64,000 bases of DNA from Escherichia phage JoYop. The notes below the pieces were generated by a model. It worked only from the letters and a program-made list of their open reading frames with translations. It was not told the DNA's origin and did not search any database. The stretch lies in the sequence record OR769032.1; one strand, given 5' to 3'. The translations under genes and the position numbers were made by a program. Within the stretch, counting starts at the first letter, position 1, and the number at the start of each line of letters is the position of its first letter. This document shows positions 1 to 64,000 of this stretch, one piece after another.

Positions 1-40
1 CTTCTAGTTTAATGACAATCTCCTGGATAACATTTTCCAT
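1..40 (-). CDS. 5' end of an ORF downstream of uvsX (T4 gene 40 position); continues past the window start
   Basis: Minus-strand ATG at 38-40 translating MENVIQEIVIKLE... and running off the window edge. Confidence 0.3.
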   Translation of the reverse strand, partial: MENVIQEIVIKLE

Positions 41-96
41 AGCGGATTTAATTATCTTAAGAGATTCATTAAAAAGACGTTCTTTTCTTTCTTCTT

Positions 97-114
97 CCCC
101 CTCCGAAGAGGGGG
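97..114 (-). terminator. UUCG-tetraloop hairpin between uvsX and the downstream gene
   Basis: ccccctc-cgaa-gaggggg on plus strand, i.e. CCCCCUC-UUCG-GAGGGGG on the transcribed strand. Confidence 0.4.
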
Positions 115-152
115 ATTCATCGATAATTTCTAGATCTAAATCTAAATCATCT

Positions 153-1334
153 TTATTCATTAAATTCTTCCATATCACTTAACTGATCTAGGTCAGTTTC
201 TAAATCAGCTGCTGATTTACTTTTACTTTCTGGAAATTTAAATTTTTCAACCTTTGAGTTAATTAATTCATCAACTTCAGCTTCAACAATTTCATTACTA
301 TCAATAGCACCTAACTGATAAGCACGTTTAATAGCATCTCGGAATGGTTGATGCTTAAATAAAGGACCCCAGAATGTAGTACAGTTGGTATCTTTTGCAC
401 GCCAAGATTTTTCTTCGCGAATCATCTCGCCGGTTTCTTCATCAAGAAATTCACGAGCATACCAACCATTTTTAGGTTTTACTACAAATCCTAATTCTAG
501 AGCCATATCTAACAATCCAGAATAAGGATCGATACCACCGTCAAATTTAACATCAATAAAGAATTTACTTTTTTCTTTAACGGTACGAGATTTTTCTACA
601 TTTAGAACAAATTGATACCCCTGAAGATCAGAACCATCTTTAATCTGGCGCTTACCGATAATGAATACGGTATCAGCCGAATACATTACGCCTGTACCAC
701 CTGTCATCACGGTTTTACTAAACATTTCAATTGTTTCAATTGTATGGTTAACCGCAACACATGGAATATTTTTAATGCTAAAATAAGGAGTAACAATACG
801 GAATAATGACTTCAGCGATTTAGCACGAGTCATATCTGCCACAGATTTTTCATTCAAGGCATCTTCCGTTTCTTTCTTAGAAGCCATATTACCGATTGAG
901 TCGATGAAAACAATAACCTTTTCACCACGCTCAATAGCTTCAAGCTGATTCACCATATCAATTTTCAGTTGTTCAACTGACTGAATTGGTGTATGAATTA
1001 CTCGTTCCGGGTCAACACCCATGGATCGCAAATAAGCTGGAGTAATACCAAATTCGCTATCATAAAATAGACAAACCGCGTCAGGATATTTGTTCAAATA
1101 CGCCGCAACCATAGTCAAAGACATATTTGATTTAAAGTGTTTAGAAGGACCTGCAAAAATAGTTAAACCAGACTGCATACCACCATCAATCGCACCAGAA
1201 ATAGCGATATTAAGCATTGGGATTTTTGTGCGAATTACATCCTTTTCATTAAAGAATTTAGATGTAGTCAGTTCAGCAGTCATTTTAGAAGTGGAAGCTT
1301 TAATCAAACGGGATTTTAAATCTGCAATAGACAT
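153..1334 (-). CDS. uvsX: UvsX RecA-like recombinase
   Basis: 393 aa; N-terminus MSIADLKSRLIKASTSK and full-length resemblance to T4 UvsX as recalled; RecA-type ATPase core. Confidence 0.95.
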   Translation of the reverse strand: MSIADLKSRLIKASTSKMTAELTTSKFFNEKDVIRTKIPMLNIAISGAIDGGMQSGLTIFAGPSKHFKSNMSLTMVAAYLNKYPDAVCLFYDSEFGITPAYLRSMGVDPERVIHTPIQSVEQLKIDMVNQLEAIERGEKVIVFIDSIGNMASKKETEDALNEKSVADMTRAKSLKSLFRIVTPYFSIKNIPCVAVNHTIETIEMFSKTVMTGGTGVMYSADTVFIIGKRQIKDGSDLQGYQFVLNVEKSRTVKEKSKFFIDVKFDGGIDPYSGLLDMALELGFVVKPKNGWYAREFLDEETGEMIREEKSWRAKDTNCTTFWGPLFKHQPFRDAIKRAYQLGAIDSNEIVEAEVDELINSKVEKFKFPESKSKSAADLETDLDQLSDMEEFNE

Positions 1335-1411
1335 TCATTTTTTCCATAGGCATCATTATATTTTCCTCACTGGTTAAAGATAAAGTAATTATAACACAAT
1401 AAATTTAGGCA

Positions 1412-2260
1412 TTAATCAACTGCTATTGGATGAATAGCATTAAACTTATGAAATGCTTCTGATTTTTCTTTACGCGAAACACACATGCGAAGAACCTTTA
1501 ATGGCTCGTCTTCTTCACCCAACGATTTTCGCTTTTCAATATTAGATGTTTTCCAACGAGCTTGCTCTGGAAACTCTTTATTAATTTGCTCAAGCGCTCT
1601 ATTATGTTTAGAATTACTACGAATTGAACTACACCCACCCGGAGCCTGTGCTTTTCCAGATACAACCAGATATTTGAACAAGGCCAAATGCGGATAACCT
1701 TGATTAATTAAATTGAGAAATGCATACATATCTTCGCATAAATCAATTTTTCCATACCCAATTTGTTCTGTCGTAAGTTTTCCGAGGTCATACCATGTAT
1801 TCGTGAATCCATATGAATTTTCACGATAATTACCCCAAGATGAAGTAATTTTAAAAATTGGTAGACGAGCATGGCCATGATAATACCCACAATCCATAGC
1901 ATCTTCAACGTATTGAATTAATTCGTAGAATTGTTCACGGGTTAATTGATTGACTTTATCTACACAACGACGATCGTCTCTTTTTCGCATTGAGCTCATA
2001 CGAATCGTAGTATCATCGTCAATCATCCAGATTCGTTGACCTGCATACATATCAGTAATTGCTTTACGAGTACCAGCAATTCCATTTACATCATCAGGAA
2101 TGGTTATAATTTTAGCTCTAGACCCGTAAGCGTCATAATAAGCTTTTTCTTCATGTTCACGTACTACGATATGAGGTTCATAATCAGTCGGAAACATATC
2201 AAGGGCAGAAACTGCCCCTACGCGTTGATAGCTTGGAATTACAAATTGAATCATTTCCAC
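1412..2260 (-). CDS. GT-A fold glycosyltransferase in the beta-gt position (T2/T6-type beta-glucosyl-HMC-alpha-glucosyltransferase candidate)
   Basis: 282 aa; FVIPSYQR N-terminal GT-A signature and DDD motif (WMIDDDTTI); sits between uvsX and gene 42 where T4 has beta-gt; does not match T4 beta-gt as recalled. Confidence 0.7.
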   Translation of the reverse strand: MEMIQFVIPSYQRVGAVSALDMFPTDYEPHIVVREHEEKAYYDAYGSRAKIITIPDDVNGIAGTRKAITDMYAGQRIWMIDDDTTIRMSSMRKRDDRRCVDKVNQLTREQFYELIQYVEDAMDCGYYHGHARLPIFKITSSWGNYRENSYGFTNTWYDLGKLTTEQIGYGKIDLCEDMYAFLNLINQGYPHLALFKYLVVSGKAQAPGGCSSIRSNSKHNRALEQINKEFPEQARWKTSNIEKRKSLGEEDEPLKVLRMCVSRKEKSEAFHKFNAIHPIAVD

Positions 2261-2991
2261 TCACCGTTATAATCTTTTTTCATAATATGAGTTTCGCCAG
2301 TATTCCACCAATGATCAACCAAGTAAAAATGACGGGAATATACATGAAGACTTCCAACATTCCATATAATAGAACCTGCTTTATACTGACGAGTTGAATC
2401 GCCTGCATTCAAATCAGATACTAATTTATCTAGTACGTATTTTTGCCATGCATAGTCATTACGGAATCCGAAGACCACGTCATTTGAGCGCATGCTAACA
2501 ACTGCATTGATTTTCTTGTCACGAATCAAGTATTGTACTGTATTCGTGCACATGAAATCTGACATACCATCTTTATTGTAGTCAAATTGCATGGATGGAC
2601 GAGTATAAATCATGATACCACGTCGAGAATCAGGATTTTGACCAAGTTCAGCTAAGCACATATCATACTGGGCATAGTTATCTTCTGACCAGATAGCCCA
2701 ACCATAATTCGAGTTAATTTCGCCTTTAGAAGATGCTACCTGTTGCCAAATCTTTGGTGTTTCACCTGGAATATCTTTAACAAACAGGCTTTGAGACTTG
2801 TACCATTCAAGTTCACGCTGAATGTATTCATCATTAAGAGCACCAAAAATAAAGGGTTCATCTGCTACAAATGATGCGCCAATAATTTCAATAGTTTTAA
2901 CACCAGTTTTATCAATTACGAAATCTTTTTCCTTTAATGCAGTTCCCAAATAAAGACGGATTTCTTCAACTGTCATAGAGTCATTAATCAT
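2251..2991 (-). CDS. 42: dCMP hydroxymethylase
   Basis: 246 aa; near-identical to T4 gp42 as recalled (MI.DSMTVEEIRL...GASFVADEPFIFGALNDEYIQRELEWYKS). Confidence 0.95.
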   Translation of the reverse strand: MINDSMTVEEIRLYLGTALKEKDFVIDKTGVKTIEIIGASFVADEPFIFGALNDEYIQRELEWYKSQSLFVKDIPGETPKIWQQVASSKGEINSNYGWAIWSEDNYAQYDMCLAELGQNPDSRRGIMIYTRPSMQFDYNKDGMSDFMCTNTVQYLIRDKKINAVVSMRSNDVVFGFRNDYAWQKYVLDKLVSDLNAGDSTRQYKAGSIIWNVGSLHVYSRHFYLVDHWWNTGETHIMKKDYNGEWK

Positions 2992-2998
2992 TTAAACC

Positions 2999-3148
2999 TC
3001 AATTGATGCATTCATATTTAAATTGTAACAGTAATAAACCCCACCCTATGATAAGAGTTGGAATCATAACAGGAACTGTTACGCTATAGTATATACTTAT
3101 TATAACCATCAAGATTAAAAGCAACACTGCTATAATTTTGCTTTTCAT
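2999..3148 (-). CDS. small membrane peptide (imm.1 position)
   Basis: 49-aa hydrophobic ORF MKSKIIAVLLLILMV...; start overlaps the imm stop (ATGA); not in the supplied ORF track (<60 aa). Confidence 0.45.
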   Translation of the reverse strand: MKSKIIAVLLLILMVIISIYYSVTVPVMIPTLIIGWGLLLLQFKYECIN

Positions 3149-3396
3149 TCTTTCTCTCTGATGATAATTACTTGATTTGGCTGTGCAGACTTTTTGGTTT
3201 CACCCGCAATTGACCAAATAAATGTAATAAACCAACCGATAATTGACCAGTTAAACAGTAAAGACGTGAAAAAGATTCCTACTGTCGATTTTGACCCACG
3301 CATCAAGGCAATGAACCATGGAAGCATGTATATAATAATAGCCAACACGCCTGAAACTAAAACCATAAAAATTGAACCTGCTACTAAAGTTTCCAT
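3145..3396 (-). CDS. imm: Imm-like two-helix membrane protein (superinfection immunity)
   Basis: 83 aa, two hydrophobic segments, located between gene 42 and gene 43 as in T4. Confidence 0.65.
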   Translation of the reverse strand: METLVAGSIFMVLVSGVLAIIIYMLPWFIALMRGSKSTVGIFFTSLLFNWSIIGWFITFIWSIAGETKKSAQPNQVIIIREKE

Positions 3397-3403
3397 ATTT
3401 TCC

Positions 3404-3784
3404 TCACTTAGTCAAATTTTTTACACATGAATTATAAGAATTCACCACATACTCCATCGGAGCATTTTTACCTGTACGCCATTGGTAATTATTAGCCCAA
3501 TTTGCCCAAAGTTCAGCGCAATAATTTTCAATTTTTTCTTCGTGTGTAATTACATCTGAATTACGATATGCTTGAGCAGATTCATCTGGGCGAATAGCTT
3601 CGTCAAAATTCGCCTGCATTTGTTCTACTGTCTGCTTTGGAGCTTCTTTATAACACTTGACATTAGGATTATAAAATTTGCTTGAGCAGTTTACAATTTT
3701 TCCTACATCAGATTGATTTACTACCGGTCCTTGAGCTACACAACCAGTAAGACCCAATGCAATAACCAAAATAGCGATTTTCAT
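3404..3784 (-). CDS. predicted lipoprotein, unknown function
   Basis: 126 aa; signal peptide with lipobox (ALGLTGC); several Cys; no T4 counterpart recalled at this position. Confidence 0.6.
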   Translation of the reverse strand: MKIAILVIALGLTGCVAQGPVVNQSDVGKIVNCSSKFYNPNVKCYKEAPKQTVEQMQANFDEAIRPDESAQAYRNSDVITHEEKIENYCAELWANWANNYQWRTGKNAPMEYVVNSYNSCVKNLTK

Positions 3785-3794
3785 AACAATTTCC

Positions 3795-4031
3795 TCAAAT
3801 GCAAGTAGTAATTACACCTGTAGTGCTCACACATGTATTCCCTAATTGAACACCTAAAGATCCGTTAGTATTCATATGAAGATTATCACCAATTTTAGTT
3901 GATACTTTCCCATTCATATGAATAATAACACTAGATTCAATAGGAGTCTGAATATCATTTTCAACATCAATAAATGGAATTGTTGCTAATGCAACTAAAC
4001 AAACTGCTAAGCAACCATAAACAATTTTCAT
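3795..4031 (-). CDS. small secreted protein, unknown function
   Basis: ATG at 4029-4031 (track start 4043 is a TTG); MKIVYGCLAVCLVALA signal peptide; RBS GGAG upstream; directly behind an early promoter. Confidence 0.5.
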   Translation of the reverse strand: MKIVYGCLAVCLVALATIPFIDVENDIQTPIESSVIIHMNGKVSTKIGDNLHMNTNGSLGVQLGNTCVSTTGVITTCI

Positions 4032-4053
4032 TTTGTTCTCCAAATCCGTATCA

Positions 4054-4095
4054 GTTGATAGTTGTATAGTACCATGGAAGAACAGTGATGTAAAC
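4054..4095 (-). promoter_or_regulatory. T4-type early promoter
   Basis: On transcribed strand GTTTAC (4090-4095) then conserved GGTACTATACAACTATCAAC block (4054-4074); same module repeated at 29261, 31396, 34972, 47296. Confidence 0.6.
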
Positions 4096-4182
4096 AGTTT
4101 TGTGAAAAAATTTTCAATGAATTCTAAAGACCCAGAATCATCTGTTTTTCACAAGTATAGATTTATATTACTTGTATGAAAA

Positions 4183-4200
4183 AGGGACCCGGAGGTCCCT
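4183..4200 (-). terminator. hairpin downstream of gene 43
   Basis: agggacc-cgga-ggtccct, 7-bp stem. Confidence 0.45.
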
Positions 4201-4212
4201 AGATTTATTCTA

Positions 4213-6909
4213 TCAGCCAAACAGGAAGTCTAACGAAGCTTTTTCTTCATAGTCCATACCTGCCGATTCACACATACCTGCAAGTGGTTTAACAAACGAT
4301 TTTTGGAACAAAGTTGAGTAGTCAATCCAAGATAGTACGTCAGAACGAATTTCCTTTGGAAGTTCTGTTCCCGATGGCCAAGCAATACACTTATCACCAA
4401 ATGGGTTTCCTTCACGTAATGGAAGAACCATTACTTTATTTCCATCCAAAATTGGAGCTACACCTAAACCGCTAACAGCTCGACGATAAGTTAGCACACC
4501 ACGAATATGGAACGGGCATTTAAATCCTGGCCAACCTTTATCATCGTATTTCGCTATATCGTTCGCAGTTTTTACTTCAGCAATAACTTTATAGTCAAGT
4601 TGACGATATTCTTTCTCAAAGTTCTTGTAATATTCTTGGACAGACTCTTCACCTTCCTGAAGAATACGACGAATACTTTCTTCGAGAGCTTCTTGTACTG
4701 CTTTTGGTGTTGAACTCTGTTGAGTTTCCATACCCATGATTTTTAGATGCGGTTCAGCAAATCGCTTATCTTCCATATCATAAACGTTCAGAGCATAACG
4801 CTTTTTCGCTTTCCAAAAACCACCGACACCCTTTGAACCAAGTGGAGGACAAGAAATAGCTTCACGGTCCATATGCATCAGATGCTCGCGGTTATTCATA
4901 TAATCACATAACTCACGATATGCAACATCAATCATAGGTTCCATCTTTTTCTTACCGAACTGATTCATGAATTCAACTAAATCATTTTGTTCTTTAAAGC
5001 GGTCAAGACCTACTTTTTCAATAACTTTATCTACGCAAACATATACCGAATCAGTGTCACCAGCTGCGATGAAGTCTTCACCATTAGTTCCACACACTTT
5101 ATTCAGATACTCATTAATTTTACGAGCAATCCACTGAATACCAACTTGGCCGAAAATTGTGATAGCAGTAGCATTTCGCAAATCATAGTAACGGAAATGA
5201 ATATTACCAAGAGCACCATAAAGACTGTTAATAAGAATTTTACGGTTCAGCTGATTTGTATTAGCAAGTGTAGCAGCTTTTTCACATTCTTCAATCAAAC
5301 TATTGAGAACAGATTCAGTATAATTCGATAGTTCATTTAAGAAATCATCACTGAACTTAACATATCGTTCAACTTCCGGTTTAGTTGAACAAGTCCCTGC
5401 GCCTTTCATAATAATTTTTTTAATAGCTTCGGCATTCATTTCTTCTGCGAACATTTTCTTTTTCCAGTCTTTACGTTGGAAAAATACTTTAGCGATTTCC
5501 TTTGGAATGATACCTTCTTGGTGCTTATCATACATCCATCCATTCGGAGAGCAAGAATATTCATCACTTGGCTTAGGAGCTGTTCCTGCGATATATTCAT
5601 GAATTGGATGAACTTTAAACTGACCACGAATAGTCTCAGGACTAATGTTAACCTGACGAATAATGCTCGGATACAGAGAAGTTAAGTCAAAACTCATAAT
5701 ATACCGACGAGCAATCGGTTTAGGTTCAAACACAAATGCACCCGGAAAACTCTGCTTAACGTGTGAACCTTGCTGAGGAATAACCTTATGTTCACCTTTC
5801 AGTGAGTTAAAAATAATAGCATCCCAAGTTTTAATAGGACTCATTACGCCAGAAAAAGGCATTTTAGCGTAATAAGACATACTTAAAACCAGATCGATAA
5901 ACCCACGAATTTTATCGATTGCTTGAACTGATTCTACGTCAATGATGTTATAACTAATGTATCGTTGATGATTAGTCTCACGAAGTTTATTAATAGGACC
6001 ATCGTACGGTAATTTACCTTTTTTGGTTTCATGTTGAGCAACTGATTCCAAAGAGAATGACGGCAAATTAGTAAACGCGAATTTCTTATACAAATCTAAA
6101 TAATCAAGAATAGATACGCCATCAATAGAATAAATTTCTTTGCTACCGTACATGTTTTGAATTAGTTTAGATTTTACTCGACCGATTGGGGAGAAGCGTT
6201 TCATACTGCGTTCACCAAGAACCATTTTAACACGATTCATGATATACGGAACGTCAAATCCCTCAATATTCCAACCAGTAAAAATAGCAGGTCGTTTCTG
6301 TTCCCAGAGATTAATATATTCCATGAGCATATCACGCTCATTATCAAATGGCATATAAATTACTCGGTCAAGAATTTCTTGAGGAACTTCATCACCACCT
6401 TCACAGTCAAGCTTAGCAGCTAATTTTGCATCCCATTTTGATACTGAGCCATACATTGAATTCAACAAATCAAAGACGTAAAAACGGTCGTCAATTGAAT
6501 CATAATGAGTGATAGCATCAATTTCATATTCTGCTTTCATTGGGTCAGGAAATTTATCACCAGTAACCTCAATGTCACAGTTAGCTACACGAACAAATTT
6601 TCGGTCATAAACAATTTCCGAACCGTATGTATCACTGATATAAGCGAGTTTAAAATCGTTCATACCGAGAGCTTCGAGACCGATGTCTTCCATTCGCTTC
6701 ATCCAGTCTCGTGCATCTTTCATTGATGGAAATTTTTGAGGAGCGCAGTTTTTACCATAGATGTCTTTGTATTTTGACTCTTCCTTACAATGCCTAAACA
6801 TAGTCGGAAGATATTCTACTTCACGAGTACGTTCCTTTCCATTTTCATCAATATAACGCTCAACAATGTTATTTCCGACTGTTTCGATAGAGATATAAAA
6901 TTCTTTCAT
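4213..6909 (-). CDS. 43: DNA polymerase (family B)
   Basis: 898 aa; same length and extensive identity to T4 gp43 as recalled (MKEFYISIETVGNNIVERYIDENGKER..., DTDS motif). Confidence 0.97.
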   Translation of the reverse strand: MKEFYISIETVGNNIVERYIDENGKERTREVEYLPTMFRHCKEESKYKDIYGKNCAPQKFPSMKDARDWMKRMEDIGLEALGMNDFKLAYISDTYGSEIVYDRKFVRVANCDIEVTGDKFPDPMKAEYEIDAITHYDSIDDRFYVFDLLNSMYGSVSKWDAKLAAKLDCEGGDEVPQEILDRVIYMPFDNERDMLMEYINLWEQKRPAIFTGWNIEGFDVPYIMNRVKMVLGERSMKRFSPIGRVKSKLIQNMYGSKEIYSIDGVSILDYLDLYKKFAFTNLPSFSLESVAQHETKKGKLPYDGPINKLRETNHQRYISYNIIDVESVQAIDKIRGFIDLVLSMSYYAKMPFSGVMSPIKTWDAIIFNSLKGEHKVIPQQGSHVKQSFPGAFVFEPKPIARRYIMSFDLTSLYPSIIRQVNISPETIRGQFKVHPIHEYIAGTAPKPSDEYSCSPNGWMYDKHQEGIIPKEIAKVFFQRKDWKKKMFAEEMNAEAIKKIIMKGAGTCSTKPEVERYVKFSDDFLNELSNYTESVLNSLIEECEKAATLANTNQLNRKILINSLYGALGNIHFRYYDLRNATAITIFGQVGIQWIARKINEYLNKVCGTNGEDFIAAGDTDSVYVCVDKVIEKVGLDRFKEQNDLVEFMNQFGKKKMEPMIDVAYRELCDYMNNREHLMHMDREAISCPPLGSKGVGGFWKAKKRYALNVYDMEDKRFAEPHLKIMGMETQQSSTPKAVQEALEESIRRILQEGEESVQEYYKNFEKEYRQLDYKVIAEVKTANDIAKYDDKGWPGFKCPFHIRGVLTYRRAVSGLGVAPILDGNKVMVLPLREGNPFGDKCIAWPSGTELPKEIRSDVLSWIDYSTLFQKSFVKPLAGMCESAGMDYEEKASLDFLFG

Positions 6910-6927
6910 AGATATTCCTTAGTTTAT

Positions 6928-6945
6928 AGCCCGAGTTATTAGGCT
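6928..6945 (-). promoter_or_regulatory. gene 43 translational operator hairpin
   Basis: Transcribed strand AGCC-UAAUAACUCG-GGCU just 5' of the gene 43 RBS; matches the recalled T4 gp43 autoregulatory operator (short stem, AAUAACUC loop). Confidence 0.55.
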
Positions 6946-6967
6946 CTTGATATATTATACTCCAAAT

Positions 6968-6985
6968 AAGGGGCCGAAGCCCCTT
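6968..6985 (-). terminator. UUCG-tetraloop hairpin
   Basis: aaggggc-cgaa-gcccctt. Confidence 0.45.
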
Positions 6986-6987
6986 GC

Positions 6988-7209
6988 TTAAATTAGTACT
7001 ATTTGTCGGGTGAAAATTGTCAATCCATTTGCATCAATTGACTTAACGACTGCAGTAAAGTGTTTTTGTTCTGGGTGAATTAATTTTTGAAATTCTACCT
7101 GAAATTTTAGTTGGAGGTTTTCTGGTAAATCAAAAAGTGTTTCTGTCGCAGAAAGATTGTATTTTTCTTTAAGAGACGCCATGTATTCTTGCGGAGTTAT
7201 AGCAGTCAT
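6988..7209 (-). CDS. hypothetical small protein between regA and gene 43
   Basis: 73 aa from ATG at 7207-7209 (MTAITPQEY...), 2 nt after the regA stop; no obvious RBS. Confidence 0.35.
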   Translation of the reverse strand: MTAITPQEYMASLKEKYNLSATETLFDLPENLQLKFQVEFQKLIHPEQKHFTAVVKSIDANGLTIFTRQIVLI

Positions 7210-7210
7210 A

Positions 7211-7579
7211 TTAATTACCAATCGTATATTTAGGAACGAGTTTCCATTCATGTTTTTGTTTAAAAGAAATAACTCGGAAGTTATTAGTTAAATCTTTCAT
7301 AAAAGTTCTTTGGCCAGGAGCGATTTCAATCAGTCCCCAATCTTCTAACAGCCACGCAATCGAATCACGACGAATTTCATCTTCTTCTGTCATTTCAACT
7401 TGGCGACCATCCATGCGAAGCATTTCTTTAAAATGAACGATATAGTATAGTCCTTTTTTCTGGAGAATATGACAGGACTGATACAGAACTTTATCTTTGT
7501 TATTAGCAATTCCCATACGAGTCAAAGTTTCTTTTACTTTCAGAAAATCTTCAGGTTTTTTAAGAGTAATTTCAATCAT
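7211..7579 (-). CDS. regA: RegA translational repressor
   Basis: 122 aa; matches T4 RegA as recalled; order regA-62-44-45 conserved. Confidence 0.9.
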   Translation of the reverse strand: MIEITLKKPEDFLKVKETLTRMGIANNKDKVLYQSCHILQKKGLYYIVHFKEMLRMDGRQVEMTEEDEIRRDSIAWLLEDWGLIEIAPGQRTFMKDLTNNFRVISFKQKHEWKLVPKYTIGN

Positions 7580-7580
7580 T

Positions 7581-8144
7581 TTACCATTCCAATGCTAGTT
7601 TTTTGAGTTGTTTCTGTTCTTTTACGTTCTTAGTCACTTCTTTCAAAAAATCATCCGTGACTAAACCTTTTAGTTCTTTTAATACTAAAGGAAGTTTTCC
7701 ATTTTTAGTAAGAATTGATTTATAGTTAATTGCATCATTCGTATTAACTTGATACCGCTTAGCAAGTAACTTAATAATCAATACTTCGGTAGAATCTTCA
7801 ACCAGTTTCGCCCATTTACCATATCTTTTACCACGAGGAACTGCAGCCATTAGATAATTAAAATGAGCTTCATCACTTAATCCAGAACCGATTAAATTCA
7901 TTGCATACACTGCCGGCATGCACTCCGGAAATTGTGATAGTGCATTTTCAACCATGAATTTTGAATAATCTTTTTGAGCAATAGAGCATTTAGTTTTATT
8001 ATTAATAGCTCCAATTATTTCAAAAAATTCATTTTCAGCTTTTTCTTTAAAAGAATCAGCAGCAGATTGGACAGCTGTCCAATCTTTTGAATACCAAGCA
8101 ACTTGATGCTCGTTTAATTGAATATCATCTTCAAATAAGCTCAT
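7581..8144 (-). CDS. 62: clamp loader small subunit
   Basis: 187 aa; position and length match T4 gp62. Confidence 0.9.
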
Positions 8145-8145
8145 A

Positions 8146-9105
8146 TCACTTCCACTGCATTTCGCATGCTAATTGAATGAAAAGATAAGCTAAATGTAAT
8201 TCCGTGTTAGCTGCAATTCCATGATACTGGTTATTTTCACCGACAATTTCATACATGCGAATAATACTCTGTGGAGTTACACGTGAATAAATTTCTTCGG
8301 CAAGTTTACCAACGAACCAAGAATAATCAGCCGCATATTTTGGTGCTAAAGCTCTGAGTTGTTTAACATCTTTATTTTTGAGAGACTCAAGAACATCATC
8401 AATAGCACCACGATCGTTAGTAACCAGTGATAAAATACCAGCATCCAAAACACCTTTAGATGAATAACTATCGAGCTCACCAATAGTTTTACGAAAATCA
8501 GGAAAATTCTTTTTAACCAAAGCTGCTACAACTTTCATATCAGCTATAGCAATTCCTTCATGCTTGCAGATTTCAGTCAATCGACGAATCATCTGCTTCA
8601 TCATTTCAATTTTATCTTCATCGGTCGGTTGACCGAACGTAATAACTCGGCAGCGTGACTGAAGTGGTTTAATAATACCATCAATATTGTTAGCAGTAAT
8701 AATAATACTACAGTTTGAACTATAAGCTTCCATAAAGGAACGAAGATGCCGCTGAGACTCTGCTAACCCTGAACGGTCAAATTCATCAATAACGATTACT
8801 TTTTGACGACCATCAAATGAAGCTGCACTGGCAAAATTAGTCAAAGGACCACGAACGAAATCAATTTTACAATCTGACCCATTCACAAACATCATATCAG
8901 CATTTACATCATGGCACAATGCTTTTGCTACGGTTGTTTTACCTGTTCCTGGAGAAGGAGAATGAAGAATAATATGTGGAATCTTACCTTTACTTGTAAT
9001 AGATTTAAAGGTTTCTTTATCAAAGGCGGGAAGAATACATTCATCGATAGTAGATGGACGATATTTCTGTTCAAGAATGTGTTCTTTTTCATTTACAGTA
9101 ATCAT
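8146..9105 (-). CDS. 44: clamp loader large subunit (AAA+)
   Basis: Start taken at MITVNEKEH (319 aa); Walker A SPGTGKTT; matches T4 gp44 as recalled. Confidence 0.93.
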
Positions 9106-9137
9106 AATTTCCTCATTCAAGTTTTAGTGTAAATTAT

Positions 9138-9155
9138 AAAGGGCCGAAGCCCTTT
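9138..9155 (-). terminator. UUCG-tetraloop hairpin between genes 45 and 44
   Basis: aaagggc-cgaa-gcccttt. Confidence 0.45.
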
Positions 9156-9156
9156 A

Positions 9157-9843
9157 TTAAAAGTCGTGGGTAGAATCAGCTTCAAGAGCTACTACATAAT
9201 TCGCATGTTCACCTTCAAATTTAGCAGCACCTTGTTTACCTTTTGCCCAAAGCAGAAGTTTATAATTTCCTGGTTGCATTTTCATATTTGCCATATTGAT
9301 AATGAAATTAAATGTATTTTCACCATCATAATCACCAAGAGTCAAAGAATATTTAACACGAGTCAAAGCAGAATCTTCTACTTTATTAAAACCGTTAATT
9401 ACGATTTTACCTTCTTTTACTGTGATAGCAATTGTATCAATCTGCAGACCACGAGATACACGCAACAGCTGTTGAAGGTCTTCAGCTTTAATTTCAGTAA
9501 CAACAGATGCTACCGGGAATGGAATTGGTTTATTAGGAGCAACTACTGTACTTGGATCGGCTGCTGGCCAAAAAATTGTTGAGCGGGCATCAGCAATTTT
9601 AATATTTCCATCTTCTGACTGGGAAATTTCTGCATCATCATTAACTAAGGACAGAATACCAAGAAAACCGTTCAAATCGTAAATTGCTACATCAAAATCA
9701 ATAACGTCAGAAATATTTGCTTCCGCATAAGTTGTACCATTAACTGCGCGAGTCATAATAAATTGACCTGATTTAAGCATAATACCGGAGTTAATAGTAG
9801 CGAAATTTTTAAGCAGAGCAGTAGTATCTTTAGACAGTTTCAT
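9157..9843 (-). CDS. 45: sliding clamp
   Basis: 228 aa; length and position match T4 gp45. Confidence 0.93.
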   Translation of the reverse strand: MKLSKDTTALLKNFATINSGIMLKSGQFIMTRAVNGTTYAEANISDVIDFDVAIYDLNGFLGILSLVNDDAEISQSEDGNIKIADARSTIFWPAADPSTVVAPNKPIPFPVASVVTEIKAEDLQQLLRVSRGLQIDTIAITVKEGKIVINGFNKVEDSALTRVKYSLTLGDYDGENTFNFIINMANMKMQPGNYKLLLWAKGKQGAAKFEGEHANYVVALEADSTHDF

Positions 9844-9898
9844 GTAATTTCCTTCAATTCAAATGAGATTTAATTTTATAACTAATTTAATAAAGCAA

Positions 9899-10288
9899 TT
9901 AACGATTAAAATCAGAAGCAATTGTTTCTGCAACAATTTGAGCAGCAACAATTAGACGTTCATCTGCATTACCGCAATAATCATCTTCAAGGCGTTCACC
10001 ACATGAAGTCATAATAAATTTAGCACCAGCATTTAGGGATTCTGCAGTATGTTTACGCATTAGTTCAATCCATTTATCACTTACTTCACGATCGATAGCT
10101 TCATAATACGCATGACGAGCTGGAGCAGATTTAATTTTATCCTGAATAATTTCCATTGCGTTTTCAGAAAGAGACAAAACCCATGCTCGACGAATTTTAT
10201 TTTGGTTTTGCGGATTTGAGTCAGAACGCACGTGTTTTGGCTGAATATCTTTTACATCAACGTTATAATTCACAGTAATTTTAGTCAT
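9899..10288 (-). CDS. rpbA: RNA polymerase binding protein RpbA
   Basis: 129 aa directly downstream of gene 45 as in T4. Confidence 0.75.
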
Positions 10289-10297
10289 AATACACCT

Positions 10298-10486
10298 TTA
10301 GTCATAATAATCAGTAACAGTCCAAGCTTCATTTCTGTTGGACATTATTTTTGTATATTCTGATTTAAATGCATTCTTAAGCATAGATTCAGTAACTATA
10401 TGCTCTTCATTAGAAAAATTATTTCTCAGAATATATCGTTTTATTTCAGGAAAAGTTAATAAATGCTGTCCAGTTGAATATTCCAT
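10298..10486 (-). CDS. hypothetical protein (T4 45.2 position)
   Basis: 62-aa ORF between gene 46 and rpbA. Confidence 0.5.
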   Translation of the reverse strand: MEYSTGQHLLTFPEIKRYILRNNFSNEEHIVTESMLKNAFKSEYTKIMSNRNEAWTVTDYYD

Positions 10487-10541
10487 GTTTTTCCTCCATA
10501 GAGATTATACTCTAATAAATTAAAGCATAATCTCTTGTAAA

Positions 10542-12224
10542 TTAAGCCATTACAGTAAATCGACCAACTTTCTTCATTTGAAGATGCTGACCATATTCTT
10601 GTGGGTCATGGTCTTTATGCGAAATTATAAAAACATTAGTATTTTTCATTGAATTTATAATATTCGCTACACCTTTAATACCTTCGGCATCAAATGACCC
10701 ATCAAACACTTCATCGAGTATTAATGTACTAATACTAACACCAGATACAATAGAAGCAATATCACGCCAAGTAAATAAAAGAGCAATATCAATTCTTGCC
10801 TTTTCACCTTCACTAAATGAAGCATAACTAAAATCTTCACGACCGCGGGATTTAATTGTCTCATTAAATTCTTCATCTAATGTAAACACATAATCCGCTT
10901 CCATTATTTTAAGATAATGGTTAATCTGCTTATTGAATAATGGAATGTACTTTTTAATAATAGCACCTTTAATACCAGAATCTTTGAGCATATCAGTCAA
11001 AATTCCTCGGTGGTATTTTTCCATTACTAAATTAGTTTTTGTCTTAACAATTTTATCAAGTTCTTCTTGAAGCAGTGCTATTTCATCAGCATGGTCAATA
11101 AACTCAGAAGATGCTTTTTCTATAGCCGCTTTAACCTTTTTAGCTTTATCTACCGTCGTGATTAAAGATTGCTTTTTATTGCGAATATCATTTGCCAACG
11201 ACTGCTGGGTTTTAATATTATCTCGATATTCATCAACAAGAACTTTTAAATTATCACGATGTGTTGAAAGCTGTTCAAACGAATGCGTGCATTCAGAAAC
11301 TTTATCTTTAATTTTAGAAACAACTTTGTCACCGGAACTTAATTGTGACAAACAGGTTGGACATAATCCACCTTCGTGATACATATTAATGACTTTATTA
11401 TACGAGTCAATTTTTGATTTAATTAAAAATGCTTCTTGACCGATTTTATTAAATGCATCAGTCGGGTCTTCATCTAAAACAATATTAACTAATCTTTCAT
11501 TAGCTTCTTCAATTTCTGATTTTAGCGTTCTAGCTTCTTTTGCTAAATCATCATACATATTCTGCAGACGAGTAAGGTTGTCACCAGTTAATTTTTTCTG
11601 GCGTTCAACGTTATCATTATATATTTTAATTTGTTGGATAATACTATCTTTTTTAACGTCAAGCACTTGGTTTTGTGAATTTAATTCACGTATTAGTGCT
11701 TTATTAAGCTTATCCATTTCAGCTAATGTTCCTACCTCGAGCAGGTCTTCCACAAGCTTTCTTCGCGCAGGGGTCGACAAACCCATGAAAGGGGTATACC
11801 CTGCTGTACCAAGGACAACAATCTGCTTGAAACTGGCATATGACATTCCGATAAGCTGTTCAAATTCTGCTTGGAAATCTTTACTGCTGGCAGATTCATT
11901 AAGACGTGTACCGTTAACGGTGATTTCGAAAACGTTTGGTTTTTGTCCTCTTTTGATATAGTACTTTTTCTCATCATATTCCATCCACAGTTCAACTAAA
12001 AGTTCTTTCTTATTTGTGCTGTTTATTAATTGGCCTTTCTTTACATCGCGAAATGGCTTGCCAAAAAGCCCAAATGTGATGGCTTCTAACATAGTAGACT
12101 TACCACCGCCATTTCGTCCAGTAATAAGAGTTTTTTGAACCTTATCTAATTGAATGTCAATAGGATTTTGTCCAACTGACATTATATTTTTATATTTTAC
12201 TCTGTTAAGTTTAAAATTCTTCAC
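10542..12224 (-). CDS. 46: recombination nuclease subunit, SbcC/Rad50-like ATPase
   Basis: 560 aa; Walker A GRNGGGKST, coiled-coil middle, CPTC zinc hook; matches T4 gp46. Confidence 0.95.
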   Translation of the reverse strand: MKNFKLNRVKYKNIMSVGQNPIDIQLDKVQKTLITGRNGGGKSTMLEAITFGLFGKPFRDVKKGQLINSTNKKELLVELWMEYDEKKYYIKRGQKPNVFEITVNGTRLNESASSKDFQAEFEQLIGMSYASFKQIVVLGTAGYTPFMGLSTPARRKLVEDLLEVGTLAEMDKLNKALIRELNSQNQVLDVKKDSIIQQIKIYNDNVERQKKLTGDNLTRLQNMYDDLAKEARTLKSEIEEANERLVNIVLDEDPTDAFNKIGQEAFLIKSKIDSYNKVINMYHEGGLCPTCLSQLSSGDKVVSKIKDKVSECTHSFEQLSTHRDNLKVLVDEYRDNIKTQQSLANDIRNKKQSLITTVDKAKKVKAAIEKASSEFIDHADEIALLQEELDKIVKTKTNLVMEKYHRGILTDMLKDSGIKGAIIKKYIPLFNKQINHYLKIMEADYVFTLDEEFNETIKSRGREDFSYASFSEGEKARIDIALLFTWRDIASIVSGVSISTLILDEVFDGSFDAEGIKGVANIINSMKNTNVFIISHKDHDPQEYGQHLQMKKVGRFTVMA

Positions 12225-12436
12225 AAAAGATTCCTTTTAATGTATCTTTTAGACCATTCTATCATATCATCATAATCTAAAAAGTATTCATCAAATTCAG
12301 CCATACAAACAACGCCTTGTGCTGCTTTTGATGTGATATAAATTATTCCAACATATCTAGAATCTTCTTCGGTGTAATCAATATTTGCTATGAATTCATC
12401 ATTAATGTCAAATGTCGAAAACTTCACAGTATGCAT
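12221..12436 (-). CDS. hypothetical protein (46.1 position)
   Basis: ORF with internal ATG at 12434-12436; overlaps gene 46 start. Confidence 0.4.
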   Translation of the reverse strand: MHTVKFSTFDINDEFIANIDYTEEDSRYVGIIYITSKAAQGVVCMAEFDEYFLDYDDMIEWSKRYIKRNLL

Positions 12437-12671
12437 CCTTAATACAAGATACAGCCATATCTTGTAATGATTTAGGTGTATCATTATCTAAAATGTTGAA
12501 GTTAAAAGATACAGCCCAGTCAGTGCAGACTGTAACCTTTTTAATACAATTATCTTCAACCTCTAGCGGTTCAAACCAGTATTCAATAATATCTTTATGA
12601 CCAATATCATCTTTTACTTCGCATTCAAAATGCTGACTCATCATAACATTTTTAAATTCATCAAAAGTCAT
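12408..12671 (-). CDS. hypothetical protein (46.2 position)
   Basis: 87-aa ORF; start overlaps gene 47 stop. Confidence 0.45.
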   Translation of the reverse strand: MTFDEFKNVMMSQHFECEVKDDIGHKDIIEYWFEPLEVEDNCIKKVTVCTDWAVSFNFNILDNDTPKSLQDMAVSCIKDAYCEVFDI

Positions 12672-13687
12672 TGTGTTGCCTCTACATATAACTGATTTGC
12701 ATATTGAATAAGTGCTTCACGGTCAGAATCAGTGATGTCTGGAATTGCATTAATATACTCTTCCATCAACGTCTGAAGCGATTGAACTTCAACTTCTTCA
12801 CTATCATCTGACTCGACAGAGTTATCAATCTTTGACACAACTCGTAATGAATGCACAACTTTTTCTAGCTCAGATTCGAACTTCGTCAGATTTTTGTCTA
12901 CCTCAGTTACTATAACACGTACTGATAGATTTGTAAAATCTTTATAATCAATTTTTCCCTTAAATGGATATTGAATTCGACGATGCCAAGTAGTATTGTT
13001 TGGAATAAATTCCATTCGTTCTGTTTCTGTGTCAAACATCCAGAACCCACGAGGGTCATTCTCGTCACCTGCAGTTAGTGTCCATGGTGTCCCAATATAT
13101 TTGACGTTTGCAGCCTCAGAAATAGTATGGAAGTGACCAGACCACACTTCTTTATAAGTCTTAAGGAAATCAGGTTCAAGACCGTGAGATTTCATTCCTT
13201 TATAAAAATAAAATCCATTCAGTTCCCAGTGACCGACACAAAAAGAAGCAGATGAAGTTTTGATATGCTCAAGAATTTCACCAGTATTTTCTTCGCACAT
13301 CCAAGGAATCAAATCAATCAAACATCCGTCAAAATCTACTGTAGTAGGCTTATCATATACTTTAACATTAGGATATTTAGCCAAAAGCTCAGTAGAGGCA
13401 TTTGGAGTTAAAGTATTTTTGAAGTGCATATCATGGTTTCCTACAATAGTATGTAGGGTAATACCAGCATCATCAAGCATTTGAACTATTTCACGAGCGA
13501 ACTCCATAGTTTTATGCGTGATTGCTTTTCGCACATCAAAAATATCGCCGTATTGAATCCAGGTAGTAATTCCATTTTTCTTAGAATATTCTATAGCTTG
13601 CTTAATTCCATCCAGCTGAATGGATTGAACCCACTCATCATCGGCTTTAACGCCTAAATGCCAATCACCTAAATTTAAAATTTTCAT
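12668..13687 (-). CDS. 47: recombination nuclease subunit, SbcD/Mre11-like phosphoesterase
   Basis: 339 aa; calcineurin-like motifs (GDWHLG, GNHD); matches T4 gp47. Confidence 0.95.
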   Translation of the reverse strand: MKILNLGDWHLGVKADDEWVQSIQLDGIKQAIEYSKKNGITTWIQYGDIFDVRKAITHKTMEFAREIVQMLDDAGITLHTIVGNHDMHFKNTLTPNASTELLAKYPNVKVYDKPTTVDFDGCLIDLIPWMCEENTGEILEHIKTSSASFCVGHWELNGFYFYKGMKSHGLEPDFLKTYKEVWSGHFHTISEAANVKYIGTPWTLTAGDENDPRGFWMFDTETERMEFIPNNTTWHRRIQYPFKGKIDYKDFTNLSVRVIVTEVDKNLTKFESELEKVVHSLRVVSKIDNSVESDDSEEVEVQSLQTLMEEYINAIPDITDSDREALIQYANQLYVEATQ

Positions 13688-13824
13688 ATATCAAGAACCG
13701 TCATTGAAATGCAAAATAAAATTATTGAAATAAATCCATCTGGAGTGTTAAAAAACCCAATCCAACATGCTCTAGCGAATAGATAAAATGCAAGAAAAAG
13801 TATCACATATCCAAGAAATATCAT
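13684..13824 (-). CDS. small hydrophobic peptide
   Basis: 46 aa MIFLGYVILFLAFYLF...; stop overlaps gene 47 start (ATGA); hand-translated, not in ORF track. Confidence 0.35.
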   Translation of the reverse strand: MIFLGYVILFLAFYLFARACWIGFFNTPDGFISIILFCISMTVLDI

Positions 13825-13847
13825 TATATCAAACTCCGTATAAAGCT

Positions 13848-13865
13848 AAAGGGCCGAAGCCCTTT
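13848..13865 (-). terminator. UUCG-tetraloop hairpin downstream of alpha-gt
   Basis: aaagggc-cgaa-gcccttt. Confidence 0.45.
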
Positions 13866-15066
13866 ATTTTGTAATAATGTCAAACTGTTCTTTAAAACAG
13901 AAGCTTGAATCTTGGTGCTGATACAAAAATTCATAAGCTTTTTCACGTTCACGATCATAAAGAGCTCGGTCAGATGACAGTTCTTTAATTCGTTCAAATG
14001 TTGATTCCATGTCATTTTCATCAAACCAAACGATACCGCTATCATGCGAAATTAACGGAGTATTATCAACACGGAATTTTAAATTTTCGCCAGTAGATTT
14101 CCAAAATACCGGAATTGTTCCGCACGCACCAAGCTCGAGATGAGTATATTCTAAAGAACGTTGTAGATATTTTTTGTCCAACTTACTCAGCTGATAACCA
14201 AATCCGGATTTACTCATGCGTTCAAGCATTTCGCTATTTACATAACGGTCAAGAATTTGCGTTGGCAAATTAGGAGCAATTTTAATTTGGTCTACTTGAT
14301 GAAGACGATAATACTCGTATGGAATTCCTTTTTCTTTAATAGGAATGAATGCCGGAGAACGTTCCAGACCTTCCATAATAGTACTTAGTCCTGCAGGTTT
14401 AAGATGTTTTTCGTGAAAATCAAACATCTGATAAAAACCTTTCCACGTAGTTGTACGACCAATCCAACGGTTGATATTCATGTTAATTTCAGAAACATCT
14501 TTCCAGTAAGTTGATCGAACCTTCGCAATATCCATAGGAGGCTGAAAGTTATATACGGTCGGTGCTTCTTCAATATCATCAAACAAAGAAACTGTTTCTG
14601 GATACCATTCTTTCATCAAAACTTTATTAAAGTCACCATTATCAGAATGACTAAAAATAACATCAGCTCGACGAACAGTTTCTTCTAATCCCAAATTTCG
14701 GCGTAAAGAAAGAGAAGAATGGTCATGTTGATAAACTACAACACGAACAGAAGGTTTAATGTTATCAATAATTTTTTTATAGTTATTAATTGTGTCTTCT
14801 TCAACTGAAGTAGCAGGAACTGAATTGATAACTAGAATATCACAATCATTTACCAGCTTAAGTGTTTTATCGTATTCTTTTGCCAATAAAACTGGAATTG
14901 AAAATGACTTATAATCATGCGCGCAATTACGAGTAAATGATTTATCTTTAGCATAAACCAAAGTTACTTCATGACCATTTTTAATAAACCAATCACGCTG
15001 CTCAAGAGAAAATTTAGTTACGCCACAACCTTCAAGACCTCGAGCCATAAAAATGCATACTTTCAT
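13864..15066 (-). CDS. agt: DNA alpha-glucosyltransferase
   Basis: 400 aa; near-identical to T4 alpha-gt as recalled (M..CIFMARGLEGCGVTKFSLEQRDWFIKNGHEVTLVYAKDKSF). Confidence 0.95.
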   Translation of the reverse strand: MKVCIFMARGLEGCGVTKFSLEQRDWFIKNGHEVTLVYAKDKSFTRNCAHDYKSFSIPVLLAKEYDKTLKLVNDCDILVINSVPATSVEEDTINNYKKIIDNIKPSVRVVVYQHDHSSLSLRRNLGLEETVRRADVIFSHSDNGDFNKVLMKEWYPETVSLFDDIEEAPTVYNFQPPMDIAKVRSTYWKDVSEINMNINRWIGRTTTWKGFYQMFDFHEKHLKPAGLSTIMEGLERSPAFIPIKEKGIPYEYYRLHQVDQIKIAPNLPTQILDRYVNSEMLERMSKSGFGYQLSKLDKKYLQRSLEYTHLELGACGTIPVFWKSTGENLKFRVDNTPLISHDSGIVWFDENDMESTFERIKELSSDRALYDREREKAYEFLYQHQDSSFCFKEQFDIITK

Positions 15067-15117
15067 TTAATATCCTCATTGTTTTGGTTTATTTTACCAA
15101 AAATTTATAAAGCAATA

Positions 15118-15135
15118 TAGGAGCCGAAGCTCCTA
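15118..15135 (-). terminator. UUCG-type hairpin
   Basis: taggagc-cgaa-gctccta. Confidence 0.4.
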
Positions 15136-15306
15136 TCCGCATAATACGCCATACAGAGGCTCATTAGAACTTCTAAATTTTATACGCTTATATTTTATAG
15201 TTCCTTCTGCTTTAGCTTTATCATGAGACTCTTTAAAGCGTCTCATCATTTCTTCTTTAGAGGAACGAATTTTATTATAATCTATTTCAGAGGTCTGGGC
15301 GTTCAT
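15133..15306 (-). CDS. hypothetical small protein
   Basis: 57-aa minus ORF MNAQTSEIDYNKIRSSKEEMMRRF...; weak RBS. Confidence 0.3.
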   Translation of the reverse strand: MNAQTSEIDYNKIRSSKEEMMRRFKESHDKAKAEGTIKYKRIKFRSSNEPLYGVLCG

Positions 15307-15309
15307 CTT

Positions 15310-15516
15310 TCACAGTTGCCACCATTTTTTGACTTGATAAGAATCAACCCACACTTTCATATTAGGGTCTGCTCTTACAATAGGAGGATTAACTTCTTTA
15401 ATTGAACTATCATGGTATTCTTTTTCAGAAATTTTCACACAAAGATGACCATTCAAAGATTCAGTAAATCCTGCATTAATTTTAAGACGCTTGAATTTTA
15501 CGTGTGTAAGCATCAA
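15310..15516 (-). CDS. hypothetical protein
   Basis: 68-aa ORF in the alpha-gt to 55 interval. Confidence 0.45.
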   Translation of the reverse strand: MMLTHVKFKRLKINAGFTESLNGHLCVKISEKEYHDSSIKEVNPPIVRADPNMKVWVDSYQVKKWWQL

Positions 15517-15799
15517 TCATATCCTCAATCTGTGATCTAGTAGTCTTCCAAAGAATACTAATGAGTTCATCGTTATATGGCTGTTTAAGAATATCCCGAC
15601 TTTTCTTGATAGCATATTCGTACTGAGCAAAATTATTATTTTCAGCTGCAATCTGAGCGTGCTTGTAAAGACGGTTCAGTTCGCGTTTGTTTTTAGACAA
15701 TAACTTGTTTGCTTTTCTTTCTGCTTCAAGACGGTTCTTTTCTTCAATAGAAGAAATAAGCTTTTCCACTTCATCATTAATTTCGGGTTTATCAGTCAT
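15482..15799 (-). CDS. hypothetical protein
   Basis: 105-aa charged, helical ORF. Confidence 0.5.
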   Translation of the reverse strand: MTDKPEINDEVEKLISSIEEKNRLEAERKANKLLSKNKRELNRLYKHAQIAAENNNFAQYEYAIKKSRDILKQPYNDELISILWKTTRSQIEDMIDAYTRKIQAS

Positions 15800-15800
15800 A

Positions 15801-16019
15801 TTATTTCTCTAATATAAAATAAAAATCATCATCTGTTAAATGATACCGATAGTTTAATTCTACACCATTAGATTTAAAAGCGGTATCATACGGATTTTCT
15901 GGGTCAATATCAATGTCAAGAGCTAAAACTTCCCTGAGATACATTTTAAGTAAATAGGGAATAGCTTCAACTTCAGGTATTTCTTCCAAGAATCCGGAGA
16001 GGTTAATCGTTAGCCTCAT
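15801..16019 (-). CDS. hypothetical protein
   Basis: 72-aa ORF, stop adjacent to previous ORF start. Confidence 0.5.
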
Positions 16020-16560
16020 ATAAAAAATCCAAACTAGGAGAATCGTCTACAACACTTTTCTTTTCAGCCCCCGGTGTTCTATAGGTTGATTCTTCGTAAT
16101 GCGTCATTTTATCGTAGATATCTTGAATAAAAGTTTCATCTACTAACGCAACCATATCGTCGTCACGACTGTCATAGACATTGTGAACGAAGTAACTATA
16201 TTTCTTTGCAACTTCCTTACGCTCTTTTTTAATACGTTGGACGAATGCATTAAAACAAGCTTGAGTTATATATGCATGTGGGTTTTTATATTTCGTTTCA
16301 TCAAAATTATGAAGCCCCTTAATAGAAGCTTCTATACCATCTGCAATCATTTCTTGTTTCCAAGACTGGGTGTATCCTGAAAAGTTGAAACGTTTAGATA
16401 AGCCTTCTGCAATAAGCATAATGGCTAATCCGATAGTATCATTCTGACGAACTACTTTATTTGGGTCTTTATTATTTGCTAATTCTGTTTTCCAATCAAT
16501 AATAGCTTGTAAAAGCTCTTTATTGTTTACGTAATTATATTTAGGCTTAGTTTCTGACAT
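16003..16560 (-). CDS. 55: late-transcription sigma factor
   Basis: Start at [23 protein letters not shown] (185 aa); matches T4 gp55 as recalled. Confidence 0.93.
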
Positions 16561-16638
16561 TTTCACCTCTTAGCTCAATTCATAGATCTATTATATCATA
16601 ATATTTGAAGACCTATCTTAAAGCATAGAGGATATCAG

Positions 16639-16908
16639 TTATCTAAGTAAGCAGTATGCTTGGAACACTTTCTCCATCATCTTTTTAAATTCATGAATAT
16701 CTATATAATGACTAGTTAAATCAGCATGATATAAAAAGTCTAAAAACTTTTCATGTGTGCTAACATATTCACTTTCATTTAATTCAGAAACATGACTTTC
16801 CCAATATCCAACACCAGTCTTATTTGGGAAAAATGAAATTTTCATGTATTGGTCAACATAGAAAATTCCATAATTTTCAATAGTAATAGAAATATTAATT
16901 AATTTCAT
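16639..16908 (-). CDS. hypothetical protein (55.x)
   Basis: 89-aa ORF. Confidence 0.45.
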   Translation of the reverse strand: MKLINISITIENYGIFYVDQYMKISFFPNKTGVGYWESHVSELNESEYVSTHEKFLDFLYHADLTSHYIDIHEFKKMMEKVFQAYCLLR

Positions 16909-17120
16909 GCATTCATCAACTTAGCCGCTCCAAGAGCTGCATCTAGTGAATCAAATTGGTCAACATATTCAATCAATTCGCCGTAATTGGCGTATAACCA
17001 CCATTGATTGAATTCATACTCAAGGATGAATCCATTTCCTTCAATTTGAGTTAAACCAATGCCATTTGTATTTACTTCATATCCAGCAAGGCGTAAATCG
17101 TTAATAAGAGCTTCGTTCAT
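16905..17120 (-). CDS. hypothetical protein (55.x)
   Basis: 71-aa ORF, coupled to neighbours. Confidence 0.45.
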   Translation of the reverse strand: MNEALINDLRLAGYEVNTNGIGLTQIEGNGFILEYEFNQWWLYANYGELIEYVDQFDSLDAALGAAKLMNA

Positions 17121-17122
17121 AA

Positions 17123-17449
17123 TTATGCCTTAGTAATTTTCAGGTCTGCAAATTTTTTCTTGCGTTGATTTTTCATGCGACGAATAGTTTTATCAGAAAT
17201 TTCATGCTTTTGATAAGCTTTCGATTCTACACCAAAGGCTTTAACATCAAATTCTGACAAGATATATTGAACCAGCAATTCACGGACAGTATTGCGTCCA
17301 ATCTTCTGATCATTCTGTTTCATCGTCTGATGAAGCTCTTTTTCCCAGTTATCCAAAATTTGAGGAGTTACAATATCGCCTTTTTCTAGCAAAGAAACTA
17401 CTTTATCATATGCATAAGAATTAATGGCGTTTTTAATTTGAATAGTCAT
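17123..17449 (-). CDS. hypothetical protein (55.x)
   Basis: 108-aa ORF. Confidence 0.5.
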   Translation of the reverse strand: MTIQIKNAINSYAYDKVVSLLEKGDIVTPQILDNWEKELHQTMKQNDQKIGRNTVRELLVQYILSEFDVKAFGVESKAYQKHEISDKTIRRMKNQRKKKFADLKITKA

Positions 17450-17501
17450 ACATTATCCTCAATTGCGTTAAAATTTTATTATCCAAAAAGGGCCGAAGCC
17501 C

Positions 17502-17702
17502 TTAGCTAAACTGTTTGGCGCCCTTCCAGCCTTCGTACATCATTGCAGCTGATATTAATATTGCTCCTGCGCATTTTGAATATTTGTGATTCCAAAACCA
17601 GTTCAGAAAAACTTCGTCATCAATACCTTGGGCTATCATATTTTCAAAGAACTGACGACGAGCTTCGGCAATTCGTTGTGATAATTTAGATTCAGGATTC
17701 AT
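17502..17702 (-). CDS. hypothetical protein (55.x)
   Basis: 66-aa ORF following a UUCG hairpin at about 17488-17504. Confidence 0.45.
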   Translation of the reverse strand: MNPESKLSQRIAEARRQFFENMIAQGIDDEVFLNWFWNHKYSKCAGAILISAAMMYEGWKGAKQFS

Positions 17703-17841
17703 TTAAATTTTCCAGTTACCATTTTCATCAATAAATTTAATCCAGTCATTTACTGACCACTTAGTTGTATCACCTTTTGGAGTAACATTTAAAGTGTATA
17801 ACCCCTGCTTAAAAAGCATTCGTTTGATATTCATATTTTCC

Positions 17842-18135
17842 TCAGCTGTAACGATAACACTCGTTTGATTTACGTTTAGCAACTCGTTGAGAAGTATTAT
17901 AATCAAAATCATCATCAATGTAAATTGATTTTTTCAACTTTCTTACTTCACCACGTAATTGGCGATTTAGCTCATCTTTAACTTCTGAATCAATGCCTTT
18001 CATTCTACGCCATTTATCTGAGCGAAAAATGTTTTCAACCATATCTTTATGACTTACACCATCAGGAGCTTTACGCTTTCCGAAATAGTCATAATCACGA
18101 ACTTTCAAGTCTTTACGACGATACGTTTTACCCAT
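17842..18135 (-). CDS. hypothetical basic protein (55.x)
   Basis: ATG at 18133-18135 with RBS AGGAAA (MGKTYRRKDLK...); 97 aa. Confidence 0.5.
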   Translation of the reverse strand: MGKTYRRKDLKVRDYDYFGKRKAPDGVSHKDMVENIFRSDKWRRMKGIDSEVKDELNRQLRGEVRKLKKSIYIDDDFDYNTSQRVAKRKSNECYRYS

Positions 18136-18310
18136 GGAGTTTAATTTCCTTAGCAACTGAACTAAATACAGCACGGTCACAAATCATCTGTTTATTTAAC
18201 TTAAGTATAAGATAATAAACTTCAAAACCGTTTACATAAGTAACACGAACAACATTACCATTAATAAGATAATATTGTCCCTTTTTAATTTCTTTATCAA
18301 CCACAACCAT
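18128..18310 (-). CDS. hypothetical protein
   Basis: 60-aa ORF immediately downstream of an early promoter. Confidence 0.4.
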   Translation of the reverse strand: MVVVDKEIKKGQYYLINGNVVRVTYVNGFEVYYLILKLNKQMICDRAVFSSVAKEIKLHG

Positions 18311-18334
18311 ATCAATTCCTCAAAGGCAATTCAT

Positions 18335-18372
18335 ATGTTAATAATACCACGGTTTGAACTCGTTGTAAACAA
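18335..18372 (-). promoter_or_regulatory. T4-type early promoter
   Basis: GTTTAC at 18365-18370 on transcribed strand with ggtattatta -10 region. Confidence 0.45.
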
Positions 18373-18449
18373 CTTTGTGAAAATTTTTAGGGAATGATAA
18401 GAAGGGAACGATAGCTTAGAATGGTAATATACAGAATGTGAGAAAGAAA

Positions 18450-18463
18450 GGCCCAGAGGGCCC
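18450..18463 (-). terminator. hairpin downstream of nrdH
   Basis: ggccc-agag-gggcc followed by U-rich tract on the transcribed strand. Confidence 0.45.
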
Positions 18464-18466
18464 GTC

Positions 18467-18775
18467 TTAGTCTTCTATGATATCTCTATCATATCCAAGT
18501 GAAATGAGAGTTTCTTTGAAGTGTTTAATGTTCTTTTGTCTAGAATCATTAATGAAAATGACTGGATAACGAATGTTAAGAGATGTGAATCCAGCGCGTT
18601 TAGCAAGAGATACAATCAGCGGACGATCATACTCAATCTTACCGTTATTTGTAAGAACTTTATAGAAAGTAAAAGGAGCATTAAGCTCCTTTAGAAGTTT
18701 TGTAACTGATTGACATCCAGGACAACGACCTACTTCTTCAGGGATACCATAAATCTCAATTAAGTTTTGACCCAC
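18467..18775 (-). CDS. nrdH: glutaredoxin-like protein
   Basis: 102 aa; CPGC redox motif near the N-terminus; T4 nrdH position. Confidence 0.7.
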   Translation of the reverse strand: MGQNLIEIYGIPEEVGRCPGCQSVTKLLKELNAPFTFYKVLTNNGKIEYDRPLIVSLAKRAGFTSLNIRYPVIFINDSRQKNIKHFKETLISLGYDRDIIED

Positions 18776-19067
18776 AGGAAATTACCCCCTGATAGTTCCA
18801 GGTTTTTAGAACTTCTTCGCAAACAGCTTCTTCATCAACGGTTTCATAAGGAACATAAACCTGGATAAGGAATCCGGTATCGTCGAAGCTGAAATAAACT
18901 GTAGGCTTAATACCATGAATCTCAGACAATGCATAGATGTCTTTAAGGTCGTCTTCTTTACCCACAAAGAACTCTGGATTCAGGTCACAATCATGGAAAT
19001 ACCATTCATCACCGAACTTGTCCCATGCATTCCAGTTTGTTACAACATATTCTTCAAATCTAATCAT
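18756..19067 (-). CDS. hypothetical protein
   Basis: 103-aa ORF. Confidence 0.5.
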   Translation of the reverse strand: MIRFEEYVVTNWNAWDKFGDEWYFHDCDLNPEFFVGKEDDLKDIYALSEIHGIKPTVYFSFDDTGFLIQVYVPYETVDEEAVCEEVLKTWNYQGVISCGSKLN

Positions 19068-19069
19068 AA

Positions 19070-19309
19070 TTAAGCCTTTTTATCAAGAACAGAATTCAGC
19101 TTATTAGTAATTTTATCCAGACGCGCATTGAACTCGCTAGAAGACAGTCCTTTTTCTGGAGAAATCAAACTAATCACGAAAAATATAACAATAAAAGGAA
19201 TAAGGAAAATAGCTCCAACTGCCATAAACAGAAAGAATGTTACAGTTGTAAGAAAATCAGCTAAACCTTTACGAAATTTATACATATTTACCCTTAATTG
19301 ATTAACCAA
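19070..19309 (-). CDS. small membrane protein
   Basis: 79 aa with one long hydrophobic helix. Confidence 0.5.
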   Translation of the reverse strand: MVNQLRVNMYKFRKGLADFLTTVTFFLFMAVGAIFLIPFIVIFFVISLISPEKGLSSSEFNARLDKITNKLNSVLDKKA

Positions 19310-19399
19310 GCATTGATAAGCACTAAACTATATTGTGAATAAAATTCTGGACCAAAATGAAAAATCATATCATTTATAGTATCCATAATATAATTCAAT

Positions 19400-19870
19400 T
19401 TAATCATGTTTCCACACCCCATCGGTATTTGACCAAAGTCGCTGATTATCTGATCCTCGCCACAGCTTTTTGGTAGGAAGATTTTTCTCATACTTCCCAT
19501 CAATAATAACATCAACATATTTAAGCATTTCTAGTTGTTTAATATCTTCAAACTTATACCCTGTCCACAACCAAATGCTTTTATTGGGATAAAGATTTTT
19601 AATAGTTTGTACCACAGAGTGAATCACGTCTCTGTTATCAGGATAGAGAGGGTCTCCTCCAGTTATAGTTAATCCTTCTATATAATCATTATTCAAACAT
19701 TCAATTAATTGTTCTAGTGTTTCACCAGTGAATGGAATACCGTTTCTAGCATTCCATGTTGATTTATTATAACACCCTTCGCATTTATGCAAACATCCAG
19801 TAACAAAAAGAACGGTCCTGCACCCAGGACCATTAACAAAATCACAAGGATAAATTCTATCGTAATTCAT
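19400..19870 (-). CDS. nrdG: anaerobic ribonucleotide reductase activating protein (radical SAM)
   Basis: 156 aa; Cys cluster CLHKCEGC; directly downstream of nrdD. Confidence 0.9.
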   Translation of the reverse strand: MNYDRIYPCDFVNGPGCRTVLFVTGCLHKCEGCYNKSTWNARNGIPFTGETLEQLIECLNNDYIEGLTITGGDPLYPDNRDVIHSVVQTIKNLYPNKSIWLWTGYKFEDIKQLEMLKYVDVIIDGKYEKNLPTKKLWRGSDNQRLWSNTDGVWKHD

Positions 19871-21684
19871 TGATGCTTAACCCTATGCATGATTTCTTTA
19901 TTTTTGCCGAGATTAAATCCGCGTTCATTCGGATTTCCCAAATAGCCGCATGTTCTTCTTATGGTATTCATCTTTTTAGGATCAGTTTCTCCACAAATAG
20001 AACAAACAAATCCATTTTCAGTCGGAGTCATTTCATGGGTACTTCCGCATGTAAAACACTTATCTACTGGCATGTTAACACCAAAATAATCTAAATGCTG
20101 TGCAGCATAATCCCATACAGCCTCAAGACCTTTTAGGTTGTTTTTCATATCAGGAAGTTCAACATAAGAAATGTGACCACCTGTCGCAATGAAATGATAT
20201 GGTGCTTCACGAGAAATCTTTTCAAACGGAGTAATATTTTCTTCTACTGAAACATGGAAACTGTTAGTGTACCATCCTTTATCAGTAACATCCTTTACAC
20301 TTCCATATTTTTCGGTATCGAGTTTACAGAAGCGATAACAAAGGTTTTCAGCAGGAGTAGAATACAAGCTAAAAGCAAATCCGGTTCTTTCTGTCCACTG
20401 CTTAAGACGAGCATTCATTTTAGTTAAAATTTCTTGTCCAATATCACGACCAACAAGAATATTCAATTCGTGAATACCAATGTATCCTAGGGACACTGAA
20501 CTTCTACCGTTTTTAAATAACTCAATTATATCGTCATCAGGTTTAAGACGAACCCCGAATGCACCTTCTTGGTAAAGAATAGGAGCAACAGTCGCTTTAA
20601 CTCCTTTTAAGGAACTAATTCTACACATCAATGCTTCAAAACACAAATCCATTCGCTCATTGAATAATTCGGCAAATTTCTGTTCATTGAACTGTGTTCC
20701 AATATAAGAATCTAGCGCAATGCGAGGAAGATTCAGTGTTACAACACCAAGATTATTACGTCCATCAAGAATTTCATTACCAGTCGAATCTTTCCATACA
20801 CTCAAGAAACTGCGGCAACCCATCGGAGAAACAGGAATAGATGAACCGGTGATAGCTTTATTATTCTTAGCTGAAATAATATCAGGATACATCCTTTTGC
20901 TTGCGCACTCTAGAGCAAGCTGCTTAATATCATAGTTCGGATCGTCTTTGTAAAGATTAACGCCTTCTTCGACGAACATAACAAGCTTAGGAAAAATAGG
21001 AGTTATCCCATCACGACCAAGACCTTTAATACGATTTTTCAGAATTGCTTTCTGAATCATTCGTTCAGTCCAGTCAGTTCCCGTACCAAATGTAATTGTT
21101 ACAAAAGGCGTTTGCCCGTTTGAACTAAAGAGAGTATTTACTTCATATTCATAAGCTTGGAATGCATCGTATACGTCTTTTTCTGTTTTAGATTGAGCAT
21201 AATTCAACGCATCAGCGATTTGCCATTTTTCTGCATCCTCGATATGTTTTGCATAGGTGCGTTTAACATAAGGAGAAAGTACTTTATCTACATTCGCAAA
21301 AGTCGTTCCGCCATATTGATGAGAAGCAACTTGTGCAGTAATTTGTGCCATAATTGCAGTAGCAACGCCAATTGATTTAGGAGTTTCAATCTGCGCATTA
21401 CCAAGCTTAAATCCATTCTCAAGCATTCCTTTTAAATCTACTAAACAGCAATTAGTAAATGGAAGAGCAGGTGAATAATCAATATCATGAAAATGGATAA
21501 TTCCGCTTTCATGCGCTTTCATAATAAAAGACGGGACCATATTTTTGGCAATGTGTTTAGACACAATACCAGCCATAAGGTCCCGTTGAGTTGGAAAAAC
21601 ACGAGAATCTTTATTAGCATTCTCGTTTAAAAGGTCTTTATTAGTTTTATGAATTAATCCTTCAATTTCTTTTTCAATTGTCAT
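19867..21684 (-). CDS. nrdD: anaerobic ribonucleotide reductase, glycyl-radical enzyme
   Basis: 605 aa single ORF; C-terminal Cys cluster and RTCGYLG glycyl-radical motif; no intron interruption. Confidence 0.95.
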   Translation of the reverse strand: MTIEKEIEGLIHKTNKDLLNENANKDSRVFPTQRDLMAGIVSKHIAKNMVPSFIMKAHESGIIHFHDIDYSPALPFTNCCLVDLKGMLENGFKLGNAQIETPKSIGVATAIMAQITAQVASHQYGGTTFANVDKVLSPYVKRTYAKHIEDAEKWQIADALNYAQSKTEKDVYDAFQAYEYEVNTLFSSNGQTPFVTITFGTGTDWTERMIQKAILKNRIKGLGRDGITPIFPKLVMFVEEGVNLYKDDPNYDIKQLALECASKRMYPDIISAKNNKAITGSSIPVSPMGCRSFLSVWKDSTGNEILDGRNNLGVVTLNLPRIALDSYIGTQFNEQKFAELFNERMDLCFEALMCRISSLKGVKATVAPILYQEGAFGVRLKPDDDIIELFKNGRSSVSLGYIGIHELNILVGRDIGQEILTKMNARLKQWTERTGFAFSLYSTPAENLCYRFCKLDTEKYGSVKDVTDKGWYTNSFHVSVEENITPFEKISREAPYHFIATGGHISYVELPDMKNNLKGLEAVWDYAAQHLDYFGVNMPVDKCFTCGSTHEMTPTENGFVCSICGETDPKKMNTIRRTCGYLGNPNERGFNLGKNKEIMHRVKHQ

Positions 21685-22154
21685 TTTAAACTCTTTCTAA
21701 GCTGCTTCTTAAATGAAGCTATTAATTGTGTTTTAGTGTCAGATTCATTATATTCAAATCCTCTTTGAAGCATCTCGGCCATCATTTCCTCTTTTCCTAA
21801 ACGAGAAAATTCCTTTGATTTATCTCCAACAAAGTTAGGGTGAATATTATTTTGGGTGTAATCGGATTTTAAATAAGTGAGTAAATTTTCTAACCATTCA
21901 AGATAATCAACGCCTTGTCCCTTTAAACCAGAACGATTAAATTTGTGCTTCATTTGACCTTCTGCAGCATTACACAGATTACATAACAATCCACGTACCT
22001 TTCCTGCTTTCGGTCCATTTAATTCATGGTCATGATCGAGGTGATTAGCTTGAACATCAGGATTTAATTCTCGTTGGCAAATTAAGCATTTACCATTTTG
22101 TGCATTATAAAATTTTTGTTTTTCTTCTTTGTATAATTTGCCAGTCAATAACAT
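21681..22154 (-). CDS. 49: endonuclease VII (Holliday junction resolvase)
   Basis: 157 aa; matches T4 gp49 as recalled. Confidence 0.9.
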   Translation of the reverse strand: MLLTGKLYKEEKQKFYNAQNGKCLICQRELNPDVQANHLDHDHELNGPKAGKVRGLLCNLCNAAEGQMKHKFNRSGLKGQGVDYLEWLENLLTYLKSDYTQNNIHPNFVGDKSKEFSRLGKEEMMAEMLQRGFEYNESDTKTQLIASFKKQLRKSLK

Positions 22155-22203
22155 AATAAAACCCTTACCTTAAATAGATAAGGGTATTTATTATTTTCAA
22201 GTA

Positions 22204-22668
22204 TTAAAACGCTCGGTCAGAAAAAGAAATTTGAGTTTCAAGCCATTCAATGTACTCTGCAGCAGCTTGCATCAAATTTCCTTCATAGCCATCGTTATTT
22301 TCTTGTGAAGCTAATTTAGCTAATGCATATGAAATACGTTCACCTTGAAAAGCGGCTTTAGGCTTCTGGGCAGCTTGATCAATTCGTTCTACAACTTCTT
22401 CAATTTCGCCATTTTCTGCGGATTCAGTATTCCACAAGCACCAATACGTAATTGGCTTATCATAGATGTTAATAATCTTTCCATCAGAAAGTTCAATTTC
22501 AATAATTCCAGTATCAGGTTCTATATCATCTTCACATTCTTTTGCAAGTTCACGAACTTTAAAGACAGTACCTGCACTAAGTTCCGGCCAATAATTACAC
22601 AGCCCTTTATCAGCACGATTAATTCTAAACCACTTATCTACTGCAATCATGTCCCATCTCCATATCAA
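22204..22668 (-). CDS. hypothetical protein (T4 pin position)
   Basis: 154-aa ORF; identity to T4 Pin not verified. Confidence 0.5.
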   Translation of the reverse strand: MIWRWDMIAVDKWFRINRADKGLCNYWPELSAGTVFKVRELAKECEDDIEPDTGIIEIELSDGKIINIYDKPITYWCLWNTESAENGEIEEVVERIDQAAQKPKAAFQGERISYALAKLASQENNDGYEGNLMQAAAEYIEWLETQISFSDRAF

Positions 22669-22773
22669 TTAAGTCATTTATTGTTGGTTCATTATATACT
22701 GTTTCTTCATCAGTGTAAACCGGTTCTTCCGGCTCTGGCTCTACAGTTTCCCATCTAGCCGCCCACCAAGGTT

Positions 22774-23094
22774 TTATAGCGTAATCCATTCTCGTACTGT
22801 CTGAGTTACTACACGTTCACGGGGCTCGACTAATTCAACAGTCGGAACTGCATAATACCAGTCAGAATGATAAGAACCTGATCGAGATTCATTTACCGCT
22901 ACATGTACATTATGTTTTGGACTAAAGTAAACACACTGACGATATTGGCATTTACCATCTTGCACCCAATCTTCTATTTCGACAGGTTTAAGATAATCCG
23001 AAAAATCGAAATCATAATTTTCTGAAAATGCATCGTGGTCTTCAATAATTTCACTCAGAACTGCATCAACATCTAATTTATTTTCAATAGTCAT
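22774..23094 (-). CDS. hypothetical protein
   Basis: 106-aa ORF. Confidence 0.5.
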   Translation of the reverse strand: MTIENKLDVDAVLSEIIEDHDAFSENYDFDFSDYLKPVEIEDWVQDGKCQYRQCVYFSPKHNVHVAVNESRSGSYHSDWYYAVPTVELVEPRERVVTQTVREWITL

Positions 23095-23104
23095 TTGTCA
23101 CCAC

Positions 23105-23314
23105 TTAATTTCGCAATTTATTAAGTTCTTCATAATCAATCCAGGATTCTAATCCTGATGGCAAATCAGATTCAATTTCCCAAAGAAGTTCTTCAATTTT
23201 CTGAAGACGATCCAATTCTTCAGCTGGAATAGTAACCATTGCCGGAGCTCTTGCTGCACTAATATCGTAAATCATATTTACCCCAGTTTGACCATGCAAT
23301 CGCCATATTTCCAC
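23105..23314 (-). CDS. hypothetical protein
   Basis: 69-aa ORF. Confidence 0.4.
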   Translation of the reverse strand: MEIWRLHGQTGVNMIYDISAARAPAMVTIPAEELDRLQKIEELLWEIESDLPSGLESWIDYEELNKLRN

Positions 23315-23492
23315 TTAGAAATAGACTTTTCGTCATTAGAATAATAAACTTCGAGTTTAGCACGGTTATTTTAATTTGAATAACCTTAGCTGTCATTAAA
23401 GTTCCATACCCATAGTAAACTGCAACTTCATCACCTACATATACCGCGCTTCCGCGGTAGTCATGGATATAATCAGTTCCTTCGAGCATCAT
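23259..23492 (-). CDS. hypothetical protein
   Basis: 77-aa ORF overlapping the nrdC stop. Confidence 0.4.
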   Translation of the reverse strand: MMLEGTDYIHDYRGSAVYVGDEVAVYYGYGTLMTAKVIQIKITVLNSKFIILMTKSLFLSGNMAIAWSNWGKYDLRY

Positions 23493-23752
23493 TTAAAGTA
23501 TTCCCGCAATTGGTCAAATCCACCAATATGACTTCCATCAGGAGCAAATACTTGAGGCATCGTCAAGCCGATTTGAGTATCACGACCTAGTTTCGTCAGA
23601 AGCTCAGCAATTTTCTCATCATCAAAAACACCTTTTTCCGGCATAATGTTGATAAATTCAAACGGCTGCTTCTTCACGGTCAAAAGACGTTTTGCATTAT
23701 CGCAATACACACATTTATGGATGTTGCTATCATAACCGTATACTTTAAACAT
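23489..23752 (-). CDS. nrdC: thioredoxin/glutaredoxin
   Basis: 87 aa; CVYC active site; matches T4 NrdC as recalled. Confidence 0.9.
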   Translation of the reverse strand: MFKVYGYDSNIHKCVYCDNAKRLLTVKKQPFEFINIMPEKGVFDDEKIAELLTKLGRDTQIGLTMPQVFAPDGSHIGGFDQLREYFK

Positions 23753-23753
23753 A

Positions 23754-24011
23754 TTATTCCTTAATTCCTAGTACTTGTTTAAAAGTCTCATCGTAATCAA
23801 GACTTTGGCCCGTTTGTTCTTTATGTTTGTATATAATATCACTTACTTCTGATAGCATATTTTTATATGAACGAGTTAAAGCAGATTTAAGAACGCTGTA
23901 TCTATCAGGAAATTTACCATGTTCATTATAATAAGCTATTGCTAATTCACGGACTGCCTTTTCAGCAGCCTCCATATATTCTTTACGCTTGGTCATTTTC
24001 TTCTCGGTCAA
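23754..24011 (-). CDS. hypothetical protein
   Basis: 85-aa ORF. Confidence 0.5.
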
Positions 24012-24300
24012 ATCGGTGTTTACAATGGCGACATTTATAACGAAGATTACTATTCTGCCAATGAACTAATTGTACCTGTTCAGTGCCGCACTTTGGGCAA
24101 TTAGGAATATTCTTAGAAGCTCTTTCACGTCGTTCAACCATGGCCATAATAGCATCCCATGCTGGAGGTTTAAAATCTAAATCGTCGCAACCATGAATCT
24201 TTCCACGCATTTCCATATCATCTTCCTCACCAGCCATAATAATTTTAATTAAACTGGAATTACTTGAAGCTGCGATGTCTTCTAATAAACGCTTTTTCAT
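23983..24300 (-). CDS. zinc-ribbon protein
   Basis: CPKCG...CRHCKH four-Cys motif; true start may be the internal MAGEEDD. Confidence 0.5.
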
Positions 24301-25226
24301 TTCAATACCTCGATGGCATTACGTAAACCATTTGCTTTGGCGGTTAAAGCCTTAAGAACTTTAGTATGCTCTTCAATTTGTTTTTCAACTTCAGCCAAAC
24401 GTATATTGAGATATTCACGTTCTTCGCTCAGATTATCAACCTTTTCTACTTTAGGTTCTTTTATAACTGACTTATATGTATTAGGGTTCTTCAGTTTAAT
24501 TAGAATGCGTGAACTATATAACATTGAACCATTATCTTCGGTTTCGTCATACATTTCTACTACGTCCATGATTTTTAACATCATGCGGAGTTTATAAGAC
24601 AACGAACGAATAGTTTTGTTGTGCTTATTAATTTCTCTAGAGTTCATGGTGCCGAGATTACGTGAGTAATAATAAGGAACCTGGATATTAATTAATACTG
24701 ATGAACCACCTGGCTTGTGTGTTACTTCATCAGCAATAACCCAGTCCTTAACATGAACTGTATTTGTACGATCATCGCCCGCGGTGAACAGTTTGCGAGC
24801 ATGCTTAAAAAGCATATTCACTTGGTCATTGAATTGGCAAGCAAATTTATCAGCAAATTTGGTTTCAGGAATGGTAGAAAACCAATCAGCCAAATGAGTC
24901 TTTTTAACATCATTAACAATAGTAAATTCAACCAAATCGGTTATAGATGTCTCAGATTTAATGAAGCTCGGCTTCATAAAGTTTTTAATGTTCTCATGAG
25001 CTACAGTAGAAGATAACATACGAGAACGTTTAAACCATTCAAGCAAATTGCCTAACGAATGAGAATAAGCGTTTTGAGTATCTTTACAGATATGATTTTC
25101 CTGTCCAACATATTGAAGGAAATCACGAAGAATATTATTAACTACTGCTCTGTGTCCTATCTGATAATTGCGATGTTTAGTAATAAGACTGTCAAAATAA
25201 TCAATATAATGTTTACGAGTTTTCAT
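24297..25226 (-). CDS. coiled-coil protein A of a four-gene tandem set
   Basis: 309 aa; ATG 25224-25226 with RBS; C-terminal heptad-rich helix. Confidence 0.65.
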   Translation of the reverse strand: MKTRKHYIDYFDSLITKHRNYQIGHRAVVNNILRDFLQYVGQENHICKDTQNAYSHSLGNLLEWFKRSRMLSSTVAHENIKNFMKPSFIKSETSITDLVEFTIVNDVKKTHLADWFSTIPETKFADKFACQFNDQVNMLFKHARKLFTAGDDRTNTVHVKDWVIADEVTHKPGGSSVLINIQVPYYYSRNLGTMNSREINKHNKTIRSLSYKLRMMLKIMDVVEMYDETEDNGSMLYSSRILIKLKNPNTYKSVIKEPKVEKVDNLSEEREYLNIRLAEVEKQIEEHTKVLKALTAKANGLRNAIEVLK

Positions 25227-25280
25227 ATTCTTCTCACTTAGTTAATGATTTATGCTCCAAGCCATCCTTGGCTTTAAATT

Positions 25281-26282
25281 TTACTTAATTAACTGTAAAG
25301 CTTGTTCAAGACGATCAAGACGATTAACAGATTCTTCCCAAATCCTTTTAGCCTGTTCATATTCTTTCTGTGCTTTATTAGAAATTTCTAGAACTTCTTT
25401 ATAAGCTTTTTCTAGTGCAATAACTTCTGGACGAATTTCTACCGGTTCAGGTGAATCATCAAGACATTCTATTAGTTCCTCAAGAGTAGTTTCTTCTTTA
25501 GGAGTATTCACAATTTCCTCGCATTTTTGTTGATAAATTTCTTTATCAGTCGGTGAGTACGCGCATTTCACTTCACGAAGGCTAATTATAATTTTATATC
25601 CTTCCCAACCACATATATTTTTGAAAGGATACGTATGAATACTTTTTACAGTTTCCATACAGCCCAAAGCCGCCTCTAACTGATGGGTTATAGTACTAGC
25701 AATTGAGAAAAATTTATTAATATTCTTTTGGTTAACTTCCGGTGTAAAAAATCCATAATTCACAAAAATAGCTACTTTATTTTTATCAAGCTCATATTCT
25801 TTTACGATAATCATATCAGAAGCTAAAGGATGAATTTGACGATAATCACCATAACATAATTTAGAAGCTGATTTTAAAATTTGTCCTTTAAAAAGTCTGA
25901 AATTACTAATCCAACGACGAGTAAAAATATTCTCAGGGTCTTCTTTATTATTAAGATGATAAGAATTAACATCACCGAACCAATTATATCCTACTACATC
26001 TTTGGTTCGTTTAATTTCTTTCCCAAATTTACCAAAAATATCCCGATTAACCAAATATGAAAGAAGACGAGACCCTTTAAAGGTTTCCTTAATATCATCT
26101 TTATCTACACGGCTAGAAATTTTACAAACTTCATGAATAAATTTACTTGAAGAAACTATACTTGCATCAATACTATTGAGCCATTGATTGATAATAGAAA
26201 GAACACCGTGATGACTAGACATGGGTTTAACTTTATCATCAATAACGCTATTGAATGATTTGATATATTCGTTACGAGTCAT
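25281..26282 (-). CDS. coiled-coil protein B of the tandem set
   Basis: Start at ATG 26280-26282 (MTRNEYIKSF) with RBS GAGGAG; 334 aa; C-terminal coiled coil. Confidence 0.65.
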   Translation of the reverse strand: MTRNEYIKSFNSVIDDKVKPMSSHHGVLSIINQWLNSIDASIVSSSKFIHEVCKISSRVDKDDIKETFKGSRLLSYLVNRDIFGKFGKEIKRTKDVVGYNWFGDVNSYHLNNKEDPENIFTRRWISNFRLFKGQILKSASKLCYGDYRQIHPLASDMIIVKEYELDKNKVAIFVNYGFFTPEVNQKNINKFFSIASTITHQLEAALGCMETVKSIHTYPFKNICGWEGYKIIISLREVKCAYSPTDKEIYQQKCEEIVNTPKEETTLEELIECLDDSPEPVEIRPEVIALEKAYKEVLEISNKAQKEYEQAKRIWEESVNRLDRLEQALQLIK

Positions 26283-26307
26283 AATAATCTCCTCAGTAGA
26301 AAGTAAG

Positions 26308-26340
26308 AACATTATACCACATTCTTGTGGCAAAGTAAAC
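26308..26340 (-). promoter_or_regulatory. early promoter candidate upstream of protein B
   Basis: GTTTAC at 26335-26340 and tggtataat-like -10 on the transcribed strand. Confidence 0.4.
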
Positions 26341-27347
26341 TAGTTCAGTGCATTTAGTGCATTGTTCAGTTTAGAACGTTGTTTTGTCAGATTTTGAACC
26401 CTTGACTGTGCTTGTTCTAACACCTTTTCAGCTTCTAACATTTCATTAGTTGCTTTAACAAGTTCATCATCTACTGCTTTAAGAGACTTCTCAATCGCAT
26501 CGGCGTGCCATTTTTCTACAGGTTTAAAATTTGAATTTTCAGTAGGAAGAAAACTCACTTTATTAAGTTTCCATGCATCTGTACTACTTGAACTGTACAT
26601 CCAACATTTAGGATCGTTGGATGAGCGATTAGTTTGAGGTTCAGGTTTTTTCTCTTGCGTAACTTCATCCTTTCTCAAATAATCATATTTAAATGAAACG
26701 ACCATATCAAGTTCATATGTTGTCGTATCTAATTTAAATCGTTCGAAATGCTGCGAAATCTTAGACTGAACAGCGGAAACAACATCCATATACTTAAATG
26801 CTTCTGTCAATTGTGATTTAAGGCATTCACAGATTGAAAGAGAATTTTTTGTATTAGGTTTAAAGCTAATTCGTGCAGTTCTGTTATTTTCTTTTAATGG
26901 TCTTACTTCCATCTGAAGAGTATAACCATCAAATTTCAGATTCTTTAAGTTAATGTCAGAGCCTTTTAATCGACTAGCTGTGGACAAAATTTGCTTTAGT
27001 TGTTTACGAAATAGAGCAATAAATCTCCATTCAATACGATAATGATTTGGATTGAAAAATCCAGATGATAAATCGACCTTACTTTGACCAACGCCTTGAA
27101 CAAATAGAGGATTTTTATAATCAATAGTTTTACAGAAATCAACGAGTTGTTCACGAGCAGTCATTTGTGTAATATACCCCGCTTTACTAAAATGACGTAA
27201 CCATTCACTGCTATTCAGATGCTTAAAGGCATGAATGGAACAATTAACTTTACCAAGGTCTAAATTATTTTCGCACAAAAATGTCATAACATCACGAGTA
27301 TAACTGGCATTACGAACAATATCTTCAATTTGAGAACGAGTTTTCAT
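26340..27347 (-). CDS. coiled-coil protein C of the tandem set
   Basis: 335 aa; ATG 27345-27347 with RBS AAGGAA; C-terminal coiled coil. Confidence 0.65.
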   Translation of the reverse strand: MKTRSQIEDIVRNASYTRDVMTFLCENNLDLGKVNCSIHAFKHLNSSEWLRHFSKAGYITQMTAREQLVDFCKTIDYKNPLFVQGVGQSKVDLSSGFFNPNHYRIEWRFIALFRKQLKQILSTASRLKGSDINLKNLKFDGYTLQMEVRPLKENNRTARISFKPNTKNSLSICECLKSQLTEAFKYMDVVSAVQSKISQHFERFKLDTTTYELDMVVSFKYDYLRKDEVTQEKKPEPQTNRSSNDPKCWMYSSSSTDAWKLNKVSFLPTENSNFKPVEKWHADAIEKSLKAVDDELVKATNEMLEAEKVLEQAQSRVQNLTKQRSKLNNALNALN

Positions 27348-27355
27348 AGTATTCC

Positions 27356-28246
27356 TTAAGATTTAAGTAAATCAACAATTTTAATTAACTTTTCACGCTC
27401 AGATTTAGCTTTACTACTCAATCCAGATAGTCTAAAAATTTCATCATCATATTGTTGAATAGAAATATTCAGTTCTTCAATCTGTTTATTAAAATAATCA
27501 ATTTGTTCAGAATGTTTTTCGTTACTACGAACTGGTACAGGTTTTGTAGGCAATTCAATTGAACTGGATTCATCCGGGCGATAAATTAAAATACAACTTG
27601 AACCAATTGGGCATTTTGCACCAGATGAATATTCTAATGTTCCAGCTTCTTTTAAAACTTCAAAAGCTAAGCAGAGATGATGCCCCATATTAACATAATC
27701 TGTAGAGCGAGCTCTAATGTAATAATCAATTCCACGAGTACTAAATTTAAAGCATTTAAGGTCTTCTGTATTATTAGTCTTAAAAATCATTTGTTTATCT
27801 AGACCTTTAGCCAATCGAGCGCCTAATGCTAATAATCGTCGTTGATTTTCCCACAAATCTGTAATCATTTGATCGAATGATAATTTCGGCATTAGTCGAC
27901 CATAAAGGTCATATCCTTTATTATAATTGCGAAGGATTTCACTCGCGTTAATACGAGACAATGCTCCAATTTTATTAAGGGCTTTCATAATGCGATTAGA
28001 TAAACTCATTCCAGACCCATTTGTTCGCTGTAAATGTTTTTCTAATCCAAATCCAATATCAATTTTAAATTTATCTAAAATTTCAGCATGAACATCTCTG
28101 TCAATAACATTCAAATCCAAAGTTGGGTTAAATCTATGAAAAAATTTATCTGGCTCTCCACGACGAAATACAGTCCATTCATTCATCATTTTTTTATTAA
28201 CTAAAGATTTAATTACTGCATTGACATTATTAATTACTACTGACAT
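27356..28246 (-). CDS. coiled-coil protein D of the tandem set
   Basis: Start at ATG 28244-28246 (MSVVINNVNAV) with RBS GAGGA; 296 aa; C-terminal coiled coil. Confidence 0.6.
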   Translation of the reverse strand: MSVVINNVNAVIKSLVNKKMMNEWTVFRRGEPDKFFHRFNPTLDLNVIDRDVHAEILDKFKIDIGFGLEKHLQRTNGSGMSLSNRIMKALNKIGALSRINASEILRNYNKGYDLYGRLMPKLSFDQMITDLWENQRRLLALGARLAKGLDKQMIFKTNNTEDLKCFKFSTRGIDYYIRARSTDYVNMGHHLCLAFEVLKEAGTLEYSSGAKCPIGSSCILIYRPDESSSIELPTKPVPVRSNEKHSEQIDYFNKQIEELNISIQQYDDEIFRLSGLSSKAKSEREKLIKIVDLLKS

Positions 28247-28253
28247 ATTTTCC

Positions 28254-28661
28254 TCACTCAATTTCAATTTTACTAAATACACAGAATATGATTGAACAGA
28301 CTACATAAGCACCACACACAGATTGAACTAATACCATCCCAAAGAACCAAACAATATTATCAAACAGTGTCTGTTTTACGTCGAAAGGACGTAAACTTAC
28401 AGTAATATTATCACCTTTTTCTATTGAAGAATACATCTCTGGGGAAATATATTCACTAAATCTATAACCGTCTTTGAGTTCATATACGGCAATAAACGAT
28501 AAACTAGACCCTTTTCCTTGTGTTCCTGTAATAGTATTAACTACAGTAACATCATAATCTTTATAATGCATATAATCATTAATAGCATAATAACCATATG
28601 CAACTACTATACATAAACAACATATCAATAAATTCAATCTTTTAATTATCAACTGTTTCAT
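28254..28661 (-). CDS. membrane protein
   Basis: 135 aa; N- and C-terminal hydrophobic helices. Confidence 0.55.
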   Translation of the reverse strand: MKQLIIKRLNLLICCLCIVVAYGYYAINDYMHYKDYDVTVVNTITGTQGKGSSLSFIAVYELKDGYRFSEYISPEMYSSIEKGDNITVSLRPFDVKQTLFDNIVWFFGMVLVQSVCGAYVVCSIIFCVFSKIEIE

Positions 28662-28716
28662 AATAATCTCAATTAAAAGGGCTTAGAACCATTATACCAT
28701 CCTTGGTATAAAGCGG

Positions 28717-29244
28717 TTATGCGAGTACCGTCTTTAACCGTTCTTCAAACTTCCGAAGAGTATTTTGGCGTTCAGCTCTTTGCTTTTTGTAAGTTTCAAT
28801 ACGCTCTGAAATGAGAGTGTATCGTTCATTCACTGATTCTTTCATAAAATCAGGAATTTCACGAGAAGCTTTAATCTCGTCAAATTTATCAATAACAGCT
28901 TGCTCTTCAGCAATTAAGTTATCATACATTAAAATATCTTTCTTGATGAACTCAATATCTTCTTGAGTTACACGAGATAATTTAGATGCTTTATCCTTTT
29001 TGTACTGTTCGTTAGTATCACGAGACCAGTGTAATGTACGATTTTTATTCGTATTTTTGTAAATTTCTACAATACCAATCTCATCAATAATAACGATCCA
29101 ATTCCAACGGGATTTGTAAATCTGTCCTCCATCAACCGTAATTTCACCTCCGATTGAGATGTCATTAAAGAACTTGCTTTGTGCTTCTGACTTAAATTTA
29201 CCATCGTTGTAATTTACCAGGTTGAAAATATCTTTAGCATTCAT
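28717..29244 (-). CDS. hypothetical protein
   Basis: Start at ATG 29242-29244 (MNAKDIF) with RBS GGAGG; track ORF over-extended into the promoter. Confidence 0.6.
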   Translation of the reverse strand: MNAKDIFNLVNYNDGKFKSEAQSKFFNDISIGGEITVDGGQIYKSRWNWIVIIDEIGIVEIYKNTNKNRTLHWSRDTNEQYKKDKASKLSRVTQEDIEFIKKDILMYDNLIAEEQAVIDKFDEIKASREIPDFMKESVNERYTLISERIETYKKQRAERQNTLRKFEERLKTVLA

Positions 29245-29260
29245 TTTCTGTTCCTCCGTA

Positions 29261-29302
29261 GTTGATAGTTGTATAGTACCACAGAGGAACAGTCTTGTAA
29301 AC
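29261..29302 (-). promoter_or_regulatory. T4-type early promoter
   Basis: GTTTAC 29297-29302 plus the conserved -10 block 29261-29281. Confidence 0.6.
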
Positions 29303-29304
29303 AA

Positions 29305-29619
29305 CTAAAAGAAACTTCTTTCACAATTTTTTCCACTGAACCAGGCGCTCACTGCTTTCTTAGTCTCGGGAGCAGTGTTATCCATAAACCATTCAAAGGC
29401 AGCCTTTTTATGATTCTGGAGGGCTTCTCGGGCTTTAATCTGCTCACGGTCTATTAACACTAACATATGAGCCTTTCTTGTCACCATGGGCTTCTTATGA
29501 TTTTTTGAATACTCCCAATCATTTGTCCATCGCATTGTCGTTGCGAATTGAAGTACAGCTTCTTTAATTTTAGTTTCGTAAATTTCACGAGCCTTTGAGT
29601 ATAACATTATTACCTCCAT
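29305..29619 (-). CDS. hypothetical protein
   Basis: 104-aa ORF. Confidence 0.5.
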   Translation of the reverse strand: MEVIMLYSKAREIYETKIKEAVLQFATTMRWTNDWEYSKNHKKPMVTRKAHMLVLIDREQIKAREALQNHKKAAFEWFMDNTAPETKKAVSAWFSGKNCERSFF

Positions 29620-29689
29620 TCACCAGTTTAATTCTAGTCATCTTTTCGATGGCAGTCCATATAATCTATTTCTGAACTGCCTTTTTGTC

Positions 29690-30409
29690 TTACGATTCTT
29701 CTAAATGTCTTTTCTGAAAAGTTGATACCATACTACGATATGGTTCATTTGGATACCCGTGTTTTATAGCTTCCTTTGTAAATTTTCTCCATCCATATTT
29801 GGTTTCTTTCCAAAGCTCGAATAATTCATCTTCATATTGCCATATAGTTAAATGAGAACGCTTTGCAGCTTTAATTCCATTAATGTGCTTTTCTTTTACT
29901 GTAGGATTGCTTAGTGTCTTTTTAATAATATTACTAACTTTTCTAACAAAAGCTGGGTCCTTATATCGTTGTGAAGTTTTTATTGAAGTGTTTAATTTAG
30001 CTTCCGGCGTGGATGTGACCTCTTTCATCTTTTTCTTCATATGCTGTATATGATTAGGATTTTTCCATAAATTTATAGAATGCTTTTTACATTTTATCCT
30101 AGTTTCATCTGCAACCTTTCCTCCTTCACCCCCATATGACAGGTTAACACAGTTTTTTCCATATTTCAATTTACCTGCCATGATATATAATATTTCAGCT
30201 TGTACCATTTTATCATAATTATCAAAAACTTCTAAAACCGTTTTTGATAATATGTGGTCATTTGACACTTTTACACGTTCTATATAATTTCCACTACCAA
30301 CATATGAATCATTGATGTTATTAGTTATATGTCGACCATAATAGTATTTCTTAATACCTGTCTTTAAATTTAATATTTCAGTTTTATAGATAGTAAAATA
30401 TTTTTTCAT
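29690..30409 (-). CDS. GIY-YIG-type homing endonuclease candidate (Seg-like)
   Basis: 239 aa; N-terminal TIYKTEILNLKTGIKKYYYGRH...YVGSG resembling the GIY...YIG core; lysine-rich C-terminal half typical of DNA-binding modules. Confidence 0.55.
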   Translation of the reverse strand: MKKYFTIYKTEILNLKTGIKKYYYGRHITNNINDSYVGSGNYIERVKVSNDHILSKTVLEVFDNYDKMVQAEILYIMAGKLKYGKNCVNLSYGGEGGKVADETRIKCKKHSINLWKNPNHIQHMKKKMKEVTSTPEAKLNTSIKTSQRYKDPAFVRKVSNIIKKTLSNPTVKEKHINGIKAAKRSHLTIWQYEDELFELWKETKYGWRKFTKEAIKHGYPNEPYRSMVSTFQKRHLEES

Positions 30410-31374
30410 TTTAATAATACCGTTTCAGCAATTTCTTCCCAATGGTTTTTGTCGGTCATAATAAAGTCAGCAAGATAAAGAGCAGTACGCAGTGAAACAT
30501 TGCGTAAACGATTAACATTAACTTTCATCCATGATAATGCTTTATAAGTTTCTTCATCAGAAAGACCACGTTTTTGCATCATGTCAGTTGAAAGAATAAC
30601 ATCTTCAACCCTGACCATAATTTCTTCATTAGTGTGAACACCTAAATCTAAATAAACTGAGCGGGACACTAATGCTTGTAAATGTGGAGCAAGTTTAGTT
30701 CCACGGTCTAATTCACGGTCAATGTCAACGTTTGTGATAAAAACAATCGTTCCTTTAAATTCAAACTCACGCTCAATGCCTTTTTCTTCTAAGTAAGAAG
30801 ATGCAGTGCTCCAGCAGACTTTACGGGTCTCTCCAGTGTCCAGAGCAGCTTTTAGAAGATTAAGAATGTCCATATCAGAGAAAACATCCACATCATCAAT
30901 TAAAAGGACAGAATTCTCTTCACGATTATTCCAGAGCTGCTCATAAAGACCGATACCAGAGATTTTACCATTAATGCTTTTATATTCAATGTATCCAACA
31001 TCATTTGCTTTATTTAAAGCTTTATCTAAAGAATACGTTTTACCAATACCTGCCGCACCAGAGATAATTAATGAACGAATGTTTCCGTTAATAATACCAT
31101 TCGTCATCATTCCCATAACATTAAATCTTTTATTAATGCGGGTTTTCATATCTTCATATGATTCTTTAACTTCTTCAACTTTTACACCATCATATGAAAT
31201 ATCTGATTTGTAAACCCAAACACCGCGACGCTTACCGTCAATTTCAACAAAAACTTTACCATCTCCTTGTGCATCTACCGGAGCATTATCTGGGAACCAT
31301 TCACCTAAGAGCTCAAAAGTTCCAGAGATTTCTTTACCGAAGTAGATACCCTTATTGATAGTTACAGTTTTCAT
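30406..31374 (-). CDS. P-loop NTPase
   Basis: Start at ATG 31372-31374 (MKTVTINKG); Walker A GAAGIGKT, Walker B LLIDDVD. Confidence 0.7.
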   Translation of the reverse strand: MKTVTINKGIYFGKEISGTFELLGEWFPDNAPVDAQGDGKVFVEIDGKRRGVWVYKSDISYDGVKVEEVKESYEDMKTRINKRFNVMGMMTNGIINGNIRSLIISGAAGIGKTYSLDKALNKANDVGYIEYKSINGKISGIGLYEQLWNNREENSVLLIDDVDVFSDMDILNLLKAALDTGETRKVCWSTASSYLEEKGIEREFEFKGTIVFITNVDIDRELDRGTKLAPHLQALVSRSVYLDLGVHTNEEIMVRVEDVILSTDMMQKRGLSDEETYKALSWMKVNVNRLRNVSLRTALYLADFIMTDKNHWEEIAETVLLK

Positions 31375-31395
31375 TTTGTTCTCCAAATCCGTATC

Positions 31396-31438
31396 AGTTG
31401 ATAGTTGTATAGTACCATAAAGCTTTATGCTTGTAAAC
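31396..31438 (-). promoter_or_regulatory. T4-type early promoter
   Basis: GTTTAC 31433-31438 plus conserved -10 block 31396-31416; 49 nt at 31368-31416 identical to 4026-4074. Confidence 0.6.
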
Positions 31439-31469
31439 TGTTTTGTGAAAAATTTTTAAAAATAAAAAA

Positions 31470-31487
31470 GGGAGCCCGAAGGCTCCC
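31470..31487 (-). terminator. UUCG-tetraloop hairpin
   Basis: gggagcc-cgaa-ggctccc. Confidence 0.5.
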
Positions 31488-31489
31488 TA

Positions 31490-32503
31490 TCATTTATAAT
31501 AACTTCGGTGGTTTTCAAGATAAACCTTCTCAAGGAAGTCATCCCAGAAACTCATGTCTACTTTTTGCTGCATACCGTTCTTAGAAGCTTCAGTAGATGC
31601 TGCTTCTACTTGATCGACCACATCTTCCAAAAACTCTTGAACCGTTTTAAACGGATGCTTACCCAACTTCACGTCGAGAATAAATGGAGCATCTTTGAGT
31701 GGATAGACCAAGTCACCAGTTTTGTAAATTTCCAATAGTTGGAGTCCACCACGACAAGCATGACTTAGTGCTTTCCAGTCAATACCTTCATTGGCTTCAG
31801 CCTTACGAGCACGTTCACCGTATTCAGCATCTAATTTGTTCAGTGACTGCTTAAGCTCAATAAGAGAAAGCGTTGTCTGATATTTACGACCCAACACAGT
31901 GTAGAACGTTTGAGGGCCTGTTTTCTCATGATTATGGAATACCCATTCACAGAATTCGTTTTCTGGAAGACGATGCTTAATATCTTCAACCTTGGTACGA
32001 CGCTGCTTAATATAACCATCTTCTTGATAGTCAACCCACTGATCAGGGATTTGATTAACTACTTTCAATACATCACGTAATGCAGCCAAACGAGAACCCT
32101 TAACGCCATATTTAGAAGCTTGCTTACGAACATATCCTAAATAGGATTTCATGTTAGTCGTATAAAAACGAGAACGGTTGTCTTGAATAAACTTCCATAC
32201 GTCAGGCAAATCAGATTTAACCACTAGTTCAGGTGGAGTGTGAAGCATATCTAATGCTACAGTTTCACCATCTGCTGCTAATTTAAAGAAATACTTAAGA
32301 CTATACAATTCGTGGTCAATATCATCTTTAGTGTTTTTAGATGATGTGTTGTTAGTGTTTTTACTCATGTGCTCTTTAACGTTTCCGATAAGAATATCAC
32401 GAGCAGGAGGAACAAAAATTTCTTTAAAATCTACATCAGATTCTGGAGTAGAAGTTCCATAAAGATGACTACCAAAATAGCTTTTCATTACTGTTTTCAT
32501 CAT
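31490..32503 (-). CDS. Pol-beta-superfamily nucleotidyltransferase-like protein
   Basis: 337 aa; N-terminal GSHLYGTSTPESDVDF (GS-x9-11-DxD motif) followed by a helical domain. Confidence 0.6.
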   Translation of the reverse strand: MMKTVMKSYFGSHLYGTSTPESDVDFKEIFVPPARDILIGNVKEHMSKNTNNTSSKNTKDDIDHELYSLKYFFKLAADGETVALDMLHTPPELVVKSDLPDVWKFIQDNRSRFYTTNMKSYLGYVRKQASKYGVKGSRLAALRDVLKVVNQIPDQWVDYQEDGYIKQRRTKVEDIKHRLPENEFCEWVFHNHEKTGPQTFYTVLGRKYQTTLSLIELKQSLNKLDAEYGERARKAEANEGIDWKALSHACRGGLQLLEIYKTGDLVYPLKDAPFILDVKLGKHPFKTVQEFLEDVVDQVEAASTEASKNGMQQKVDMSFWDDFLEKVYLENHRSYYK

Positions 32504-32961
32504 TCAGCCTTATATTCAATAACAGGACATACTTTAGCTTTACGCGCTTTTAAAAATTCGATAATAAGAGATTTCTTGGGTTGAATAGGAGGTAAATCTT
32601 TATACGCTCTATTAATATTTTCTACGTGTAAAGCATAATCCTTTTTCCATTTATAATTTTTATATTTTTCACGCAAATGCGCAGGAATAACAAATGAACC
32701 GATAATAAGTAAAACAACCAAAAGAGCAAGTATAAATGCCGATGGAAGAAGAGTCCATAAACTACCGAAAATAAGCCAACGTTGTAGACTTTCTGCACAA
32801 ATAATTGTTAGCCCTACGAGTATAGCACACCCAAAAATAGAAACGAAAAATGTAGGGATAGCAATAGACCAAAAGTATGCACATAGTGTCTTAGGTCGTT
32901 GCCATTCGTCGTTAAACAATTTGAACAATTTATAGTGCCAGGAGTTTTCATTAATAATCAT
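32500..32961 (-). CDS. multi-pass membrane protein
   Basis: 153 aa; three or four hydrophobic segments. Confidence 0.55.
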   Translation of the reverse strand: MIINENSWHYKLFKLFNDEWQRPKTLCAYFWSIAIPTFFVSIFGCAILVGLTIICAESLQRWLIFGSLWTLLPSAFILALLVVLLIIGSFVIPAHLREKYKNYKWKKDYALHVENINRAYKDLPPIQPKKSLIIEFLKARKAKVCPVIEYKAE

Positions 32962-32963
32962 AA

Positions 32964-33485
32964 TTATCCTTTCATTGAAGGTGTAACAGTTGTTAAATAC
33001 TTAATCATAGCTTCAGCTTCTGATTTTGATAATGAAATTTCTCCATTGTTTTGACGAATAGAAATAAAATCCGGATGACGGTCACCACCAGCTTTTAAAA
33101 CACACATATAAGTATCAGTTTCATCTTCAATATCTGAAATGATTGAAGCAGTTCCGCATGAATGCGGTTTTTGATAAATCAATACAGCTTTTCTTCCACC
33201 GTTTGACTGTTCATAAACTTTTAATACATCAAACAAATCAGTTCTTTTATCAATAGCTAAAATGTTATTTTCATCTTCAATGTTAAATCCTTCGGATACT
33301 TCATAAAGCGTTACCCATAAATCGCCAATATCAATAACAGCATTTACGTTTCCACGACTTTCAAGAGTATGACAAATTTTCTTGATTTCATCATAACTCA
33401 TTTTAATAATATCATCTCCTTGAATAAGGAAAATATCATTTTTAAATTCAACACGAATTAAACCACTTTCACTTGAAATATACAT
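32964..33485 (-). CDS. hypothetical protein, paralog 1
   Basis: 173 aa; C-terminus ISIRQNNGEISLSKSEAEAMIKYLTTVTPSMKG resembles the next gene. Confidence 0.55.
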   Translation of the reverse strand: MYISSESGLIRVEFKNDIFLIQGDDIIKMSYDEIKKICHTLESRGNVNAVIDIGDLWVTLYEVSEGFNIEDENNILAIDKRTDLFDVLKVYEQSNGGRKAVLIYQKPHSCGTASIISDIEDETDTYMCVLKAGGDRHPDFISIRQNNGEISLSKSEAEAMIKYLTTVTPSMKG

Positions 33486-33491
33486 ATTTCC

Positions 33492-34037
33492 TCACTTTGA
33501 AATCATAGTTGGAATGACAGAATCAAGATAAGTCTTTAGCGCAATAGCTTCGTCTTTGTTTAATGTAATGATATGTGATCGAAAATCGTCAATTTGACGA
33601 ATAGATACTACATCTCCCTCTTCATAGCATTTTGACACATTTAAAATAGTTTCATCATTCTGATTACAGGAGTTAGTAATAATAGCATTACATTTTTTAA
33701 ACCATTTTAAATTATGTTTTCTTTTAGTAGAATCATAAAAATATTTAATCTTAGTTATAAAATTATCCCAATTATTAATTGATAAGCATATTGACTCGCT
33801 TTCAATGTTAAATCCTGGGCATAAAGAATAAAAATGAATTTTATGCTCATCATTAATGCTTACAATTTTATCAGTATAAGGATTTTCAATTTGGGTTAAA
33901 TGAATGATTTCACTAGGCGTAAAATATAGCATATCGTCTTCTTGCGTCAAACGATACATATTATTTACTTTTTCTATAGCCAATTCACCAAAAAGTGAAC
34001 TAACTTCTAATACTAATCGTTTCGCCTCTCCCATCAT
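33492..34037 (-). CDS. hypothetical protein, paralog 2
   Basis: 181 aa; C-terminus VSIRQIDDFRSHIITLNKDEAIALKTYLDSVIPTMISK. Confidence 0.55.
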   Translation of the reverse strand: MMGEAKRLVLEVSSLFGELAIEKVNNMYRLTQEDDMLYFTPSEIIHLTQIENPYTDKIVSINDEHKIHFYSLCPGFNIESESICLSINNWDNFITKIKYFYDSTKRKHNLKWFKKCNAIITNSCNQNDETILNVSKCYEEGDVVSIRQIDDFRSHIITLNKDEAIALKTYLDSVIPTMISK

Positions 34038-34201
34038 TACATACTCCTCTGAATCATATCAATAATGTTGTTCACCAAATTATAAGTAAACATTGGGTAA
34101 TTATATTGAATCATCACATACACAACAAGCAAAACTTTCATTCTCTTCTCCTTGGCAGTTGACAAGATTACTATACCATAACCTTGCCAACTTGTAAACC
34201 A

Positions 34202-34375
34202 TTAAATGACGTTTTCGATAAAATTCTGAAGCTTTGTGTGAGCATCAACCATGATTTTCATTTCTTCTTTGGCGAAAGCTGTACCTCTTTCCCGAGAAGA
34301 ATATTCATAGTCAGAAACTGCATTAGCATATTCTTCAATTAGCTTCATTAAAAACATCTGCTTTTCAGTTTTCAT
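34202..34375 (-). CDS. hypothetical small protein
   Basis: 57-aa minus ORF MKTEKQMFLMKLIEEYANAV... with RBS AGGTGG; hand-translated. Confidence 0.35.
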   Translation of the reverse strand: MKTEKQMFLMKLIEEYANAVSDYEYSSRERGTAFAKEEMKIMVDAHTKLQNFIENVI

Positions 34376-34559
34376 TATTCCACCTAATCATTTCAAGATA
34401 TTGAACTAACTTAGCTTTGGATTTATCCAAATCCTTTTTAGCTGCTTCTATACCGTCGTATGAATATCCTTCACAATGCTCAACTGCTAATTGGTATGAA
34501 TCTATTTCAATATCACGTGCTAATTTAATGATTTTTTCAAACTGTTCACGTGTCAGCAT
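34365..34559 (-). CDS. hypothetical protein
   Basis: 64-aa ORF. Confidence 0.45.
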   Translation of the reverse strand: MLTREQFEKIIKLARDIEIDSYQLAVEHCEGYSYDGIEAAKKDLDKSKAKLVQYLEMIRWNNEN

Positions 34560-34561
34560 AC

Positions 34562-34801
34562 TTAAACTCTCGTATTATGATCGATAATTTCATCAAGAAA
34601 CATATCTAAAGCTTCTACAGCATTATCAACTTTAGCTTCAAATTCATCAATACCTTTATTTGCAATACCAGATGAAGCCCAAGCAAAGTCGCTAAGTTCC
34701 TCATCTGCTTTACGAATTAAAGCTACTAATTCTTTAATCTTATCCGCTTGTTCGATACTAATCATTATTCCACCACATATGAAAGAGAGAATATTGCACA
34801 C
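34562..34801 (-). CDS. hypothetical protein
   Basis: 79-aa ORF. Confidence 0.45.
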
Positions 34802-34953
34802 GCCATGTGAGTTGCAACTTCATCACACATATTATAGCGTTTCTTAAGAAGTTCTACAAGTTCTTCACTAGTAACTTCATCCATGTCGACGAAAAAATCA
34901 CCATTAATGATGACGTAGATATTTCCTTCTTGATTGAGTGCTTCAATTTTCAT
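34765..34953 (-). CDS. hypothetical protein
   Basis: Start at ATG 34951-34953 ([10 protein letters not shown]) with RBS GAGGAG; 62 aa. Confidence 0.5.
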
Positions 34954-34971
34954 GATGTTCTCCTCTTTATC

Positions 34972-35011
34972 TGATAGTTGTATAGTACCACAGCTCAAAC
35001 GGAAAGTAAAC
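34972..35011 (-). promoter_or_regulatory. T4-type early promoter
   Basis: GTTTAC 35006-35011 plus conserved -10 block 34972-34990. Confidence 0.55.
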
Positions 35012-35026
35012 CGGTAAAATGAAAAA

Positions 35027-35044
35027 AGTCTCCCGAAGGAGACT
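35027..35044 (-). terminator. UUCG-tetraloop hairpin
   Basis: agtctcc-cgaa-ggagact. Confidence 0.45.
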
Positions 35045-35048
35045 AATG

Positions 35049-35435
35049 TTATTCGAGGGAAAGAAGATATTTACTTTGATAAAACATTCCAGTAATATCA
35101 TCTATCGTGCTTTGAATGGCTGGAGGCATTTCTTTATAAATGCTGTTAGATTGGTCTAGTATGTGATCAATCATTTTAATTGTATCGGTAGGAAGTTTAC
35201 TAGCATCTGGAATTGAAGGAGTGTATTTTCTACCAGAATACCCCAAATACTGCTCACCAAATTTGTCAATCAAATCTGGTAACTCAGAAAAAATAAAATC
35301 GTATGCTTTGTGTCTAGCATAGCTTTTAGTTTCAAAATGTGCAGAATGAAAATAAGCTTGTGCAGCCATTAATAAACCTAAGTATTCATCTGCCTTTGAA
35401 GGTTTTCCACTTTGTGAAAAGTCGCTGAATTTCAT
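35049..35435 (-). CDS. hypothetical protein (rI.-1 position)
   Basis: 128-aa ORF immediately upstream of rI. Confidence 0.55.
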
Positions 35436-35725
35436 TCAGTCTCCAATTTAATGTTCATAATTCTAGCGTATGATTGTGCCATCTCCGCGCCTCGTTCTAT
35501 ACATTCAAAATCAGAAGAGCACGGGTCATTTTTATAGGTCGTTCTCATAAAACTATAGAATTGTTCAGACGATTCTACGCTTTTGTTTTCAAAAAGTGTA
35601 TAAACATGTCTAATACCAGATTCCATAAATTTATCAAAATGAGGATCGACATTCGCTTCAATAGATGGAGATAAAACAAATGACAATCCTAGCATGGCAA
35701 ATAGTGCCGTTGCTTTTAAGGCCAT
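35432..35725 (-). CDS. rI: lysis inhibition regulator rI
   Basis: 97 aa; signal-anchor start MALKATALFAMLGLSFVLSPS; matches T4 RI as recalled. Confidence 0.88.
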   Translation of the reverse strand: MALKATALFAMLGLSFVLSPSIEANVDPHFDKFMESGIRHVYTLFENKSVESSEQFYSFMRTTYKNDPCSSDFECIERGAEMAQSYARIMNIKLETE

Positions 35726-35737
35726 AAAGGCCTCCTA

Positions 35738-35950
35738 TCATTTTTGTCCTGTATTTACTTTATGCCGATGCACGGCCTTAACTTTATCAAGGTATTTTTC
35801 AAAATTTCGCAATCTGGTATAGTCTGCCGGAGATTGGTTGATTGATACTTCTCGACGCAAAGCTGAAATAACATTTCCAACTTCTCTACGAATTTCATCT
35901 AATTGAAGCACAGTAAGATTGCGAAGTTGCTTTTCAGTTAATTGTAGCAT
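35738..35950 (-). CDS. hypothetical protein (rI.1 position)
   Basis: 70-aa ORF. Confidence 0.5.
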
Positions 35951-35992
35951 ATATACCCCTTTAGTTAGATAAACCTATTTATAACTTTTGCG

Positions 35993-36574
35993 CTAATCTA
36001 GCTTTTTAGTTAATTCGTTCCAATGTTTTCTACATAAAGATACGTAAATTTCATCACCAATACAAATTTGATCGCCTTCTTTAACTGGGGTTCCATCTTC
36101 CATTAATCGAGCGGTCATAATAGCTTTTTTACCACAGTGACAAACCGCTTTAAGCTCAATAAGTTTATCAGCAATCGCCAAAAGTTCTTTAGAACCTTCA
36201 AATAACTTTCCTGCGAAATCAGTTCTTAATCCATAAGCCATAACAGGAACATTATATGTATCAACAATTCGGCTTAATTGGTGTACTTGTTCAGTTTTTA
36301 AAAACTGAGCTTCATCTACAAATACGCAATGAATATCTTTTTGTGCTTCAGCCCATTTATAGAACTCGAAAATATCCATATCATCCGTAATAATATTCGC
36401 TTCCTGTTTAATTCCAATGCGAGAAACAACTTCACAAACAGAATCGCGAGTATCAATAGCAGGTTTAAGAACTAATACACCCATTCCACGTTCTTTATAA
36501 TTATGCGCAGCAGTCAAAAGAGAAGCAGATTTTCCAGCATTCATTGCTGCATAAGTAAAAATTAAACTCGCCAT
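35993..36574 (-). CDS. tk: thymidine kinase
   Basis: 193 aa; P-loop AAMNAGKS; matches T4 Tk as recalled. Confidence 0.93.
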   Translation of the reverse strand: MASLIFTYAAMNAGKSASLLTAAHNYKERGMGVLVLKPAIDTRDSVCEVVSRIGIKQEANIITDDMDIFEFYKWAEAQKDIHCVFVDEAQFLKTEQVHQLSRIVDTYNVPVMAYGLRTDFAGKLFEGSKELLAIADKLIELKAVCHCGKKAIMTARLMEDGTPVKEGDQICIGDEIYVSLCRKHWNELTKKLD

Positions 36575-36583
36575 ATCACCTTC

Positions 36584-36769
36584 TTAAAGCGTATTCACAT
36601 AAGCTATTAATTCATTTTCTTTCTTATCAAACCGATCAGCAAATTCTTCCTGCTGTTCGGGAGATAGCGGGCCGTATTCATCATAAAAGGTGTTTGCTTC
36701 TGTATGCTCATCTAGAAGTTCATGGATAAGCTCAAACAATTTATCTTTTTGTTCTTTACTTAGGCTCAT
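36584..36769 (-). CDS. hypothetical acidic protein
   Basis: 61-aa ORF. Confidence 0.45.
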   Translation of the reverse strand: MSLSKEQKDKLFELIHELLDEHTEANTFYDEYGPLSPEQQEEFADRFDKKENELIAYVNTL

Positions 36770-36935
36770 ATATTAATTTCCAAAAGTTTTAAAATAATTC
36801 GCTTTTGCTTAAATATTTCCATAGTTAAATGATCAGTATCTTTTTGACCAATTCCAATAGCAAAACCTTTATTAACAGCGAGTTCAATCAAATTATCAAT
36901 TTCACGCAACACTTCATATTGCATCTCAGAATTAT

Positions 36936-37142
36936 TCATTTCGGTTTGCCTTCTTTAACGAAATCTGGATAAGGATAAAACCCCGAATAAAATCCTTCAC
37001 CTTTATGATTGATGCATCCTTTATTAGAACAATAGCACCAATAATCAAAATCACAAGCCATTTCATCATTACATAAAGCAAAGACAACTGGCCATTTACA
37101 CTTTCCACAATGGGCATTTTTAAGAATACTAGTTTGGCTCAT
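36936..37142 (-). CDS. cysteine-rich small protein
   Basis: About 68 aa from MSQTSILK; multiple CxxC-type pairs (CGKCKW...CYCSNKGC). Confidence 0.45.
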   Translation of the reverse strand: MSQTSILKNAHCGKCKWPVVFALCNDEMACDFDYWCYCSNKGCINHKGEGFYSGFYPYPDFVKEGKPK

Positions 37143-37351
37143 AACCATGTAACCTTTAAGCAATATTCTTCTACGTGTTGTTTACGACCTTTCTTATCAA
37201 TAAAAGTATATTCAACGAATGTTCCAATATAGTCTTTATCTACATCATGTGGACTATTAATTGGGCATTTAGTACGGCAAATGCGTTCCCATTGACGAAT
37301 AATTTCCACTTTGTTTTTAGGGTCAAATGGATGCGGGTAATGTGCTTTCAT
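37139..37351 (-). CDS. hypothetical protein
   Basis: 70-aa ORF. Confidence 0.45.
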   Translation of the reverse strand: MKAHYPHPFDPKNKVEIIRQWERICRTKCPINSPHDVDKDYIGTFVEYTFIDKKGRKQHVEEYCLKVTWL

Positions 37352-37802
37352 AATCTACCACTATTAAATCAATATCAGGAGTAAACATGTCGATTAATTT
37401 AGAAACCTTATCCCAATCACCGCCAGCAATACCACAACCTATACGTGGAATGTAAATTACCGGTTTAAACAAAAGGGTTTCTGCCTGCAGATTTAATTCT
37501 ATCATACAGTTTACTAAAGCACCATAATCAAGATTAGGACCTGGTTCATATTGCGTATACAGGTTGTAACATATGCCAAAACCATTAGGTTTATGTTTAA
37601 AAACTATAGACATATCACCGAGTTTTTCACGCGAACCATATTCAGTTGTAGTCTTATCTATTTCTAAAATTTTAGGATAAGCCCTTGCTAATTGACCAGC
37701 TACACCACTGCCCATCGTATGAAAACAGTTGCACCCGTGCGCAATAATATTACCTTCAAGAAAGAGGGCGACAATATCGCCCTTGATATATTTTACAATC
37801 AT
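37323..37802 (-). CDS. macro-domain-like protein (putative ADP-ribose binding or hydrolase)
   Basis: 159 aa; KGDIVALFLEGNIIAHGCNCFHTMGSGVAG and later IPRIGCGIAGGDW parallel the macro-domain GDIT...NAAN...GGGV and ...GxGxxG blocks. Confidence 0.5.
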   Translation of the reverse strand: MIVKYIKGDIVALFLEGNIIAHGCNCFHTMGSGVAGQLARAYPKILEIDKTTTEYGSREKLGDMSIVFKHKPNGFGICYNLYTQYEPGPNLDYGALVNCMIELNLQAETLLFKPVIYIPRIGCGIAGGDWDKVSKLIDMFTPDIDLIVVDYESTLPASI

Positions 37803-38146
37803 CTAGTACTCAATCCTCGATTATAAGAATCTACTAAACGGTCAACCATTGAACGACAAGCGGCTTTGTCTTTTTCCTCCGCAACTGAACATTCTAAGGT
37901 ATTCCACTTTTTAGCATATCGTTTTAATAATGTATCGTTTTTGTATCTACTTGTTTTATCTCTTTCTCCGTCTTTATATGCATATATTAATTTCTGCGCA
38001 AACTCAGATTGACATGCTTTATTTTTCCCACAATAATCTGCCGCAGTGCGGTTCACATACTCCCTAATTTCAGTATATGATGTATCTGCTGACGCATAAG
38101 CAGAAAATGAAATTAATCCTATACATAAAACCAAAATTTTAGTCAT
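37799..38146 (-). CDS. secreted cysteine-containing protein (T4 vs position)
   Basis: 115 aa; N-terminal signal peptide MTKILVLCIGLISFSAYASA; four Cys. Confidence 0.55.
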   Translation of the reverse strand: MTKILVLCIGLISFSAYASADTSYTEIREYVNRTAADYCGKNKACQSEFAQKLIYAYKDGERDKTSRYKNDTLLKRYAKKWNTLECSVAEEKDKAACRSMVDRLVDSYNRGLSTR

Positions 38147-38684
38147 TTACTATTTCCAAAAGTTTATTATTTTTAAGGTAATTAGCCTTTTCTAGGACTT
38201 CAGAAGCATATTTAGAACCTGCTTTAACATTCCATCCCGAATTATAAGAGGATATTGCTTTTCTTATATCGCCCTTATGTATATTTAACCAATAAGAAAG
38301 TTCAATGTACGCCCATGAAGCTGAATTGGATCGTTTATTCAACATTCTTTTTATTTCAGCATCGGTCATATTATAACCAAGTTCCTTAACTCTTGCTCTC
38401 ATAGTAGGCAAATAATTTTGGAACATTCCATAAGCGTGATGCTTTGGTTTAGATTTTAAATTAACTCCGCCAGAGCTTTCTTGCCATAAAATGGCTGCCA
38501 TTATATGACCTAATCCACTCTTATGAACATTTTGGTGTGTTTTATATTTTCCATCCTTAGAAAACTGTTCCCCGAATTGATACGCGTAACGCATGTTATC
38601 GAGTTGGACATTACTGAAAGTATGCTCGGAGCTATGTGCCATCATTGAAATGGCCAATAGACCAGCGAGTAGTGCTTTTCTCAT
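38139..38684 (-). CDS. secreted lytic-transglycosylase-like protein
   Basis: 181 aa; signal peptide; AAILWQESSGG resembles the SLT catalytic Glu-Ser block. Confidence 0.55.
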   Translation of the reverse strand: MRKALLAGLLAISMMAHSSEHTFSNVQLDNMRYAYQFGEQFSKDGKYKTHQNVHKSGLGHIMAAILWQESSGGVNLKSKPKHHAYGMFQNYLPTMRARVKELGYNMTDAEIKRMLNKRSNSASWAYIELSYWLNIHKGDIRKAISSYNSGWNVKAGSKYASEVLEKANYLKNNKLLEIVND

Positions 38685-38691
38685 GTTTGCC

Positions 38692-39153
38692 TCATTGAGT
38701 TTTAATTACTGCTTTAGAAGCCTTTCCTGGTAAACGACGACTGTTGATAATTGCCATCCTGCATTGAAGTGACGGGTCTTTGAACTTCTCATTAGGTTTA
38801 CAAACCGTAAATCCAAGCCAAAGATTTCCATCAGTGATTTCTAAACGTCCAGGGCGATATTCAATTCCATCGATAAAATCTTCATCAATATCAGGACGCG
38901 GAGGCATACTCAGGAATTCATTAACTTCTAAAACATGGTCTTTTATTTTATGGAATAATTCAAAAACATATGTCTCATCAATCTCCCGTTGAATTGCACG
39001 ATCAAGAAGATGCTGAGAATATTTTAGATGAAACGATGAGACCCCTGCTGCTTTTGATGCCTCACGAATCTCATTGTTAATTTGACGAAACTCCGACTCA
39101 AAGTGACGACGAAGCTTATTTCGACGGATAAAAACTTCTGTGTTGATAGTCAT
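38692..39153 (-). CDS. regB: RegB site-specific endoribonuclease
   Basis: 153 aa; matches T4 RegB in length and position; sequence consistent with recall. Confidence 0.85.
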   Translation of the reverse strand: MTINTEVFIRRNKLRRHFESEFRQINNEIREASKAAGVSSFHLKYSQHLLDRAIQREIDETYVFELFHKIKDHVLEVNEFLSMPPRPDIDEDFIDGIEYRPGRLEITDGNLWLGFTVCKPNEKFKDPSLQCRMAIINSRRLPGKASKAVIKTQ

Positions 39154-39179
39154 GTTATTCTCCTCTTAACTGATAGAAA

Positions 39180-39210
39180 AATTATACCACAGTCAAGAGG
39201 AAAAGTAAAC
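39180..39210 (-). promoter_or_regulatory. T4-type early promoter upstream of regB
   Basis: GTTTAC 39205-39210 with tggtataat-like -10. Confidence 0.5.
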
Positions 39211-39212
39211 AG

Positions 39213-39491
39213 TTATTCTTTAAATCTGATCAATTTATTCATAGACTTTGAAACTTCTGCACGAACCTCATGCAGATTTTTGAGCTGTTCAAGACGCTGC
39301 GTATAGTAAGCAATTTCATCTTCTTCAAGACAGTCCTGCGAATCTTCTTTAAGATAGCGTGCATAATCCTGGAAAGCATTACGAATTACTTCTTGGAAGT
39401 CATCAAGACTTTGAATTTTCTTAGGAGCGGCAGATACACGACGAGGTGCAGTATAATACTCATAACCAAACCCTGCGCTTAATTGAGCCAT
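39213..39491 (-). CDS. hypothetical protein (vs.3 position)
   Basis: About 92 aa from [13 protein letters not shown]. Confidence 0.5.
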
Positions 39492-39793
39492 TAGTATTTT
39501 TCCTCTGGTTGGAACACAGCACGGCAAGCCCACATACTTGCTTCTTTGAGTTTCGTTTTAGCAATAGTTAACTGATCGAGGCTTTCGGCGTAATTCTTCG
39601 CGAGTTCATCATCTTCACAGCTATCAAATGCTTCCCAAAATTCATCGTATAAAGCATCAAAGATAAGTCCTAAACGAACTTCAGCGTCTTTGATAGCATT
39701 TACTTTACCGATTTTTTCGTCGGTATGTGGCTTATAACCTTTAATATCTTCAATCATATTTGACTTCCTCACCAGTGCATAAATCGTATTCAA
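39491..39793 (-). CDS. hypothetical small helical protein (vs.4 position; Acb2-type sponge candidate)
   Basis: 100 aa; second gene after regB, the position of T4 vs.4. Confidence 0.45.
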
Positions 39794-39971
39794 CTAAACG
39801 AATAGGTTCATGAATGCCATATCCTTGAACAGATATTTCTGTCGTAGGATAAATTCCATCAATATCACCCATATTCCACGCTTCATTAAATTGCTGTTCG
39901 CCTGAATTACTAAACCACTCGGCGAAAGCATTTAGCACATCTTTAGAACCTTCAATAATTATCTTTGCCAT
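39750..39971 (-). CDS. hypothetical protein
   Basis: 73-aa ORF. Confidence 0.45.
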   Translation of the reverse strand: MAKIIIEGSKDVLNAFAEWFSNSGEQQFNEAWNMGDIDGIYPTTEISVQGYGIHEPIRLVEYDLCTGEEVKYD

Positions 39972-40333
39972 TACAGACTCTCGGTAAAGGTACGAGCGAT
40001 AACGTCGCGCTGCTGTTCCGGAGTCAGAGAGTTAAAGCGAACTGCATAACCTGATACACGGATGGTCAGCTGCGGATATTTTTCCGGATGCTTAACTGCA
40101 TCTTCCAGAGTTTCACGACGCAGAACGTTAACGTTCAGGTGCTGACCACCTTCAATTTTAACTGTAGGCTGTGGCTCAATTTCAATTTCACGGGCATGCA
40201 AACCATAGAAAATTTCTGGGTCTACAAAAGAGTCCTCTTTAAAGGTTTTAGAAACGATAATTCGTGCTTGAATACCATCTTCAAAATAAATAGTACCTTT
40301 GTGCGTGCCTTCAAGAATTTGATATGCTTTCAT
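39971..40333 (-). CDS. autonomous glycyl-radical cofactor (GrcA/YfiD-like)
   Basis: 120 aa; C-terminal [28 protein letters not shown] carries the RVSGY glycyl-radical motif. Confidence 0.8.
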
Positions 40334-40340
40334 ATAAACC

Positions 40341-40721
40341 TCAATTAGAAAATAAATTTATCCAAGATTGTTCTTTAATTAAAAATGGCTCAGAATCATA
40401 TGCCATTAAACTCTGGGTAATTAATCCTTTAAATGGTCCATCAATAAATTCCATTGTAAAATATGGAATTTTATTCATTAACCGTGCATTAGGAGCAGTG
40501 CACAAAACTCTGCATCCTTTGAATACGCCTTTCTGCAATTTATACTGCTTAGGATAAAATTCGCTCAAAATGTTGTTATTTGCCAAAATTTCAAAATGAT
40601 TCACCAATTTATTTTTAATAGTTTTTGGCGAAAAATAAAGATATTCGAAAAGCTGTGCATCTGTCATCATTGCATTCCGATTACGAAAAACTGTGGACGA
40701 GTAATACCACCAATGCAGCAT
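40341..40721 (-). CDS. hypothetical protein
   Basis: 126-aa ORF; true start uncertain. Confidence 0.45.
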
Positions 40722-41206
40722 TTACTTTTACAGCAATGTTGCACAGTGTCAATATGAATGTCGTAAATCTTATCCATATCAGGAGATTTAACGGGCTCAT
40801 CAATTATATACAAAATTCGTGAAAGCGATAAACCTCTGAACTTGCTTCCTTTATTACCAATAAAACTGCGCACAGAATCAGTAAATAAACGAAAACGTAT
40901 ATCATCGTTAGAATAACGCGAAAATTCCTTTTTAATGTTATTTGCAGAAATTTTAGCGTAAGCTGAAGTATTAGAAAGAACAATAACTGTTCCGCCATCA
41001 TACAACCAATTGGCAGCAAAATTAGTCACAGCAATTGATTTACCGGATTGACGTCCACCGTCAAGTCGAAGTGTGCAGTACTGTTTAAGTAAGTCTTCAA
41101 ATGGCGGGATATATTCGTTTTTACAAATTTCTTCTACTCTAGCATCAGAATGGTGTGTAAAAGCATTCATCAGGGATAGATAAGGACCAGTCAAAAATGT
41201 TCTCAT
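40667..41206 (-). CDS. small P-loop protein
   Basis: Start at ATG 41204-41206 (MRTFLTGPY); Walker A-like GGRQSGKS and Walker B-like ILYIIDEP. Confidence 0.5.
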   Translation of the reverse strand: MRTFLTGPYLSLMNAFTHHSDARVEEICKNEYIPPFEDLLKQYCTLRLDGGRQSGKSIAVTNFAANWLYDGGTVIVLSNTSAYAKISANNIKKEFSRYSNDDIRFRLFTDSVRSFIGNKGSKFRGLSLSRILYIIDEPVKSPDMDKIYDIHIDTVQHCCKSKCCIGGITRPQFFVIGMQ

Positions 41207-41270
41207 TTTGTTCTCTCTAGATTTGGGCCATTCCATGGCGCATGAATTGTCCATTCCTGTATTTACCCCT

Positions 41271-41316
41271 CCAAGTAATTATGAATATACTATCACAATT
41301 CTAGGAGAAAGTAAAC
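41271..41316 (-). promoter_or_regulatory. T4-type early promoter
   Basis: GTTTAC 41311-41316 with a -10 block in 41271-41295. Confidence 0.45.
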
Positions 41317-41318
41317 TG

Positions 41319-41621
41319 TTATTTACCTTTAATTACTTTAGCTGCTTCGATAGCCGCTTGCTGAAGGTCATCCATAGACATACCGAATTTAGAAGCAAAG
41401 TTATCAATTTTCTTTTCGACAGCATTCAAAGGCTTGGCCTGTTTACCTTCATTAGCGCCAGGAAGAGCGAGAATACGCTCTTTGTCAATATAAAGGCTTA
41501 CAAGTTTCTTACGGTCTTTATCGGACAAATCATGAAATGAATGGGCCTTTTTATTTATAGCGGCTTCTAATTTACCTGCACTCACTCGCGCTTCAGTAAT
41601 AAATTCTTGATAGGTTTTCAT
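41319..41621 (-). CDS. ipII: internal protein II-like
   Basis: 100 aa; N-terminal capsid-targeting sequence MKTYQEFITEA; length matches T4 IPII. Confidence 0.75.
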   Translation of the reverse strand: MKTYQEFITEARVSAGKLEAAINKKAHSFHDLSDKDRKKLVSLYIDKERILALPGANEGKQAKPLNAVEKKIDNFASKFGMSMDDLQQAAIEAAKVIKGK

Positions 41622-41661
41622 ATGTTTCCTTTAATGTAAATAGATTTGAGTATTCGTTTTA

Positions 41662-42240
41662 TTAGGAATTACGGGCTGCATTAGCAACGGCGTAAGCGTA
41701 CTGAATATTGACGTCTTTAAACGTACCTTTGGAGGTATCTATTTCTGCCTTAAAGCCGCCTTTAGTCATAACATCGGCAAATTCTTTACGGAAAGCCATT
41801 GCATCAAGACCTTTCCATGATGATTTATGCTTAGCAAATTCAAGACCAGCGTAGTTGACAGCCTTAGCTAATTTATTATCAATAACCCATTTACCGGCTT
41901 TAGGTACAAACACTGGGCCTTTCTGTTTAGAGAATAGTTTTAAATTCCAACGACGAAGGTCACCGTCAGCTTTAACAAAAGCTGCGTCCAAGTTACTAGC
42001 AACAACATCTTGAATATGGCCAAATTTAAGCCCATCAACTTCAATATTTAGATCAGTACGCCAGCGAAGTCCTTCCCAAGCGAAAGCTTTAAAGTCAGAA
42101 GCTTTTGTAGCTAAGTACCGTTCAATAGGAGCCGTTTTAGGGTCAAAGCCGTTTCCCGATCGATAGGTCCACTCATCTTTATTAATGCCTTTGGCCTTTT
42201 CCACAGAAGCTTCAGCGATAAATTCTTTATACGTTTTCAT
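41662..42240 (-). CDS. ipIII: internal protein III-like
   Basis: 192 aa; N-terminus MKTYKEFIAEA; length matches T4 IPIII. Confidence 0.75.
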   Translation of the reverse strand: MKTYKEFIAEASVEKAKGINKDEWTYRSGNGFDPKTAPIERYLATKASDFKAFAWEGLRWRTDLNIEVDGLKFGHIQDVVASNLDAAFVKADGDLRRWNLKLFSKQKGPVFVPKAGKWVIDNKLAKAVNYAGLEFAKHKSSWKGLDAMAFRKEFADVMTKGGFKAEIDTSKGTFKDVNIQYAYAVANAARNS

Positions 42241-42259
42241 GTGTTTCCTTGTTTGTTTT

Positions 42260-42298
42260 GATAGAGTAATTATACCATATTAATACTTAAGCGTAAAC
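42260..42298 (-). promoter_or_regulatory. T4-type early promoter
   Basis: GTTTAC 42293-42298 with tggtataat -10. Confidence 0.45.
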
Positions 42299-42301
42299 TG
42301 T

Positions 42302-42562
42302 TTAAGCTTTACCGCCAGAAATAATTCCGAAGTTGTTAAAATCGTATCCAATATCGTCAACATCTACTTTAGGGCTTGCTACAACATAAGCAATTTCACT
42401 ACGTTTTGCATAGGTGTTTATTTCTTTACCATCACCGCCTAGGAAAGAATACCCATTACGTTTTAATGAGCCAAAGTCTTCCGCATCACCAATGAAAGCT
42501 TTAACTTTAAATTTAGGACCTTTGGCATCTGCTTCAGTGATAAATTCTTGATACATTTTCAT
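42302..42562 (-). CDS. internal-protein-like small protein
   Basis: 86 aa; N-terminus MKMYQEFITEA matches the IP capsid-targeting motif. Confidence 0.6.
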   Translation of the reverse strand: MKMYQEFITEADAKGPKFKVKAFIGDAEDFGSLKRNGYSFLGGDGKEINTYAKRSEIAYVVASPKVDVDDIGYDFNNFGIISGGKA

Positions 42563-42568
42563 TTTTCC

Positions 42569-42982
42569 TTAGTAAATTGATTTACCATAGTATTTGTACC
42601 AAGTAGGACGTTGAGCAATTTTTTCGTCTAAGCGTGCTTGACTTATCGCAATGGACGCTTCGGACGGGACATAATTATTACGAAATTCGGCAGGGATGTC
42701 AGAAATATCCTGGACAGATGTGTCCTTGATTTTGAAACCACGTTTCAAGCATTCGGCGATTAGCTCGATTTGACGTAAACGTAAAAATTCAAGTTTGTCG
42801 TAAAAGAATGTTACATGACCTGTGCCTAAGATAAATGTTGGAGAGATTTTAAAATCCTTTACACGTTTACCGTTTTGAACATGTTTACGGACTGCACCAA
42901 ATACGCGTGGTAATTCACGATACTCAGCCATAAGATGTTGGTCGGTCAGTTCAGAAACAAGTGTTAAATTGATACGAGTCAT
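42569..42982 (-). CDS. denV: endonuclease V (pyrimidine dimer DNA glycosylase)
   Basis: Start at [12 protein letters not shown] (138 aa); matches T4 DenV as recalled. Confidence 0.92.
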
Positions 42983-42997
42983 AATTTCCTCCAAGTA

Positions 42998-43039
42998 GTT
43001 GATGAATGTATAGTATCAAAGTCCTTGGAGGAAGTAAAC
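42998..43039 (-). promoter_or_regulatory. T4-type early promoter upstream of denV
   Basis: GTTTAC 43034-43039 with a -10 block at 42998-43018. Confidence 0.45.
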
Positions 43040-43040
43040 A

Positions 43041-43322
43041 CTATTTTTCTGAAGCGCCTGAAATATATTTTTCAAGACGTTGTTTCATCAGCGAGCCGTT
43101 CTTAGCGATTTCTTCCGGTTTATCGCACATACGCAACAAAGCTTCAAGCTTAACGATATCACTGGTACGTTCAAATTTGCGAGTATCTATCTTACTAGCA
43201 AGTTCAGAAATACGTGCTAATAGACTTTCGGCTTCAACCAAAGCTGCACCTAGCTTAGTTGCAAATGTGTCAGTAGCTTCGTTAAGAATAGATTCTGATA
43301 AAAATTCACTATATGTTTTCAT
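43041..43322 (-). CDS. internal-protein-like small protein
   Basis: ATG 43320-43322 ([11 protein letters not shown]), overlapping the e stop; 93 aa. Confidence 0.6.
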
Positions 43323-43807
43323 ATATACGCTTTCCAAGTTCCTGTTTTAAATGTTGAGATTACGCGTTTCGCGCGATTAGGTGTCTGACGGTACCATTTA
43401 GATTGGGCTAGATTTACTGCCGCTTCATCCCAACGTTTCTGTTGAAGCATACGAAGAGAATTAGTAAAACCAGCGACGCCTGCTACACCCATTTGGAAGA
43501 CCATATTGACCAACGCACATCGACGAACTGCATCTAAAGAATCATATACCGGTTTAAGTTTAGCATTACCCAAGATTCCGCGAACGGCTTTATCAACGTC
43601 TTCATTAAATAGCTTTTCAGCCTCATCAAGGGTAATTGTACCGTTGCATTTACGTCCGATCATTCTGTCAAGTTCAGCTTTAGCTACGGCTAAAGACGGG
43701 TTCTTTGTTACTAAATGGCCTATGCCAATCGTCCAAAAGCCTTCAGTGTCTTTGTATAAAGTCAGTCTAAGACCTTCATCTATACGTAACATTTCAAATA
43801 TATTCAT
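43319..43807 (-). CDS. e: lysozyme (endolysin)
   Basis: 162 aa; [15 protein letters not shown]...TIGIGH; near-identical to T4 lysozyme as recalled. Confidence 0.95.
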
Positions 43808-43843
43808 AATACCTCCTAAGTATTTATAGAAGGTATTTATAAA

Positions 43844-44284
43844 TTAAAAGAGGCTGTTCATTATTCGGTAAAGTGAAGGACCCATCACATATTGCCACTG
43901 AGTACGAGGAATAAGAGCAAAAGCGTCCATCTCTGGAATCATAACGCCATCTTTATTTTCAAAATAAGACTCACAATGGCAATTTCTGAACATCTCATGC
44001 TCTACTGGAATCATATAATAAAATAGCTGTAAGTCTTTATTACTAGAATATTTAAATACACCTAGGTCTTCTAGAAGGTCTGGATTATAATTACTAAAAC
44101 CAGTCTCTTCTAAGCATTCTCTTCGTGCTGCATCTAGTGCGTTTAAATCAGAATTTTCTACACGGCCCTTTGGAATATCCCAACGATGTGCCATCATTCC
44201 AGGCTTACGAGAACCAGTAACCCGACCCATAAATAAATCTTTATCTTCTGTCATAAAGATAATACCAGCTGATAATGTTTTCAT
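43844..44284 (-). CDS. nudE: Nudix hydrolase
   Basis: Nudix box GRVENSDLNALDAARRECLEETGF; follows e as in T4. Confidence 0.85.
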   Translation of the reverse strand: MKTLSAGIIFMTEDKDLFMGRVTGSRKPGMMAHRWDIPKGRVENSDLNALDAARRECLEETGFSNYNPDLLEDLGVFKYSSNKDLQLFYYMIPVEHEMFRNCHCESYFENKDGVMIPEMDAFALIPRTQWQYVMGPSLYRIMNSLF

Positions 44285-44784
44285 TTTAATTTCCTGCATT
44301 CAGTGATAAAGTTATTTAAATTTTGAGTATATTTCTTTTCATCAAAAATCTTTTGCTGCCTACGTAAACGCCATGGCATTTCAATGAACACGCACCATAT
44401 TCCTGATAATATTGCTGCAGTAAAAATATTAACAAATATAGTACAAAGAGCCCAATCTCCTATTCTGTCCATTGGATTTTTTCCAAAGAAGTAAAATACG
44501 AATGATGACACAGGAAGACTGATAATATACCACAGAAGCATATTCTTGTCTGTAAACCAATCAGCGTTCGTTAACTTAGCGCGACCATTATGAATACACA
44601 CGAATTTATCATCTGTTACAGTAGATGGCTTAACTGGTTGATATCCCATTCTAAACTCCCTAATTAAACAGTTTTTCATATCTTCGGAACAGCCATTCCA
44701 GTCAACTCTATCAACTGAAATGCCATCATCCCCATCATCTAAATCATACCAACGAGTTTTTAAAATCATCTGATTTTCCTGCAA
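44281..44784 (-). CDS. membrane protein, junction-motif family member 1
   Basis: 167 aa; two hydrophobic helices; C-terminus NNFITECRKLK. Confidence 0.55.
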   Translation of the reverse strand: MQENQMILKTRWYDLDDGDDGISVDRVDWNGCSEDMKNCLIREFRMGYQPVKPSTVTDDKFVCIHNGRAKLTNADWFTDKNMLLWYIISLPVSSFVFYFFGKNPMDRIGDWALCTIFVNIFTAAILSGIWCVFIEMPWRLRRQQKIFDEKKYTQNLNNFITECRKLK

Positions 44785-45128
44785 TCACTCACAAACTCTT
44801 TCATTGATTCATTTTCAATATAAGACATGTAGCTGTTATATTCTTTTAATTGTATTTTGTAATCCTTTTTTCTTTGCCAATTTATTTTAAAATTATCATA
44901 ATGAAAATATAACATGATACCAAAGAATGAAAATGATGAAATCGCTATAGTATAATGAAGTTCACTCCAAACTTCTGTTATAATTACTGTGCCATCGATG
45001 TTTAAAATAAAACAGTCAATTAACAATCCAATAAGACTACCCGCAAGAGCTGCAGCCAACGCCACAGCAAAAATTAAAAATGACTCAGGAAACGAATATT
45101 TGACTTTATTTAGTTTTGGCTTTTGCAT
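44766..45128 (-). CDS. membrane protein, junction-motif family member 2
   Basis: 120 aa; two helices; C-terminus KEFVSDCRKIR; overlaps the downstream gene by 19 nt. Confidence 0.55.
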   Translation of the reverse strand: MQKPKLNKVKYSFPESFLIFAVALAAALAGSLIGLLIDCFILNIDGTVIITEVWSELHYTIAISSFSFFGIMLYFHYDNFKINWQRKKDYKIQLKEYNSYMSYIENESMKEFVSDCRKIR

Positions 45129-45523
45129 CGTGATTCCTTAACAAATTTCATAATTTCATCAAATTCATACGCAGCAAGTTTAAGCTGGTGTTCCTTTTTA
45201 ATCTTTTTACACTGTGCTTTCCAATCGCGTATGCGTTTACGATAATGTCTTCCTTGATACCAGTATCCTACCCAATTTACAGGTACTAATAAAAATGGAA
45301 CTATCATTGGAAGAATTAATGTTGACGCAAATATTATATTAGATTCAATATCAGTCATAACATCTATAACTATTCCAACCCCCAGTAGAATTACAAATGA
45401 TACAGCTATTACAGGACCTATTAATACATCAGTAGAAATTAGCTGGCGCTTTAATTCATACTTCAACGGTTTACTTGGAAGATACATTGATGGCTTTGAC
45501 ATATTCTCTACATTCCTTAACAA
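45110..45523 (-). CDS. membrane protein, junction-motif family member 3
   Basis: 137 aa; two helices; C-terminus MKFVKESRCKSQN. Confidence 0.55.
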   Translation of the reverse strand: MLRNVENMSKPSMYLPSKPLKYELKRQLISTDVLIGPVIAVSFVILLGVGIVIDVMTDIESNIIFASTLILPMIVPFLLVPVNWVGYWYQGRHYRKRIRDWKAQCKKIKKEHQLKLAAYEFDEIMKFVKESRCKSQN

Positions 45524-46079
45524 ATTTTTCTAATAATAAATCGCTTTCAAAATTAGGATTTTCCACGAATTTATCAAAAAGATCATCAACAATGGTTAAA
45601 ATATTCTTTTTGCTAAGAATACGTTTATTTTCATGCTTCGTTTCAGAATCAACTATAAGAGTAAAGAAATATTTCTTGCCACGAAATTTTACAGTAGTAT
45701 CAATATAAAATAAATTTGACTTTTGTAAATTACGTTTAAACCATGCGTCACTTAAACTATAAATGCCAAGATAATCATAATCGTCATTTAAATAACAAAC
45801 TGTCCATTCAGGAGAAATGAAATCAGTAAATTCAACATCAAAATCGCATGTCAATGAATGAATTGATTCAATACTTTTAATGAGTATTCCAGGACGTATT
45901 AAAGACTTTTTACCTCTACAAAATCTTCCAGAAAGGCTTTCATCAGTTTCATATGAAGACCCCCAATAGTAATTACGTCCTTCTGCCATGCGTTTAAGAG
46001 CATTTAGTAATTGGTCTGGAACATCAACCTGTCTTTGGAACTCTTCAAACATTGAATTGAAATCACTTTGCATTTTCAT
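45471..46079 (-). CDS. hypothetical protein, junction-motif family member 4
   Basis: 202 aa, soluble; C-terminal EKFVKECREYVK. Confidence 0.55.
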   Translation of the reverse strand: MKMQSDFNSMFEEFQRQVDVPDQLLNALKRMAEGRNYYWGSSYETDESLSGRFCRGKKSLIRPGILIKSIESIHSLTCDFDVEFTDFISPEWTVCYLNDDYDYLGIYSLSDAWFKRNLQKSNLFYIDTTVKFRGKKYFFTLIVDSETKHENKRILSKKNILTIVDDLFDKFVENPNFESDLLLEKFVKECREYVKAINVSSK

Positions 46080-46099
46080 TCCTATTTACTCCAAGTAAT

Positions 46100-46115
46100 A
46101 GGGGCCGAAGCCCCT
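46100..46115 (-). terminator. UUCG-tetraloop hairpin
   Basis: aggggc-cgaa-gcccct. Confidence 0.45.
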
Positions 46116-46120
46116 TATCA

Positions 46121-46714
46121 TTATTTCAGAGAATTAATGTATTCCTGAACATCGGCAGAGGTGGTTTCAACCCCAGAAATATTACCGTTAAAGGTTTCAA
46201 CTCGAGCAAGAGTATCTTCAATATCAACCTTAGTCAGTGCTGCAATTTCAACTACATCATCAGCAGTACTAATTCCAAGGGCATTCGCTGCACGAGTTTC
46301 ACGGATATATTCCAATTTAACTGCAAGTTCTTGGCGAGCATCATCTAACTCAACTACTTTCTTGGCGATTTCAATTCGCATTTCAGCATAACCATCAGCT
46401 TTAGTAGTTAACTGTTCAGCTGTTCGACGATATAACAAGCCGAGTTTAGCATGCATTGTTACATCTTGACCTTCGGAAAGAAGCTTACGAATTTCACGCT
46501 CTTTTGATTCGGCCTGCTTATTCTTTTCGACAATAAGTTCACGAATACGTTTTTCTTCATTAATAGATTTAACAGAAGCAGTTTTTAGGTCTTTAATTTT
46601 ATCAAGTAGTTTTGCTGCTGCAGCAGTATACTGTTCTTCAACAGATAGATTTTTAGCCATAGCAGAACCAAGTTTAGTGCGAATAAACTCAACAATTTTC
46701 TTCAGTGTGTTCAT
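46121..46714 (-). CDS. long alpha-helical coiled-coil protein (PspA/IM30-like candidate)
   Basis: 197 aa; charged heptad-rich sequence throughout; similarity to PspA judged by composition only. Confidence 0.5.
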
Positions 46715-46757
46715 AGTATTTCCTTAGGTTAATTAAGATTTAAAATCCATGAGAGTA

Positions 46758-46934
46758 TTATACTCCGGATAGTTTGTAAACTATTTTAACATCGCCTTTT
46801 GCTGCTTTATAACCTTCAGCCCAAGATACAACCGAGTTTTTATCTGAAGATTCAAATTCTGGCATTGGGCTTTCACCAATGTTCACACAATATGTTTCTT
46901 CATTTTCGTCGAACCAAATAGTTAAAGTAGTCAT
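46758..46934 (-). CDS. hypothetical small protein
   Basis: 58-aa minus ORF MTTLTIWFDENEETY...; hand-translated. Confidence 0.3.
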   Translation of the reverse strand: MTTLTIWFDENEETYCVNIGESPMPEFESSDKNSVVSWAEGYKAAKGDVKIVYKLSGV

Positions 46935-47002
46935 TTATTTCTCCGTTTCTATATTTGTTTTGATAAGTCTATAATAACACCGTCCTTGGTGTTTGTACAC
47001 AA

Positions 47003-47266
47003 TTATTTCATATTATTGAAATATTCTTCTGCGATTTCGTCGTTATCATGGTAAACTTTAGAAGACAGCTTAACATAACCTTCAGCAGTGAACATGTTAA
47101 TCACAACCTTTACAGTATACCACTGACCGTCTTCATTACCCATTACTGCATAGGTTTCAAACATCGGATGGTCAGGACCGATAACTTTAATATCATTCAC
47201 CGTACGACCAAAATCTTCTGAAACACATTTCATAAAGAAGTTGAACAGTTCACCGTAATTATCCAT
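47003..47266 (-). CDS. hypothetical protein
   Basis: Start at ATG 47264-47266 (MDNYGELF) with RBS GGAG; 87 aa; directly behind an early promoter. Confidence 0.55.
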   Translation of the reverse strand: MDNYGELFNFFMKCVSEDFGRTVNDIKVIGPDHPMFETYAVMGNEDGQWYTVKVVINMFTAEGYVKLSSKVYHDNDEIAEEYFNNMK

Positions 47267-47295
47267 TTCGTTCTCCAAGTTGTTTTCTGTATCAG

Positions 47296-47337
47296 TAGTT
47301 GATAGTTGTATAGTACCACAGAAGAACAGGGATGTAA
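47296..47337 (-). promoter_or_regulatory. T4-type early promoter
   Basis: GTTTAC 47332-47337 plus conserved -10 block 47296-47316. Confidence 0.6.
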
Positions 47338-47472
47338 ACAGTTTTGTGAAAAAATTTTTAAAAAGTTTTGGGGAATTCTAGGGCAGGGAGGGGCAATTAA
47401 AGGATAGGATAATATATTATAAAGGGTAGAAACTAAATGATGCCTAGAGAGGCCCGGAAAGGCCTAGATATC

Positions 47473-47497
47473 AAAAACCCCAACCTTTCGGCTGAGG
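47473..47497 (-). terminator. rho-independent terminator downstream of the IP-like gene
   Basis: On minus strand CCUCAGCC-GAAA-GGUUGGGG plus U-run; pairing needs G-U wobbles so works only on the minus transcript. Confidence 0.6.
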
Positions 47498-47506
47498 CTA
47501 AGAATG

Positions 47507-47980
47507 TTATTTGATTTGTTTAGCAGACCAAATGCGGTCTTTAATAATTTTTTGGATGTCTTCAACATACTCAAGAGAGTGAACATGCGGGTTATCTTTG
47601 AAACTATAAGCACGAGCTAGCTTTTGGCCTTCAGTTTTGATTACTAAAAGCTCTTTAAGGATAGCTTCATATTTGGAAATAATTCCTTTAACAATATTTT
47701 TCTCTTGTGCGACTTTAGGATCTGCTTTAGGAGCAGGTTTACCTGAAGCTTTTGCAAAAGCAGCTCCAGTAGCAACTAAACTTTTCCAAGCCATACTAAC
47801 TGCATTTCCCGTAAATCCTTCTGCTTTCATATCGCGAGCAAATTGGAATCGCGATTCATCAGAAGCATCTTTATAGGAATATTTACCCGCGGCAATGGCA
47901 GCTTTTGCGACAGCTTGAATTTCGGTGCTAGATGCTTCATTTAACACCGCTTCATTTAAAAATTGAGCATATGATTTCAT
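47507..47980 (-). CDS. internal-protein-like protein with capsid-targeting N-terminus
   Basis: 157 aa; MKSYAQFLNEA; RBS AGGAAA; own late promoter upstream; bounded by terminators on both sides. Confidence 0.65.
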   Translation of the reverse strand: MKSYAQFLNEAVLNEASSTEIQAVAKAAIAAGKYSYKDASDESRFQFARDMKAEGFTGNAVSMAWKSLVATGAAFAKASGKPAPKADPKVAQEKNIVKGIISKYEAILKELLVIKTEGQKLARAYSFKDNPHVHSLEYVEDIQKIIKDRIWSAKQIK

Positions 47981-48016
47981 CTTATTTCCTGTTTTAATTC
48001 GGGGTTTTAATATACT

Positions 48017-48024
48017 TATTTATA
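48017..48024 (-). promoter_or_regulatory. T4-type late promoter (TATAAATA)
   Basis: tatttata on plus = TATAAATA on minus, about 37 nt upstream of the ATG at 47980. Confidence 0.5.
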
Positions 48025-48026
48025 CT

Positions 48027-48053
48027 AAAAAGCCCCAACCTTTCGGTTGGGGC
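48027..48053 (-). terminator. rho-independent terminator
   Basis: Minus strand GCCCCAACC-GAAA-GGUUGGGGC followed by UUUUU. Confidence 0.7.
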
Positions 48054-48059
48054 TAAGCC

Positions 48060-48385
48060 TTGCGGCAACCTTGTCGGGGTTCCACCTGCTAAGGCAAGTG
48101 TTTGTACGAAACGCCGGGATTCGAACCCGGTTATCAAGCAGTTGACGCTACTCAATATTTTTAAAAGGCCATATCTCGACCATATCCGAACGTTCCGTCA
48201 AAAACGCTACTCGGCTTACGGCAAAGATATTTCCTCGAATCGATAATTCGGTGCGCCGTTTCTGCTGTGATATAAGGGAACATTAACAGATCGTAAAGAT
48301 TTGTTAATGCCGGTCCTTAAACAGGGAGCATCAGTCCGACGACTTACCGGTAGCGACCCGGTTTCTTAATATTCTTTTAAAGCAT
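48060..48385 (-). ncRNA. structured non-coding RNA region distal to the tRNA cluster (possible T4 stable-RNA homolog)
   Basis: No convincing ORF; tRNA-like T-arm gggattcgaacccgg at 48116-48130; bounded by terminator and tRNA-Arg side gene. Confidence 0.35.
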
Positions 48386-48389
48386 CAAT

Positions 48390-48716
48390 TTATTCACAGC
48401 GTTTACGCCATAAATCAATTGCTTCATAAGCGGATTCAGCATTTCGAATTAGCCGGCATTTATGTAAAGACTTATGATTTTGATATTGTGTAGATAATGG
48501 AATTGTATCTAAAAGGTCTTTACGATCAAAGTATTCGTAACCATCTAAACCAAATGAACGATTTTTGAGAAATTGCCAATGGCCAAATTCATTTTCAACA
48601 TAAACATAATCTGCATGCTGATAAAGCAAATTAATTACGCGTTCAGAAATAACAGTATCATTATGATTAAAATAAAATGTTAAATCATGAACTACTAAAT
48701 AAACATTACCTTTCAT
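48390..48716 (-). CDS. hypothetical protein inside the tRNA/ncRNA region
   Basis: ATG 48714-48716 with RBS GAGGA (MKGNVYLVVHDL...); 108 aa; track ORF over-extended into tRNA-Arg. Confidence 0.55.
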   Translation of the reverse strand: MKGNVYLVVHDLTFYFNHNDTVISERVINLLYQHADYVYVENEFGHWQFLKNRSFGLDGYEYFDRKDLLDTIPLSTQYQNHKSLHKCRLIRNAESAYEAIDLWRKRCE

Positions 48717-48734
48717 ATTTTCCTCACTTATAAT

Positions 48735-48811
<77 letters not shown>

Positions 48812-48815
48812 TATT

Positions 48816-48890
48816 TGGCGGACATGCATGGATTCGAACCATGGACCAATTGATTAACAGTCAACTGCTCTACCACTGAGCTACACATCC
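48816..48890 (-). tRNA. tRNA-Asn (anticodon GUU)
   Basis: GGATGTG...GCTCAGTGGTAGAGC D-arm, loop CTGTTAA, T-arm CATGGTTCGAATCCATG, CCA end. Confidence 0.8.
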
Positions 48891-48894
48891 AAAT

Positions 48895-48981
48895 TGGTGG
48901 GGAGTGATGGAGTCGAACCACCCGAGTCGCAATGACAATGGATTTACAGTCCACACCGCTACCTCTACGGGATAACTCCCC
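48895..48981 (-). tRNA. tRNA-Tyr (anticodon GUA), long variable arm
   Basis: Loop CTGTAAA; class II variable arm; acceptor GGGGAGT/ACTCCCC; CCA end. Confidence 0.75.
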
Positions 48982-48994
48982 TTAATTCTTAATT

Positions 48995-49069
48995 TGGTGG
49001 CCCTGGGTGGAATTGAACCACCATCTGGCGATTATGAGTCGCTTGCTTGAACCTTCCAGCTACAGGGCC
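48995..49069 (-). tRNA. tRNA with CAU anticodon (Met, or Ile if the wobble C is modified as in T4)
   Basis: Loop CTCATAA; acceptor GGCCCTG/CAGGGCC; T-arm GGTGGTTCAATTCCACC. Confidence 0.75.
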
Positions 49070-49070
49070 T

Positions 49071-49146
49071 TGGTGCTGATTGACGGAATCGAACCGCCGA
49101 CCTTCTCATTACAAGTGAGTTGCTCTACCTACTGAGCTAAATCAGC
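49071..49146 (-). tRNA. tRNA-Thr (anticodon UGU)
   Basis: Loop CTTGTAA; acceptor GCTGATT/AATCAGC; T-arm GGCGGTTCGATTCCGTC. Confidence 0.8.
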
Positions 49147-49150
49147 AAAA

Positions 49151-49241
49151 CTGGCGGAGGCGATAGGATTTGAACCTATGAGTCGCCGGAGCGACTGCCG
49201 GTTTTCAAGACCGGTGCATTAAACCACTCTGCCACGCCTCC
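49151..49241 (-). tRNA. tRNA-Ser (anticodon UGA), long variable arm
   Basis: Loop CTTGAAA in CCGGT/ACCGG stem; class II variable arm; acceptor GGAGGCG/CGCCTCC. Confidence 0.8.
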
Positions 49242-49243
49242 AG

Positions 49244-49317
49244 TCTCCATACAAGGATTTGAACCTTGGACCTCCTGATCCCAAATCAGGCGCTCTACCA
49301 AACTGAGCTACACGGAG
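49244..49317 (-). tRNA. tRNA-Pro (anticodon UGG), CCA not encoded
   Basis: Loop TTTGGGA; C1-G72 acceptor; 3' end abuts tRNA-Ser without CCA. Confidence 0.75.
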
Positions 49318-49327
49318 TAAATTAAAT

Positions 49328-49401
<74 letters not shown>

Positions 49402-49406
49402 AAATT

Positions 49407-49493
49407 TGGTGCGAGAAGTGGGACTCGAACCCACAAGGAAATCATTCCGCAGCATTTTAAGTGCTGTGCCTTTACCAATTTGACCATTCTCGC
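49407..49493 (-). tRNA. tRNA-Leu (anticodon UAA), long variable arm
   Basis: Loop CTTAAAA in CAGCA/TGCTG stem; class II variable arm; T-arm GTGGGTTCGAGTCCCAC. Confidence 0.8.
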
Positions 49494-49499
49494 GCTATA

Positions 49500-50132
49500 T
49501 TATTTATTACGTGAAAAAGACTGTTCTATCAATTCTGGACACTTTCGTTCTATCCATTTTCTAGCTTTTTGTGGGCTTATACCTATTATTTTAGCAGCTT
49601 TACTAACCCATCCAAATTTAGAATAATCGATTTTAACTAATTCTTCGTAAATTTCATCAGTTAAAATCTTTTCATTAATATTTACCAGTAAATGATATAA
49701 TTTATTATCATTAGCAATTTTAATGAATCTTTTATAGTTTCCGCCTTTACTTAAACCTAATGAAGTAATTGCAGATGATATAGTAGCCGAATTTAATAGT
49801 GCGTTTAAAATTTCTTCATCACTAACATTATAACGCTTTTTATTATTTTTAATATTTTTACCAGCAAAAGTATCAGTTTGCGAATGGCAATTTGGACATA
49901 ATAATCTTAAATTTGATTTAAGATGATTTTTGTTATTTCCATCAATATGATCTAATTGCAGAACAATATGCTTATTTTGCCATTTTGAAATTTTACAAAT
50001 TGCACACTCATATGGAAAAATATTTTCTTTTATTATTTTGTCTTTCAGCTTTCCTGTACTAAAATTTGGATGTTTTCCTTCAAAAATTTCAGCTAATTTA
50101 GTATCCATAATATAATTCCCAATTATTAACAA
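49500..50132 (-). CDS. HNH homing endonuclease
   Basis: 210 aa; HNH core LQLDHIDGNNKNHLKSNLRLLCPNCHSQ; sits at the 5' head of the tRNA cluster. Confidence 0.75.
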   Translation of the reverse strand: MLIIGNYIMDTKLAEIFEGKHPNFSTGKLKDKIIKENIFPYECAICKISKWQNKHIVLQLDHIDGNNKNHLKSNLRLLCPNCHSQTDTFAGKNIKNNKKRYNVSDEEILNALLNSATISSAITSLGLSKGGNYKRFIKIANDNKLYHLLVNINEKILTDEIYEELVKIDYSKFGWVSKAAKIIGISPQKARKWIERKCPELIEQSFSRNK

Positions 50133-50218
50133 AGGCTCTCAAGCAAGAACCCTTGATGATAGAGGGTATTAATCAGTGCGATATGAGTTAATAATAACAA
50201 ATAATTCTTAAAGCATAT

Positions 50219-50506
50219 TTACCATTTATGCCGATACGTATTTACGATACATTCAAGACCCAAAGGATTCTTGAAAACATCATATTCAAGAGGACCTTTT
50301 TCTGTTTCAATAAAGAAATCAAAATTTACTATATTAAATTTACGGTCTTCCTTTACTAATTTAACTTGAGAAGATGAACGGTCAATGTAAACCTTTTCAA
50401 CTTCAAAACATGTTAAAATGCCATAATCATCAATCAAGGCTTTAGCTGCTTCTTGATCATATTTATATCCATTTTCAACGGATGATACTTTCGCATAAAG
50501 AATCAT
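50219..50506 (-). CDS. hypothetical protein
   Basis: 95-aa ORF. Confidence 0.5.
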   Translation of the reverse strand: MILYAKVSSVENGYKYDQEAAKALIDDYGILTCFEVEKVYIDRSSSQVKLVKEDRKFNIVNFDFFIETEKGPLEYDVFKNPLGLECIVNTYRHKW

Positions 50507-50508
50507 TA

Positions 50509-50889
50509 TCAGCCTTCATCAACAATAGTGTGCGTATTGGCATTTACAATTTGCCACCAATCAAAGCGATTAGAACCATACATTGGTTTGTTCTCATTTT
50601 CTTTAATGATATCACGGAGTTCATCTTCGGTAGCAGCTTTCGCGATTAAATCGGCATATCCACCACGAGGATAATAATTATCACCTGCAAAAAGTAAAAA
50701 ATTTGGTGTAATATTATTAAACTCTTCAAGAGTAATAACTGTTCCACCAGGTTGAACAATTTCTACATATTTATATCCTAATTTTTGAGCAGCATCTACT
50801 GCTTCAAGCAGGGTATCATGGGCCCATCCAATTTGGCAATCTGGCTTTTCAGATGGATTAGCCTGATAATCCGCGTACACTTTATACAT
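50509..50889 (-). CDS. hypothetical protein
   Basis: Start taken at MYKVYADYQANP; about 126 aa. Confidence 0.5.
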   Translation of the reverse strand: MYKVYADYQANPSEKPDCQIGWAHDTLLEAVDAAQKLGYKYVEIVQPGGTVITLEEFNNITPNFLLFAGDNYYPRGGYADLIAKAATEDELRDIIKENENKPMYGSNRFDWWQIVNANTHTIVDEG

Positions 50890-50890
50890 T

Positions 50891-51076
50891 CTATTCACCT
50901 TTAGAAATTTTATCCATAACAATAGCGATTAAACCAATTAAAAATGCTACTACAAGTGAAAAAACATTTTCTGCTGTAGTTAATAATCCGCATATAAATC
51001 CAACAAACATTGAAAAACTAAAAGCAGAAGCAGAAATTGCAATAGCAACATTTCGAATTAATTCACAACGTTTCAT
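50891..51076 (-). CDS. small membrane protein
   Basis: 61 aa; two hydrophobic segments; directly behind an early promoter. Confidence 0.5.
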   Translation of the reverse strand: MKRCELIRNVAIAISASAFSFSMFVGFICGLLTTAENVFSLVVAFLIGLIAIVMDKISKGE

Positions 51077-51090
51077 TTTATTCTCCTCGG

Positions 51091-51134
51091 TAGTTGATAG
51101 GGTAATAGTATCACTACCCCATCTAAAAGTAAAC
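51091..51134 (-). promoter_or_regulatory. T4-type early promoter
   Basis: GTTTAC 51129-51134 with -10 block ggtagtgatactattaccc on the transcribed strand. Confidence 0.45.
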
Positions 51135-51144
51135 AGTTTATAAA

Positions 51145-51453
51145 CTATTTTATTCCGCGTGATGCAATTGTATTCTGTCGTTTAACACTAGTTTGTTTAA
51201 AGTCATGATTGTCGATTTGATCGGTACGAGCAACCCCGAATGATGATTTAATCTTAGCTTTAGATCCTTTAGTTATAGAAATAAACATCTCGGAAGCCCC
51301 TTTCTTAAAGTCAGAAGCGATTACTTCAACACCGTTCTTAGCAAGTGACCCCAGAATTGCCTCCGCATACTCATCGTCAAGACTAGCCTGAGTATTAATA
51401 ACGAATGTCTTTGGTGCAACTGCTTCATTGATAAATTCTTTGAAAGTTTTCAT
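51145..51453 (-). CDS. internal-protein-like protein at the ipI locus
   Basis: 102 aa; N-terminus MKTFKEFINEA; adjacent to 57B as T4 ipI is; body differs from what I recall of T4 IPI. Confidence 0.6.
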   Translation of the reverse strand: MKTFKEFINEAVAPKTFVINTQASLDDEYAEAILGSLAKNGVEVIASDFKKGASEMFISITKGSKAKIKSSFGVARTDQIDNHDFKQTSVKRQNTIASRGIK

Positions 51454-51480
51454 TTTATTTTCCTAATTAATTTTGATGAG

Positions 51481-51513
51481 ATAATAGTATCACTACCTCA
51501 TCAGTATGTAAAC
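51481..51513 (-). promoter_or_regulatory. T4-type early promoter upstream of the ipI-locus gene
   Basis: GTTTAC 51508-51513. Confidence 0.45.
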
Positions 51514-51525
51514 AACTTTGTGAAA

Positions 51526-52222
<697 letters not shown>

Positions 52223-52223
<1 letters not shown>

Positions 52224-52936
52224 TATAGTACCTTTAGTGTATTTTTAATTTTAGAAAAAAGTTCTTCAAGAGAACCATCGTTTGTAATTACTAAATCGCC
52301 ATCACGAATTGGCAATCCAGCTTCTGTAATATGTGTATCATTGGATTTTTGACCAGGACGAACTACATGAATTACTGTAGCACCCATCGCCCTAGCCGCA
52401 TCCATTTCATGATCTTGACGAGTATCAGGAACGATATAATAATCATAACCTGAGTTAAATTTATCAAGATAATCTAAAGCAAATAATTTTACCCAATACA
52501 TGCGATCGAAGTTATTAACAATCAAATCCGTACCTAGGGCTTGCATCAGACGACGGACTGACCATTGATCTTCAATAGTATTTATAACGTCAGCAATCTT
52601 GTTAAATGCTACGAAATTAACTGCGTCATCAAAAACAAACACACCTTTAATCGGGCTTTTACTATTAAGATAGCAAAATGCTTGTTCCATAATCGTGATT
52701 ACTTCTAATTTAGTCAGATTTAAATTAGTCTCACGATCATAGTCAATTCCTTCAAACTCTTTACGAGTTAAGCAAGGATAGCCAGTGTTTGCTGCAAATA
52801 CACCCCATGCATAAGCTAATGCGTCCTTAATAGGACCAGCAAGTTGGTATTTAACTGCAGAATAATTGCTCATTATAAAATCAGCAGTAGTATCTTTTCC
52901 ACTGCGCTTTACACCGCTTAAAAAGATTAGTTTCAT
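52223..52936 (-). CDS. 1: deoxynucleoside monophosphate kinase
   Basis: Start at MKLIFLSGVKRSGKDTTADF; P-loop GVKRSGKDT; matches T4 gp1 as recalled. Confidence 0.9.
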
Positions 52937-52985
52937 GTGTTTCTCCTCAAATTTAATTAAGATTATAACACACAAAACTGAAGCA

Positions 52986-53516
52986 TTAAACTTCTGCTAT
53001 AATTTTACCATCTTTTTCTACTTGAAAATAGGTGTAAGGAATCGTTGCAGTACATACTAAAGCCGGGTCTGAATCTTCTGTGTAGCTAAATTCTACTTCA
53101 GATAGGTCAGAAACCCAAGGCTTATAAAAATTTATTGACATCACGATTTCGGTTTTGCTATTATCTAAGATGTAAAGCGTAATGTACTCAGGACCAGTTT
53201 TTTGAGCAGTATTTTCACCTGTAAGATAGTTGCTAGTTCCTAGCATCCATTCATACATTCCTATCCATGACTTAAGTTCTTCATCAACTATAAATCTCAC
53301 GATGAGTGGATCGTATTCAAATGTAACACCTGGACGTTGTGCTCGGCCTAGTCCAAACGGCCCAGTCACGGTATCAGTAACAGGTATTCTAATTCCTGGA
53401 ATAGGAACTGACTGAGCATTTAAAGTAAAAGCAGATGTAGTATTACTATGTGGTATTGATATTACAAAGTTAGTTGTATTTGCTTGGTTAAAAATTTGTT
53501 GCAGAGCTTGCGACAT
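52986..53516 (-). CDS. 3: tail completion / sheath stabiliser protein
   Basis: Start at MSQALQQIFNQANTTNF (176 aa); matches T4 gp3 as recalled. Confidence 0.9.
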   Translation of the reverse strand: MSQALQQIFNQANTTNFVISIPHSNTTSAFTLNAQSVPIPGIRIPVTDTVTGPFGLGRAQRPGVTFEYDPLIVRFIVDEELKSWIGMYEWMLGTSNYLTGENTAQKTGPEYITLYILDNSKTEIVMSINFYKPWVSDLSEVEFSYTEDSDPALVCTATIPYTYFQVEKDGKIIAEV

Positions 53517-53622
53517 ATATTCCTCATAATGCTTTATAACTGTTGGTGGTATAATGGGTCTAAGTCCCTTCCATTCAATTCCATTTAGAACAAACAACAG
53601 AAAAGAATGGAAGATAATAGAA

Positions 53623-54447
53623 TTAAATATTTGACCAGACTTTGTTTGCAGAGAAACGTTTTCCTTTTGAAACGAACTGCTGAAGTGGCATCAACACAAC
53701 GTTCGCCCAGTCTTTCGGGGCGATTTCAACAAGGCTACCCATAATATTACCAGGTATATATGCCTTAATCATTTGGTCTGCACCCCTAAATCCTTTCACT
53801 TGACTCCAATCAATTTTTAATCTTGTTTTGTTAGTAATAGTAGGTGTATTTGAATATTGCTTTAAAAGCTCTTCTAGAAACTGTTGACGAGCTTTAGGTG
53901 GAATATAGTGCAAGTTCAATCCATACATTAAATTATGTTTACCTAAACCAAGGTAAATTATCAAAGGAAATTTATCCCAGTAAGGAAGAGTTTCCTTGTG
54001 TTTAGCATCATAAGCAAAAGCATATATTCGTCCCGGCTGCGGGCGAACAACTTTATGTCCTTTTACTTGCTTAATAGTTTCAGCAAACCACTTTCTGGTT
54101 TTATTATTAATTGCTGCGCCTTCATTACGAATTTTATCGCGTAATGATTGTCTGAATGAATTTATCATAAGCAGTTGTCTTTCTTGCTTATTGAGTTTAT
54201 TCATTGGTTTTGATTCAAGCTTTTGAATCTTTTCGGCAGTTTTAATTCCTGAAGCATATTTTGACATTGCTGAAGTAAATGTAGAGTATTTGATTCCTCT
54301 TTCTTCGGCAAATTGCTTTCCTGTCATTCCTTTTGCTTTGGCCTTTTTATATTCAAGACCTATCTGAATCCATTTCTTTTCGTTTAATGATTGCTTAACC
54401 TTTGGAACTTGGGGAGTGCTTTCATTAATTATCTGAAAAATAGCCAT
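53623..54447 (-). CDS. 2: DNA end protector protein
   Basis: 274 aa; length and position match T4 gp2. Confidence 0.88.
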
Positions 54448-54899
54448 TATGCCCCCTTAAAGCCAAGAGCTCGTAATCCATCTTCTGTTAGAATTCTAAA
54501 TTTTATTCCACGCTTTTCAGCTAACGATTGTGCTGCTTTCCATTTGTCAGTGTTAACAGAATATGTATAAATTTCATTCATAAATCTTTTCTTCGCTGCG
54601 GTTGTTAGATGTGCTGGTTTAACTGGTGGTTGTGTTTCTTTTTTAGGTTTTATTTCAATAAAAAATTCTTGTCCAGAAGAATCTTTCATCCAAATATCCA
54701 TGAAGTATCTACGTTTTTTCCCTTCTGCATTACAAAAATAAGGAATTACTGCTGTTTCACTACCCCACGCAATAATTTCTGGATTTTTATCTAACCATTC
54801 AAAAAAGAATTTTTCCCAATTTGATCTATACGTAATTTTTTTAGGGTCACCTCTATATTTTGATATATTTTTAGGAACCCATTTTCCAGAATATGCCAT
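54447..54899 (-). CDS. 4: head completion protein
   Basis: 150 aa; length and position match T4 gp4; start overlaps gp2 stop. Confidence 0.88.
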
Positions 54900-54910
54900 T
54901 GGATTCTCCT

Positions 54911-54918
54911 TATAAATA
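54911..54918 (+). promoter_or_regulatory. T4-type late promoter (TATAAATA) for gene 53
   Basis: TATAAATA about 29 nt upstream of the gene 53 ATG at 54947. Confidence 0.55.
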
Positions 54919-54925
54919 GATAATA

Positions 54926-54933
54926 TATTTATA
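54926..54933 (-). promoter_or_regulatory. T4-type late promoter (TATAAATA) for gene 4
   Basis: tatttata on plus; divergent partner of the gene 53 promoter. Confidence 0.5.
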
Positions 54934-54946
54934 AACAGGAGGGCCC

Positions 54947-55537
54947 ATGCTCTTTACATTTTTTGACCCGATTGAATATGCGGCCAAAACGGTGAATAAA
55001 AACGCGCCGACTATTCCTATGACAGATATTTTTAGAAACTATAAAGACTATTTTAAGCGTGCTCTTGCGGGATATCGCTTACGTACTTATTACATTAAAG
55101 GTTCACCACGCCCGGAAGAATTAGCAAATGCTATATATGGAAATCCACAACTGTATTGGGTTTTATTGATGTGTAATGATAATTATGACCCGTATTATGG
55201 ATGGATTACTTCACAAGAAGCTGCTTATCAAGCATCTATACAAAAATACAAAAATGTAGGTGGAGACCAAATAGTATACCATGTGAATGAGAATGGTGAA
55301 AAATTTTATAATTTAGTATCATACGATGATAATCCATATGTTTGGTATGATAAAGGTGATAAAGCAAGAAAATATCCTCAATATGAAGGAGTGCTTGCTG
55401 CGGTCGATACGTATGAAGCTGCTGTTCTTGAAAATGAAAAACTTCGTCAAATAAAAATAATAGCAAAATCAGACATCAATTCATTTATGAACGACCTTAT
55501 ACGTATAATGGAGAAATCTTATGGAAATGATAAGTAA
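54947..55537 (+). CDS. 53: baseplate wedge protein
   Basis: 196 aa; length and position match T4 gp53. Confidence 0.9.
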   Translation: MLFTFFDPIEYAAKTVNKNAPTIPMTDIFRNYKDYFKRALAGYRLRTYYIKGSPRPEELANAIYGNPQLYWVLLMCNDNYDPYYGWITSQEAAYQASIQKYKNVGGDQIVYHVNENGEKFYNLVSYDDNPYVWYDKGDKARKYPQYEGVLAAVDTYEAAVLENEKLRQIKIIAKSDINSFMNDLIRIMEKSYGNDK

Positions 55538-57248
55538 TAACCTTAATTGGTTTGTTGGTGTTGTTGAAGATAGAATGGACCCATTAAAATTAGGCCGTGT
55601 TCGTGTTCGTGTAGTTGGTTTGCATCCACCTCAACGAGCGCAAGGTGATGTAATGGGTATTCCAACCGATAAATTACCATGGATGTCAGTTATTCAACCT
55701 ATAACTTCGGCAGCTATGTCTGGAATTGGAGGTTCTGTTACTGGACCAGTAGAAGGAACTAGAGTTTATGGTCATTTTTTAGACAAATGGAAAACTAACG
55801 GAATTGTCCTTGGCACGTATGGTGGAATAGTTCGTGAGAAACCTAATAAACTTGAAGGATTTTCTGATCCAACTGGGCAATATCCTAGACGTTTAGGAAA
55901 TGATACGAACGTATTAAACCAAGGCGGAGAAGTAGGATATGATTCCTCTTCTAACATTATCCAAGATAGCAACTTAGACACTGCAATAAATCCAGATGAT
56001 AGACCACTATCAGAGATTCCAACTGATGATAATCCAAATATGTCAATGGCTGAAATGCTTCGCCGTGATGAAGGATTAAGACTAAAAGTTTACTGGGATA
56101 CTGAAGGATATCCAACAATTGGTATTGGTCATCTTATCATGAAGCAACCAGTTCGTGATATGACTCAAATTAATAAAGTTTTATCAAAACAAGTTGGTCG
56201 TGAAATTACTGGAAATCCTGGTTCCATTACAATGGAAGAAGCGGTAGCTTTATTTGAACGTGATTTGGCTGATATGCAACGCGACATTAAATCACATTCT
56301 AAAGTAGGACCGGTTTGGAAAGCTGTCAACCGTTCTCGCCAAATGGCATTAGAAAATATGGCATTTCAAATGGGTGTTGGCGGTGTAGCTAAATTTAACA
56401 CAATGCTAACTGCCATGTTAGCAGGGGATTGGGAAAAAGCATATAAAGCCGGTCGTGATTCATTGTGGTATCAACAAACAAAGGGTCGTGCATCCCGTGT
56501 TACTATGATTATTCTTACGGGAAATTTGGAATCATACGGTATTGAAGTTAAAACTCCAGCTAGGTCTTTGTCGGCAATGGCTGCTACTGTGGCGAAGTCT
56601 TCTGATCCAGCTGACCCTCCTATTCCAAATGACTCGAGAATTTTATTCAAAGAACCAGTTTCTTCGTATAAAGGCGAATATCCTTATGTGCATACAATGG
56701 AAACTGAGAGCGGTCATATCCAAGAATTTGATGATACTCCCGGGCAAGAACGATATAGATTAGTTCATCCTACGGGAACTTATGAAGAAGTATCACCGTC
56801 AGGAAGAAGAACAAGAAAAACTGTCGATAATTTGTATGACATAACAAATGCTGATGGTAACTTTTTGGTAGCCGGTGATAAAAAGACTAACGTCGGTGGT
56901 TCAGAAATTTATTACAACATGGATAATCGTCTTCACCAAATAGATGGAAGCAATACAATATTTGTGCGTGGCGATGAAACTAAGACGGTTGAAGGTAATG
57001 GAACTATCCTAGTTAAAGGTAATGTTACTATTGTAGTTGAAGGTAATGCTGACATTACAGTTAAAGGAGATGCTACCACTTTAGTTGAAGGAAATCAAAC
57101 TAATACAGTAAATGGAAATCTTTCTTGGAAAGTTGCTGGGACAGTTGATTGGGATGTTGGTGGCGATTGGACAGAAAAAATGGCATCTATGAGTTCTATT
57201 TCATCTGGTCAATACACAATTGATGGATCGAGGATTGACATTGGCTAA
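55521..57248 (+). CDS. 5: baseplate hub and tail lysozyme
   Basis: 575 aa; central lysozyme domain (LRLKVYWDTEGYPTIGIGH); C-terminal VxGxxxxx beta-helix repeats. Confidence 0.95.
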   Translation: MEMISNNLNWFVGVVEDRMDPLKLGRVRVRVVGLHPPQRAQGDVMGIPTDKLPWMSVIQPITSAAMSGIGGSVTGPVEGTRVYGHFLDKWKTNGIVLGTYGGIVREKPNKLEGFSDPTGQYPRRLGNDTNVLNQGGEVGYDSSSNIIQDSNLDTAINPDDRPLSEIPTDDNPNMSMAEMLRRDEGLRLKVYWDTEGYPTIGIGHLIMKQPVRDMTQINKVLSKQVGREITGNPGSITMEEAVALFERDLADMQRDIKSHSKVGPVWKAVNRSRQMALENMAFQMGVGGVAKFNTMLTAMLAGDWEKAYKAGRDSLWYQQTKGRASRVTMIILTGNLESYGIEVKTPARSLSAMAATVAKSSDPADPPIPNDSRILFKEPVSSYKGEYPYVHTMETESGHIQEFDDTPGQERYRLVHPTGTYEEVSPSGRRTRKTVDNLYDITNADGNFLVAGDKKTNVGGSEIYYNMDNRLHQIDGSNTIFVRGDETKTVEGNGTILVKGNVTIVVEGNADITVKGDATTLVEGNQTNTVNGNLSWKVAGTVDWDVGGDWTEKMASMSSISSGQYTIDGSRIDIG

Positions 57249-57258
57249 TATAATTCCA

Positions 57259-57777
57259 ATGAGCACTGATTTAGGGGAATCCATGGAAGGTTCTTCTATC
57301 GACGTCACCTTTACTGCTCAATTAGAAACAGGTGAAACGTTAGTATCTATAAATATAACTAGTTACGAAGAAACTCCGGGAGTTTCAGTAGAAGAAAACC
57401 GCTTATATGGAACGTATGAATCTGTATTTGGTTTTGGAAGTGACGCATTAAAATATCGTTTAGGCGATGAATTTAAAACTGCTTCTTCATGGGAAGAACT
57501 TCCAACTGATTCTAATACTCAGTTGTATTTATGGAAAGCTCCCCAAAACCTCCAGAAGACATTCACATATGAAGTAACATTAATATATGACTATCAAGAA
57601 CAAAGTGAATCTGGAGGTTCTGGCAGTAATTCTAGGTCATCTTCTGATACTACTGAACCGACAGACCCTCCTGCTCCAGTAAGAAAAACTCTTGTTAAAA
57701 ATTATACTAAAACTATAGTTGGAAATTGGAGTCGTTGGGCTAATAAATTAAGAAGCTATGTGTATGAGAGGCCATAA
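57259..57777 (+). CDS. hypothetical protein (5.1 position)
   Basis: ATG at 57259 ([11 protein letters not shown]); 172 aa; track ORF extended upstream into gene 5. Confidence 0.6.
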
Positions 57778-58071
57778 ATGTCAGGATTAAGTTATGATAA
57801 ATGTGTTACTGCTGGTCATGAAGCATGGCCTCCAACAGTTGTGAATGCTACACAGAGTAAAGTATTCACTGGAGGAATTGCTGTTCTCGTAGCAGGCGAT
57901 CCAATTACAGAACATACAGAAATCAAAAAGCCATATGAAACACATGGCGGAGTGACACAACCTAGAACATCTAAGGTATATGTCACGGGAAAGAAAGCTG
58001 TTCAAATGGCTGATCCAATATCATGCGGCGATACTGTGGCTCAGGCATCATCTAAAGTATTCATTAAATAG
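57778..58071 (+). CDS. 5.4: PAAR-repeat baseplate spike tip protein
   Basis: 97 aa; PAAR-like repeats; immediately before gene 6. Confidence 0.85.
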
Positions 58072-58079
58072 GATTTAAA

Positions 58080-60062
58080 ATGGCAAATACCCCTGTAAAT
58101 TATCAATTAACAAGAACAGCAAATGCTATTCCCGAGATATTCGTCGGGGGTACATTTGCTGAAATAAAACAAAACCTGATTGAATGGCTTAATGGCCAAA
58201 ATGAGTTTTTGGATTATGATTTTGAAGGCTCAAGATTAAACGTTCTGTGTGACCTTTTGGCTTATAATACATTATACATTCAGCAGTTTGGTAATGCTGC
58301 TGTGTATGAAAGCTTCATGCGTACTGCTAACTTACGAAGTTCAGTTGTTCAGGCTGCACAAGATAACGGATATTTACCTACTTCAAAATCAGCTGCACAG
58401 ACTGAAATTATGTTAACATGTACAGACGCATTGAATAGAAACTATATCACCATTCCACGTGGCACTCGTTTTTTAGCATATGCAAAAGACACTTCCGTTA
58501 ATCCATATAACTTCGTTTCTACCGAAGACGTTATTGCTATTCGTGATAAAAATAACCAATATTTTCCACGTTTAAAACTTGCTCAGGGACGTATAGTAAG
58601 AACCGAAATCATTTATGATAAATTGACACCTATTATCATTTATGATAAAAATATTGATAGAAACCAAGTTAAATTATATGTTGATGGAGCGGAATGGATC
58701 AACTGGACAAGAAAATCAATGGTTCATGCTGGTTCTACATCAACAATTTACTACATGCGTGAAACTATTGATGGAAATACTGAATTTTATTTTGGTGAAG
58801 GTGAGATTTCCGTTAATGCGGCAGAAGGAGCTCTAACTGCTAACTATATTGGAGGTCTTAAACCTACTCAGAACTCAACTATCGTTATTGAATATATCAG
58901 TACTAATGGTGCAGATGCGAATGGCGCAGTCGGATTTTCATATGCAGATACATTGACAAATATAACTGTCATCAATATTAATGAAAATCCAAATGATGAC
59001 CCAGATTTTGTTGGTGCTGATGGCGGTGGTGATCCAGAAGATATTGAACGTATTCGTGAATTGGGTACTATTAAGCGTGAAACTCAGCAGCGATGCGTAA
59101 CTGCGACAGATTATGATACATTTGTCTCAGAAAGATTTGGTTCTATTATTCAAGCTGTCCAGACTTTCACTGATTCTACTAAACCTGGTTATGCATTTAT
59201 TGCTGCTAAACCAAAATCAGGACTGTATTTGACTACTGTACAACGTGAAGATATTAAAAATTATCTCAAAGATTATAATTTAGCACCTATTACACCATCA
59301 ATTATTTCTCCTAATTATCTTTTCATTAAGACTAATTTAAAAGTCACATATGCTTTAAATAAGCTGCAAGAATCTGAACAGTGGCTTGAAGGTCAAATAA
59401 TTGATAAAATTGATCGCTATTATACTGAAGATGTAGAAATTTTTAACTCATCTTTCGCTAAGTCTAAGATGTTAACTTATGTAGATGATGCAGATCATTC
59501 TATCATTGGTTCATCAGCGACTATTCAAATGGTTCGTGAAGTACAAAACTTCTATAAAACGCCTGAAGCTGGTATTAAATACAATAATCAAATAAAAGAC
59601 CGTTCTATGGAATCTAATACGTTTTCATTTAATTCTGGACGAAAAGTTGTAAATCCTGATACTGGTTTAGAAGAAGATGTATTATACGATGTTCGTATAG
59701 TATCAACAGACCGAGATTCTAAAGGAATTGGTAAAGTTATTATCGGTCCATTTGCTTCTGGCGATGTTACAGAAAATGAAAATATTCAGCCATACACAGG
59801 AAATGATTTTAACAAATTAGCAAACTCCACAGGACGCGACAAATACTATGTTATTGGTGAAATAAACTATCCAGCTGACACAATTTACTGGAATATCGCT
59901 AAAATTAATTTAACATCTGAAAAATTTGAAGTTCAGACTATTGAATTATATTCTGACCCAACAGATGATGTTATCTTTACTCGCGATGGTTCACTGATTG
60001 TATTTGAAAATGACTTACGTCCACAATACTTAACTATCGATTTGGAGCCTATATCACAATGA
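58080..60062 (+). CDS. 6: baseplate wedge protein
   Basis: 660 aa; length and position match T4 gp6. Confidence 0.92.
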   Translation: MANTPVNYQLTRTANAIPEIFVGGTFAEIKQNLIEWLNGQNEFLDYDFEGSRLNVLCDLLAYNTLYIQQFGNAAVYESFMRTANLRSSVVQAAQDNGYLPTSKSAAQTEIMLTCTDALNRNYITIPRGTRFLAYAKDTSVNPYNFVSTEDVIAIRDKNNQYFPRLKLAQGRIVRTEIIYDKLTPIIIYDKNIDRNQVKLYVDGAEWINWTRKSMVHAGSTSTIYYMRETIDGNTEFYFGEGEISVNAAEGALTANYIGGLKPTQNSTIVIEYISTNGADANGAVGFSYADTLTNITVININENPNDDPDFVGADGGGDPEDIERIRELGTIKRETQQRCVTATDYDTFVSERFGSIIQAVQTFTDSTKPGYAFIAAKPKSGLYLTTVQREDIKNYLKDYNLAPITPSIISPNYLFIKTNLKVTYALNKLQESEQWLEGQIIDKIDRYYTEDVEIFNSSFAKSKMLTYVDDADHSIIGSSATIQMVREVQNFYKTPEAGIKYNNQIKDRSMESNTFSFNSGRKVVNPDTGLEEDVLYDVRIVSTDRDSKGIGKVIIGPFASGDVTENENIQPYTGNDFNKLANSTGRDKYYVIGEINYPADTIYWNIAKINLTSEKFEVQTIELYSDPTDDVIFTRDGSLIVFENDLRPQYLTIDLEPISQ

Positions 60063-63000
60063 CAGTAAAAGCACCTTCAGTCACTAGTCTCAGAATTTCC
60101 AAGTTATCCGCAAATCAGGTGCAAGTACGCTGGGATGACGTTGGTGCTAATTTCTACTATTTTGTAGAAATCGCTGAGACAAAAACAGACTCGGGGGAAA
60201 ATCTCCCGAGCGATCAATATCGTTGGATTAATTTAGGATATACAGCAAATAATAGTTTCTTTTTTGATGACGCTGATCCACTTACATCGTATGTTATTAG
60301 AGTAGCTACGGCGGCTCAAGATTTTGAGCAGTCTGACTGGATTTATACTGAAGAGTTTGAAACTTTTGCTACGAATGCTTACACATTTCAAAATATGATT
60401 GAAATGCAATTAGCTAATAAATTCATTCAGGAAAAGTTCACTCTTAATAATTCTGATTATGTTAATTTTAATAATGACACCATAATGGCTGCATTGATGA
60501 ATGAATCGTTCCAATTCAGCCCATCGTATGTTGATGTCTCATCAATCAGTAATTTTATTATTGGCGAAAATGAGTATCATGAAATACAAGGTTCTATTCA
60601 GCAAGTATGTAAGGATATTAACCGAGTTTATTTGATGGAATCGGAAGGTATTCTATATCTTTTTGAGCGCTATCAACCCGTAGTTAAAGTATCTAATGAT
60701 AAAGGACAAACCTGGAAAGCTGTAAAGCTCTTCAATGACCGTGTAGGGTATCCTTTATCTAAGACTGTATATTACCAATCTGCAAACACAACATACGTTC
60801 TAGGATACGACAAGATTTTCTATGGCCGTAAATCGACTGACGTTAGATGGTCAGCAGATGATGTCAGATTCAGTTCACAGGATATAACATTTGCTAAATT
60901 AGGAGACCAACTTCATTTAGGATTCGATGTTGAAATCTTCGCTACTTATGCTACTTTACCAGCGAATGTATATCGTATAGCTGAGGCTATTACTTGCACG
61001 GATGATTATATCTATGTTGTTGCCAGAGATAAAGTTAGATACATAAAAACGAGTAATGCACCCATAGATTCTGATCCATTATCTCCAACATACTCGGAAA
61101 GACTTTTTGAACCTGACACAATGACTATAACCGGAAATCCTAAAGCAGTATGCTATAAAATGGATTCTGTCGGTGATAAAGTTTTTGCTCTTATTATTGG
61201 TGAAGTTGAAACATTAAATGCCAATCCTAGAACATCAAAAATAATTGATTCCGCTGATAAAGGAATATATGTTTTAAACCATGATACGAAAACATGGAAA
61301 AGAGTTTTTGGTAATACCGAAGAAGAGAGAAGACGTATTCAACCTGGATATGCGAATATGTCAACTGATGGTAAATTAGTTTCTCTGTCTTCAAGTAATT
61401 TTAAATTTTTAAGTGATAACGTTGTTAATGACCCTGAAACTGCGGCAAAATATCAGTTAATTGGTGCTGTTAAATATGAATTTCCTCGCGAATGGTTAGC
61501 TGATAAACATTATCACATGATGGCGTTTATAGCGGATGAAAAATCTGATTGGGAGACTTTTACTCCTCAGCCGATGAAATACTACGCAGAACCATTCTTT
61601 AACTGGTCTAAAAAATCTAACACACGCTGTTGGATAAACAACTCTGATAGAGCTGTAGTAGTTTATGCGGATTTAAAATACACCAAAGTTATAGAAAATA
61701 TTCCGGAAACATCACCAGATAGATTAGTACATGAATACTGGGATGATGGCGATTGCACTATAGTAATGCCAAATGTTAAATTCACTGGATTTAAAAAATA
61801 TGCATCTGGGATGCTTTTCTATAAAGCCTCTGGCGAAATAATTTCTTATTATGATTTTAACTATCGTGTGAGAGATACAGTAGAAATTATTTGGAAGCCA
61901 ACCGGGGTATTTTTAAAAGCGTTTTTACAAAATCAGGAGCATGAAACTCCTTGGTCACCGGAAGAAGAGCATGGATTAGCTGACCCTGATTTAAGACCAT
62001 TAATTGGCACAATGATGCCTGATTCTTATTTGTTACAGGATTCGAATTTTGAGGCATTTTGCGAAGCATATATTCAATATCTTTCTGATGGATACGGAAC
62101 TCAGTATAATAATTTGCGAAATTTAATTCGTAATCAGTATCCACGAGAAGAGCATGCATGGGAATATTTGTGGTCAGAGATATATAAAAGAAACATTTAT
62201 TTAAATGCTGACAAACGCGATGCTGTTGCAAGATTCTTTGAATCACGTAGTTATGATTTTTATTCTACTAAAGGAATTGAAGCATCATACAAATTTCTTT
62301 TTAAAGTTCTTTATAATGAAGAAGTTGAAATTGAAATTGAATCGGGAGCAGGTACTGAATATGATGTAATCATTCAATCTGATTCTCTTACAGAAGATTT
62401 AGTAGGACAGACTATCTATACTGCAACCGGAAGATGCAATGTTACTTATATAGAAAGAAGTTATTCTAATGGTAAATTGCAATGGACTGTGACTATACAT
62501 AATCTTTTGGGGCGTTTAATAGCAGGACAAGAAGTTAAAGCAGAAAGACTTCCGGGATTTGAAGGCGAAATTATTCGTGGTGTTAAAGGAAAGGATTTGC
62601 TTCAAAATAATATAGACTATATTAATAGAAGTCGGTCATACTACGTAATGAAAATTAAATCCAATTTACCTTCTTCCCGCTGGAAATCTGACGTTATTCG
62701 TTTTGTTCACCCAGTAGGATTTGGATTTATAGCAATTACACTTTTAACTATGTTTATTAATGTCGGTTTAACTCTTAAACATACAGAGACAATAATTAAT
62801 AAATATAAAAACTACAAATGGGATTCTGGATTGCCTACTGAATATGCTGATAGAGTAGCTAAATTAACTCCTACCGGTGAAATTGAACACGATTCAGTAA
62901 CAGGCGAAGCAATTTATGAACCTGGTCCAATGGCTGGTGTAAAATATCCTCTTCCTGATGACTATAATGCTGAAAATAATAATTCAATGTTTCAAGGTCA

Positions 63001-63157
63001 ATTGCCGTCTGAACGACGTAAATTAATGAGTCCTCTATTTGATGCATCTGGAACAACATTTGCGCAATTTAGAGATTTAGTTAATAAACGTCTAAAAGAT
63101 AATATAGGAAATCCAAGAGACCCTGAAAATCCAACACAGGTTAAAATAGATGAATGA
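60059..63157 (+). CDS. 7: baseplate wedge initiator
   Basis: 1032 aa; length and position match T4 gp7. Confidence 0.92.
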   Translation: MTVKAPSVTSLRISKLSANQVQVRWDDVGANFYYFVEIAETKTDSGENLPSDQYRWINLGYTANNSFFFDDADPLTSYVIRVATAAQDFEQSDWIYTEEFETFATNAYTFQNMIEMQLANKFIQEKFTLNNSDYVNFNNDTIMAALMNESFQFSPSYVDVSSISNFIIGENEYHEIQGSIQQVCKDINRVYLMESEGILYLFERYQPVVKVSNDKGQTWKAVKLFNDRVGYPLSKTVYYQSANTTYVLGYDKIFYGRKSTDVRWSADDVRFSSQDITFAKLGDQLHLGFDVEIFATYATLPANVYRIAEAITCTDDYIYVVARDKVRYIKTSNAPIDSDPLSPTYSERLFEPDTMTITGNPKAVCYKMDSVGDKVFALIIGEVETLNANPRTSKIIDSADKGIYVLNHDTKTWKRVFGNTEEERRRIQPGYANMSTDGKLVSLSSSNFKFLSDNVVNDPETAAKYQLIGAVKYEFPREWLADKHYHMMAFIADEKSDWETFTPQPMKYYAEPFFNWSKKSNTRCWINNSDRAVVVYADLKYTKVIENIPETSPDRLVHEYWDDGDCTIVMPNVKFTGFKKYASGMLFYKASGEIISYYDFNYRVRDTVEIIWKPTGVFLKAFLQNQEHETPWSPEEEHGLADPDLRPLIGTMMPDSYLLQDSNFEAFCEAYIQYLSDGYGTQYNNLRNLIRNQYPREEHAWEYLWSEIYKRNIYLNADKRDAVARFFESRSYDFYSTKGIEASYKFLFKVLYNEEVEIEIESGAGTEYDVIIQSDSLTEDLVGQTIYTATGRCNVTYIERSYSNGKLQWTVTIHNLLGRLIAGQEVKAERLPGFEGEIIRGVKGKDLLQNNIDYINRSRSYYVMKIKSNLPSSRWKSDVIRFVHPVGFGFIAITLLTMFINVGLTLKHTETIINKYKNYKWDSGLPTEYADRVAKLTPTGEIEHDSVTGEAIYEPGPMAGVKYPLPDDYNAENNNSMFQGQLPSERRKLMSPLFDASGTTFAQFRDLVNKRLKDNIGNPRDPENPTQVKIDE

Positions 63158-64000
63158 TTCAAGTGTTATCTATCGTGCGATAGTTACTTCAAAATTTAGA
63201 ACAGAAAAAATGTTGAATTTTTATAATTCAATTGGAAGTGGTCCGGATAAAAACACTATCTTTATCACATTTGGAAGATCAGAACCGTGGTCATCAAATG
63301 AAAATGAGGCGGGCTTTGCCCCGCCTTATCCCACTGATTCTGTATTAGGTGTAACTGATATGTGGACGCATATGATGGGAACTGTAAAGGTTCTTCCATC
63401 GATGCTCGATGCAGTTATTCCTCGTCGAGATTGGGGAGATACTAGATATCCGGATCCATACACGTTTAGAATTAATGATATTGTAGTGTGTAACTCAGCT
63501 CCTTACAATGCTACTGAATCAGGCGCGGGTTGGTTAGTGTATCGCTGTTTAGATGTTCCTGATACTGGAATGTGCTCAATAGCATCTTTAACTAATAAGG
63601 ATGAATGTCTTAAATTAGGTGGAAAATGGACACCTTCTGTTAGGTCAATGACTCCTCCTGAAGGTCGAGGAGATGCTGAAGGAACAATTGAACCCGGAGA
63701 CGGATATGTGTGGGAATATCTTTTTGAGATTCCGCCTGATGTATCTATAAATAGATGCACGAATGAATATATCGTGGTTCCTTGGCCTGAGGAATTAAAA
63801 GAAAACCCGACTAGATGGGGATATGAAGATAATCTCACTTGGCAACAAGACGATTTTGGATTAATTTATCGTGTTAAAGCTAATACAATTCGCTTTAAAG
63901 CATATTTAGACTCAGTTTATTTTCCTGAAGCTGCACTGCCAGGAAATAAAGGGTTTAGACAAATATCGATAATTACAAATCCTCTTGAAGCCAAAGCTCA
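63150..64000 (+). CDS. 8: baseplate wedge protein, 5' portion (runs off window end)
   Basis: ATG 63150 overlapping gene 7 stop; MNDSSVIYRAIVTSKFRTEKMLNFYNS matches T4 gp8 as recalled. Confidence 0.9.
   Translation, partial: MNDSSVIYRAIVTSKFRTEKMLNFYNSIGSGPDKNTIFITFGRSEPWSSNENEAGFAPPYPTDSVLGVTDMWTHMMGTVKVLPSMLDAVIPRRDWGDTRYPDPYTFRINDIVVCNSAPYNATESGAGWLVYRCLDVPDTGMCSIASLTNKDECLKLGGKWTPSVRSMTPPEGRGDAEGTIEPGDGYVWEYLFEIPPDVSINRCTNEYIVVPWPEELKENPTRWGYEDNLTWQQDDFGLIYRVKANTIRFKAYLDSVYFPEAALPGNKGFRQISIITNPLEAKA

Follow-up and report, generated by a model that had tools for sequence, protein, structure and literature searches.

A small open reading frame of Escherichia phage JoYop (sequence record OR769032.1), at positions 39971-40333 on the minus strand of the 64,000-nt stretch of DNA analysed here (hereafter the window), raises three questions: what the encoded protein is, how the gene came by its present sequence, and which enzyme the protein serves. 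The frame, here called vs.6, runs from ATG to TAA and encodes 120 amino acids. A first-pass annotation, made from the letters of the sequence, had described it as a phage copy of a glycyl-radical spare-part protein of the E. coli YfiD/GrcA family, with a homologue in phage T4. We put forward with considerable confidence, as the best joint explanation, that the gene is that of T4 Vs.6/Y06I, and that it is an old grcA homologue whose radical half has been repeatedly overwritten by grcA of the host.

Identity of the gene and its protein

The only Pfam domain in the Vs.6 protein is Gly_radical (PF01228), which covers residues 61-101 with E=2.8e-18 and 66.8 bits, against a cutoff of 22.2. The glycyl-radical motif RVSGYAVRF (residues 92-100 by translation; 40034-40060, minus strand) aligns with both GrcA and pyruvate formate-lyase (PFL). 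Its radical glycine is G95 (codon GGT at 40049-40051, minus strand), which is aligned to G102 of GrcA and to G734 of PFL (PflB), in the numbering of PMC12338860. Among solved structures the best match is E. coli GrcA/YfiD (PDB 6OWR, E=8.6e-42), followed by PFL. In pairwise alignment, residues 61-120 are identical to residues 68-127 of E. coli GrcA at 60 of 60 positions. The extent of the frame, its motif and its assignment as a spare-part protein are thus exactly as first annotated. The annotation had made the assignment depend on the motif glycine being conserved on alignment, and it is conserved.

The T4 homologue that the first-pass annotation had mentioned is real, and is the protein described by Wagner et al. 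(2001) as Y06I. A tblastn search shows that the Vs.6 protein is identical to that of phage T4 at 120 of 120 residues. We infer that Vs.6 and Y06I are one and the same from the size, from the motif, and from its being the sole small Gly_radical open reading frame annotated in T4. The gene is already known, because its protein is identical to T4 Y06I, which has been characterised biochemically; what is seen here is that gene, carried by another isolate of Tequatrovirus. The window as a whole comes from a T4-like phage (Tequatrovirus), and the 20 kb around vs.6 are 94-97% identical to known isolates. The highest DNA identity of the gene itself to any database phage is 98.9%, to T4_ev151, in which it is annotated 'Autonomous glycyl radical cofactor'.

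Homologues of vs.6 are numerous. A megablast search with the gene matched 756 phage records, 744 of them covering at least 80% of its length, and tblastn found homologues in 1,588 phage records, which include T5-like, Aeromonas and jumbo Yersinia phages. Many phage records annotate the homologue as 'autonomous glycyl radical cofactor', and the name vs.6 is given in the records of RB69, CC31 and RB32. The gene has been reported as conserved in six of six T4-like genomes (Nolan et al., 2006; PMC1524935). The gene order vs.7-vs.6-vs.5 is common to T4_ev151, RB69, CC31 and JK45, and vs.6 lies upstream of regB in T4_ev151 and CC31; the regB gene of the window was confirmed at 38692-39153.

In the window, vs.6 is tightly packed between vs.7 and vs.5. 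It is a standalone gene, without the barrel of a glycyl-radical enzyme. A Shine-Dalgarno sequence, GAGG, read directly from the sequence (40339-40342, minus strand), stands 5 nt before the ATG, and the stop codon shares letters with the start codon of the following gene, in the sequence TAATG. A scan of positions 38500-42500 for promoters and terminators found no excess of sites over shuffled sequence. On the minus strand, the first promoter-like site met upstream of vs.6 is at 42297-42269.

The protein was also compared with curated families. It matches phrog_1209 over residues 1-120 (E=1.2e-62); the PHROGs label for this family (PHROG 1209) is 'unknown function'. Against the NCBIfam equivalog model TIGR04365 (spare_glycyl) it scores 153.3 bits, below the 170-bit cutoff, because its N-terminal half is divergent. 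We note that this model is tuned to bacterial GrcA, and that RefSeq still names the phage orthologues GrcA. The failed cutoff weakens a description as a bacterial-type GrcA equivalog, and leaves that as a Y06I orthologue untouched. We conclude that the open reading frame is the orthologue of T4 Vs.6/Y06I, working like GrcA, and is not a strict equivalog of the bacterial type in the NCBIfam sense.

Mosaic structure of vs.6

Alignment of the DNA of vs.6 with E. coli grcA divides the gene into two parts, with identity at 83 of 178 positions (46.6%) before the breakpoint and at 181 of 185 (97.8%) after it. The maximum chi-square method places the breakpoint after nt 178 of the gene, and none of 2000 permutations reached the observed value. 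The phage-type 5' half (gene nt 1-178; 40156-40333, minus strand) encodes residues 1-59/60. The 3' half (gene nt 179-363; 39971-40155, minus strand), which appears to be derived from the host, encodes residues 61-120 and the stop, that is, the structured glycyl-radical domain. In all of 5,426 complete E. coli genomes, grcA matches gene nt 179-363 only, at 97.8% identity, and the 5' half is absent from every one of the 5,426. Host genes give a scale for this identity: over the same 180 nt, the E. coli sequence agrees at 98.3% of positions with that of a sister Escherichia species, at 93% with Citrobacter and at 84% with Salmonella. By this scale the phage segment stands about as far from E. coli as a second species of Escherichia does. 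Chance or a compositional artefact was considered as the source of the host-like half, and was ruled out by the breakpoint permutation together with a comparison with 86 host alleles.

The 3' half differs from E. coli grcA at four positions, all of them synonymous. Three of these fall in the last 12 nt (gene nt 351, 354 and 357). The fourth, at nt 282 (window position 40052), is the single difference in the inferred core of a conversion tract, gene nt 181-340 (39994-40153, minus strand), which is otherwise identical to E. coli grcA (159 of 160 nt). Outside this core, the last 20 nt before the stop (39974-39993, minus strand) make up a tail that is specific to the phage lineage. Tequatro- and Mosigviruses share ...GAGAGTCTG/A and Jiaodaviruses ...ACTTTCACAGAGGCACTA, and the same tail reads GAAAGCCTG or GAAAGTCTG in all of the hosts sampled.

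The two halves also differ in composition, the 5' half having a GC content of 0.35 and a GC3 of 0.23, and the 3' half 0.51 and 0.45. For comparison, the GC3 of E. coli grcA is 0.43, and the GC content of the whole window is 0.349. Among 180-nt segments of the window, the 3' half belongs to the 0.36% with the highest GC. Other GC-rich stretches of the window are a tRNA cluster at 48735-49493 and a segment at 48031-48224 that has no match in E. coli, and for this reason high GC alone is no sign of host origin. Megablast of positions 27500-52499 found no similarity to the E. coli chromosome besides the vs.6 stretch, and the number of chromosomal places matched by this 25-kb query, 10,833, was the same as that for vs.6 alone.

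The protein encoded by the 5' half is identical to GrcA at 17 of 60 residues. Similarity to GrcA nevertheless reaches well towards the N-terminus, the alignment with TIGR04365 covering residues 20-120 and that with 6OWR by phmmer residues 22-120. Because of this residual N-terminal similarity, and because the TIGR04365 alignment reaches residue 20, the whole gene is, as far as can be judged from its sequence, an old and diverged grcA homologue resident in T4-like phages. The 5' half evolves under purifying selection, as indicated by a dN/dS of about 0.07-0.14 between phage genera.

Synonymous divergence was calculated separately for each half, and since the segments are short (160-185 nt) all of the dS values carry wide errors. 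For T4-type phages against RB69, the 5' half gives a dS of 0.66 and the 3' half one of 0.12, and either 3' half is separated from E. coli by about 0.1. For the window against phage Killian it is the 3' half that diverges more, at 0.33, the 5' half giving 0.21. The two halves of vs.6 appear, on this comparison, to have decoupled histories.

The 3' half follows the genus of the host

Jiaodavirus is the sister genus of Tequatrovirus within the Tevenvirinae, and Klebsiella phage Shinkou belongs to it. Its copy of vs.6 was compared with that of the window against a sample of host grcA genes from 80 species-representative genomes, together with five Klebsiella-type alleles. The latter were reached by way of a protein listed at NCBI as K. 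variicola GrcA, and the species of the donor rests on that name.

The 5' half of the Shinkou gene is phage-like, with a GC3 of 0.18 and 72% identity to the 5' half of the window, and its 3' half has a GC3 of 0.60. Over the core of 160 nt, Shinkou is 98.1% identical to a Klebsiella allele and only 88% to that of E. coli; the window is 99.4% identical to E. coli, and phage Roth79 is 98.1% identical to Klebsiella. Of the 21 sites that separate the grcA genes of E. coli and Klebsiella, 20 carry the E. coli letter in the window, and 18 carry the Klebsiella letter in Shinkou. Shinkou is matched in this by Roth79 and a Raoultella phage, and T4 by RB69, JK45 and Killian. The GC3 of the 3' half goes with that of the host gene in both groups, being 0.45 against 0.43 for the E. 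coli phages and 0.60 against 0.67 for the Klebsiella phages.

The same division is seen across the database. The E. coli allele has 629 phage records at 95-99% identity, and among the matches listed in this range are Tequatro- and Mosigviruses of Escherichia, Shigella and Yersinia, including T4, T2 and RB69. The Klebsiella phages listed for this allele are at 86-90%, in the 80-90% band (101 records). Conversely, the Klebsiella allele has 108 phage records at 95-99% and 32 at 90-95%, all of those listed being phages of Klebsiella or Raoultella, and the E. coli-type phages listed for it are at 84-87%, in the 80-90% band (521 records). Resampling agrees with this: against 86 host genes, the nearest host allele is of the expected genus in 92-100% of bootstrap replicates, and for the core of the window it is Escherichia in 1000 of 1000 resamplings. 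In a neighbour-joining tree, the phage alleles are nested inside two host-genus clades, with bootstrap values of 0.92-1.0.

It could be argued that no repeated transfer is needed to explain these data, and that the 3' half goes back to one ancient capture of grcA that was then kept by selection, or was exchanged only among phages. The C-terminal 60 residues are extremely conserved in all hosts, which implies strong purifying selection, and co-infecting T-even phages recombine freely, so that one allele could have spread among the phages of E. coli. Selection on the protein, however, does not preserve synonymous sites, and 56 of the 60 codons are those of E. coli, when Salmonella shares only 35 of 60. 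Nor can a single capture give one phage genus the E. coli letter at 20 of the 21 sites and its sister genus the Klebsiella letter at 18 of them, nest the phage alleles in two different host clades, or make the GC3 of the 3' half follow that of the host. We regard this explanation as extremely unlikely. Recombination between phages may nonetheless add to the uniformity seen among the phages of E. coli.

The tracking of the host is seen in two pairs of host and phage clades only. A third pair was sought with the grcA 3' halves of Salmonella, Enterobacter sichuanensis and Citrobacter amalonaticus, and was rejected, no phage allele reaching at least 95% identity to any of them. The top phage matches listed were at 83.8%, 86.3% and 92.3% respectively, all of them E. 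coli-type phages and all at the background level seen between hosts. In CC31, 05F, KMB43, T5-like phages, Riv-10, PX29 and the jumbo Yersinia phage, the best identity to a host allele of the sample is 69-85%, with no sign of recent transfer. More generally, the host alleles sampled include none near-identical to the copies in Karamvirus, Slopekvirus, Krischvirus, T5-like phages or Aeromonas phages.

Origin of the mosaic

The direction of transfer can be read from the host genes. The alleles of the hosts diverge from E. coli congruently in both halves of the gene (93% and 89% identity for Citrobacter, 84% and 84% for Salmonella), and the 5' half of the phage gene is absent from E. coli; the donor is for these reasons taken to be the host. 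Transfer from phage to host was considered, and is excluded by the same congruence and by the lack of the 5' half in the 5,426 E. coli genomes. Taken together, the alleles indicate no fewer than two replacements of the 3' half of the resident gene by host sequence, and probably more.

These most likely came about by homologous recombination or gene conversion. In this mechanism, fragments of host DNA present during infection would recombine with the resident vs.6, and would overwrite approximately nt 179-345 of the gene. The 5' boundary, at codon 60/61, falls near the point at which YfiD becomes structured (residues 61-127). The boundary shared at the 5' side and the last 12-20 nt specific to each phage lineage suggest conversion of a resident copy that ends where homology stops, and repeated illegitimate insertion would fit these boundaries less well. 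The copies in Karamvirus, Slopekvirus and Krischvirus may have drifted too far, escaped conversion, and ameliorated towards the composition of the phage. Such escape and drift should leave the 3' half with a low GC3, and the values in lineages that have no near-identical host allele are indeed lower: 0.28 in Karamvirus CC31, 0.37 in Slopekvirus 05F and 0.12 in the jumbo Yersinia phage.

In its general form, the proposal is that T-even-type phages repeatedly overwrite the radical half of vs.6 with the chromosomal grcA of their current host genus. We consider this to be probable, and hold it with moderate confidence. A search of the literature found no description of such a genus-specific host patch or mosaic within what is searchable, although Wagner et al. 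(2001) or the review of the T4 genome (Miller et al., 2003) may mention the nucleotide-level identity to yfiD.

Function and likely client of Vs.6

As cited in two later papers (PMC8683613 and PMC13450708), the work from Knappe's group (Wagner et al., 2001; Biochem Biophys Res Commun 285:456; PMID 11444864) is reported to have found that both YfiD and Y06I are radicalised by the PFL activating enzyme (PFL-AE), and that they restore the activity of oxygen-cleaved PFL in vitro. YfiD and Y06I are the only validated spare-part proteins (PMC8683613), a statement repeated in the 2026 review (PMC13450708). The structured domain of YfiD shares its fold with residues 693-759 of PFL, which it replaces. 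[quoted passage not shown] The first-pass annotation had left the repair role open, and this can now be amended in part: rescue of oxygen-cleaved PFL by Y06I answers it for PFL in vitro. The searchable literature yielded no phenotype of vs.6 in vivo.

In the infected cell, the activase of the host, PflA (PFL-AE), would place a radical on G95 in the C-terminal domain of Vs.6. The radicalised domain would then insert into a host PflB whose C-terminal radical loop has been removed by oxygen, and the refitted PFL would again produce acetyl-CoA and formate. T-even phages shut down transcription of the host genes and break down the host DNA. A copy of the spare part driven by the phage itself would make sense under such shut-off, because the infected cell cannot renew PflB or GrcA, and it is here that we would look for the benefit of Vs.6 in vivo.

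The phage has a possible client of its own in the anaerobic ribonucleotide reductase NrdD. The first-pass annotation had stated that the phage encodes NrdD together with its activase, and both genes were found. The nrdD gene (19867-21684, minus strand) encodes 605 residues with a match to PF13597 at E=1.8e-171 and the motif RRTCGYLG, and the nrdG gene (19400-19870, minus strand) encodes a protein of 156 residues with Fer4_12/Radical_SAM matches, the radical-SAM activase of NrdD. It is conceivable that Vs.6 is a spare part for this enzyme, so that NrdG would radicalise Vs.6, Vs.6 would replace the oxygen-cleaved C-terminus of NrdD, and the supply of dNTPs would be protected. In addition to the presence of nrdD and nrdG in the same window as vs.6, the gene order in Aeromonas phage PX29 is nrdD-nrdG-vs.6-nrdC-nrdH, and in the Yersinia jumbo phage fHe-Yen9-04 a homologue lies between nrdD and nrdG. 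Nolan et al. (2006; PMC1524935) guessed, because the Pfam domain is shared, that the protein acts in nucleotide metabolism, and the papers of 2021 (PMC8683613) and 2026 (PMC13450708) leave it possible that there are spare parts for glycyl-radical enzymes other than PFL.

The sequences speak against this. The radical domain of Vs.6 is of the PFL type, and is that of host GrcA at all 60 positions. BLASTP between Vs.6 and the NrdD of the window gives no significant similarity (E=2.6), there is no NrdD chain among the 33 PDB hits of Vs.6, and the Vs.6 protein has no match to PF13597. The motifs differ, being RVSGYAV in Vs.6 and RRTCGYLG in NrdD, and the glycine of NrdD is closely preceded by a Cys-rich segment (CFTCGS...CSICGE), of which Vs.6 has no equivalent. 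The possibility that Vs.6 carries an NrdD-type radical domain was thus rejected by the BLASTP, Pfam and PDB searches. Moreover, the homologue in PX29, though adjacent to nrdG, has a PFL-like C-terminus ending in TFTQSM, and in the window 18 kb separate vs.6 from nrdD/nrdG. If the partners were host PflA and PflB, one would expect the phage gene to track the grcA allele of the host. The clustering in PX29 and fHe-Yen9-04 is read here as a neighbourhood of anaerobic-metabolism genes, rather than as evidence of NrdD repair. Repair of NrdD by Vs.6 is in our judgement very unlikely. Since the radical domain is of the PFL type, exactly that of host GrcA, and has no significant similarity to NrdD, the likely client of Vs.6 is host PflB, by way of host PflA.

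A role at PFL need not be one of repair. Vs.6 might instead be a decoy or modulator, which competes with GrcA and PflB for PflA, or occupies PflB, and so damps or rewires the fermentation of the host. The N-terminal half, which in YfiD governs binding to cleaved PFL and the efficiency of activation, is only about 28% identical to that of the host protein, and the strong purifying selection on it in phages suggests some phage-specific property. Yet the catalytic glycine and the whole of the radical domain are kept exactly, and a pure inhibitor would not need them; and PMC8683613, citing Wagner et al. (2001), credits the identical T4 protein with reviving PFL in vitro. We find the decoy explanation highly improbable, and keep to that of a spare part for PFL.

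Implications

The gene itself adds nothing new, being that of T4 Y06I, one of the two glycyl-radical-enzyme spare parts that have been validated biochemically. The sole element for which no published description was found in the searchable literature is the genus-specific host patch. The exact identity of the radical domain to that of the host, and its PFL type, argue for host PflB (via host PflA), and not phage NrdD, as the client in vivo. The patch would also be a clean natural example of recurrent transfer from host to phage in T-even-type phages, which are strictly lytic. It could serve as an assay locus for recombination between host and phage, and could mark recent host history when T4-like therapeutic phages are typed.

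If repeated overwriting is correct, gene conversion from host to phage would be an ongoing and measurable process in strictly lytic phages, despite their modified DNA and their destruction of the DNA of the host. The patch of about 170 nt would then be a built-in record of the recent host genus of a lineage, and the overwriting would keep the spare part exactly matched to the PflA and PflB of the host.

Comparison with known systems

The closest system is T4 Vs.6/Y06I, which is the same protein (120 of 120 residues) at the same genomic position with the same neighbours, and from which there is no difference at the protein level. E. coli GrcA (YfiD; NMR structure 6OWR) is likewise small and standalone, its radical domain is identical to that of Vs.6 (60 of 60 residues), and the same activity in vitro has been reported for it. 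It shares the N-terminal motifs ARxIVxK, ED..V and RE(I/V)...E with the phage protein. The latter is 7 residues shorter than GrcA, and its N-terminal half is about 28% identical. The phage gene differs from E. coli grcA in having phage codon usage in its 5' half and in belonging to a putative phage transcription unit, rather than standing under the host grcA promoter.

In PflB (PDB 1H16 and others), residues 697-759 align with residues 58-120 of Vs.6 (E=5e-26), this being the part of the enzyme that the spare part replaces. Unlike PflB, Vs.6 has neither the catalytic barrel nor Cys418/Cys419. At the DNA level, vs.6 is closer to grcA, with a match of 95-99%, than to pflB, and other chromosomal matches are weaker. 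The radical domain of T4 NrdD is like Vs.6 in that it matches Pfam Gly_radical, is oxygen-sensitive and is encoded by the same phage. It is unlike Vs.6 in that there is no significant pairwise similarity, and in having another motif, a Cys-rich segment and a dedicated activase, NrdG.

For the mosaic, the nearest parallel is with psbA of cyanophages. Work by Zeidner et al. in 2005 and Sullivan et al. in 2006 reportedly describes intragenic recombination between host and phage in psbA and in other auxiliary metabolic genes. In cyanophage psbA as in vs.6, a phage copy of a metabolic protein of the host would maintain the metabolism of the host during infection, and patches are swapped with the host gene. 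T-even phages carry hydroxymethylcytosine in place of cytosine, and degrade the DNA of their host. The case of vs.6 differs from that of psbA in that it concerns a T-even phage, and a sharply bounded patch of half a gene that tracks the host genus between sister genera of phages.

Gene starts upstream of vs.6

The two ORFs beyond the T4-type grcA-like gene vs.6, namely vs.7 (40341-40721, minus strand) and vs.8 (40667-41254, minus strand), overlap in the mechanical ORF list. When the region is aligned to the annotation of the T4-like phage T4_ev151, the likely start codon of vs.7 is an ATG inside its listed ORF, which would give a gene at 40341-40670. Neither the vs.7 nor the vs.8 protein has a match in Pfam.

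The tRNA cluster and its surroundings

The window has a cluster of nine tRNA genes on the minus strand at 48735-49493, these being Arg(tct), Asn, Tyr, Met(cat), Thr, Ser, Pro, Gly and Leu. In having Asn and Tyr, the cluster appears to depart from the canonical T4 set. The tRNA-Tyr region (about 48892-48985) is matched at 90.5% by an E. coli plasmid record, and the same search returned about 259 additional plasmid places.

Downstream of the cluster on the minus strand is a GC-rich stretch (48031-48224), with a GC content of at least 0.506 as against 0.349 for the whole window. A search for an E. coli match to this stretch found none, and no Rfam family reached its gathering score there. The annotation of a related phage has only tiny hypothetical ORFs at this location. 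The T4 stable RNAs C and D are candidates for it.

Homologues in other replicons

A full-length grcA is found in one Klebsiella genome on a plasmid-labelled record (Klebsiella sp. WOUb02 plasmid unnamed4, 275 kb); this record could represent a chromid, or a replicon that was assigned wrongly.

T5-like Tequintavirus phages carry a homologue of 122 aa (1501-1869 in both comparison sequences, L089 and L090), which in HildyBeyeler (L089) has tRNA genes on both flanks. Its C-terminal end is ...TFTQAM, which is probably closer to the ending of PflB than to that of GrcA; pflB, not grcA, may therefore have been the source of the gene in these phages.

In two unrelated phage lineages, a grcA-like gene lies within the anaerobic ribonucleotide reductase cluster. 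The gene order is nrdD-nrdG-vs.6-nrdC-nrdH in Aeromonas phage PX29 (L091:1-3447), and nrdD-hyp-grcA-like-hyp-hyp-nrdG in the jumbo Yersinia phage fHe-Yen9-04 (L086:1-3345). The window is unlike both of these, in that 18 kb separate its grcA-like gene from the anaerobic ribonucleotide reductase genes.

Follow-up and report, generated by a model that had tools for sequence, protein, structure and literature searches.

An open reading frame on the minus strand at positions 40667..41206 of the window, by which the whole 64,000-nucleotide stretch of Escherichia phage JoYop DNA (OR769032.1) analysed in this study is meant, is by sequence comparison the orthologue of vs.8 of phage T4, a gene that has long been catalogued. 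Profile, structure-prediction and conservation evidence agreed that its product, Vs.8, is a small, stand-alone P-loop protein in which both Walker A and Walker B are intact, as a sequence-only reading of this DNA had proposed. We consider the chances about even that vs.8 is an early gene of a T4-like phage encoding a minimal, active RecA-like ATPase, which would need an oligomer or a partner and would have an accessory role in takeover or counter-defence. T4 is the best-studied large phage, and about half of its early genes are without a function; Vs.8 is among the few of these with a clear enzymatic signature, is single-copy throughout the enterobacterial Tevenvirinae, and is made early as a protein.

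The vs.8 coding sequence and its start codon

The reading frame encodes 179 amino acids, followed by a TGA stop codon at 40669-40667. Both motifs that had been pointed out in an ORF of about 180 amino acids could be read from the sequence, all on the minus strand: the Walker A motif (P-loop) GGRQSGKS at 41036..41059 (residues 50-57), which has the terminase-like form RQxGK[ST], and the Walker B motif ILYIIDEP at 40793..40816 (residues 131-138), which includes D136 and the putative catalytic E137. The protein ends with the C-terminal strand FFVIGMQ at 40670..40690 (residues 173-179, minus strand), the last beta-strand in the AlphaFold model being E172-176.

According to the list of open reading frames, the longest version of the ORF begins at an in-frame ATG at 41254 and has 195 amino acids, and the version beginning at the ATG at 41206 has 179. 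The start was assigned to 41206 because of the positions of the initial Met in homologues, the stop codons upstream of it, and a conservation of the leader that is discordant with the reading frame. In searches of 5.8 billion proteins and of 1.84 billion representatives, nearly all Vs.8 homologues were 160-185 aa in length and started at the equivalent Met, and in most of 35 related loci the equivalent ATG was the sole in-frame ATG downstream of a stop. In the approximately 60 nt located 5' of the ATG, nucleotides are kept between T4 and the window, while an 8-nt indel shifts the reading frame. The product from this supported start retains the P-loop.

A longer product (195 aa in the window, 219 aa in the T4 annotation) whose N-terminal extension has a function is extremely unlikely. 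The ATG at 41254 is in frame, a GGAGG sequence is located upstream of it at 41272-41268, and the GenBank record AF158101 lists T4 Vs.8 at 219 aa, that is, with a 40-residue N-terminal extension. However, the distance of 13 nt between the GGAGG and the ATG at 41254 is too far, the same conserved nucleotides are read in one frame in T4 and in another in the window, a stop codon is found just 5' of the conserved Met in most loci, and the extension in T4 and in a 246-aa homologue (P0033) translates the covarying core of an RNA element. The 'PVIRS' peptide that is found in both extensions is the translated RNA core CCUGUAAUAAGGUC; the RNA-core-derived extension corresponds to positions 3406-3525 of the T4 locus (L001; 64,793-64,912 of AF158101) and to residues 1-74 of P0033. 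The gene models of 219 aa for T4 and 246 aa for P0033 are very probably too long on this sequence evidence, and the 40-residue extension of T4 Vs.8 is probably not translated. The T4 vs.8 gene model would thereby be revised to 179 aa instead of 219 aa, its annotated N-terminus being a conserved structured RNA. In the 1986 record X04567, T4 vs.8 is ORF 64.0, for which five alternative starts are listed, the 179-aa form among them. Three longer Vs.8 homologues were inspected; one was a mistranslated RNA leader, and the other two had N-terminal extensions, in which no Pfam domain was found.

Conservation, fold and relatives of the P-loop domain

Vs.8 matched PHROG 1488, a family of unknown function, with an E-value of 2.2e-79 over profile positions 2-177 of 177, and the same family was matched by all 32 aligned relatives. 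The gene was found as one copy per genome in 1009 phage records, all of them Enterobacterales T4-like phages of approximately 160-175 kb, and the family comprises only 50 clusters at 50% identity among the 1.84 billion representatives. T4 Vs.8 (AAD42678.1; ORF 64.0 of X04567; UniProt P13318) has 91% protein identity to the Vs.8 protein of the window, has the same motifs, and is encoded at the same place, upstream of vs.7-vs.6. No main-text discussion of vs.8 was found in the literature searched, where it appeared only in the expression tables of PMC9697503, and it is not named in a T4 transposon-sequencing preprint (bioRxiv 10.1101/2025.11.20.689424).

The sequence GGRQSGKS matches the Walker A pattern GxxxxGK[ST], and ILYIIDE matches the Walker B pattern of hhhhD followed by a catalytic Glu. 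Residues D49, G50, G51, R52, Q53, S54, G55 and K56 were invariant across 17-19 homologues with identities down to 40%, as were R113, R124-G125, E137-P138, F173, G177 and Q179, and D136 was nearly invariant (at least 90%). Because of this conservation, the Walker A and Walker B motifs of Vs.8 are not chance matches. In a 32-sequence alignment reaching 18% identity, R52, G55, R113 and G125 were still at least 90% conserved. Four distant members of the family have GH[ST] in place of GK[ST] and are missing the DE, which indicates that the wider family is not catalytic throughout.

An AlphaFold2 model of Vs.8 based on a 17-sequence alignment (pLDDT 81, pTM 0.81) consisted of a helical hairpin at the N-terminus and, after it, a domain of five strands with alternating beta-alpha topology. 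The model suggests that Vs.8 is probably a single RecA-like (ASCE) P-loop domain, nearest to domain 1 of helicases and to the ATPase domains of large terminases. Foldseek matches in the PDB were weak and of a generic helicase/terminase type (best E-value 6e-4), and the structural matches were limited to helicase domain 1, with 115-146 aligned residues. In the BFVD database, uncharacterised proteins of 145-175 aa from T4-like and jumbo phages, including Proteus phiP4-3, Vibrio JSF10, Aeromonas Aes012, Ralstonia phiRSL1 and Pseudomonas 201phi2-1, had the same size and predicted fold as Vs.8 (Foldseek E-values of 1e-8 to 1e-3), a likeness of fold at 11-25% sequence identity. The earlier judgement that the protein is too short for accessory domains agrees with the model, in which no second RecA domain, lid or nuclease domain is present and the chain ends at the motif III strand. 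A protein made of one stand-alone RecA-like domain that stops at motif III has an architecture that is both minimal and unusual.

No Pfam model reached its cut-off with Vs.8 (Terminase_6N, 12.7 bits against 22; AAA_14, 15 bits against 27; AAA_30, also sub-threshold), Terminase_6N was sub-threshold in 16 of the 32 relatives (best E-value 1.4e-4), and the NCBIfam search returned no match. A sequence-profile search of the PDB gave only matches with E-values of approximately 0.07, to a TraG-like coupling protein and to the SRP receptor. The large-terminase family phrog_2 was a secondary match of Vs.8 (E-value 1e-5) and was common to 18 of the 32 relatives (best E-value 3.9e-8).

When the diverse Vs.8 alignment was compared with T4 gp17 by hhalign, a probability of 90.7% (E-value 1.3e-6) was obtained at 16% identity, the 111 aligned columns spanning Walker A to Walker B. 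The comparison paired R52-Q53-x-G55-K56-S57 of Vs.8 with R162-Q163-L-G165-K166-T167 of gp17, whose P-loop is S161-T167 (SRQLGKT), R124-G125 with R245-G246, and D136-E137 with D255-E256, the Walker B motif of gp17 being M251-E256. The link to terminases depends on the diverse alignment, because a narrower Vs.8 alignment gave a probability of 9%. In control comparisons, the probabilities were 45% for Dda, where just 50 columns around the P-loop were aligned, 27% for gp41, 0.8% for UvsX, 0.5% for UvsW, 1.3% for the thymidine kinase of the window and less than 1% for two other ORFs of the window with Walker A motifs. From these alignments, Vs.8 is probably related to the terminase ATPase domain. 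The region of gp17 that can be aligned to Vs.8 is approximately 110 residues of subdomain I (Pfam Terminase_6N; PDB 2o0h), at an identity of 16% and below the Pfam threshold; Vs.8 differs from gp17 in lacking a TSS-type coupling motif, since it ends with GMQ, and in being expressed early.

Membership in the terminase, helicase and thymidine kinase families was considered and rejected. Vs.8 is not a large terminase subunit, as it has neither ATPase subdomain II nor a C-terminal RNase H-like nuclease domain and ends at residue 179 after the post-Walker B strand, and its gene is located in an early block between ipII and vs.7, not beside the small terminase and portal genes, and is far from genes 16, 17 and 20; in T4, genes 16 and 17 are approximately 32 kb from the position of vs.8. 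Nor is it an SF1 or SF2 helicase, which requires two tandem RecA-like domains with motifs I-VI, Vs.8 having only one domain. Compared with the RecA1 domain of SF2/SF1 helicases such as DEAD-box proteins, Mfd, RecG and RecD, Vs.8 lacks RecA2 and motifs IV-VI, and its monomer thus has no composite ATP site or nucleic-acid cleft. A TK1-type thymidine kinase was rejected because of the low hhalign probability against the tk product of the window and because the C-terminal cysteines, which would correspond to the Zn lasso, are not conserved.

A broader possibility, that Vs.8 is a nucleoside or nucleotide kinase of the P-loop kinase type of approximately 180 aa which serves phage nucleotide metabolism, is very improbable. 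P-loop kinases typically have the size of Vs.8, one distant homologue had a weak, sub-threshold match to Pfam TK (E-value 0.013), and tk, approximately 4 kb from vs.8, and other nucleotide-metabolism genes are located in this region of the genome. Against this, an hhhhDE Walker B motif with a conserved Glu is a signature of ASCE ATPases and not of kinases, the thymidine kinase control speaks against kinship, and neither a lid nor a Zn lasso is conserved, the Cys-rich segment at residues 157-165 being unconserved and of low confidence in the model.

The labels deposited in GenBank for homologues of Vs.8 and Vs.7 include 'endoribonuclease', 'TraG-like protein', 'large terminase subunit' and 'terminase large subunit'. 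None of these was supported as family membership, and the 'endoribonuclease' label looks like a spill-over from the nearby regB gene.

Early promoter, neighbouring genes and possible role

A T4-type early promoter of the form GTTTAC ... TGaTAGTAT (GTTTACTTTCTCCTAGAATTGTGATAGTAT) was identified at 41287..41316 on the minus strand, directly past the ipII stop codon (41319) and 81 nt 5' of the vs.8 ATG. The pattern GTTTAC-N16-19-TAnnnT occurred at 17 sites in the window against 3.3 expected, a number that none of 100 shuffled sequences reached, and 16 of the 17 sites were on the minus strand in the nearly identical form GTTTAC ... TGGTAYTAT, which we take to be the T4 early-promoter consensus. 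The low coordinates of these sixteen minus-strand 30-nt sites are 4066, 18341, 22691, 26311, 29273, 31409, 34170, 34982, 39181, 41287, 42269, 43010, 46752, 47310, 51105 and 51484. The assignment of an early promoter of its own to this ORF was thus borne out by a consensus match in a form common to 15 sibling promoters on the same strand. A generic sigma-70 scan of the window missed the site because it needs TTGACA-like -35 boxes.

The homologous promoter of T4 is located after ipII and 5' of denV, and denV sits between ipII and vs.8. In the window, denV (42569-42994, minus strand) lies upstream of ipIII, so that the promoter at 41316-41287 directly serves vs.8. The gene order at 41319-42994 is denV, an 86-aa ORF, ipIII and ipII, leading to vs.8, in contrast to ipIII, ipII, denV and vs.8 in T4. 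The 86-aa ORF (42302-42562, minus strand) begins with MKMYQEFITEA, an N-terminal signal like that of ipII and ipIII, and probably encodes an additional internal (capsid-packaged) protein. T4 also has a complete structured RNA element, along with denV, between the promoter and vs.8, whereas in the window the promoter abuts a truncated leader. This 5' leader of vs.8 (41207..41270, minus strand) is the 3' remnant of a structured RNA element of which T4 and most relatives have a complete copy; its nucleotides are conserved in T4 and in loci L006-L040. It contains a weak GAGAG ribosome-binding site at 41213-41217, and taken alone the remnant was no more stably folded than shuffled sequences (z = -0.18). 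In time-resolved omics data (PMC9697503, supplement), T4 Vs.8 belongs to the early class both by RNA and by protein.

The minus-strand genes around vs.8 are denV, the 86-aa ORF, ipIII, ipII, vs.8, vs.7, vs.6, vs.5, vs.4 (Acb2), vs.3 and regB, and because of these surrounding genes the window was assigned to a T4-like phage. Megablast matched 811 phage records; T4 had approximately 94% DNA identity over the region, with synteny of vs.8-vs.7-vs.6. In about 110 of the 811 records, one unbroken match covered 80% or more of the query, which ran from vs.7 to ipII; the gene order of the window would give such a match. The order vs.8 - vs.7 - (vs.6) - vs.5 - vs.4 - vs.3 - regB was found in T4 and in most of 35 related loci, one or more of the genes being undetected in some.

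The vs.7 gene (40341..40670, minus strand) encodes 109 aa and belongs to PHROG 2049, of unknown function. Its ATG overlaps the vs.8 stop codon (caATGA, 40670-40667), an arrangement suggesting that the two genes are probably translationally coupled. In most of the 35 related loci it was detected downstream of vs.8 and usually adjacent to it; in 8 it was undetected, and one of these 8 loci is cut off directly past vs.8. The structure prediction for Vs.7 (pLDDT 64, pTM 0.45) was too poor for a fold search. A precomputed table gives PF26834 for all Vs.7 homologues, and the local copy of Pfam had no family for Vs.7. The product of the next gene, vs.6 (39971-40333, minus strand), is a glycyl-radical domain of 120 aa that resembles the 'spare part' proteins GrcA/YfiD (Pfam Gly_radical, E-value 2.8e-18) and that scored 153 bits against TIGR04365, under the cut-off of 170 bits. 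Elsewhere in the window, a cluster of nine tRNA genes was found at 48738-49493 (minus strand), of which the tRNA at 48900-48979 scored barely above the threshold.

In ASCE NTPases, the Lys and Ser of the P-loop are ligands of phosphate and Mg2+, and the Asp-Glu of Walker B acts as the catalytic base. Since these residues are conserved, ATP binding and hydrolysis are predicted for Vs.8, and from its sequence we infer that it hydrolyses ATP. According to the mechanism that we propose, vs.8 would have a sigma-70/T4-early promoter of its own for early transcription, and its translation would begin at the 41206 ATG, giving a domain that appears to be a reduced relative of helicase domain 1 and of the N-terminal ATPase subdomain found in T4-type large terminases. 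K56 and S57 would be the ligands of the ATP phosphates and Mg2+, D136 and E137 would activate water for hydrolysis, and R52, R113 and R124-G125 might sense or stabilise the gamma-phosphate. Because the chain ends at the strand of motif III or the coupling motif, the Vs.8 monomer is without the second surface with which such enzymes normally close the active site and hold nucleic acid, and with no second domain it would be unable to translocate or unwind. Vs.8 would thus depend on an oligomer or a partner, either as a homo-oligomer whose active sites are completed in trans, with R113 or R124 as possible trans residues, or docked on a partner protein. Vs.7 is a candidate partner because the start of its gene overlaps the vs.8 stop codon. 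How such minimal ATPases work would become clear from what completes the active site of Vs.8, be it self-assembly, a host protein or Vs.7.

In a T4 HIDEN-SEQ preprint (bioRxiv 10.1101/2025.11.20.689424), the neighbouring genes tk.4 (AdfM) and 57B (Acb1) are both counter-defence genes. A dispensable role in host takeover or counter-defence would suit Vs.8 rather than one in core replication or packaging. This putative role is favoured because vs.8 is located in an accessory early block together with Acb2 (vs.4), AdfM (tk.4), internal proteins and regB, and a study of Vs.8 could reveal a new activity of this kind.

It was also considered whether Vs.8 might be a non-catalytic mimic, in which a terminase-like nucleotide-binding face serves as an early decoy or inhibitor with no need for ATP turnover, for example by occupying host sensors of the large-terminase ATPase domain or by titrating a host factor. 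The terminase ATPase subdomain is its nearest relative by profile, its expression is early, long before packaging, its gene lies in a block rich in counter-defence genes, and distant relatives have been retained although the Walker Lys and the DE were lost. Such a mimic is nevertheless unlikely, because K56 and E137 are strictly invariant and D136 nearly so in the T4-like branch, which points to catalysis, because the likeness to gp17 spans so short a region at such low identity, and because there is no genetic link to a defence system, the only match of Vs.8 to PADLOC models being a marginal one to HerA (E-value 0.033). A more specific proposal, that Vs.8 is a miniaturised copy of the packaging-motor ATPase domain of the phage itself which acts, possibly with Vs.7, as an early decoy or inhibitor of Avs-type terminase sensors or of another host ATP-dependent machine, is very doubtful. 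If it were true, the unusual structured RNA located 5' of vs.8 in T4 and most relatives might belong, with Vs.8, to one regulatory or counter-defence module.

The structured RNA 5' of vs.8 in related phages

The most unusual thing near vs.8 is the RNA core found upstream of it in related phages. In loci whose Vs.8 proteins are only 33-45% identical, approximately 130 nt 5' of the start are much better conserved than the protein. The core has three helices and the layout [P2 5' strand]-A-CCUGUAAnAAGGUC-[short hairpin]-GGUAA-[P2 3' strand]. It is located on the minus strand in T4 at positions 3468-3516 of the locus (L001), which correspond to approximately 64,855-64,903 of AF158101, and in other relatives at approximately 3770-3950 of loci L006-L040, in loci L041-L118, and at 2001-2045 of locus L241.

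Across 57 distinct sequences of the core, 85% of the cells were paired, compared with 69% in shuffled alignments, a value that none of 500 shuffles reached, and cells with double changes numbered 113 against 48 in the shuffles. The covariation score was 0.41, compared with at most 0.105 for slid registers. Three pairs of P2 were never unpaired, with 3-5 pair types each, and the G-U pairs among them fix the strand. In a test for a helix P1 that would close the core, the result was no better than in controls, and such a helix was not accepted as a general feature; RNAalifold on a gappy MAFFT alignment of the element found one hairpin only. Searches of Rfam 15, with gathering thresholds and with E-values up to 1-5, returned no match, ARAGORN found no tRNA or tmRNA in the element, and a literature search with its sequence string returned nothing relevant.

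With a 61-nt T4 query, the core was located in 1017 phage records of GenBank, among them those of T4, of rV5-like Vequintavirus and of Campylobacter phages; almost always, no feature is annotated at the core. In a pattern scan of IMG/VR, T4-like genomes had one copy of the core or two tandem copies, always 5' of vs.8 and on the same strand as this gene, and in some of them an ip gene intervened. The core was found as well in many unrelated contigs, typically within non-coding stretches of 500-1000 nt, and was co-oriented with nearby tRNA genes in all 11 of the checked contigs that have such genes. The pairing filter was passed by one of the 120 chance-level matches that the pattern returned in genomes of bacteria and archaea.

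A covariance model of the core scored 50-70 bits in T4-like loci, compared with 10 bits at best in the window; by this model, the core is absent from the window and also from the relative G2133, which has the same gene order. In the window, all that is left is the conserved leader sequence (41207-41270) that elsewhere adjoins the core on its 3' side; here it is joined to the promoter near ipII.

In rV5-like phages, the long structured region with the RNA core leads directly into a strong promoter of the sigma-70 type (TTGACA-N17-TAAAAT or TAAACT), after which comes a small ORF; the promoter is located at 2117-2145 of locus L241 and downstream of the core in loci L104, L109 and L114. Its position after the core echoes that of the promoter-like GTTTAC segment found 3' of the core in T4-like phages.

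Follow-up and report, generated by a model that had tools for sequence, protein, structure and literature searches.

The capsid targeting sequence (CTS) of the T4 internal proteins was reportedly defined by Mullaney and Black in 1996, and the polymorphic internal proteins of the T-even phages, of the Ip4–Ip10 type, are said to have been described by Repoila et al. in 1994. The internal-protein system has been known since 1994–1996, and it is already embodied in RefSeq and PHROG labels. The first 10 residues of IPIII are enough for packaging, and with the 10-residue peptide foreign proteins too are brought into T4 heads; residues 4 and 7 govern targeting and residues 8 and 10 govern processing, amber-suppressor substitutions at these four positions altering one or the other, and the prohead protease gp21 cuts after L/I-x-E (PMC9026906). 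Gene 21, for this protease, and gene 22, for the scaffold, are core genes in Tequatrovirus (PMC9026906). Both lie outside the 64-kb stretch of Escherichia phage JoYop analysed here (the window), which is 92–97% identical to Tequatrovirus genomes.

Each of Ip1, Ip2 and Ip3 blocks a distinct GmrSD enzyme, and when Silas et al. set ip4–ip10 against 15 GmrSD groups no reproducible inhibition was seen (PMC12373910), so that a GmrSD target is unproven for proteins of the Ip5 and Ip7 types. McrBC is blocked by Bas37_0260, which bears a CTS and is encoded at the ipI locus in phage KarlGJung (Bas37) (HIDEN-SEQ preprint, 10.1101/2025.11.20.689424). The Dar proteins of P1 and the ejection proteins of P22 and T7 likewise travel in the head and enter the cell along with the DNA, and some guard that DNA from restriction, but they are unrelated in sequence, are incorporated by other mechanisms and lack a short cleavable CTS of this kind. 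Internal proteins are not mentioned in Petrov 2010.

Six ORFs in the window, all on the minus strand and referred to here as A to F, start with the T4 CTS. The likeness to T4 IPI, IPII and IPIII extends to the rules of the 10-residue propeptide, to the loci (by e/denV and by 57B) and to the character of small, non-essential proteins. T4, however, has three such genes where the window has six, its ipI slot is filled in the window by Ip7 and not by IPI, and IPI has a longer propeptide, of 19 residues. With Ip4–Ip10 the window shares an arrangement in which a single CTS precedes mature domains unrelated to one another, F matching Ip7, D being a homologue of Ip5 and C standing further off; unlike them, D lies beside the lysozyme gene e rather than at the ipI locus, and the family of E is not named Ip among the matches listed. 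Bas37_0260 resembles A–F in having a CTS, in its small size and in its hypervariable locus, and its target is a type IV restriction system. Homology of A–F to this McrBC inhibitor was nevertheless rejected, since only the CTS matches, and the window thus holds no orthologue of it. Only E adds a little to what is known.

Six genes with the T4 targeting sequence

A first-pass annotation of this DNA had described four motif-bearing ORFs around denV, with two further copies at 47507 and 51145. The genes concerned, with their two context genes, are as follows.

41319..41621, minus strand: A, ipII homologue, 100 aa, N-terminus MKTYQEFITEA; phrog_7857 'internal virion protein', E=4.5e-55
41662..42240, minus strand: B, ipIII homologue, 192 aa, N-terminus MKTYKEFIAEA; phrog_5341, E=1.9e-117
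42302..42562, minus strand: C, 86-aa CTS protein directly downstream of denV, N-terminus MKMYQEFITEA; phrog_2667 'internal head protein', E=2.7e-21
42569..42982, minus strand: denV (endonuclease V), context gene and not a member (ORF list)
43041..43322, minus strand: D, 93-aa CTS protein, starting with the 11-residue motif; phrog_3499 'internal head protein', E=1.2e-46
43319..43807, minus strand: e (lysozyme), context gene (ORF list)
47507..47980, minus strand: E, 157-aa CTS protein, N-terminus MKSYAQFLNEA; phrog_2280, labelled unknown function, E=9e-61
51145..51453, minus strand: F, Ip7, 102 aa, N-terminus MKTFKEFINEA; phrog_2667, E=4.3e-41

The ORF list, together with a scan of all six frames of the window, places the four ORFs around denV on the minus strand at the coordinates claimed for them. 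The motif on which that claim was based, M-K-[TM]-Y-x-E-F-[IL]-x-E-[AS], matches only A–D, and a relaxed version matches A–F and nothing else, confirming the two further copies and the total of six. The minimal pattern MK.[YF]..F, sought in window ORFs of at least 40 aa, is likewise found in A–F only, each time at the first Met. For D the mechanical ORF start is a TTG at 43337, and the ATG at 43322 was adopted, as in annotated homologues; it overlaps the stop codon of e (ATGA).

All six N-termini satisfy the experimentally defined rules for the CTS (PMC9026906), which supports the earlier proposal that these are capsid-targeted internal proteins. Phe-7 is present in 6/6 and Tyr-4 in 5/6, F alone having Phe-4, as does T4 IPI. 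Residues 8–11, spanning the predicted cut after Glu-10, read ITE↓A in A and C, IAE↓A in B, LSE↓S in D, LNE↓A in E and INE↓A in F. A second site lies five residues further on in D, where the 10-residue CTS is followed by ILNE↓A, and in E, where the cleavage motif forms a tandem duplicate (MKSYAQFLNE↓AVLNE↓A). The predicted mature products have 90 residues for A (pI 9.7), 182 for B (pI 9.6), 76 for C (pI 6.4), about 142–147 for E (pI 9.5) and 92 for F (pI 9.5).

Beyond the propeptide the six proteins have little in common. By BLASTP their mature parts are mutually unrelated, with the sole exception of the pair C and F, so A–F are not one homologous family; what they share is the targeting propeptide. 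A and B, called IPII-like and IPIII-like in the first pass, are indeed direct orthologues of T4 IPII and IPIII, with 94% identity over 86 aa and over 190 aa, respectively. F is to be identified by its sequence as Ip7 (97% identity to RB15 Ip7, Z35082, and 95–96% to RB32/T2 Ip7), and it occupies the ipI locus, adjoining 57B in synteny with T4 ipI. C and D had been thought to lack an assigned function, but both already belong to PHROG families labelled internal head protein. C is a distant paralogue of Ip7: it has 29% identity to F along its own length, both fall in phrog_2667, and copies of C that are 95–99% identical occur in 133 phage records, some of them labelled internal head protein. D is a relative of Ip5, with 48% identity to Ip5 of RB32/T2 (E=1e-15) and to Bas37_0261, and copies of the protein at least 99% identical to it occur in 132 records. 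RefSeq labels in phi25-307 and RB69 agree with these internal-protein identities.

The families are narrow and their alignments shallow. A set of 5.8 billion proteins yielded no more than 12–14 clusters for each family, and these came without exception from T4-like phages or from unlabelled contigs. For A–F, Pfam gave no match above threshold and NCBIfam no match, and Rfam found only tRNAs between 40 and 53 kb. Structure prediction, which had been advised for the mature domains, was applied to C and E and brought no functional clue. The AlphaFold2 model of C, made with a 17-sequence C/Ip7 alignment, has a pLDDT of 44.7 and is unusable, and PDB sequence searches with C and F returned noise only. 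E is predicted to be all-helical (pLDDT 71.4) and to contain a long helical hairpin as well as a linker rich in Lys, Ala and Pro, and a Foldseek comparison of this model with the PDB gave nothing below E=0.9.

Proposed packaging, injection and anti-defence action

How might these proteins act? We conclude that the six genes encode T4-type internal proteins that are targeted by the CTS, cleaved by gp21 and injected together with the DNA, and that neutralise host defences with a repertoire varying by cassette exchange; we put the probability of this reading at roughly 85%. For C–F, packaging and anti-defence action would follow from the sequence rules given above, and targeting, cleavage and injection, like the targets of Ip1–3, are carried over by analogy from the T4 literature. 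The first 10 residues of each precursor would act as the CTS and bind to the scaffolding core as the prohead assembles, and the protein would thereby be enclosed when the shell forms. Cleavage by gp21 after Glu-10 (I/L-x-E↓A/S) would then release mature proteins of 76–182 residues, which would be retained in the head with the DNA. On infection they would be ejected with that DNA, ahead of any phage gene expression, and first-line host defences could thereby be neutralised.

The window encodes an alpha-glucosyltransferase (PF11440, E=5e-236) and a second glycosyltransferase, and at the position of gene 42 it encodes a member of the thymidylate synthase family. These are enzymes of hydroxymethylcytosine (hmC) glucosylation, and judged from such genes the phage DNA probably carries glucosyl-hmC. 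Glucosylated hmC is the DNA modification attacked by GmrSD-type restriction enzymes. Because of the 94% identity of A and B to T4 IPII and IPIII, their likely targets are GmrSD-type type IV restriction enzymes, as for T4 Ip2 and Ip3; for C–F, other modification-dependent restriction enzymes would be the most likely targets.

Alternatively, part of the set, and above all the basic proteins A, B, E and F, might be mainly structural, as DNA-associated or core proteins that aid condensation or ejection of the genome. The mature pI of 9.5–9.7 of these four and the helical hairpin predicted for E would suit such a role, as would the presence of about 1000 internal protein molecules within packaged T4 DNA (PMC3012670). 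T4 Ip2 and Ip3 are themselves basic, however, and yet are specific GmrSD inhibitors, Ip3 being active when a form lacking the CTS is expressed in the host (PMC12373910, PMC9391042). The genes are, moreover, variably present among close relatives, which fits accessory rather than structural functions, and a mainly structural role seems to us unlikely.

It is more improbable still that one or more of C–F carry a relic CTS, having lost packaging and become ordinary cytoplasmic phage proteins. The elements that flank these genes are as follows.

42258..42299, minus strand: early-promoter-like element upstream of ipIII (TTTACG N17 TATAAT, with TG; promoter scan, 10/12 match)
47473..47502, minus strand: terminator hairpin downstream of E (terminator scan; fold -15.2 kcal/mol, z=-3.5)
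48017..48057, minus strand: upstream boundary of the E cassette, terminator hairpin 48057-48028 and then late promoter TATAAATA 48024-48017
51094..51135, minus strand: PeSL-like promoter and stem-loop downstream of F (repeat family D2; 12-bp hairpin, z=-2.3)
51473..51514, minus strand: promoter and stem-loop upstream of F (TTTACA N17 TACTAT; 13-bp hairpin, z=-3.3)

In favour of a relic CTS, ipIII and F have early-type promoters ahead of them, and C comes immediately after the early gene denV. The CTS of RB69 ORF123c is degenerate (MKTYQEFIAAV) and lacks Glu-10, showing that CTS decay does occur. In A–F, however, all functionally defined CTS residues are kept, D is 100% conserved as a protein at a dS of about 0.1, and both D and E have late promoters: E has a TATAAATA box 37 nt ahead of its ATG, and two more upstream of e (43841-43834 and 43828-43821, minus strand) would transcribe D too. 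T4 itself makes its internal proteins from early as well as late transcripts.

Conserved 5' ends and the exchange of cassettes

The six 5' ends form the largest direct-repeat family between 40 and 53 kb, a 42-nt repeat that takes in the ribosome-binding site and codons 1–11 (family D1). Mean pairwise nucleotide identity among A–F is 0.75 in codons 1–11, 0.35 upstream and 0.29–0.34 in the next 66 nt, the likeness ending sharply past codon 11. Four-fold degenerate sites within these codons vary freely, Thr-3 being written ACC, ACG, ACA or ACT and Ala-11 GCG, GCT or GCA. Since these sites vary while the amino acids are kept, the CTS appears to be conserved through selection at the protein level, and of the six columns that are invariant in the alignment of the C/F family, four belong to the CTS (E6, F7, I8 and E10).

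The same figures weigh on the idea that the conserved 5' end is chiefly a nucleic-acid element, either a translation initiation region or a recombination handle, of which the peptide is a by-product. The ribosome-binding site within the repeat, the identity of 0.75 over the 11 codons and the recombination junctions found within the repeat would all agree with it. Against this stand the unconserved four-fold positions, the low identity upstream of the ATG, the T4 substitutions at residues 4, 7, 8 and 10 and the carriage of foreign proteins by the peptide itself (PMC9026906), and we hold the idea to be very improbable. A role of the 5' end in recombination is compatible with the internal-protein reading and does not replace it. 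The N-terminal comparison called for in the first pass shows the similarity over codons 1–11 to be real: chance or trivial recent duplication, in favour of which only the shortness of the motif can be cited, has a negligible probability, since 20 shuffles of the window gave 0 matches for each motif version, no match exists elsewhere in the six frames of the 64 kb, every match falls at the first Met of an ORF, the motif is kept in distant Klebsiella and Yersinia phage homologues, and the unrelated mature parts argue against simple gene duplication.

The six genes had also been called a diversifying family. Variety there is, through gain, loss and replacement of whole gene cassettes, but the genes are not one family, nor do they show fast substitution: dN/dS of orthologue pairs lies between 0 and 0.34, so that gene-wide positive selection is unsupported, and D and A have 100% protein identity to their phi25-307 counterparts despite a dS of about 0.1. 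Synteny with T4, RB69, phi25-307, Bas37 and T2 places the hypervariable ip loci next to e/denV and in the interval from 57B to the tRNA region. Around denV the gene order is e-ipIII-ipII-denV in T4 and e-D-denV-C-ipIII-ipII here, denV thus lying between two CTS genes as in RB69 and unlike T4; it has only 78% nucleotide identity to T4 denV, compared with 91–95% in its flanks. The recombination junctions are the conserved CTS-coding 5' ends together with flanking promoter or terminator hairpin repeats. In phi25-307 an extra CTS gene has indel end-points within the CTS codons, and in the replacement of ipI by Ip7 relative to T4 one switch falls past codon 7 and a second in the hairpin repeat downstream (51094..51135), where T4 homology resumes.

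These repeats somewhat recall the PeSLs, cassettes of a promoter and a stem-loop that are mobile in T4-type phages (Arbiol 2010, PMC2839356; Comeau 2014, PMC4122927). Much as with PeSLs, variable genes in hyperplastic regions are concerned, and F lies between 42-nt direct repeats, each with a promoter of the type TTTACW-N17-TAYWAT and a hairpin of 12–13 bp; the upstream element at 51473..51514 is a direct repeat of 51094-51135, and the two bound the ipI/Ip7 replacement. The third copy of this repeat (family D2) is the element upstream of ipIII, in which folding found no stable hairpin. There are differences, however: the hairpin here overlaps the -10 region, the E cassette has repeats of a terminator and a late promoter rather than early promoters, and one type of junction lies in coding sequence, the CTS.

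The E family and the value of the repertoire

E belongs to a family matched by 511 phage records and called 'hypothetical' in all 40 among the matches listed. A CTS-like N-terminus is kept in nearly all aligned full-length members, including those at 35–42% identity. E was not found in T4, nor at the corresponding slot in T2; the slot that it occupies, with e.8 on one side and the tRNA/rnaC region on the other, is the site of RB69 ORF149c, Bas37_0243 and Bas37_0244 as well. The gene sits in an insert of about 520 bp bounded by 30-nt terminator repeats, in the order terminator, late promoter, gene, terminator. The upstream hairpin (fold -21 kcal/mol, z=-4.1) and the downstream one are direct repeats of each other, 90% identical and 555 bp apart (family D6). 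From these sequence features we think it rather likely that E, RB69 ORF149c and Bas37_0243/Bas37_0244 belong together in an internal-protein family, hitherto unrecognised, at a third ip locus, E itself being carried here on a cassette that is self-contained; distant relatives of E have another C-terminal half, pointing to an injected effector of modular build.

The practical value of these results is modest, namely an inventory of six internal proteins, two with inferable targets and four orphans, and a family, that of E, which annotation pipelines have missed. Clear examples of the points at which internal-protein genes are swapped are provided by the CTS codons and by the hairpin repeats that flank the genes. 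Finally, internal proteins are the earliest phage products to face host immunity, and each one that has been characterised blocks one specific type IV restriction enzyme, so that knowledge of the full set in a phage helps to predict and to engineer its host range.

The capsid targeting sequence and the proteins behind it

The region belongs to the genome of a T4-like phage, with transcription on the minus strand, and it is confirmed that six genes here carry at their N-terminus the capsid targeting sequence (CTS), the 10-residue propeptide of the T4 internal proteins (Ips). The ORFs proposed in the first-pass annotation, four around the endonuclease V gene denV and two further ones, are all present in the ORF list, the four with precisely the coordinates given.

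The six CTS genes
A: 41319-41621, minus strand, 94% identical to T4 IPII
B: 41662-42240, minus strand, 94% identical to T4 IPIII
C: 42302-42562, minus strand, PHROG shared with Ip7 (E=2.7e-21), only 29% identity to F
D: 43041-43322, minus strand, 48% identity to Bas37_0261 and to the Ip5 protein of RB32/T2; member of phrog_3499, 'internal head protein'
E: 47507-47980, minus strand, phrog_2280, PHROG function label unknown
F: 51145-51453, minus strand, 97% identity with Ip7 as recorded for RB15, and 95-96% with the RB32 and T2 Ip7 proteins

In a six-frame regular-expression scan of the 64 kb, the motif as first proposed matches only the four ORFs around denV, and a relaxed version matches these six and no others; no version found a match in 20 shuffles of the window. 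The four-residue skeleton MK.[YF]..F occurs among ORFs of at least 40 residues only at these six sites, in every case at the first Met of the ORF. Independently of the motif scan, a repeat search showed the six 5' ends to be the largest direct-repeat family (D1) between 40 and 53 kb. Pairwise nucleotide identity among the six is 0.75 over codons 1-11, but falls to 0.35 in the preceding 30 nt and to 0.29-0.34 in the 66 nt after codon 11, and the similarity is thus a sharply bounded 33-nt block.

In T4, residues 1-10 of IPIII are enough for incorporation into the head, with residues 4 and 7 of the CTS important for targeting and residues 8 and 10 for processing by the prohead protease gp21, which cleaves after L/I-x-E (review of Black's work, PMC9026906). 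When aligned, all six N-termini fit these rules, with Tyr or Phe at position 4, Phe at 7, Ile or Leu at 8 and Glu at 10, followed by Ala or Ser. In four genes Thr-3 is encoded by ACC, ACG, ACA and ACT, and Ala-11 is encoded variously by GCG, GCT and GCA; such variation in codons with retention of residues implies that the constraint acts on the protein. Simple DNA homogenisation of the block is ruled out by these same codon differences. A second cleavage motif is found five residues downstream in both D (LSE/S-ILNE/A) and E (LNE/A-VLNE/A). In E a 15-nt tandem duplication at 47930-47959 (TTAAATGAAGC repeated) doubles the predicted gp21 motif (LNEAV-LNEAS), some members of the E family having a single copy; the analogous double site in D, at 43276-43298 (LSES-ILNEA), has no nucleotide-level repetition. 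The doubled sites may provide redundancy in propeptide removal.

The first-pass interpretation, that these are probably capsid-targeted internal proteins with ipII and ipIII among them, is right in substance as judged from homology and the CTS rules, and A and B bear out the ipII-like and ipIII-like assignments. The view of C and D as lacking any assigned function does not hold, since both already belong to PHROGs labelled 'internal head protein'. RefSeq gives the same label to their counterparts, and to that of F, in phi25-307 and RB69. Copies of C at 95-99% identity occur in 133 phage records, and copies of D at 99% identity or above in 132. The description of the six as a 'diversifying family' needs qualification on both words. 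The propeptide is common to all, but no mutual similarity is detectable among the mature parts, the C/F pair excepted; the C/F family alignment has six invariant columns, of which four are CTS residues (E6, F7, I8 and E10). The six are thus unrelated domains behind a common propeptide, not one family. Diversification applies to gene content and not to the substitution pattern. Between orthologues dN/dS is 0-0.34, and the D and A proteins are identical to their phi25-307 copies at dS values of 0.105 and 0.085, respectively; individual CTS genes are under purifying selection.

Two further CTS proteins were seen in relatives. RB69 ORF123c (RB69 comparison segment 3450-3779) begins MKTYQEFIAAV, a CTS without Glu-10, and may be targeted but not cleaved, or decaying. 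T2 (comparison segment 1930-2403) has an unrelated 157-aa CTS protein beside the lysozyme gene e, spuriously annotated as 'valyl tRNA synthetase modifier'.

Gene order, junctions and expression signals

In its backbone the window resembles a Tequatrovirus, with 95-96% identity to Sf23 and R5505 across the initial 25 kb. The order around denV is e-D-denV-C-ipIII-ipII-vs.8, whereas in T4 it is e-ipIII-ipII-denV-vs.8; denV thus lies between e and ipIII here and after ipII in T4. It is only 78% identical to T4 denV, compared with 91-95% for the flanking genes (window 42251-43323, T4 comparison segment 3864-5514). The e-D-denV-C part is the same in RB69 and phi25-307, and the D-denV-C block matches this Mosigvirus arrangement within an otherwise Tequatrovirus-like backbone.

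In phi25-307 an extra CTS gene lies between C and ipIII. Sequence upstream of that gene is essentially identical to that upstream of ipIII in the window, through the CTS codons, after which the window switches to ipIII; the end-points of the phi25-307 indel therefore lie inside the CTS repeat. Where Ip7 (F) replaces ipI, 97% homology with T4 extends 22 nt into the coding sequence, as far as codon 7. It picks up again 31 nt beyond the stop codon, within a 42-nt element that combines a promoter and a hairpin and has copies on both sides of F. Relative to T4, gene E is an insertion of about 520 bp (window 47473-48057), and at each end of it stands a copy of a terminator hairpin, the two copies being 30-nt direct repeats with 90% identity. 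A perfect late promoter, TATAAATA, directly follows the first, strong hairpin, 37 nt upstream of the ATG, and the second hairpin copy follows the stop codon. T4 has at this slot a single hairpin copy and no gene, T2 also lacks E at this position, and Bas37 has E and a second family member in tandem. Such repertoire changes match the modular shuffling known from T4-type phages (PMC2839356; PMC4122927).

Elsewhere, the start codon of D overlaps the e stop codon (ATGA), with two TATAAATA boxes upstream of e; C lies 6 nt downstream of denV; and T4 early-type promoters (TTTAC-N17-TAtaAT) precede ipIII and F. A perfect late-promoter box, TATAAATA, also lies within ipII (41552-41559, minus strand), 62 nt past the start; it may be a chance occurrence, or genes further downstream may be transcribed late from it.

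Several neighbouring features were recorded.

39971-40333, minus strand: 120-aa ORF with a glycyl-radical-type C-terminus (RVSGYAV...), counterpart of T4 vs.6, which is annotated as autonomous glycyl radical cofactor GrcA
48022-48366: 92% identical to the T4 segment holding small stable RNAs rnaC and rnaD; no Rfam family at gathering threshold and no ARAGORN tRNA, with part resembling a tRNA 3' end (repeat D3, with tRNA-Arg/Asn)
48390-48764, minus strand: 124-aa ORF located between E and the tRNAs, with about 30 nt of overlap between its 5' end and tRNA-Arg; similar-size counterparts in RB69, Bas37 and T2 are 'hypothetical'
48735-49493: nine tRNA genes (Arg, Asn, Tyr, Met, Thr, Ser, Pro, Gly, Leu), abutting the next ORF
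49500-50132, minus strand: 210-aa ORF with an HNH-type motif (...HIDGNNKNH...CPNCH...); Bas37 has a 'putative homing endonuclease' at the equivalent spot, and in T4 the GIY-YIG endonuclease SegB is encoded elsewhere in the tRNA cluster

A probable role against restriction

Three DNA-modification enzymes are encoded in the window.

1412-2991 and 13864-15066, minus strand: DNA hypermodification genes (gene-42-position protein, adjacent glycosyltransferase, alpha-glucosyltransferase)

The alpha-glucosyltransferase is recognised by PF11440 (E=5e-236). In phage Sf23, which is 95.6% identical, the thymidylate-synthase-family protein at the gene 42 position carries the annotation dCMP hydroxymethylase, and the glycosyltransferase adjoining it is annotated as beta-glucosyl-HMC-alpha-glucosyltransferase. 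Together these genes imply T2/T6-style glucosylation: the phage DNA very probably contains glucosyl-hmC, on which GmrSD-type type IV restriction enzymes act.

Published Ip functions point the same way. Each of T4 Ip1, Ip2 and Ip3 inhibits a GmrSD enzyme of its own, and none protects against the enzymes of the others (Silas et al. 2025, PMC12373910); IPIII is required on ECOR17 and, when made in the host, functions in a form lacking the CTS (Srikant et al. 2022, PMC9391042); and a Bas37 CTS protein at the ipI locus inhibits McrBC (2025 preprint, 10.1101/2025.11.20.689424). On the modification genes and these published functions, an anti-restriction role is the best functional guess for the six proteins. 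Given their 94% identity to T4 IPII and IPIII, A and B are likely to have the same targets as T4 Ip2 and Ip3; for C-F an anti-restriction role is putative. Ip4-10 gave no reproducible inhibition of 15 GmrSD groups (Silas et al., PMC12373910), and none of the six resembles the Bas37 McrBC inhibitor beyond the CTS.

Gene E, a candidate internal protein

The CTS reportedly goes back to Mullaney and Black in 1996. Polymorphic Ips are credited to Repoila et al. (1994), as relayed in PMC3012670 and PMC12373910. The six-gene finding is thus an instance of something that has been well documented in T-even phages from the 1990s on, and PHROG and RefSeq labels already mark five of the six genes.

The sixth is E. 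A CTS-like N-terminus is kept in nearly all full-length homologues aligned, including those of Klebsiella and Yersinia phages, which have only 35-42% identity and differ in their C-terminal halves. In structure prediction, a check named in the first-pass annotation, E gave a moderate, all-helical model (pLDDT 71.4) with no significant match among PDB folds, and C gave a model too poor to use (pLDDT 44.7). Sequence searches of Pfam, NCBIfam and the PDB yielded no hits. Each family is narrow, comprising 12-14 clusters in a large protein set. The clean junction examples are a secondary point beside E. The only increment is E itself, which has 511 matching phage records, is a 'hypothetical protein' in all 40 rows among the matches listed, and on every sequence criterion would be an internal protein.

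Follow-up and report, generated by a model that had tools for sequence, protein, structure and literature searches.

Genes of the e.6-nudE region

The window, that is, the whole 64-kb stretch of DNA that was analyzed, is 94 to 98% identical to Tequatrovirus genomes. Between e.6 and nudE it carries four minus-strand genes (Table 1). T4T shows 94% DNA identity to the window and the same position between e.6 and nudE/e, strand, and gene order. The four genes share 83 to 98% protein identity with their T4 counterparts, which overlap in the same way, and by these sequence comparisons they are orthologues of T4 e.5, e.4, e.3, and e.2, a set formerly named msp4 to msp7. A comparison with T4 e.2 to e.8, as suggested in an initial annotation of this DNA, was positive, although trivially so because the genes are T4 e.2 to e.5. 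The e.2 gene, split by a frameshift into e.2a/e.2b in T4T, is intact in the window. The final gene of the overlapping chain is nudE, the ATG of which meets the e.2 stop codon via ATGA. Some annotations start nudE at an upstream ATG at 44299, which lacks a Shine-Dalgarno sequence.

In public records the four genes appear as hypothetical or predicted membrane proteins, the latter being the T4 annotation of e.4. Scans of e.2 to e.6 against Pfam and NCBIfam returned no significant family; homologues of e.5 that are 93 to 98% identical carry a precomputed assignment to Pfam PF26876. The public names "sulfurtransferase" (e.3), "DNA primase" (e.4), and "host specificity protein" (e.6) were not supported by these scans. 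All 45 close homologues of e.3 derive from T4-like phages, and e.3 also matches the e.4 PHROG weakly over its full length. The genes are expressed: T4 omics data assign early RNA and a protein time class to each of the four and classify e.4 and e.5 as early proteins (PMC9697503 supplements). Within the searchable literature, we found nothing relevant on e.2 to e.6 or on a phage PspA-like protein, and no account of the features reported below, namely the common tail, the paralogy of e.3 and e.4, the Shine-Dalgarno overlay, and the insertions and deletions bounded by the junctions.

Table 1. Features of the e.6-nudE region, with positions in the window
Feature	Position	Strand	Description
e.6	46121..46714	-	197 aa; upstream neighbor of motif-bearing gene
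Hairpin	46100..46115	-	GC-rich, UUCG loop, between e.6 and e.5; putative stem-loop in T4 record L13089
e.5 orthologue	45471..46079	-	202 aa, soluble; PHROG 2607, E=6e-108, full length
e.5 motif codons	45507..45524	-	TTT GTT AAG GAA TGT AGA; AAGGAA (45513-45518) is the e.4 Shine-Dalgarno; e.4 ATG at 45500-45502
e.4 orthologue	45110..45502	-	130 aa, 2-TM hairpin; PHROG 2604, E=3e-69, full length
e.4 motif codons	45128..45145	-	TTT GTT AAG GAA TCA CGA; AAGGAA (45134-45139) is the e.3 Shine-Dalgarno
e.3 orthologue	44766..45128	-	120 aa, 2-TM hairpin; PHROG 2330, E=6e-59, full length
e.3 motif codons	44775..44795	-	TTT GTG AGT GAT TGC AGG AAA; TGCAGGAAA (44775-44783) is the e.2 Shine-Dalgarno and left copy of a 9-nt direct repeat
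e.2 orthologue, intact	44281..44769	-	162 aa; PHROG 2203, E=7e-78, full length
e.2 motif codons	44290..44310	-	TTT ATC ACT GAA TGC AGG AAA; TGCAGGAAA (44290-44298) is the nudE Shine-Dalgarno and right copy of the 9-nt direct repeat
nudE (e.1)	43844..44284	-	Nudix hydrolase, from the annotation of T4T, RB32, and PST and the junction sequence

A conserved motif at the C termini of e.2 to e.5

The four C-terminal tails quoted in the initial annotation are present on the minus strand: they read NNFITECRKLK (e.2), KEFVSDCRKIR (e.3), MKFVKESRCKSQN (e.4), and EKFVKECREYVKAINVSSK (e.5) up to the stop codon. Common to all four ends is F-[VI]-x-[ED]-[CS]-R. In the six-frame translation of the window, F[VI]x[ED][CS]R occurs five times, and four of these occurrences are the four gene ends. 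A loosened form of the motif within the last 22 residues was found in exactly these 4 of 105 putative genes, compared with an expectation of 0.18. Elsewhere in the T4 genome the motif is missing from gene ends, except for one loose match in gp59. At the nucleotide level, the 3' ends of the four genes had a mean best in-frame 21-mer identity of 14.83; the null distribution was 11.72 ± 0.55, with a maximum of 14.17 over 20,000 random quadruples, so that the junctions are more alike than expected by chance. These comparisons show the motif to be real and, within the T4-type genome, confined to the e.2-e.5 cluster.

Individual positions vary. In e.4-type tails the Cys position may be occupied by S, I, V, or M, and some tails contain K instead of R. 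Hydrophobic moments of the predicted motif helices ranged from 0.4 to 0.7. In e.5 the motif, FVKECR, lies 11 residues ahead of the stop, within helix 181-196 of an AlphaFold2 (AF2) model of low confidence (pLDDT 63) for which a fold search gave no match.

Membrane topology and paralogy

As the initial annotation stated, three of the proteins are small and have two hydrophobic helices; these are e.2, e.3, and e.4, and e.5 lacks a hydrophobic segment by hydropathy. For the three membrane proteins the positive-inside rule predicts an N-in/C-in topology, with a net charge of +3 to +5 after the second transmembrane helix (TM2) and tails of 31 to 50 aa. In e.2, a cytoplasmic N-terminal domain of about 75 aa would precede the 2-TM hairpin and the tail, which ends in NFITECRKLK; in e.4, a basic stretch follows TM2 and the tail ends in FVKESRCKSQN.

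By sequence comparison, e.3 and e.4 are detectable paralogues (full-length BLASTP E=7e-4; cross-genus E values of 1e-4 to 5e-4). Between e.2 and either of them, the tail alone scores (E=0.016 to 0.058), and e.2 shares their layout of TM1, TM2, W-basic stretch, and tail. This architecture, the W-basic stretch, and a natural chimera joined at matching P-V codons are suggestive of a single family. A profile built from e.2C, e.3, and e.4 had eight matches among 1.84 billion representatives, all of them T4-like e.2, e.3, and e.4 proteins, and a wider superfamily was not detectable by this profile in this set. Scanning IMG/VR with e.4 gave only six loci. The proposal that a cassette of inner-membrane proteins was duplicated is therefore only partly right: e.3 and e.4 are paralogues and e.2 shares their architecture and tail, but e.5 is soluble, as are the unrelated proteins of other genera that also carry the tail.

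Shine-Dalgarno sequences within the motif codons

Adjacent genes overlap by 32 nt (e.5/e.4), 19 nt (e.4/e.3), and 4 nt (e.3/e.2 and e.2/nudE), the e.3/e.2 overlap being ATGA. As each gene starts at the end of the previous one, the Shine-Dalgarno sequence for the next gene falls in motif codons. It is supplied by the K-E codons (AAGGAA) in e.5 and e.4 and by the R-K codons (AGGAAA) in e.3 and e.2. The initial annotation was thus right to place the ribosome-binding site inside the motif, but the conserved codons lie 0 to 8 nt upstream of the next ATG, not within the overlap. The e.3 ATG (45126-45128) starts inside the Arg codon of the e.4 motif. A run of 16 identical nucleotides, AAATTTGTTAAGGAAT, is common to e.5 and e.4.

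Codon choice within the motif varied with the distance to the next start. Among instances, which include orthologues and hence are not independent, the Arg codon was AGA or AGG in 14 of 21 when an ATG followed within 32 nt, compared with 25% genome-wide (p=6e-5); AGG was used in 5 of 29, compared with 3.4% genome-wide; and the Lys codon was AAG in 6/6 when the ATG lay between +17 and +22, and in the remaining 7/7 it was AAA. Third-position variability was 1/11 at both the e.5/e.4 and e.4/e.3 junctions, compared with 27 to 31% elsewhere in the same genes, a comparison across nine Tequatrovirus loci that is underpowered and suggestive at these two junctions only. The Shine-Dalgarno overlay biases motif codon choice. 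The earlier idea of a dual constraint on protein and RNA is supported, in that the amino acids are kept with all synonymous codons and Shine-Dalgarno-forming codons are favored only near the next start. Judging from the overlaps alone, translation of e.4, e.3, e.2, and nudE is probably coupled to that of the upstream gene.

Folding of the junction RNAs revealed no structure above shuffled sequences (z = +1.6, +0.6, -1.3, and +1.4), and Rfam gave no match at the junctions. The sole hairpin of the cluster is the one between e.6 and e.5. Promoter-like sites were not in excess (17 found, 15.5 expected). The sequence AAAUUUGUUAAGGAA resembles the RegA SELEX consensus; reading it as a RegA site was dropped because it is missing at the e.3 and e.2 junctions and in other genera.

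Distribution of the motif in Straboviridae

Proteins that bear the motif, several of them with no other relationship to one another, occur in 11 genera of Straboviridae and in one unclassified phage of this family. In every lineage examined, the motif-bearing gene is located just downstream of e.6. We used this as a prediction for three additional lineages, and in each the motif recurred in one or more genes immediately following e.6. Of the occurrences of the strict form F[IVL]xxC[RK] in six frames of 11 loci from 10 genera, 26 lay no more than 16 codons from a stop on the coding strand and 13 lay everywhere else. All-versus-all BLASTP linked several families through the tail alone. In other genera the tail is attached to small soluble proteins (80 to 116 aa) without other similarity, and within the e.5 family, which evolves fast, no other segment is as well conserved. 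Given its presence on soluble e.5 and on unrelated small soluble proteins, the motif is a portable module at the C terminus of proteins from a wider gene cluster and more than a relic of membrane-protein duplication.

The motif is encoded by TTT/TTC, ATT/ATC/ATA/GTT/GTG/GTA, TGT/TGC, and six different Arg codons. Such free synonymous codon use with conserved amino acids argues that the motif is selected as protein. It is also retained where the next start lies 44 to 67 nt past the stop (the Biquartavirus e.5-like gene and the 109-aa genes of Dhaka and Gapriver) and where it is situated 25 to 33 residues from the C terminus (RB43, Dev_CS701, and POP12).

Gene gain and loss at the junctions

The junctions are sites of natural rearrangement. 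In PST, RB32, and L005, which lack e.2, e.3 is joined to nudE exactly inside the repeat TGCAGGAAA. At least 39 records have this exact e.2-less junction, and 447 phage records contain e.2; the presence or absence of e.2 is a common natural insertion/deletion that ends exactly at TGCAGGAAA. In UFV05, e.4 and e.2 have been fused in frame at a 6-nt repeat to give a chimera. One Mosigvirus has lost e.3 but retained its 25-codon tail before the next gene, and an e.4 variant without both TM helices still has the tail.

Structural model of e.6

The e.6 gene is present in 1,106 phage records. Its AF2 model comprises an N-terminal helix and a long hairpin (helices 2-18, 25-80, and 86-145; pLDDT 84 to 97), followed by further short helices at 151-162, 166-170, and 186-196. 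In the model, this architecture of N-terminal amphipathic helix, long alpha-helical hairpin, and short helices fits that of PspA/Vipp1/ESCRT-III proteins, and the top matches in a Foldseek search of the PDB were Vipp1. Comparing an e.6 profile with PDB sequences also returned Vipp1, at weak E values of 1.4 to 2.9 but colinear over positions 6 to 141. Neither PspA_IM30 nor the solved members matched e.6 significantly in sequence; the Pfam PspA_IM30 model matched none of 31 e.6 homologues, and hhalign of e.6 against PspA gave 0.7%. The model tentatively suggests e.6 as a candidate Vipp1/PspA-like protein.

Alternative explanations for the motif

A motif that is short and was defined post hoc invites the suspicion that the likeness of the four C termini is fortuitous. 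Chance similarity is refuted, and we regard its probability as negligible: four adjacent gene ends carry the motif where 0.18 were expected, their nucleotide identity exceeded that of all 20,000 random quadruples, and the motif reappeared in 11 other lineages, three of them taken as a prediction test. It is unlikely, although not to the same degree, that the motif is a tandem-duplication relic, i.e., the slowest-diverging and roleless remnant of one ancestral small membrane protein. The detectable e.3/e.4 paralogy, the layout shared with e.2, and the restriction of profile matches to T4-like e.2, e.3, and e.4 proteins would fit such an origin. However, the remainder of each protein has diverged to the detection limit or beyond while the tail is recognizable in 11 genera and one unclassified phage, it is the most conserved segment of the fast-evolving e.5 family, and it also occurs on soluble e.5-like proteins and on the dissimilar soluble proteins of 80 to 116 aa.

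The DNA rather than the peptide could also be what is conserved. If the selected entity were an RNA element for translation initiation, consisting of the Shine-Dalgarno sequence and the context for coupled reinitiation, the peptide would be its mere translation in the upstream frame. The position of every downstream Shine-Dalgarno sequence inside motif codons, the dependence of Arg and Lys codons on the distance to the next ATG, the low variability of third positions where e.4 adjoins e.5 and e.3, and the 16 nucleotides shared by e.5 and e.4 are all compatible with this. We nevertheless consider it very improbable, as F, I/V, C, and R are conserved across every synonymous codon and the Shine-Dalgarno sequence occupies different motif positions from gene to gene. 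The F-[IV] codons lie 17 to 26 nt upstream of the ATG, beyond any Shine-Dalgarno sequence, and the motif persists where the next start or the stop codon is distant; the junctions also lack RNA structure and Rfam matches. We assign a similarly low likelihood to the motif DNA being kept as a recombination linker, with short homologous boxes at gene boundaries serving in-frame exchange, insertion, and deletion of cassettes. T4 deletions reportedly end in short direct repeats, and the e.2 endpoints within the 9-nt repeat in many natural phages, the e.4/e.2 chimera, the e.3 deletion that spared the tail, and the e.4 variant that kept only the tail of these elements point the same way. On the other hand, the identity between repeat copies extends over only 9 nt, and codons differ among paralogues and genera, which therefore leaves little homology for exchange. 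The other two deletions occurred elsewhere, at TCCTGT in TM1 and at a position inside e.4, and selection for evolvability would be weak relative to the amino acid conservation seen.

Proposed role of the tail module

The explanation that we favor, and judge to be probably correct, is that e.5-e.4-e.3-e.2-nudE form an early-expressed, overlapping, and translationally coupled chain with a tail module selected at the protein level, a Shine-Dalgarno overlay, and indel-prone junctions, in which the module would act as a docking or assembly helix, with e.6 as its most likely partner. The module is a predicted amphipathic cytoplasmic helix with the consensus hydrophobic-x-x-F-[IV]-x-[E/x]-C-R, carried by the 2-TM hairpins e.2, e.3, and e.4, by soluble e.5, and by small soluble proteins in other genera, all encoded directly downstream of e.6. 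Setting the downstream Shine-Dalgarno sequence in K-E codons (AAG GAA) or R-K/G/E codons (AGG AAA, CGA GGA, or AGA GGA) skews codon choice, and the repeated junction is a substrate for in-frame deletion and insertion, by which entire genes are lost or gained while the upstream frame and the downstream translation start stay intact. The conservation pattern and synteny suggest that the tail may be a shared cytoplasmic docking helix, through which these proteins would bind a common partner, or each other, on the cytoplasmic side of the membrane. With e.6 as the most likely partner, the 2-TM proteins might serve as membrane anchors, comparable to PspB/PspC or LiaI.

It is conceivable, but in our estimate rather unlikely, that T4-type phages possess their own Vipp1/PspA-like membrane-maintenance system. 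In such a system e.6 would be the ESCRT-III-superfamily scaffold and the F-[IV]-x-x-C-R tail the docking motif, displayed by rapidly exchanging 2-TM anchors (e.2, e.3, e.4, and relatives) and soluble adaptors (e.5 and relatives). [quoted passage not shown] The genes e.2 to e.6 belong to the many in T4 that have remained without assigned function after sixty years. Through the shared tail, at least five protein families with no other relationship can be joined with the strongly conserved e.6 in a presumptive functional unit that spans 11 genera and one unclassified phage. A series of orphan genes thereby becomes a system that can be tested, made up of a common partner, membrane anchors, and an adaptor. 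In addition, this region offers natural examples of a peptide motif and a ribosome-binding site on the same nucleotides, with a measurable codon shift, and of a repeated gene boundary that leads to in-frame loss and gain of whole genes.

Comparison with known systems

PeSL cassettes of T4-type phages are noncoding and consist of an early promoter and a stem-loop (PMC2839356, PMC4122927). Like them, the junctions described here are short sequences repeated at gene borders in hyperplastic regions and tied to insertion, deletion, or replacement of small genes. Unlike PeSLs, the repeat is coding, and the borders lack an early promoter and stem-loop terminator, with 17 promoter-like sites against 15.5 expected by chance and unstructured, hairpin-free junction RNAs; we therefore did not assign them to this class.

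Class II holins and T4 Imm-type early membrane proteins are small, with two TM helices and an N-in/C-in topology. The T4 holin is gene t, elsewhere in the genome. Similarly to these proteins, e.2, e.3, and e.4 are predicted to have two TM helices, N-in/C-in topology, and a highly charged basic C-terminal tail, and they are encoded near the endolysin gene e. Membership among class II holins was rejected, since these are expressed late and T4 e.2 to e.5 RNAs belong to the early class (PMC9697503 supplements). The tails of e.2 to e.4 also differ from both groups in being long and ending in a conserved motif, and no sequence similarity of these three proteins to class II holins or Imm-type proteins was found.

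The T4 internal proteins (IPI, IPII, IPIII, and Alt), a family from the same hyperplastic regions, carry a capsid-targeting sequence. This N-terminal signal directs packaging into the head and is cut by gp21 protease. It resembles the e.2-e.5 tail in being a short terminal peptide on otherwise unrelated, fast-turnover proteins of variable T-even regions, and a protein-level signal whose coding DNA borders exchanged cassettes. In contrast, the e.2-e.5 motif is C-terminal, partly on membrane proteins, and expressed early. Three genes with MK[TSM]Y.EF[IL].E... flank the cluster in the window; the N-terminal signal MK[TS]Y.EF[IL].E is absent from e.2 to e.5, which begin MILKTRW, MQKPKL, MSKPSM, and MKMQSD. 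A reading as capsid targeting with gp21 cleavage was discarded: the F-I-x-E likeness spans four residues, is at the wrong protein end, and does not suit early membrane proteins.

The PspA-PspB/PspC and LiaH-LiaI modules combine members of the PspA/Vipp1/ESCRT-III superfamily with small membrane anchors. The putative e.6 system differs from them in being phage-encoded and early-expressed; e.6 has no significant PspA_IM30 match, and the small proteins show no similarity to PspB, PspC, or LiaI. Like these modules, it would pair a protein modeled as a helix and long hairpin with small membrane proteins that bear cytoplasmic tails.

Identity, map, and expression of the array

The phage is T4-like, of the genus Tequatrovirus, sharing 98% identity with Escherichia phage PaulHMueller and 94% with T4T over this stretch. 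The initial annotation had suggested a comparison with T4 e.2-e.8. Alignment with the T4T annotation, from which gene names were assigned, and full-length PHROG profile matches to each protein (E values of 6e-59 to 6e-108) identified the array genes as T4 e.2-e.5; an old T4 record names the genes of this region msp8 to msp3. Pfam and NCBIfam searches yielded no significant match for the proteins. Homologues of e.5 carry a precomputed Pfam tag, PF26876, which is not in the Pfam copy searched here. The labels "sulfurtransferase" and "DNA primase" for e.3 and e.4 in several public records, and "host specificity protein" for e.6, were unsupported by any profile search here.

Coordinates of genes and sequence features in the window and in related loci
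Feature	Sequence	Position	Strand	Source
e (lysozyme)	window	43319-43807	minus	T4T annotation
nudE (e.1)	window	43844-44284	minus	T4T annotation
e.2	window	44281-44769	minus	T4T annotation
e.3	window	44766-45128	minus	T4T annotation
e.4	window	45110-45502	minus	T4T annotation
e.5	window	45471-46079	minus	T4T annotation
Perfect GC-rich hairpin with UUCG loop between e.6 and e.5, GGGGCUUCGGCCCC on coding strand	window	46100-46115
e.6	window	46121-46714	minus	T4T annotation
15-mer AAAUUUGUUAAGGAA, e.4/e.3 junction	window	45134-45148	minus
15-mer AAAUUUGUUAAGGAA, e.5/e.4 junction	window	45513-45527	minus
Capsid-targeting signature gene, 98 aa	window	43041-43337	minus
Capsid-targeting signature gene, 86 aa	window	42302-42562	minus
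Capsid-targeting signature gene, 157 aa	window	47507-47980	minus
e.2 split into e.2a/e.2b	L001 (T4T)	3483-3970
e.4/e.2 chimera	L010 (UFV05)	4001-4321
e.3, truncated	L013 (RB32)	1053-1349
Second tandem family	L002	2856-3650
Second tandem family	L011	4691-5951
Second tandem family	L016	6522-7766
Second tandem family	L017	6710-8303
Second tandem family	L018	6567-8137
Second tandem family	L019	7078-7846

Non-expression of these genes is contradicted by T4 data that place e.2-e.5 in both RNA and protein time classes. RNAs of e.2-e.6 belong to the early class; at the protein level e.4 and e.5 are early, e.2 and e.6 middle, and e.3 late (PMC9697503, supplementary files 4 and 6). Promoter-like signals inside the array did not exceed chance, so transcription probably starts at promoters upstream of e.6-e.8 and reads through the hairpin into the array. 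Since no U-run follows the hairpin, an RNA-stabilizing or processing role is likelier than that of a strong terminator. The internal-protein capsid-targeting signature opens three further minus-strand genes, whose sizes are unlike those of T4 ipII and ipIII; their positions place polymorphic internal-protein genes on both sides of the e.x cluster.

A C-terminal motif exclusive to the cluster

The four C-terminal tails quoted in the initial annotation were recovered from the window sequence. Six-frame translation of the 64 kb gave five occurrences of F[VI]x[ED][CS]R, four of them the ends of e.2-e.5. A loosened form, sought in the last 22 residues of 105 putative window genes, returned exactly e.2-e.5 (0.18 expected). 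Adding the remaining T4T genes brought the set to about 282 open reading frames and gave, as the sole extra gene end, a loose match in gp59. At the nucleotide level, the similarity claimed for the junctions also exceeded chance: the mean best in-frame 21-mer identity of the four 3' ends was 14.83, compared with 11.72 ± 0.55 for random gene-end quadruples, none of which reached this value in 20,000 draws. Chance is excluded by these four tests, and the motif is real and exclusive to this cluster.

Topology and gene overlaps

As had been proposed for three small proteins of the array, e.2, e.3, and e.4 each contain two hydrophobic segments. A net charge of +3 to +5 directly after the second segment, together with neutral or acidic loops, predicts hairpins with both ends in the cytoplasm. 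No hydrophobic segment was found in e.5. A duplicated membrane-protein cassette, as first suggested, holds for e.3 and e.4, which are similar along their entire length (21% identity, E = 7e-4) and whose counterparts from other genera match each other (E values of 1e-4 to 5e-4), but not for e.5, and e.2 is linked to the pair only through its tail. The layout of e.2 is nonetheless the same: TM1, short loop, TM2, [NP]-W, basic stretch, spacer, and motif. A profile of the three proteins retrieved only eight proteins from 1.84 billion representatives, all from T4-like phages.

Overlaps between successive genes measure 32, 19, 4, and 4 nt. The initial annotation placed the motif codons within these overlaps and had them contain the next ribosome binding site; they do include the Shine-Dalgarno sequence but stop 0 to 8 nt ahead of the next ATG. 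For e.4 and e.3 this sequence is AAGGAA, written in K-E codons, and for e.2 and nudE it is AGGAAA, written in R-K codons. Judging from the overlaps, the genes from e.5 to nudE are probably translated as a coupled chain.

The motif in other genera

Because e.6 is present in 1106 phage records, it was chosen as an anchor, and the region downstream of it was read in 11 genera (Mosigvirus, Gaprivervirus, Dhakavirus, Jiaodavirus, Kanagawavirus, Marfavirus, Moonvirus, Biquartavirus, Pseudotevenvirus [two phages], Ishigurovirus, and Tequatrovirus) and in the unclassified phage POP12. In every lineage read, the gene directly after e.6 encodes a soluble, motif-bearing protein of 156 to 300 aa (tails RFIAECREYAK, DFVDQCRANIK, EFIKHCREAVNG, LFVDYCRRTASKK, RFIKKCRGMVK, KFIHSCKKNV, and SFIHQCKVQV). 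Two-helix proteins ending in the motif usually come next (EFIKEVRNGTA, TFIKECKS, LFIKNVRRK, DFVMEMRK, and NFINSCRIKR), and small soluble proteins of 80 to 116 aa commonly carry it as well (SFIQMCRGNQNVS, RFIKYCRGKHVS, LFLEYCRSDVQL, SFIKECRKIVS, and LFIAKCRAK). When its presence was predicted for Ishigurovirus, the second Pseudotevenvirus, and POP12, the motif was found in all three. Across eleven loci (113 kb), strict F[IVL]xxC[RK] occurred 26 times within 16 codons of a coding-strand stop and 13 times elsewhere in six frames. The locus from Klebsiella phage ValerieMcCarty01 (L003, OR354875.1) has many ambiguous bases, giving X residues throughout its translated genes.

All-versus-all BLASTP grouped the e.5-like proteins into one fast-evolving family, with the tail its best-kept part, and e.4 with e.3 into a second; e.2, the 92- to 95-aa proteins, the 109-aa proteins, and Jiaodavirus gp128 are tied to others by the tail only. 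Encoded after e.6, several unrelated proteins share the motif, which is conserved at the amino acid level. Its extended consensus, hydrophobic-x-x-F-[IV]-x-x-C-R, follows an i/i+3/i+4/i+7 pattern with hydrophobic moments of 0.4 to 0.7, and the AF2 model of e.5 predicts this segment to be a helix (residues 181 to 196, pLDDT about 80).

In Mosig-, Gapriver-, Dhaka-, Kanagawa-, Marfa-, and Moonvirus, the e.3-like gene is immediately followed by a second tandem family of three to six small soluble proteins (65 to 101 aa), each with G-W-V-S-S-S-x-x-C at the extreme C terminus (variants FWFNSSMSC and IWYPSSC). Tequatrovirus is without it.

Codon use at the junctions

Every synonymous codon occurs across 31 motif instances: Phe is TTT in 20 and TTC in 10, the Ile/Val/Leu position uses seven different codons, Cys is TGC in 15 and TGT in 9, and Arg is AGA (12), CGT (6), AGG (5), CGA (3), CGC (2), or CGG (1). 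The motif persists in genes whose stop is followed by the next start only 44 to 67 nt later, and in proteins that carry it 25 to 33 residues before the C terminus. No Shine-Dalgarno sequence includes the F-[IV] codons, junction RNA structure was not above that of shuffled sequences, and an Rfam search of the junctions matched no family. It is therefore the amino acids that are under selection.

The dual protein and RNA constraint first suspected is borne out: the Shine-Dalgarno sequence clearly skews codon choice. Arg was AGA/AGG in 14 of 21 instances with the next ATG within 32 nt of the Phe codon (25% genome-wide; binomial p = 6e-5, which overstates independence because the instances include orthologues) and in 3 of 8 with the ATG at least 38 nt away. 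The rare codon AGG made up 5/29 at this position versus 3.4% genome-wide. At the first x position, all six Lys codons followed by an ATG at +17 to +22 were AAG; the seven others were all AAA. Among nine Tequatrovirus loci, third-position variation was 1/11 at both the e.5/e.4 and e.4/e.3 junctions versus 27 to 31% elsewhere in these genes; no reduction was seen at the other two.

The 15-mer AAAUUUGUUAAGGAA occurs at the e.5/e.4 and e.4/e.3 junctions and not at the other two. It agrees at 12 of 15 positions with the reported SELEX consensus of the RegA repressor, AAAAUUGUUAUGUAA.

Gene loss bounded by the motif repeat

Intact in the window (162 aa) and present in 447 records, e.2 is split by a frameshift in T4T and missing from Yersinia phage PST, RB32, one IMG/VR contig, RB33, PP01, and others; it seems dispensable and often decaying. 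In PST, RB32, and the IMG/VR contig, e.3 reads ...GAT TGC AGG AAA and then TTA AAA TGA into nudE, which places the endpoints within TGCAGGAAA, the 9-nt repeat shared by the ends of e.3 and e.2. The PST e.3 tail, ...DCRKLK, carries the last residues of e.2. This exact junction is common to at least 39 records, each aligning across it as one piece. In the Tequatrovirus UFV05, a 106-aa in-frame chimera of e.4 residues 1 to 31 and the rest of e.2 replaces e.4, e.3, and e.2; its join falls at the 6-nt repeat TCCTGT, which encodes P-V at the start of TM1 in both genes. One Mosigvirus has lost e.3, leaving a 25-codon remnant with the tail ahead of the next gene, and a 69-aa e.4 variant (P0113) lacks both helices and keeps its N terminus and tail. 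The motif repeat bounds natural insertions and deletions, and because the boundary is repeated, a whole gene can be lost with the upstream frame and downstream start intact. T4 is known for deletions whose ends fall in short direct repeats, as Singer and Westlye reportedly described in 1988. In RB32, e.3 is cut short by a frameshift at a run of 11 A residues (...GGCAAAGAAAAAAAAAAAGATT...), which reflects a sequencing error or else a slippery homopolymer.

The neighbor e.6 and a possible role for the tail

The AF2 model of e.6 (31 homologues) comprises an N-terminal helix, a long helical hairpin (25-80 and 86-145; pLDDT 84 to 97), and short C-terminal helices. Foldseek against the PDB placed Vipp1 at ranks 1-8, 10, 12, and 16 (E values from 4e-3, probability 1.00), with archaeal ESCRT-III CdvB2 and PspA lower in the list. 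Searched against PDB sequences, an e.6 profile was colinear with Vipp1 over positions 6-141, including L-R-x-A-x(5)-E-E-K-R and the hairpin tip, with E values of only 1.4 to 2.9. Pfam PspA_IM30 matched none of the e.6 homologues, and hhalign against an unverified E. coli PspA sequence gave 0.7%. Gene e.6 may encode a phage-encoded PspA/Vipp1-like protein, which is a good lead rather than a finding; we found no paper on such a phage protein.

We consider it reasonably probable, from conservation and synteny, that the tail serves as a docking or assembly helix in the cytoplasm and would bind one common partner. That this partner is e.6, acting like PspA/Vipp1 while the two-helix proteins serve as its small membrane anchors, much as PspB/PspC or LiaI do, is an unlikely extension. 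Each of three other readings accounts for some of the observations. Conservation aimed primarily at an RNA element would fit the codon bias, which is measurable where motif and Shine-Dalgarno sequence overlap; a relic of duplication would fit the e.3/e.4 similarity; and motif DNA serving as a recombination linker would fit the junction-bounded deletions. Yet all three leave amino acid conservation on unrelated proteins unexplained.

Genes e.2-e.5 are already annotated, as orphans. The literature searched appears to contain no account of their shared tail and its spread, of the effect on codon choice, of gene loss bounded by the junctions, or of the tie to e.6. The closest known parallel to this tail is the capsid-targeting sequence of the variable T-even internal proteins: each is shared by several proteins, but that sequence is N-terminal, whereas the tail described here is C-terminal.
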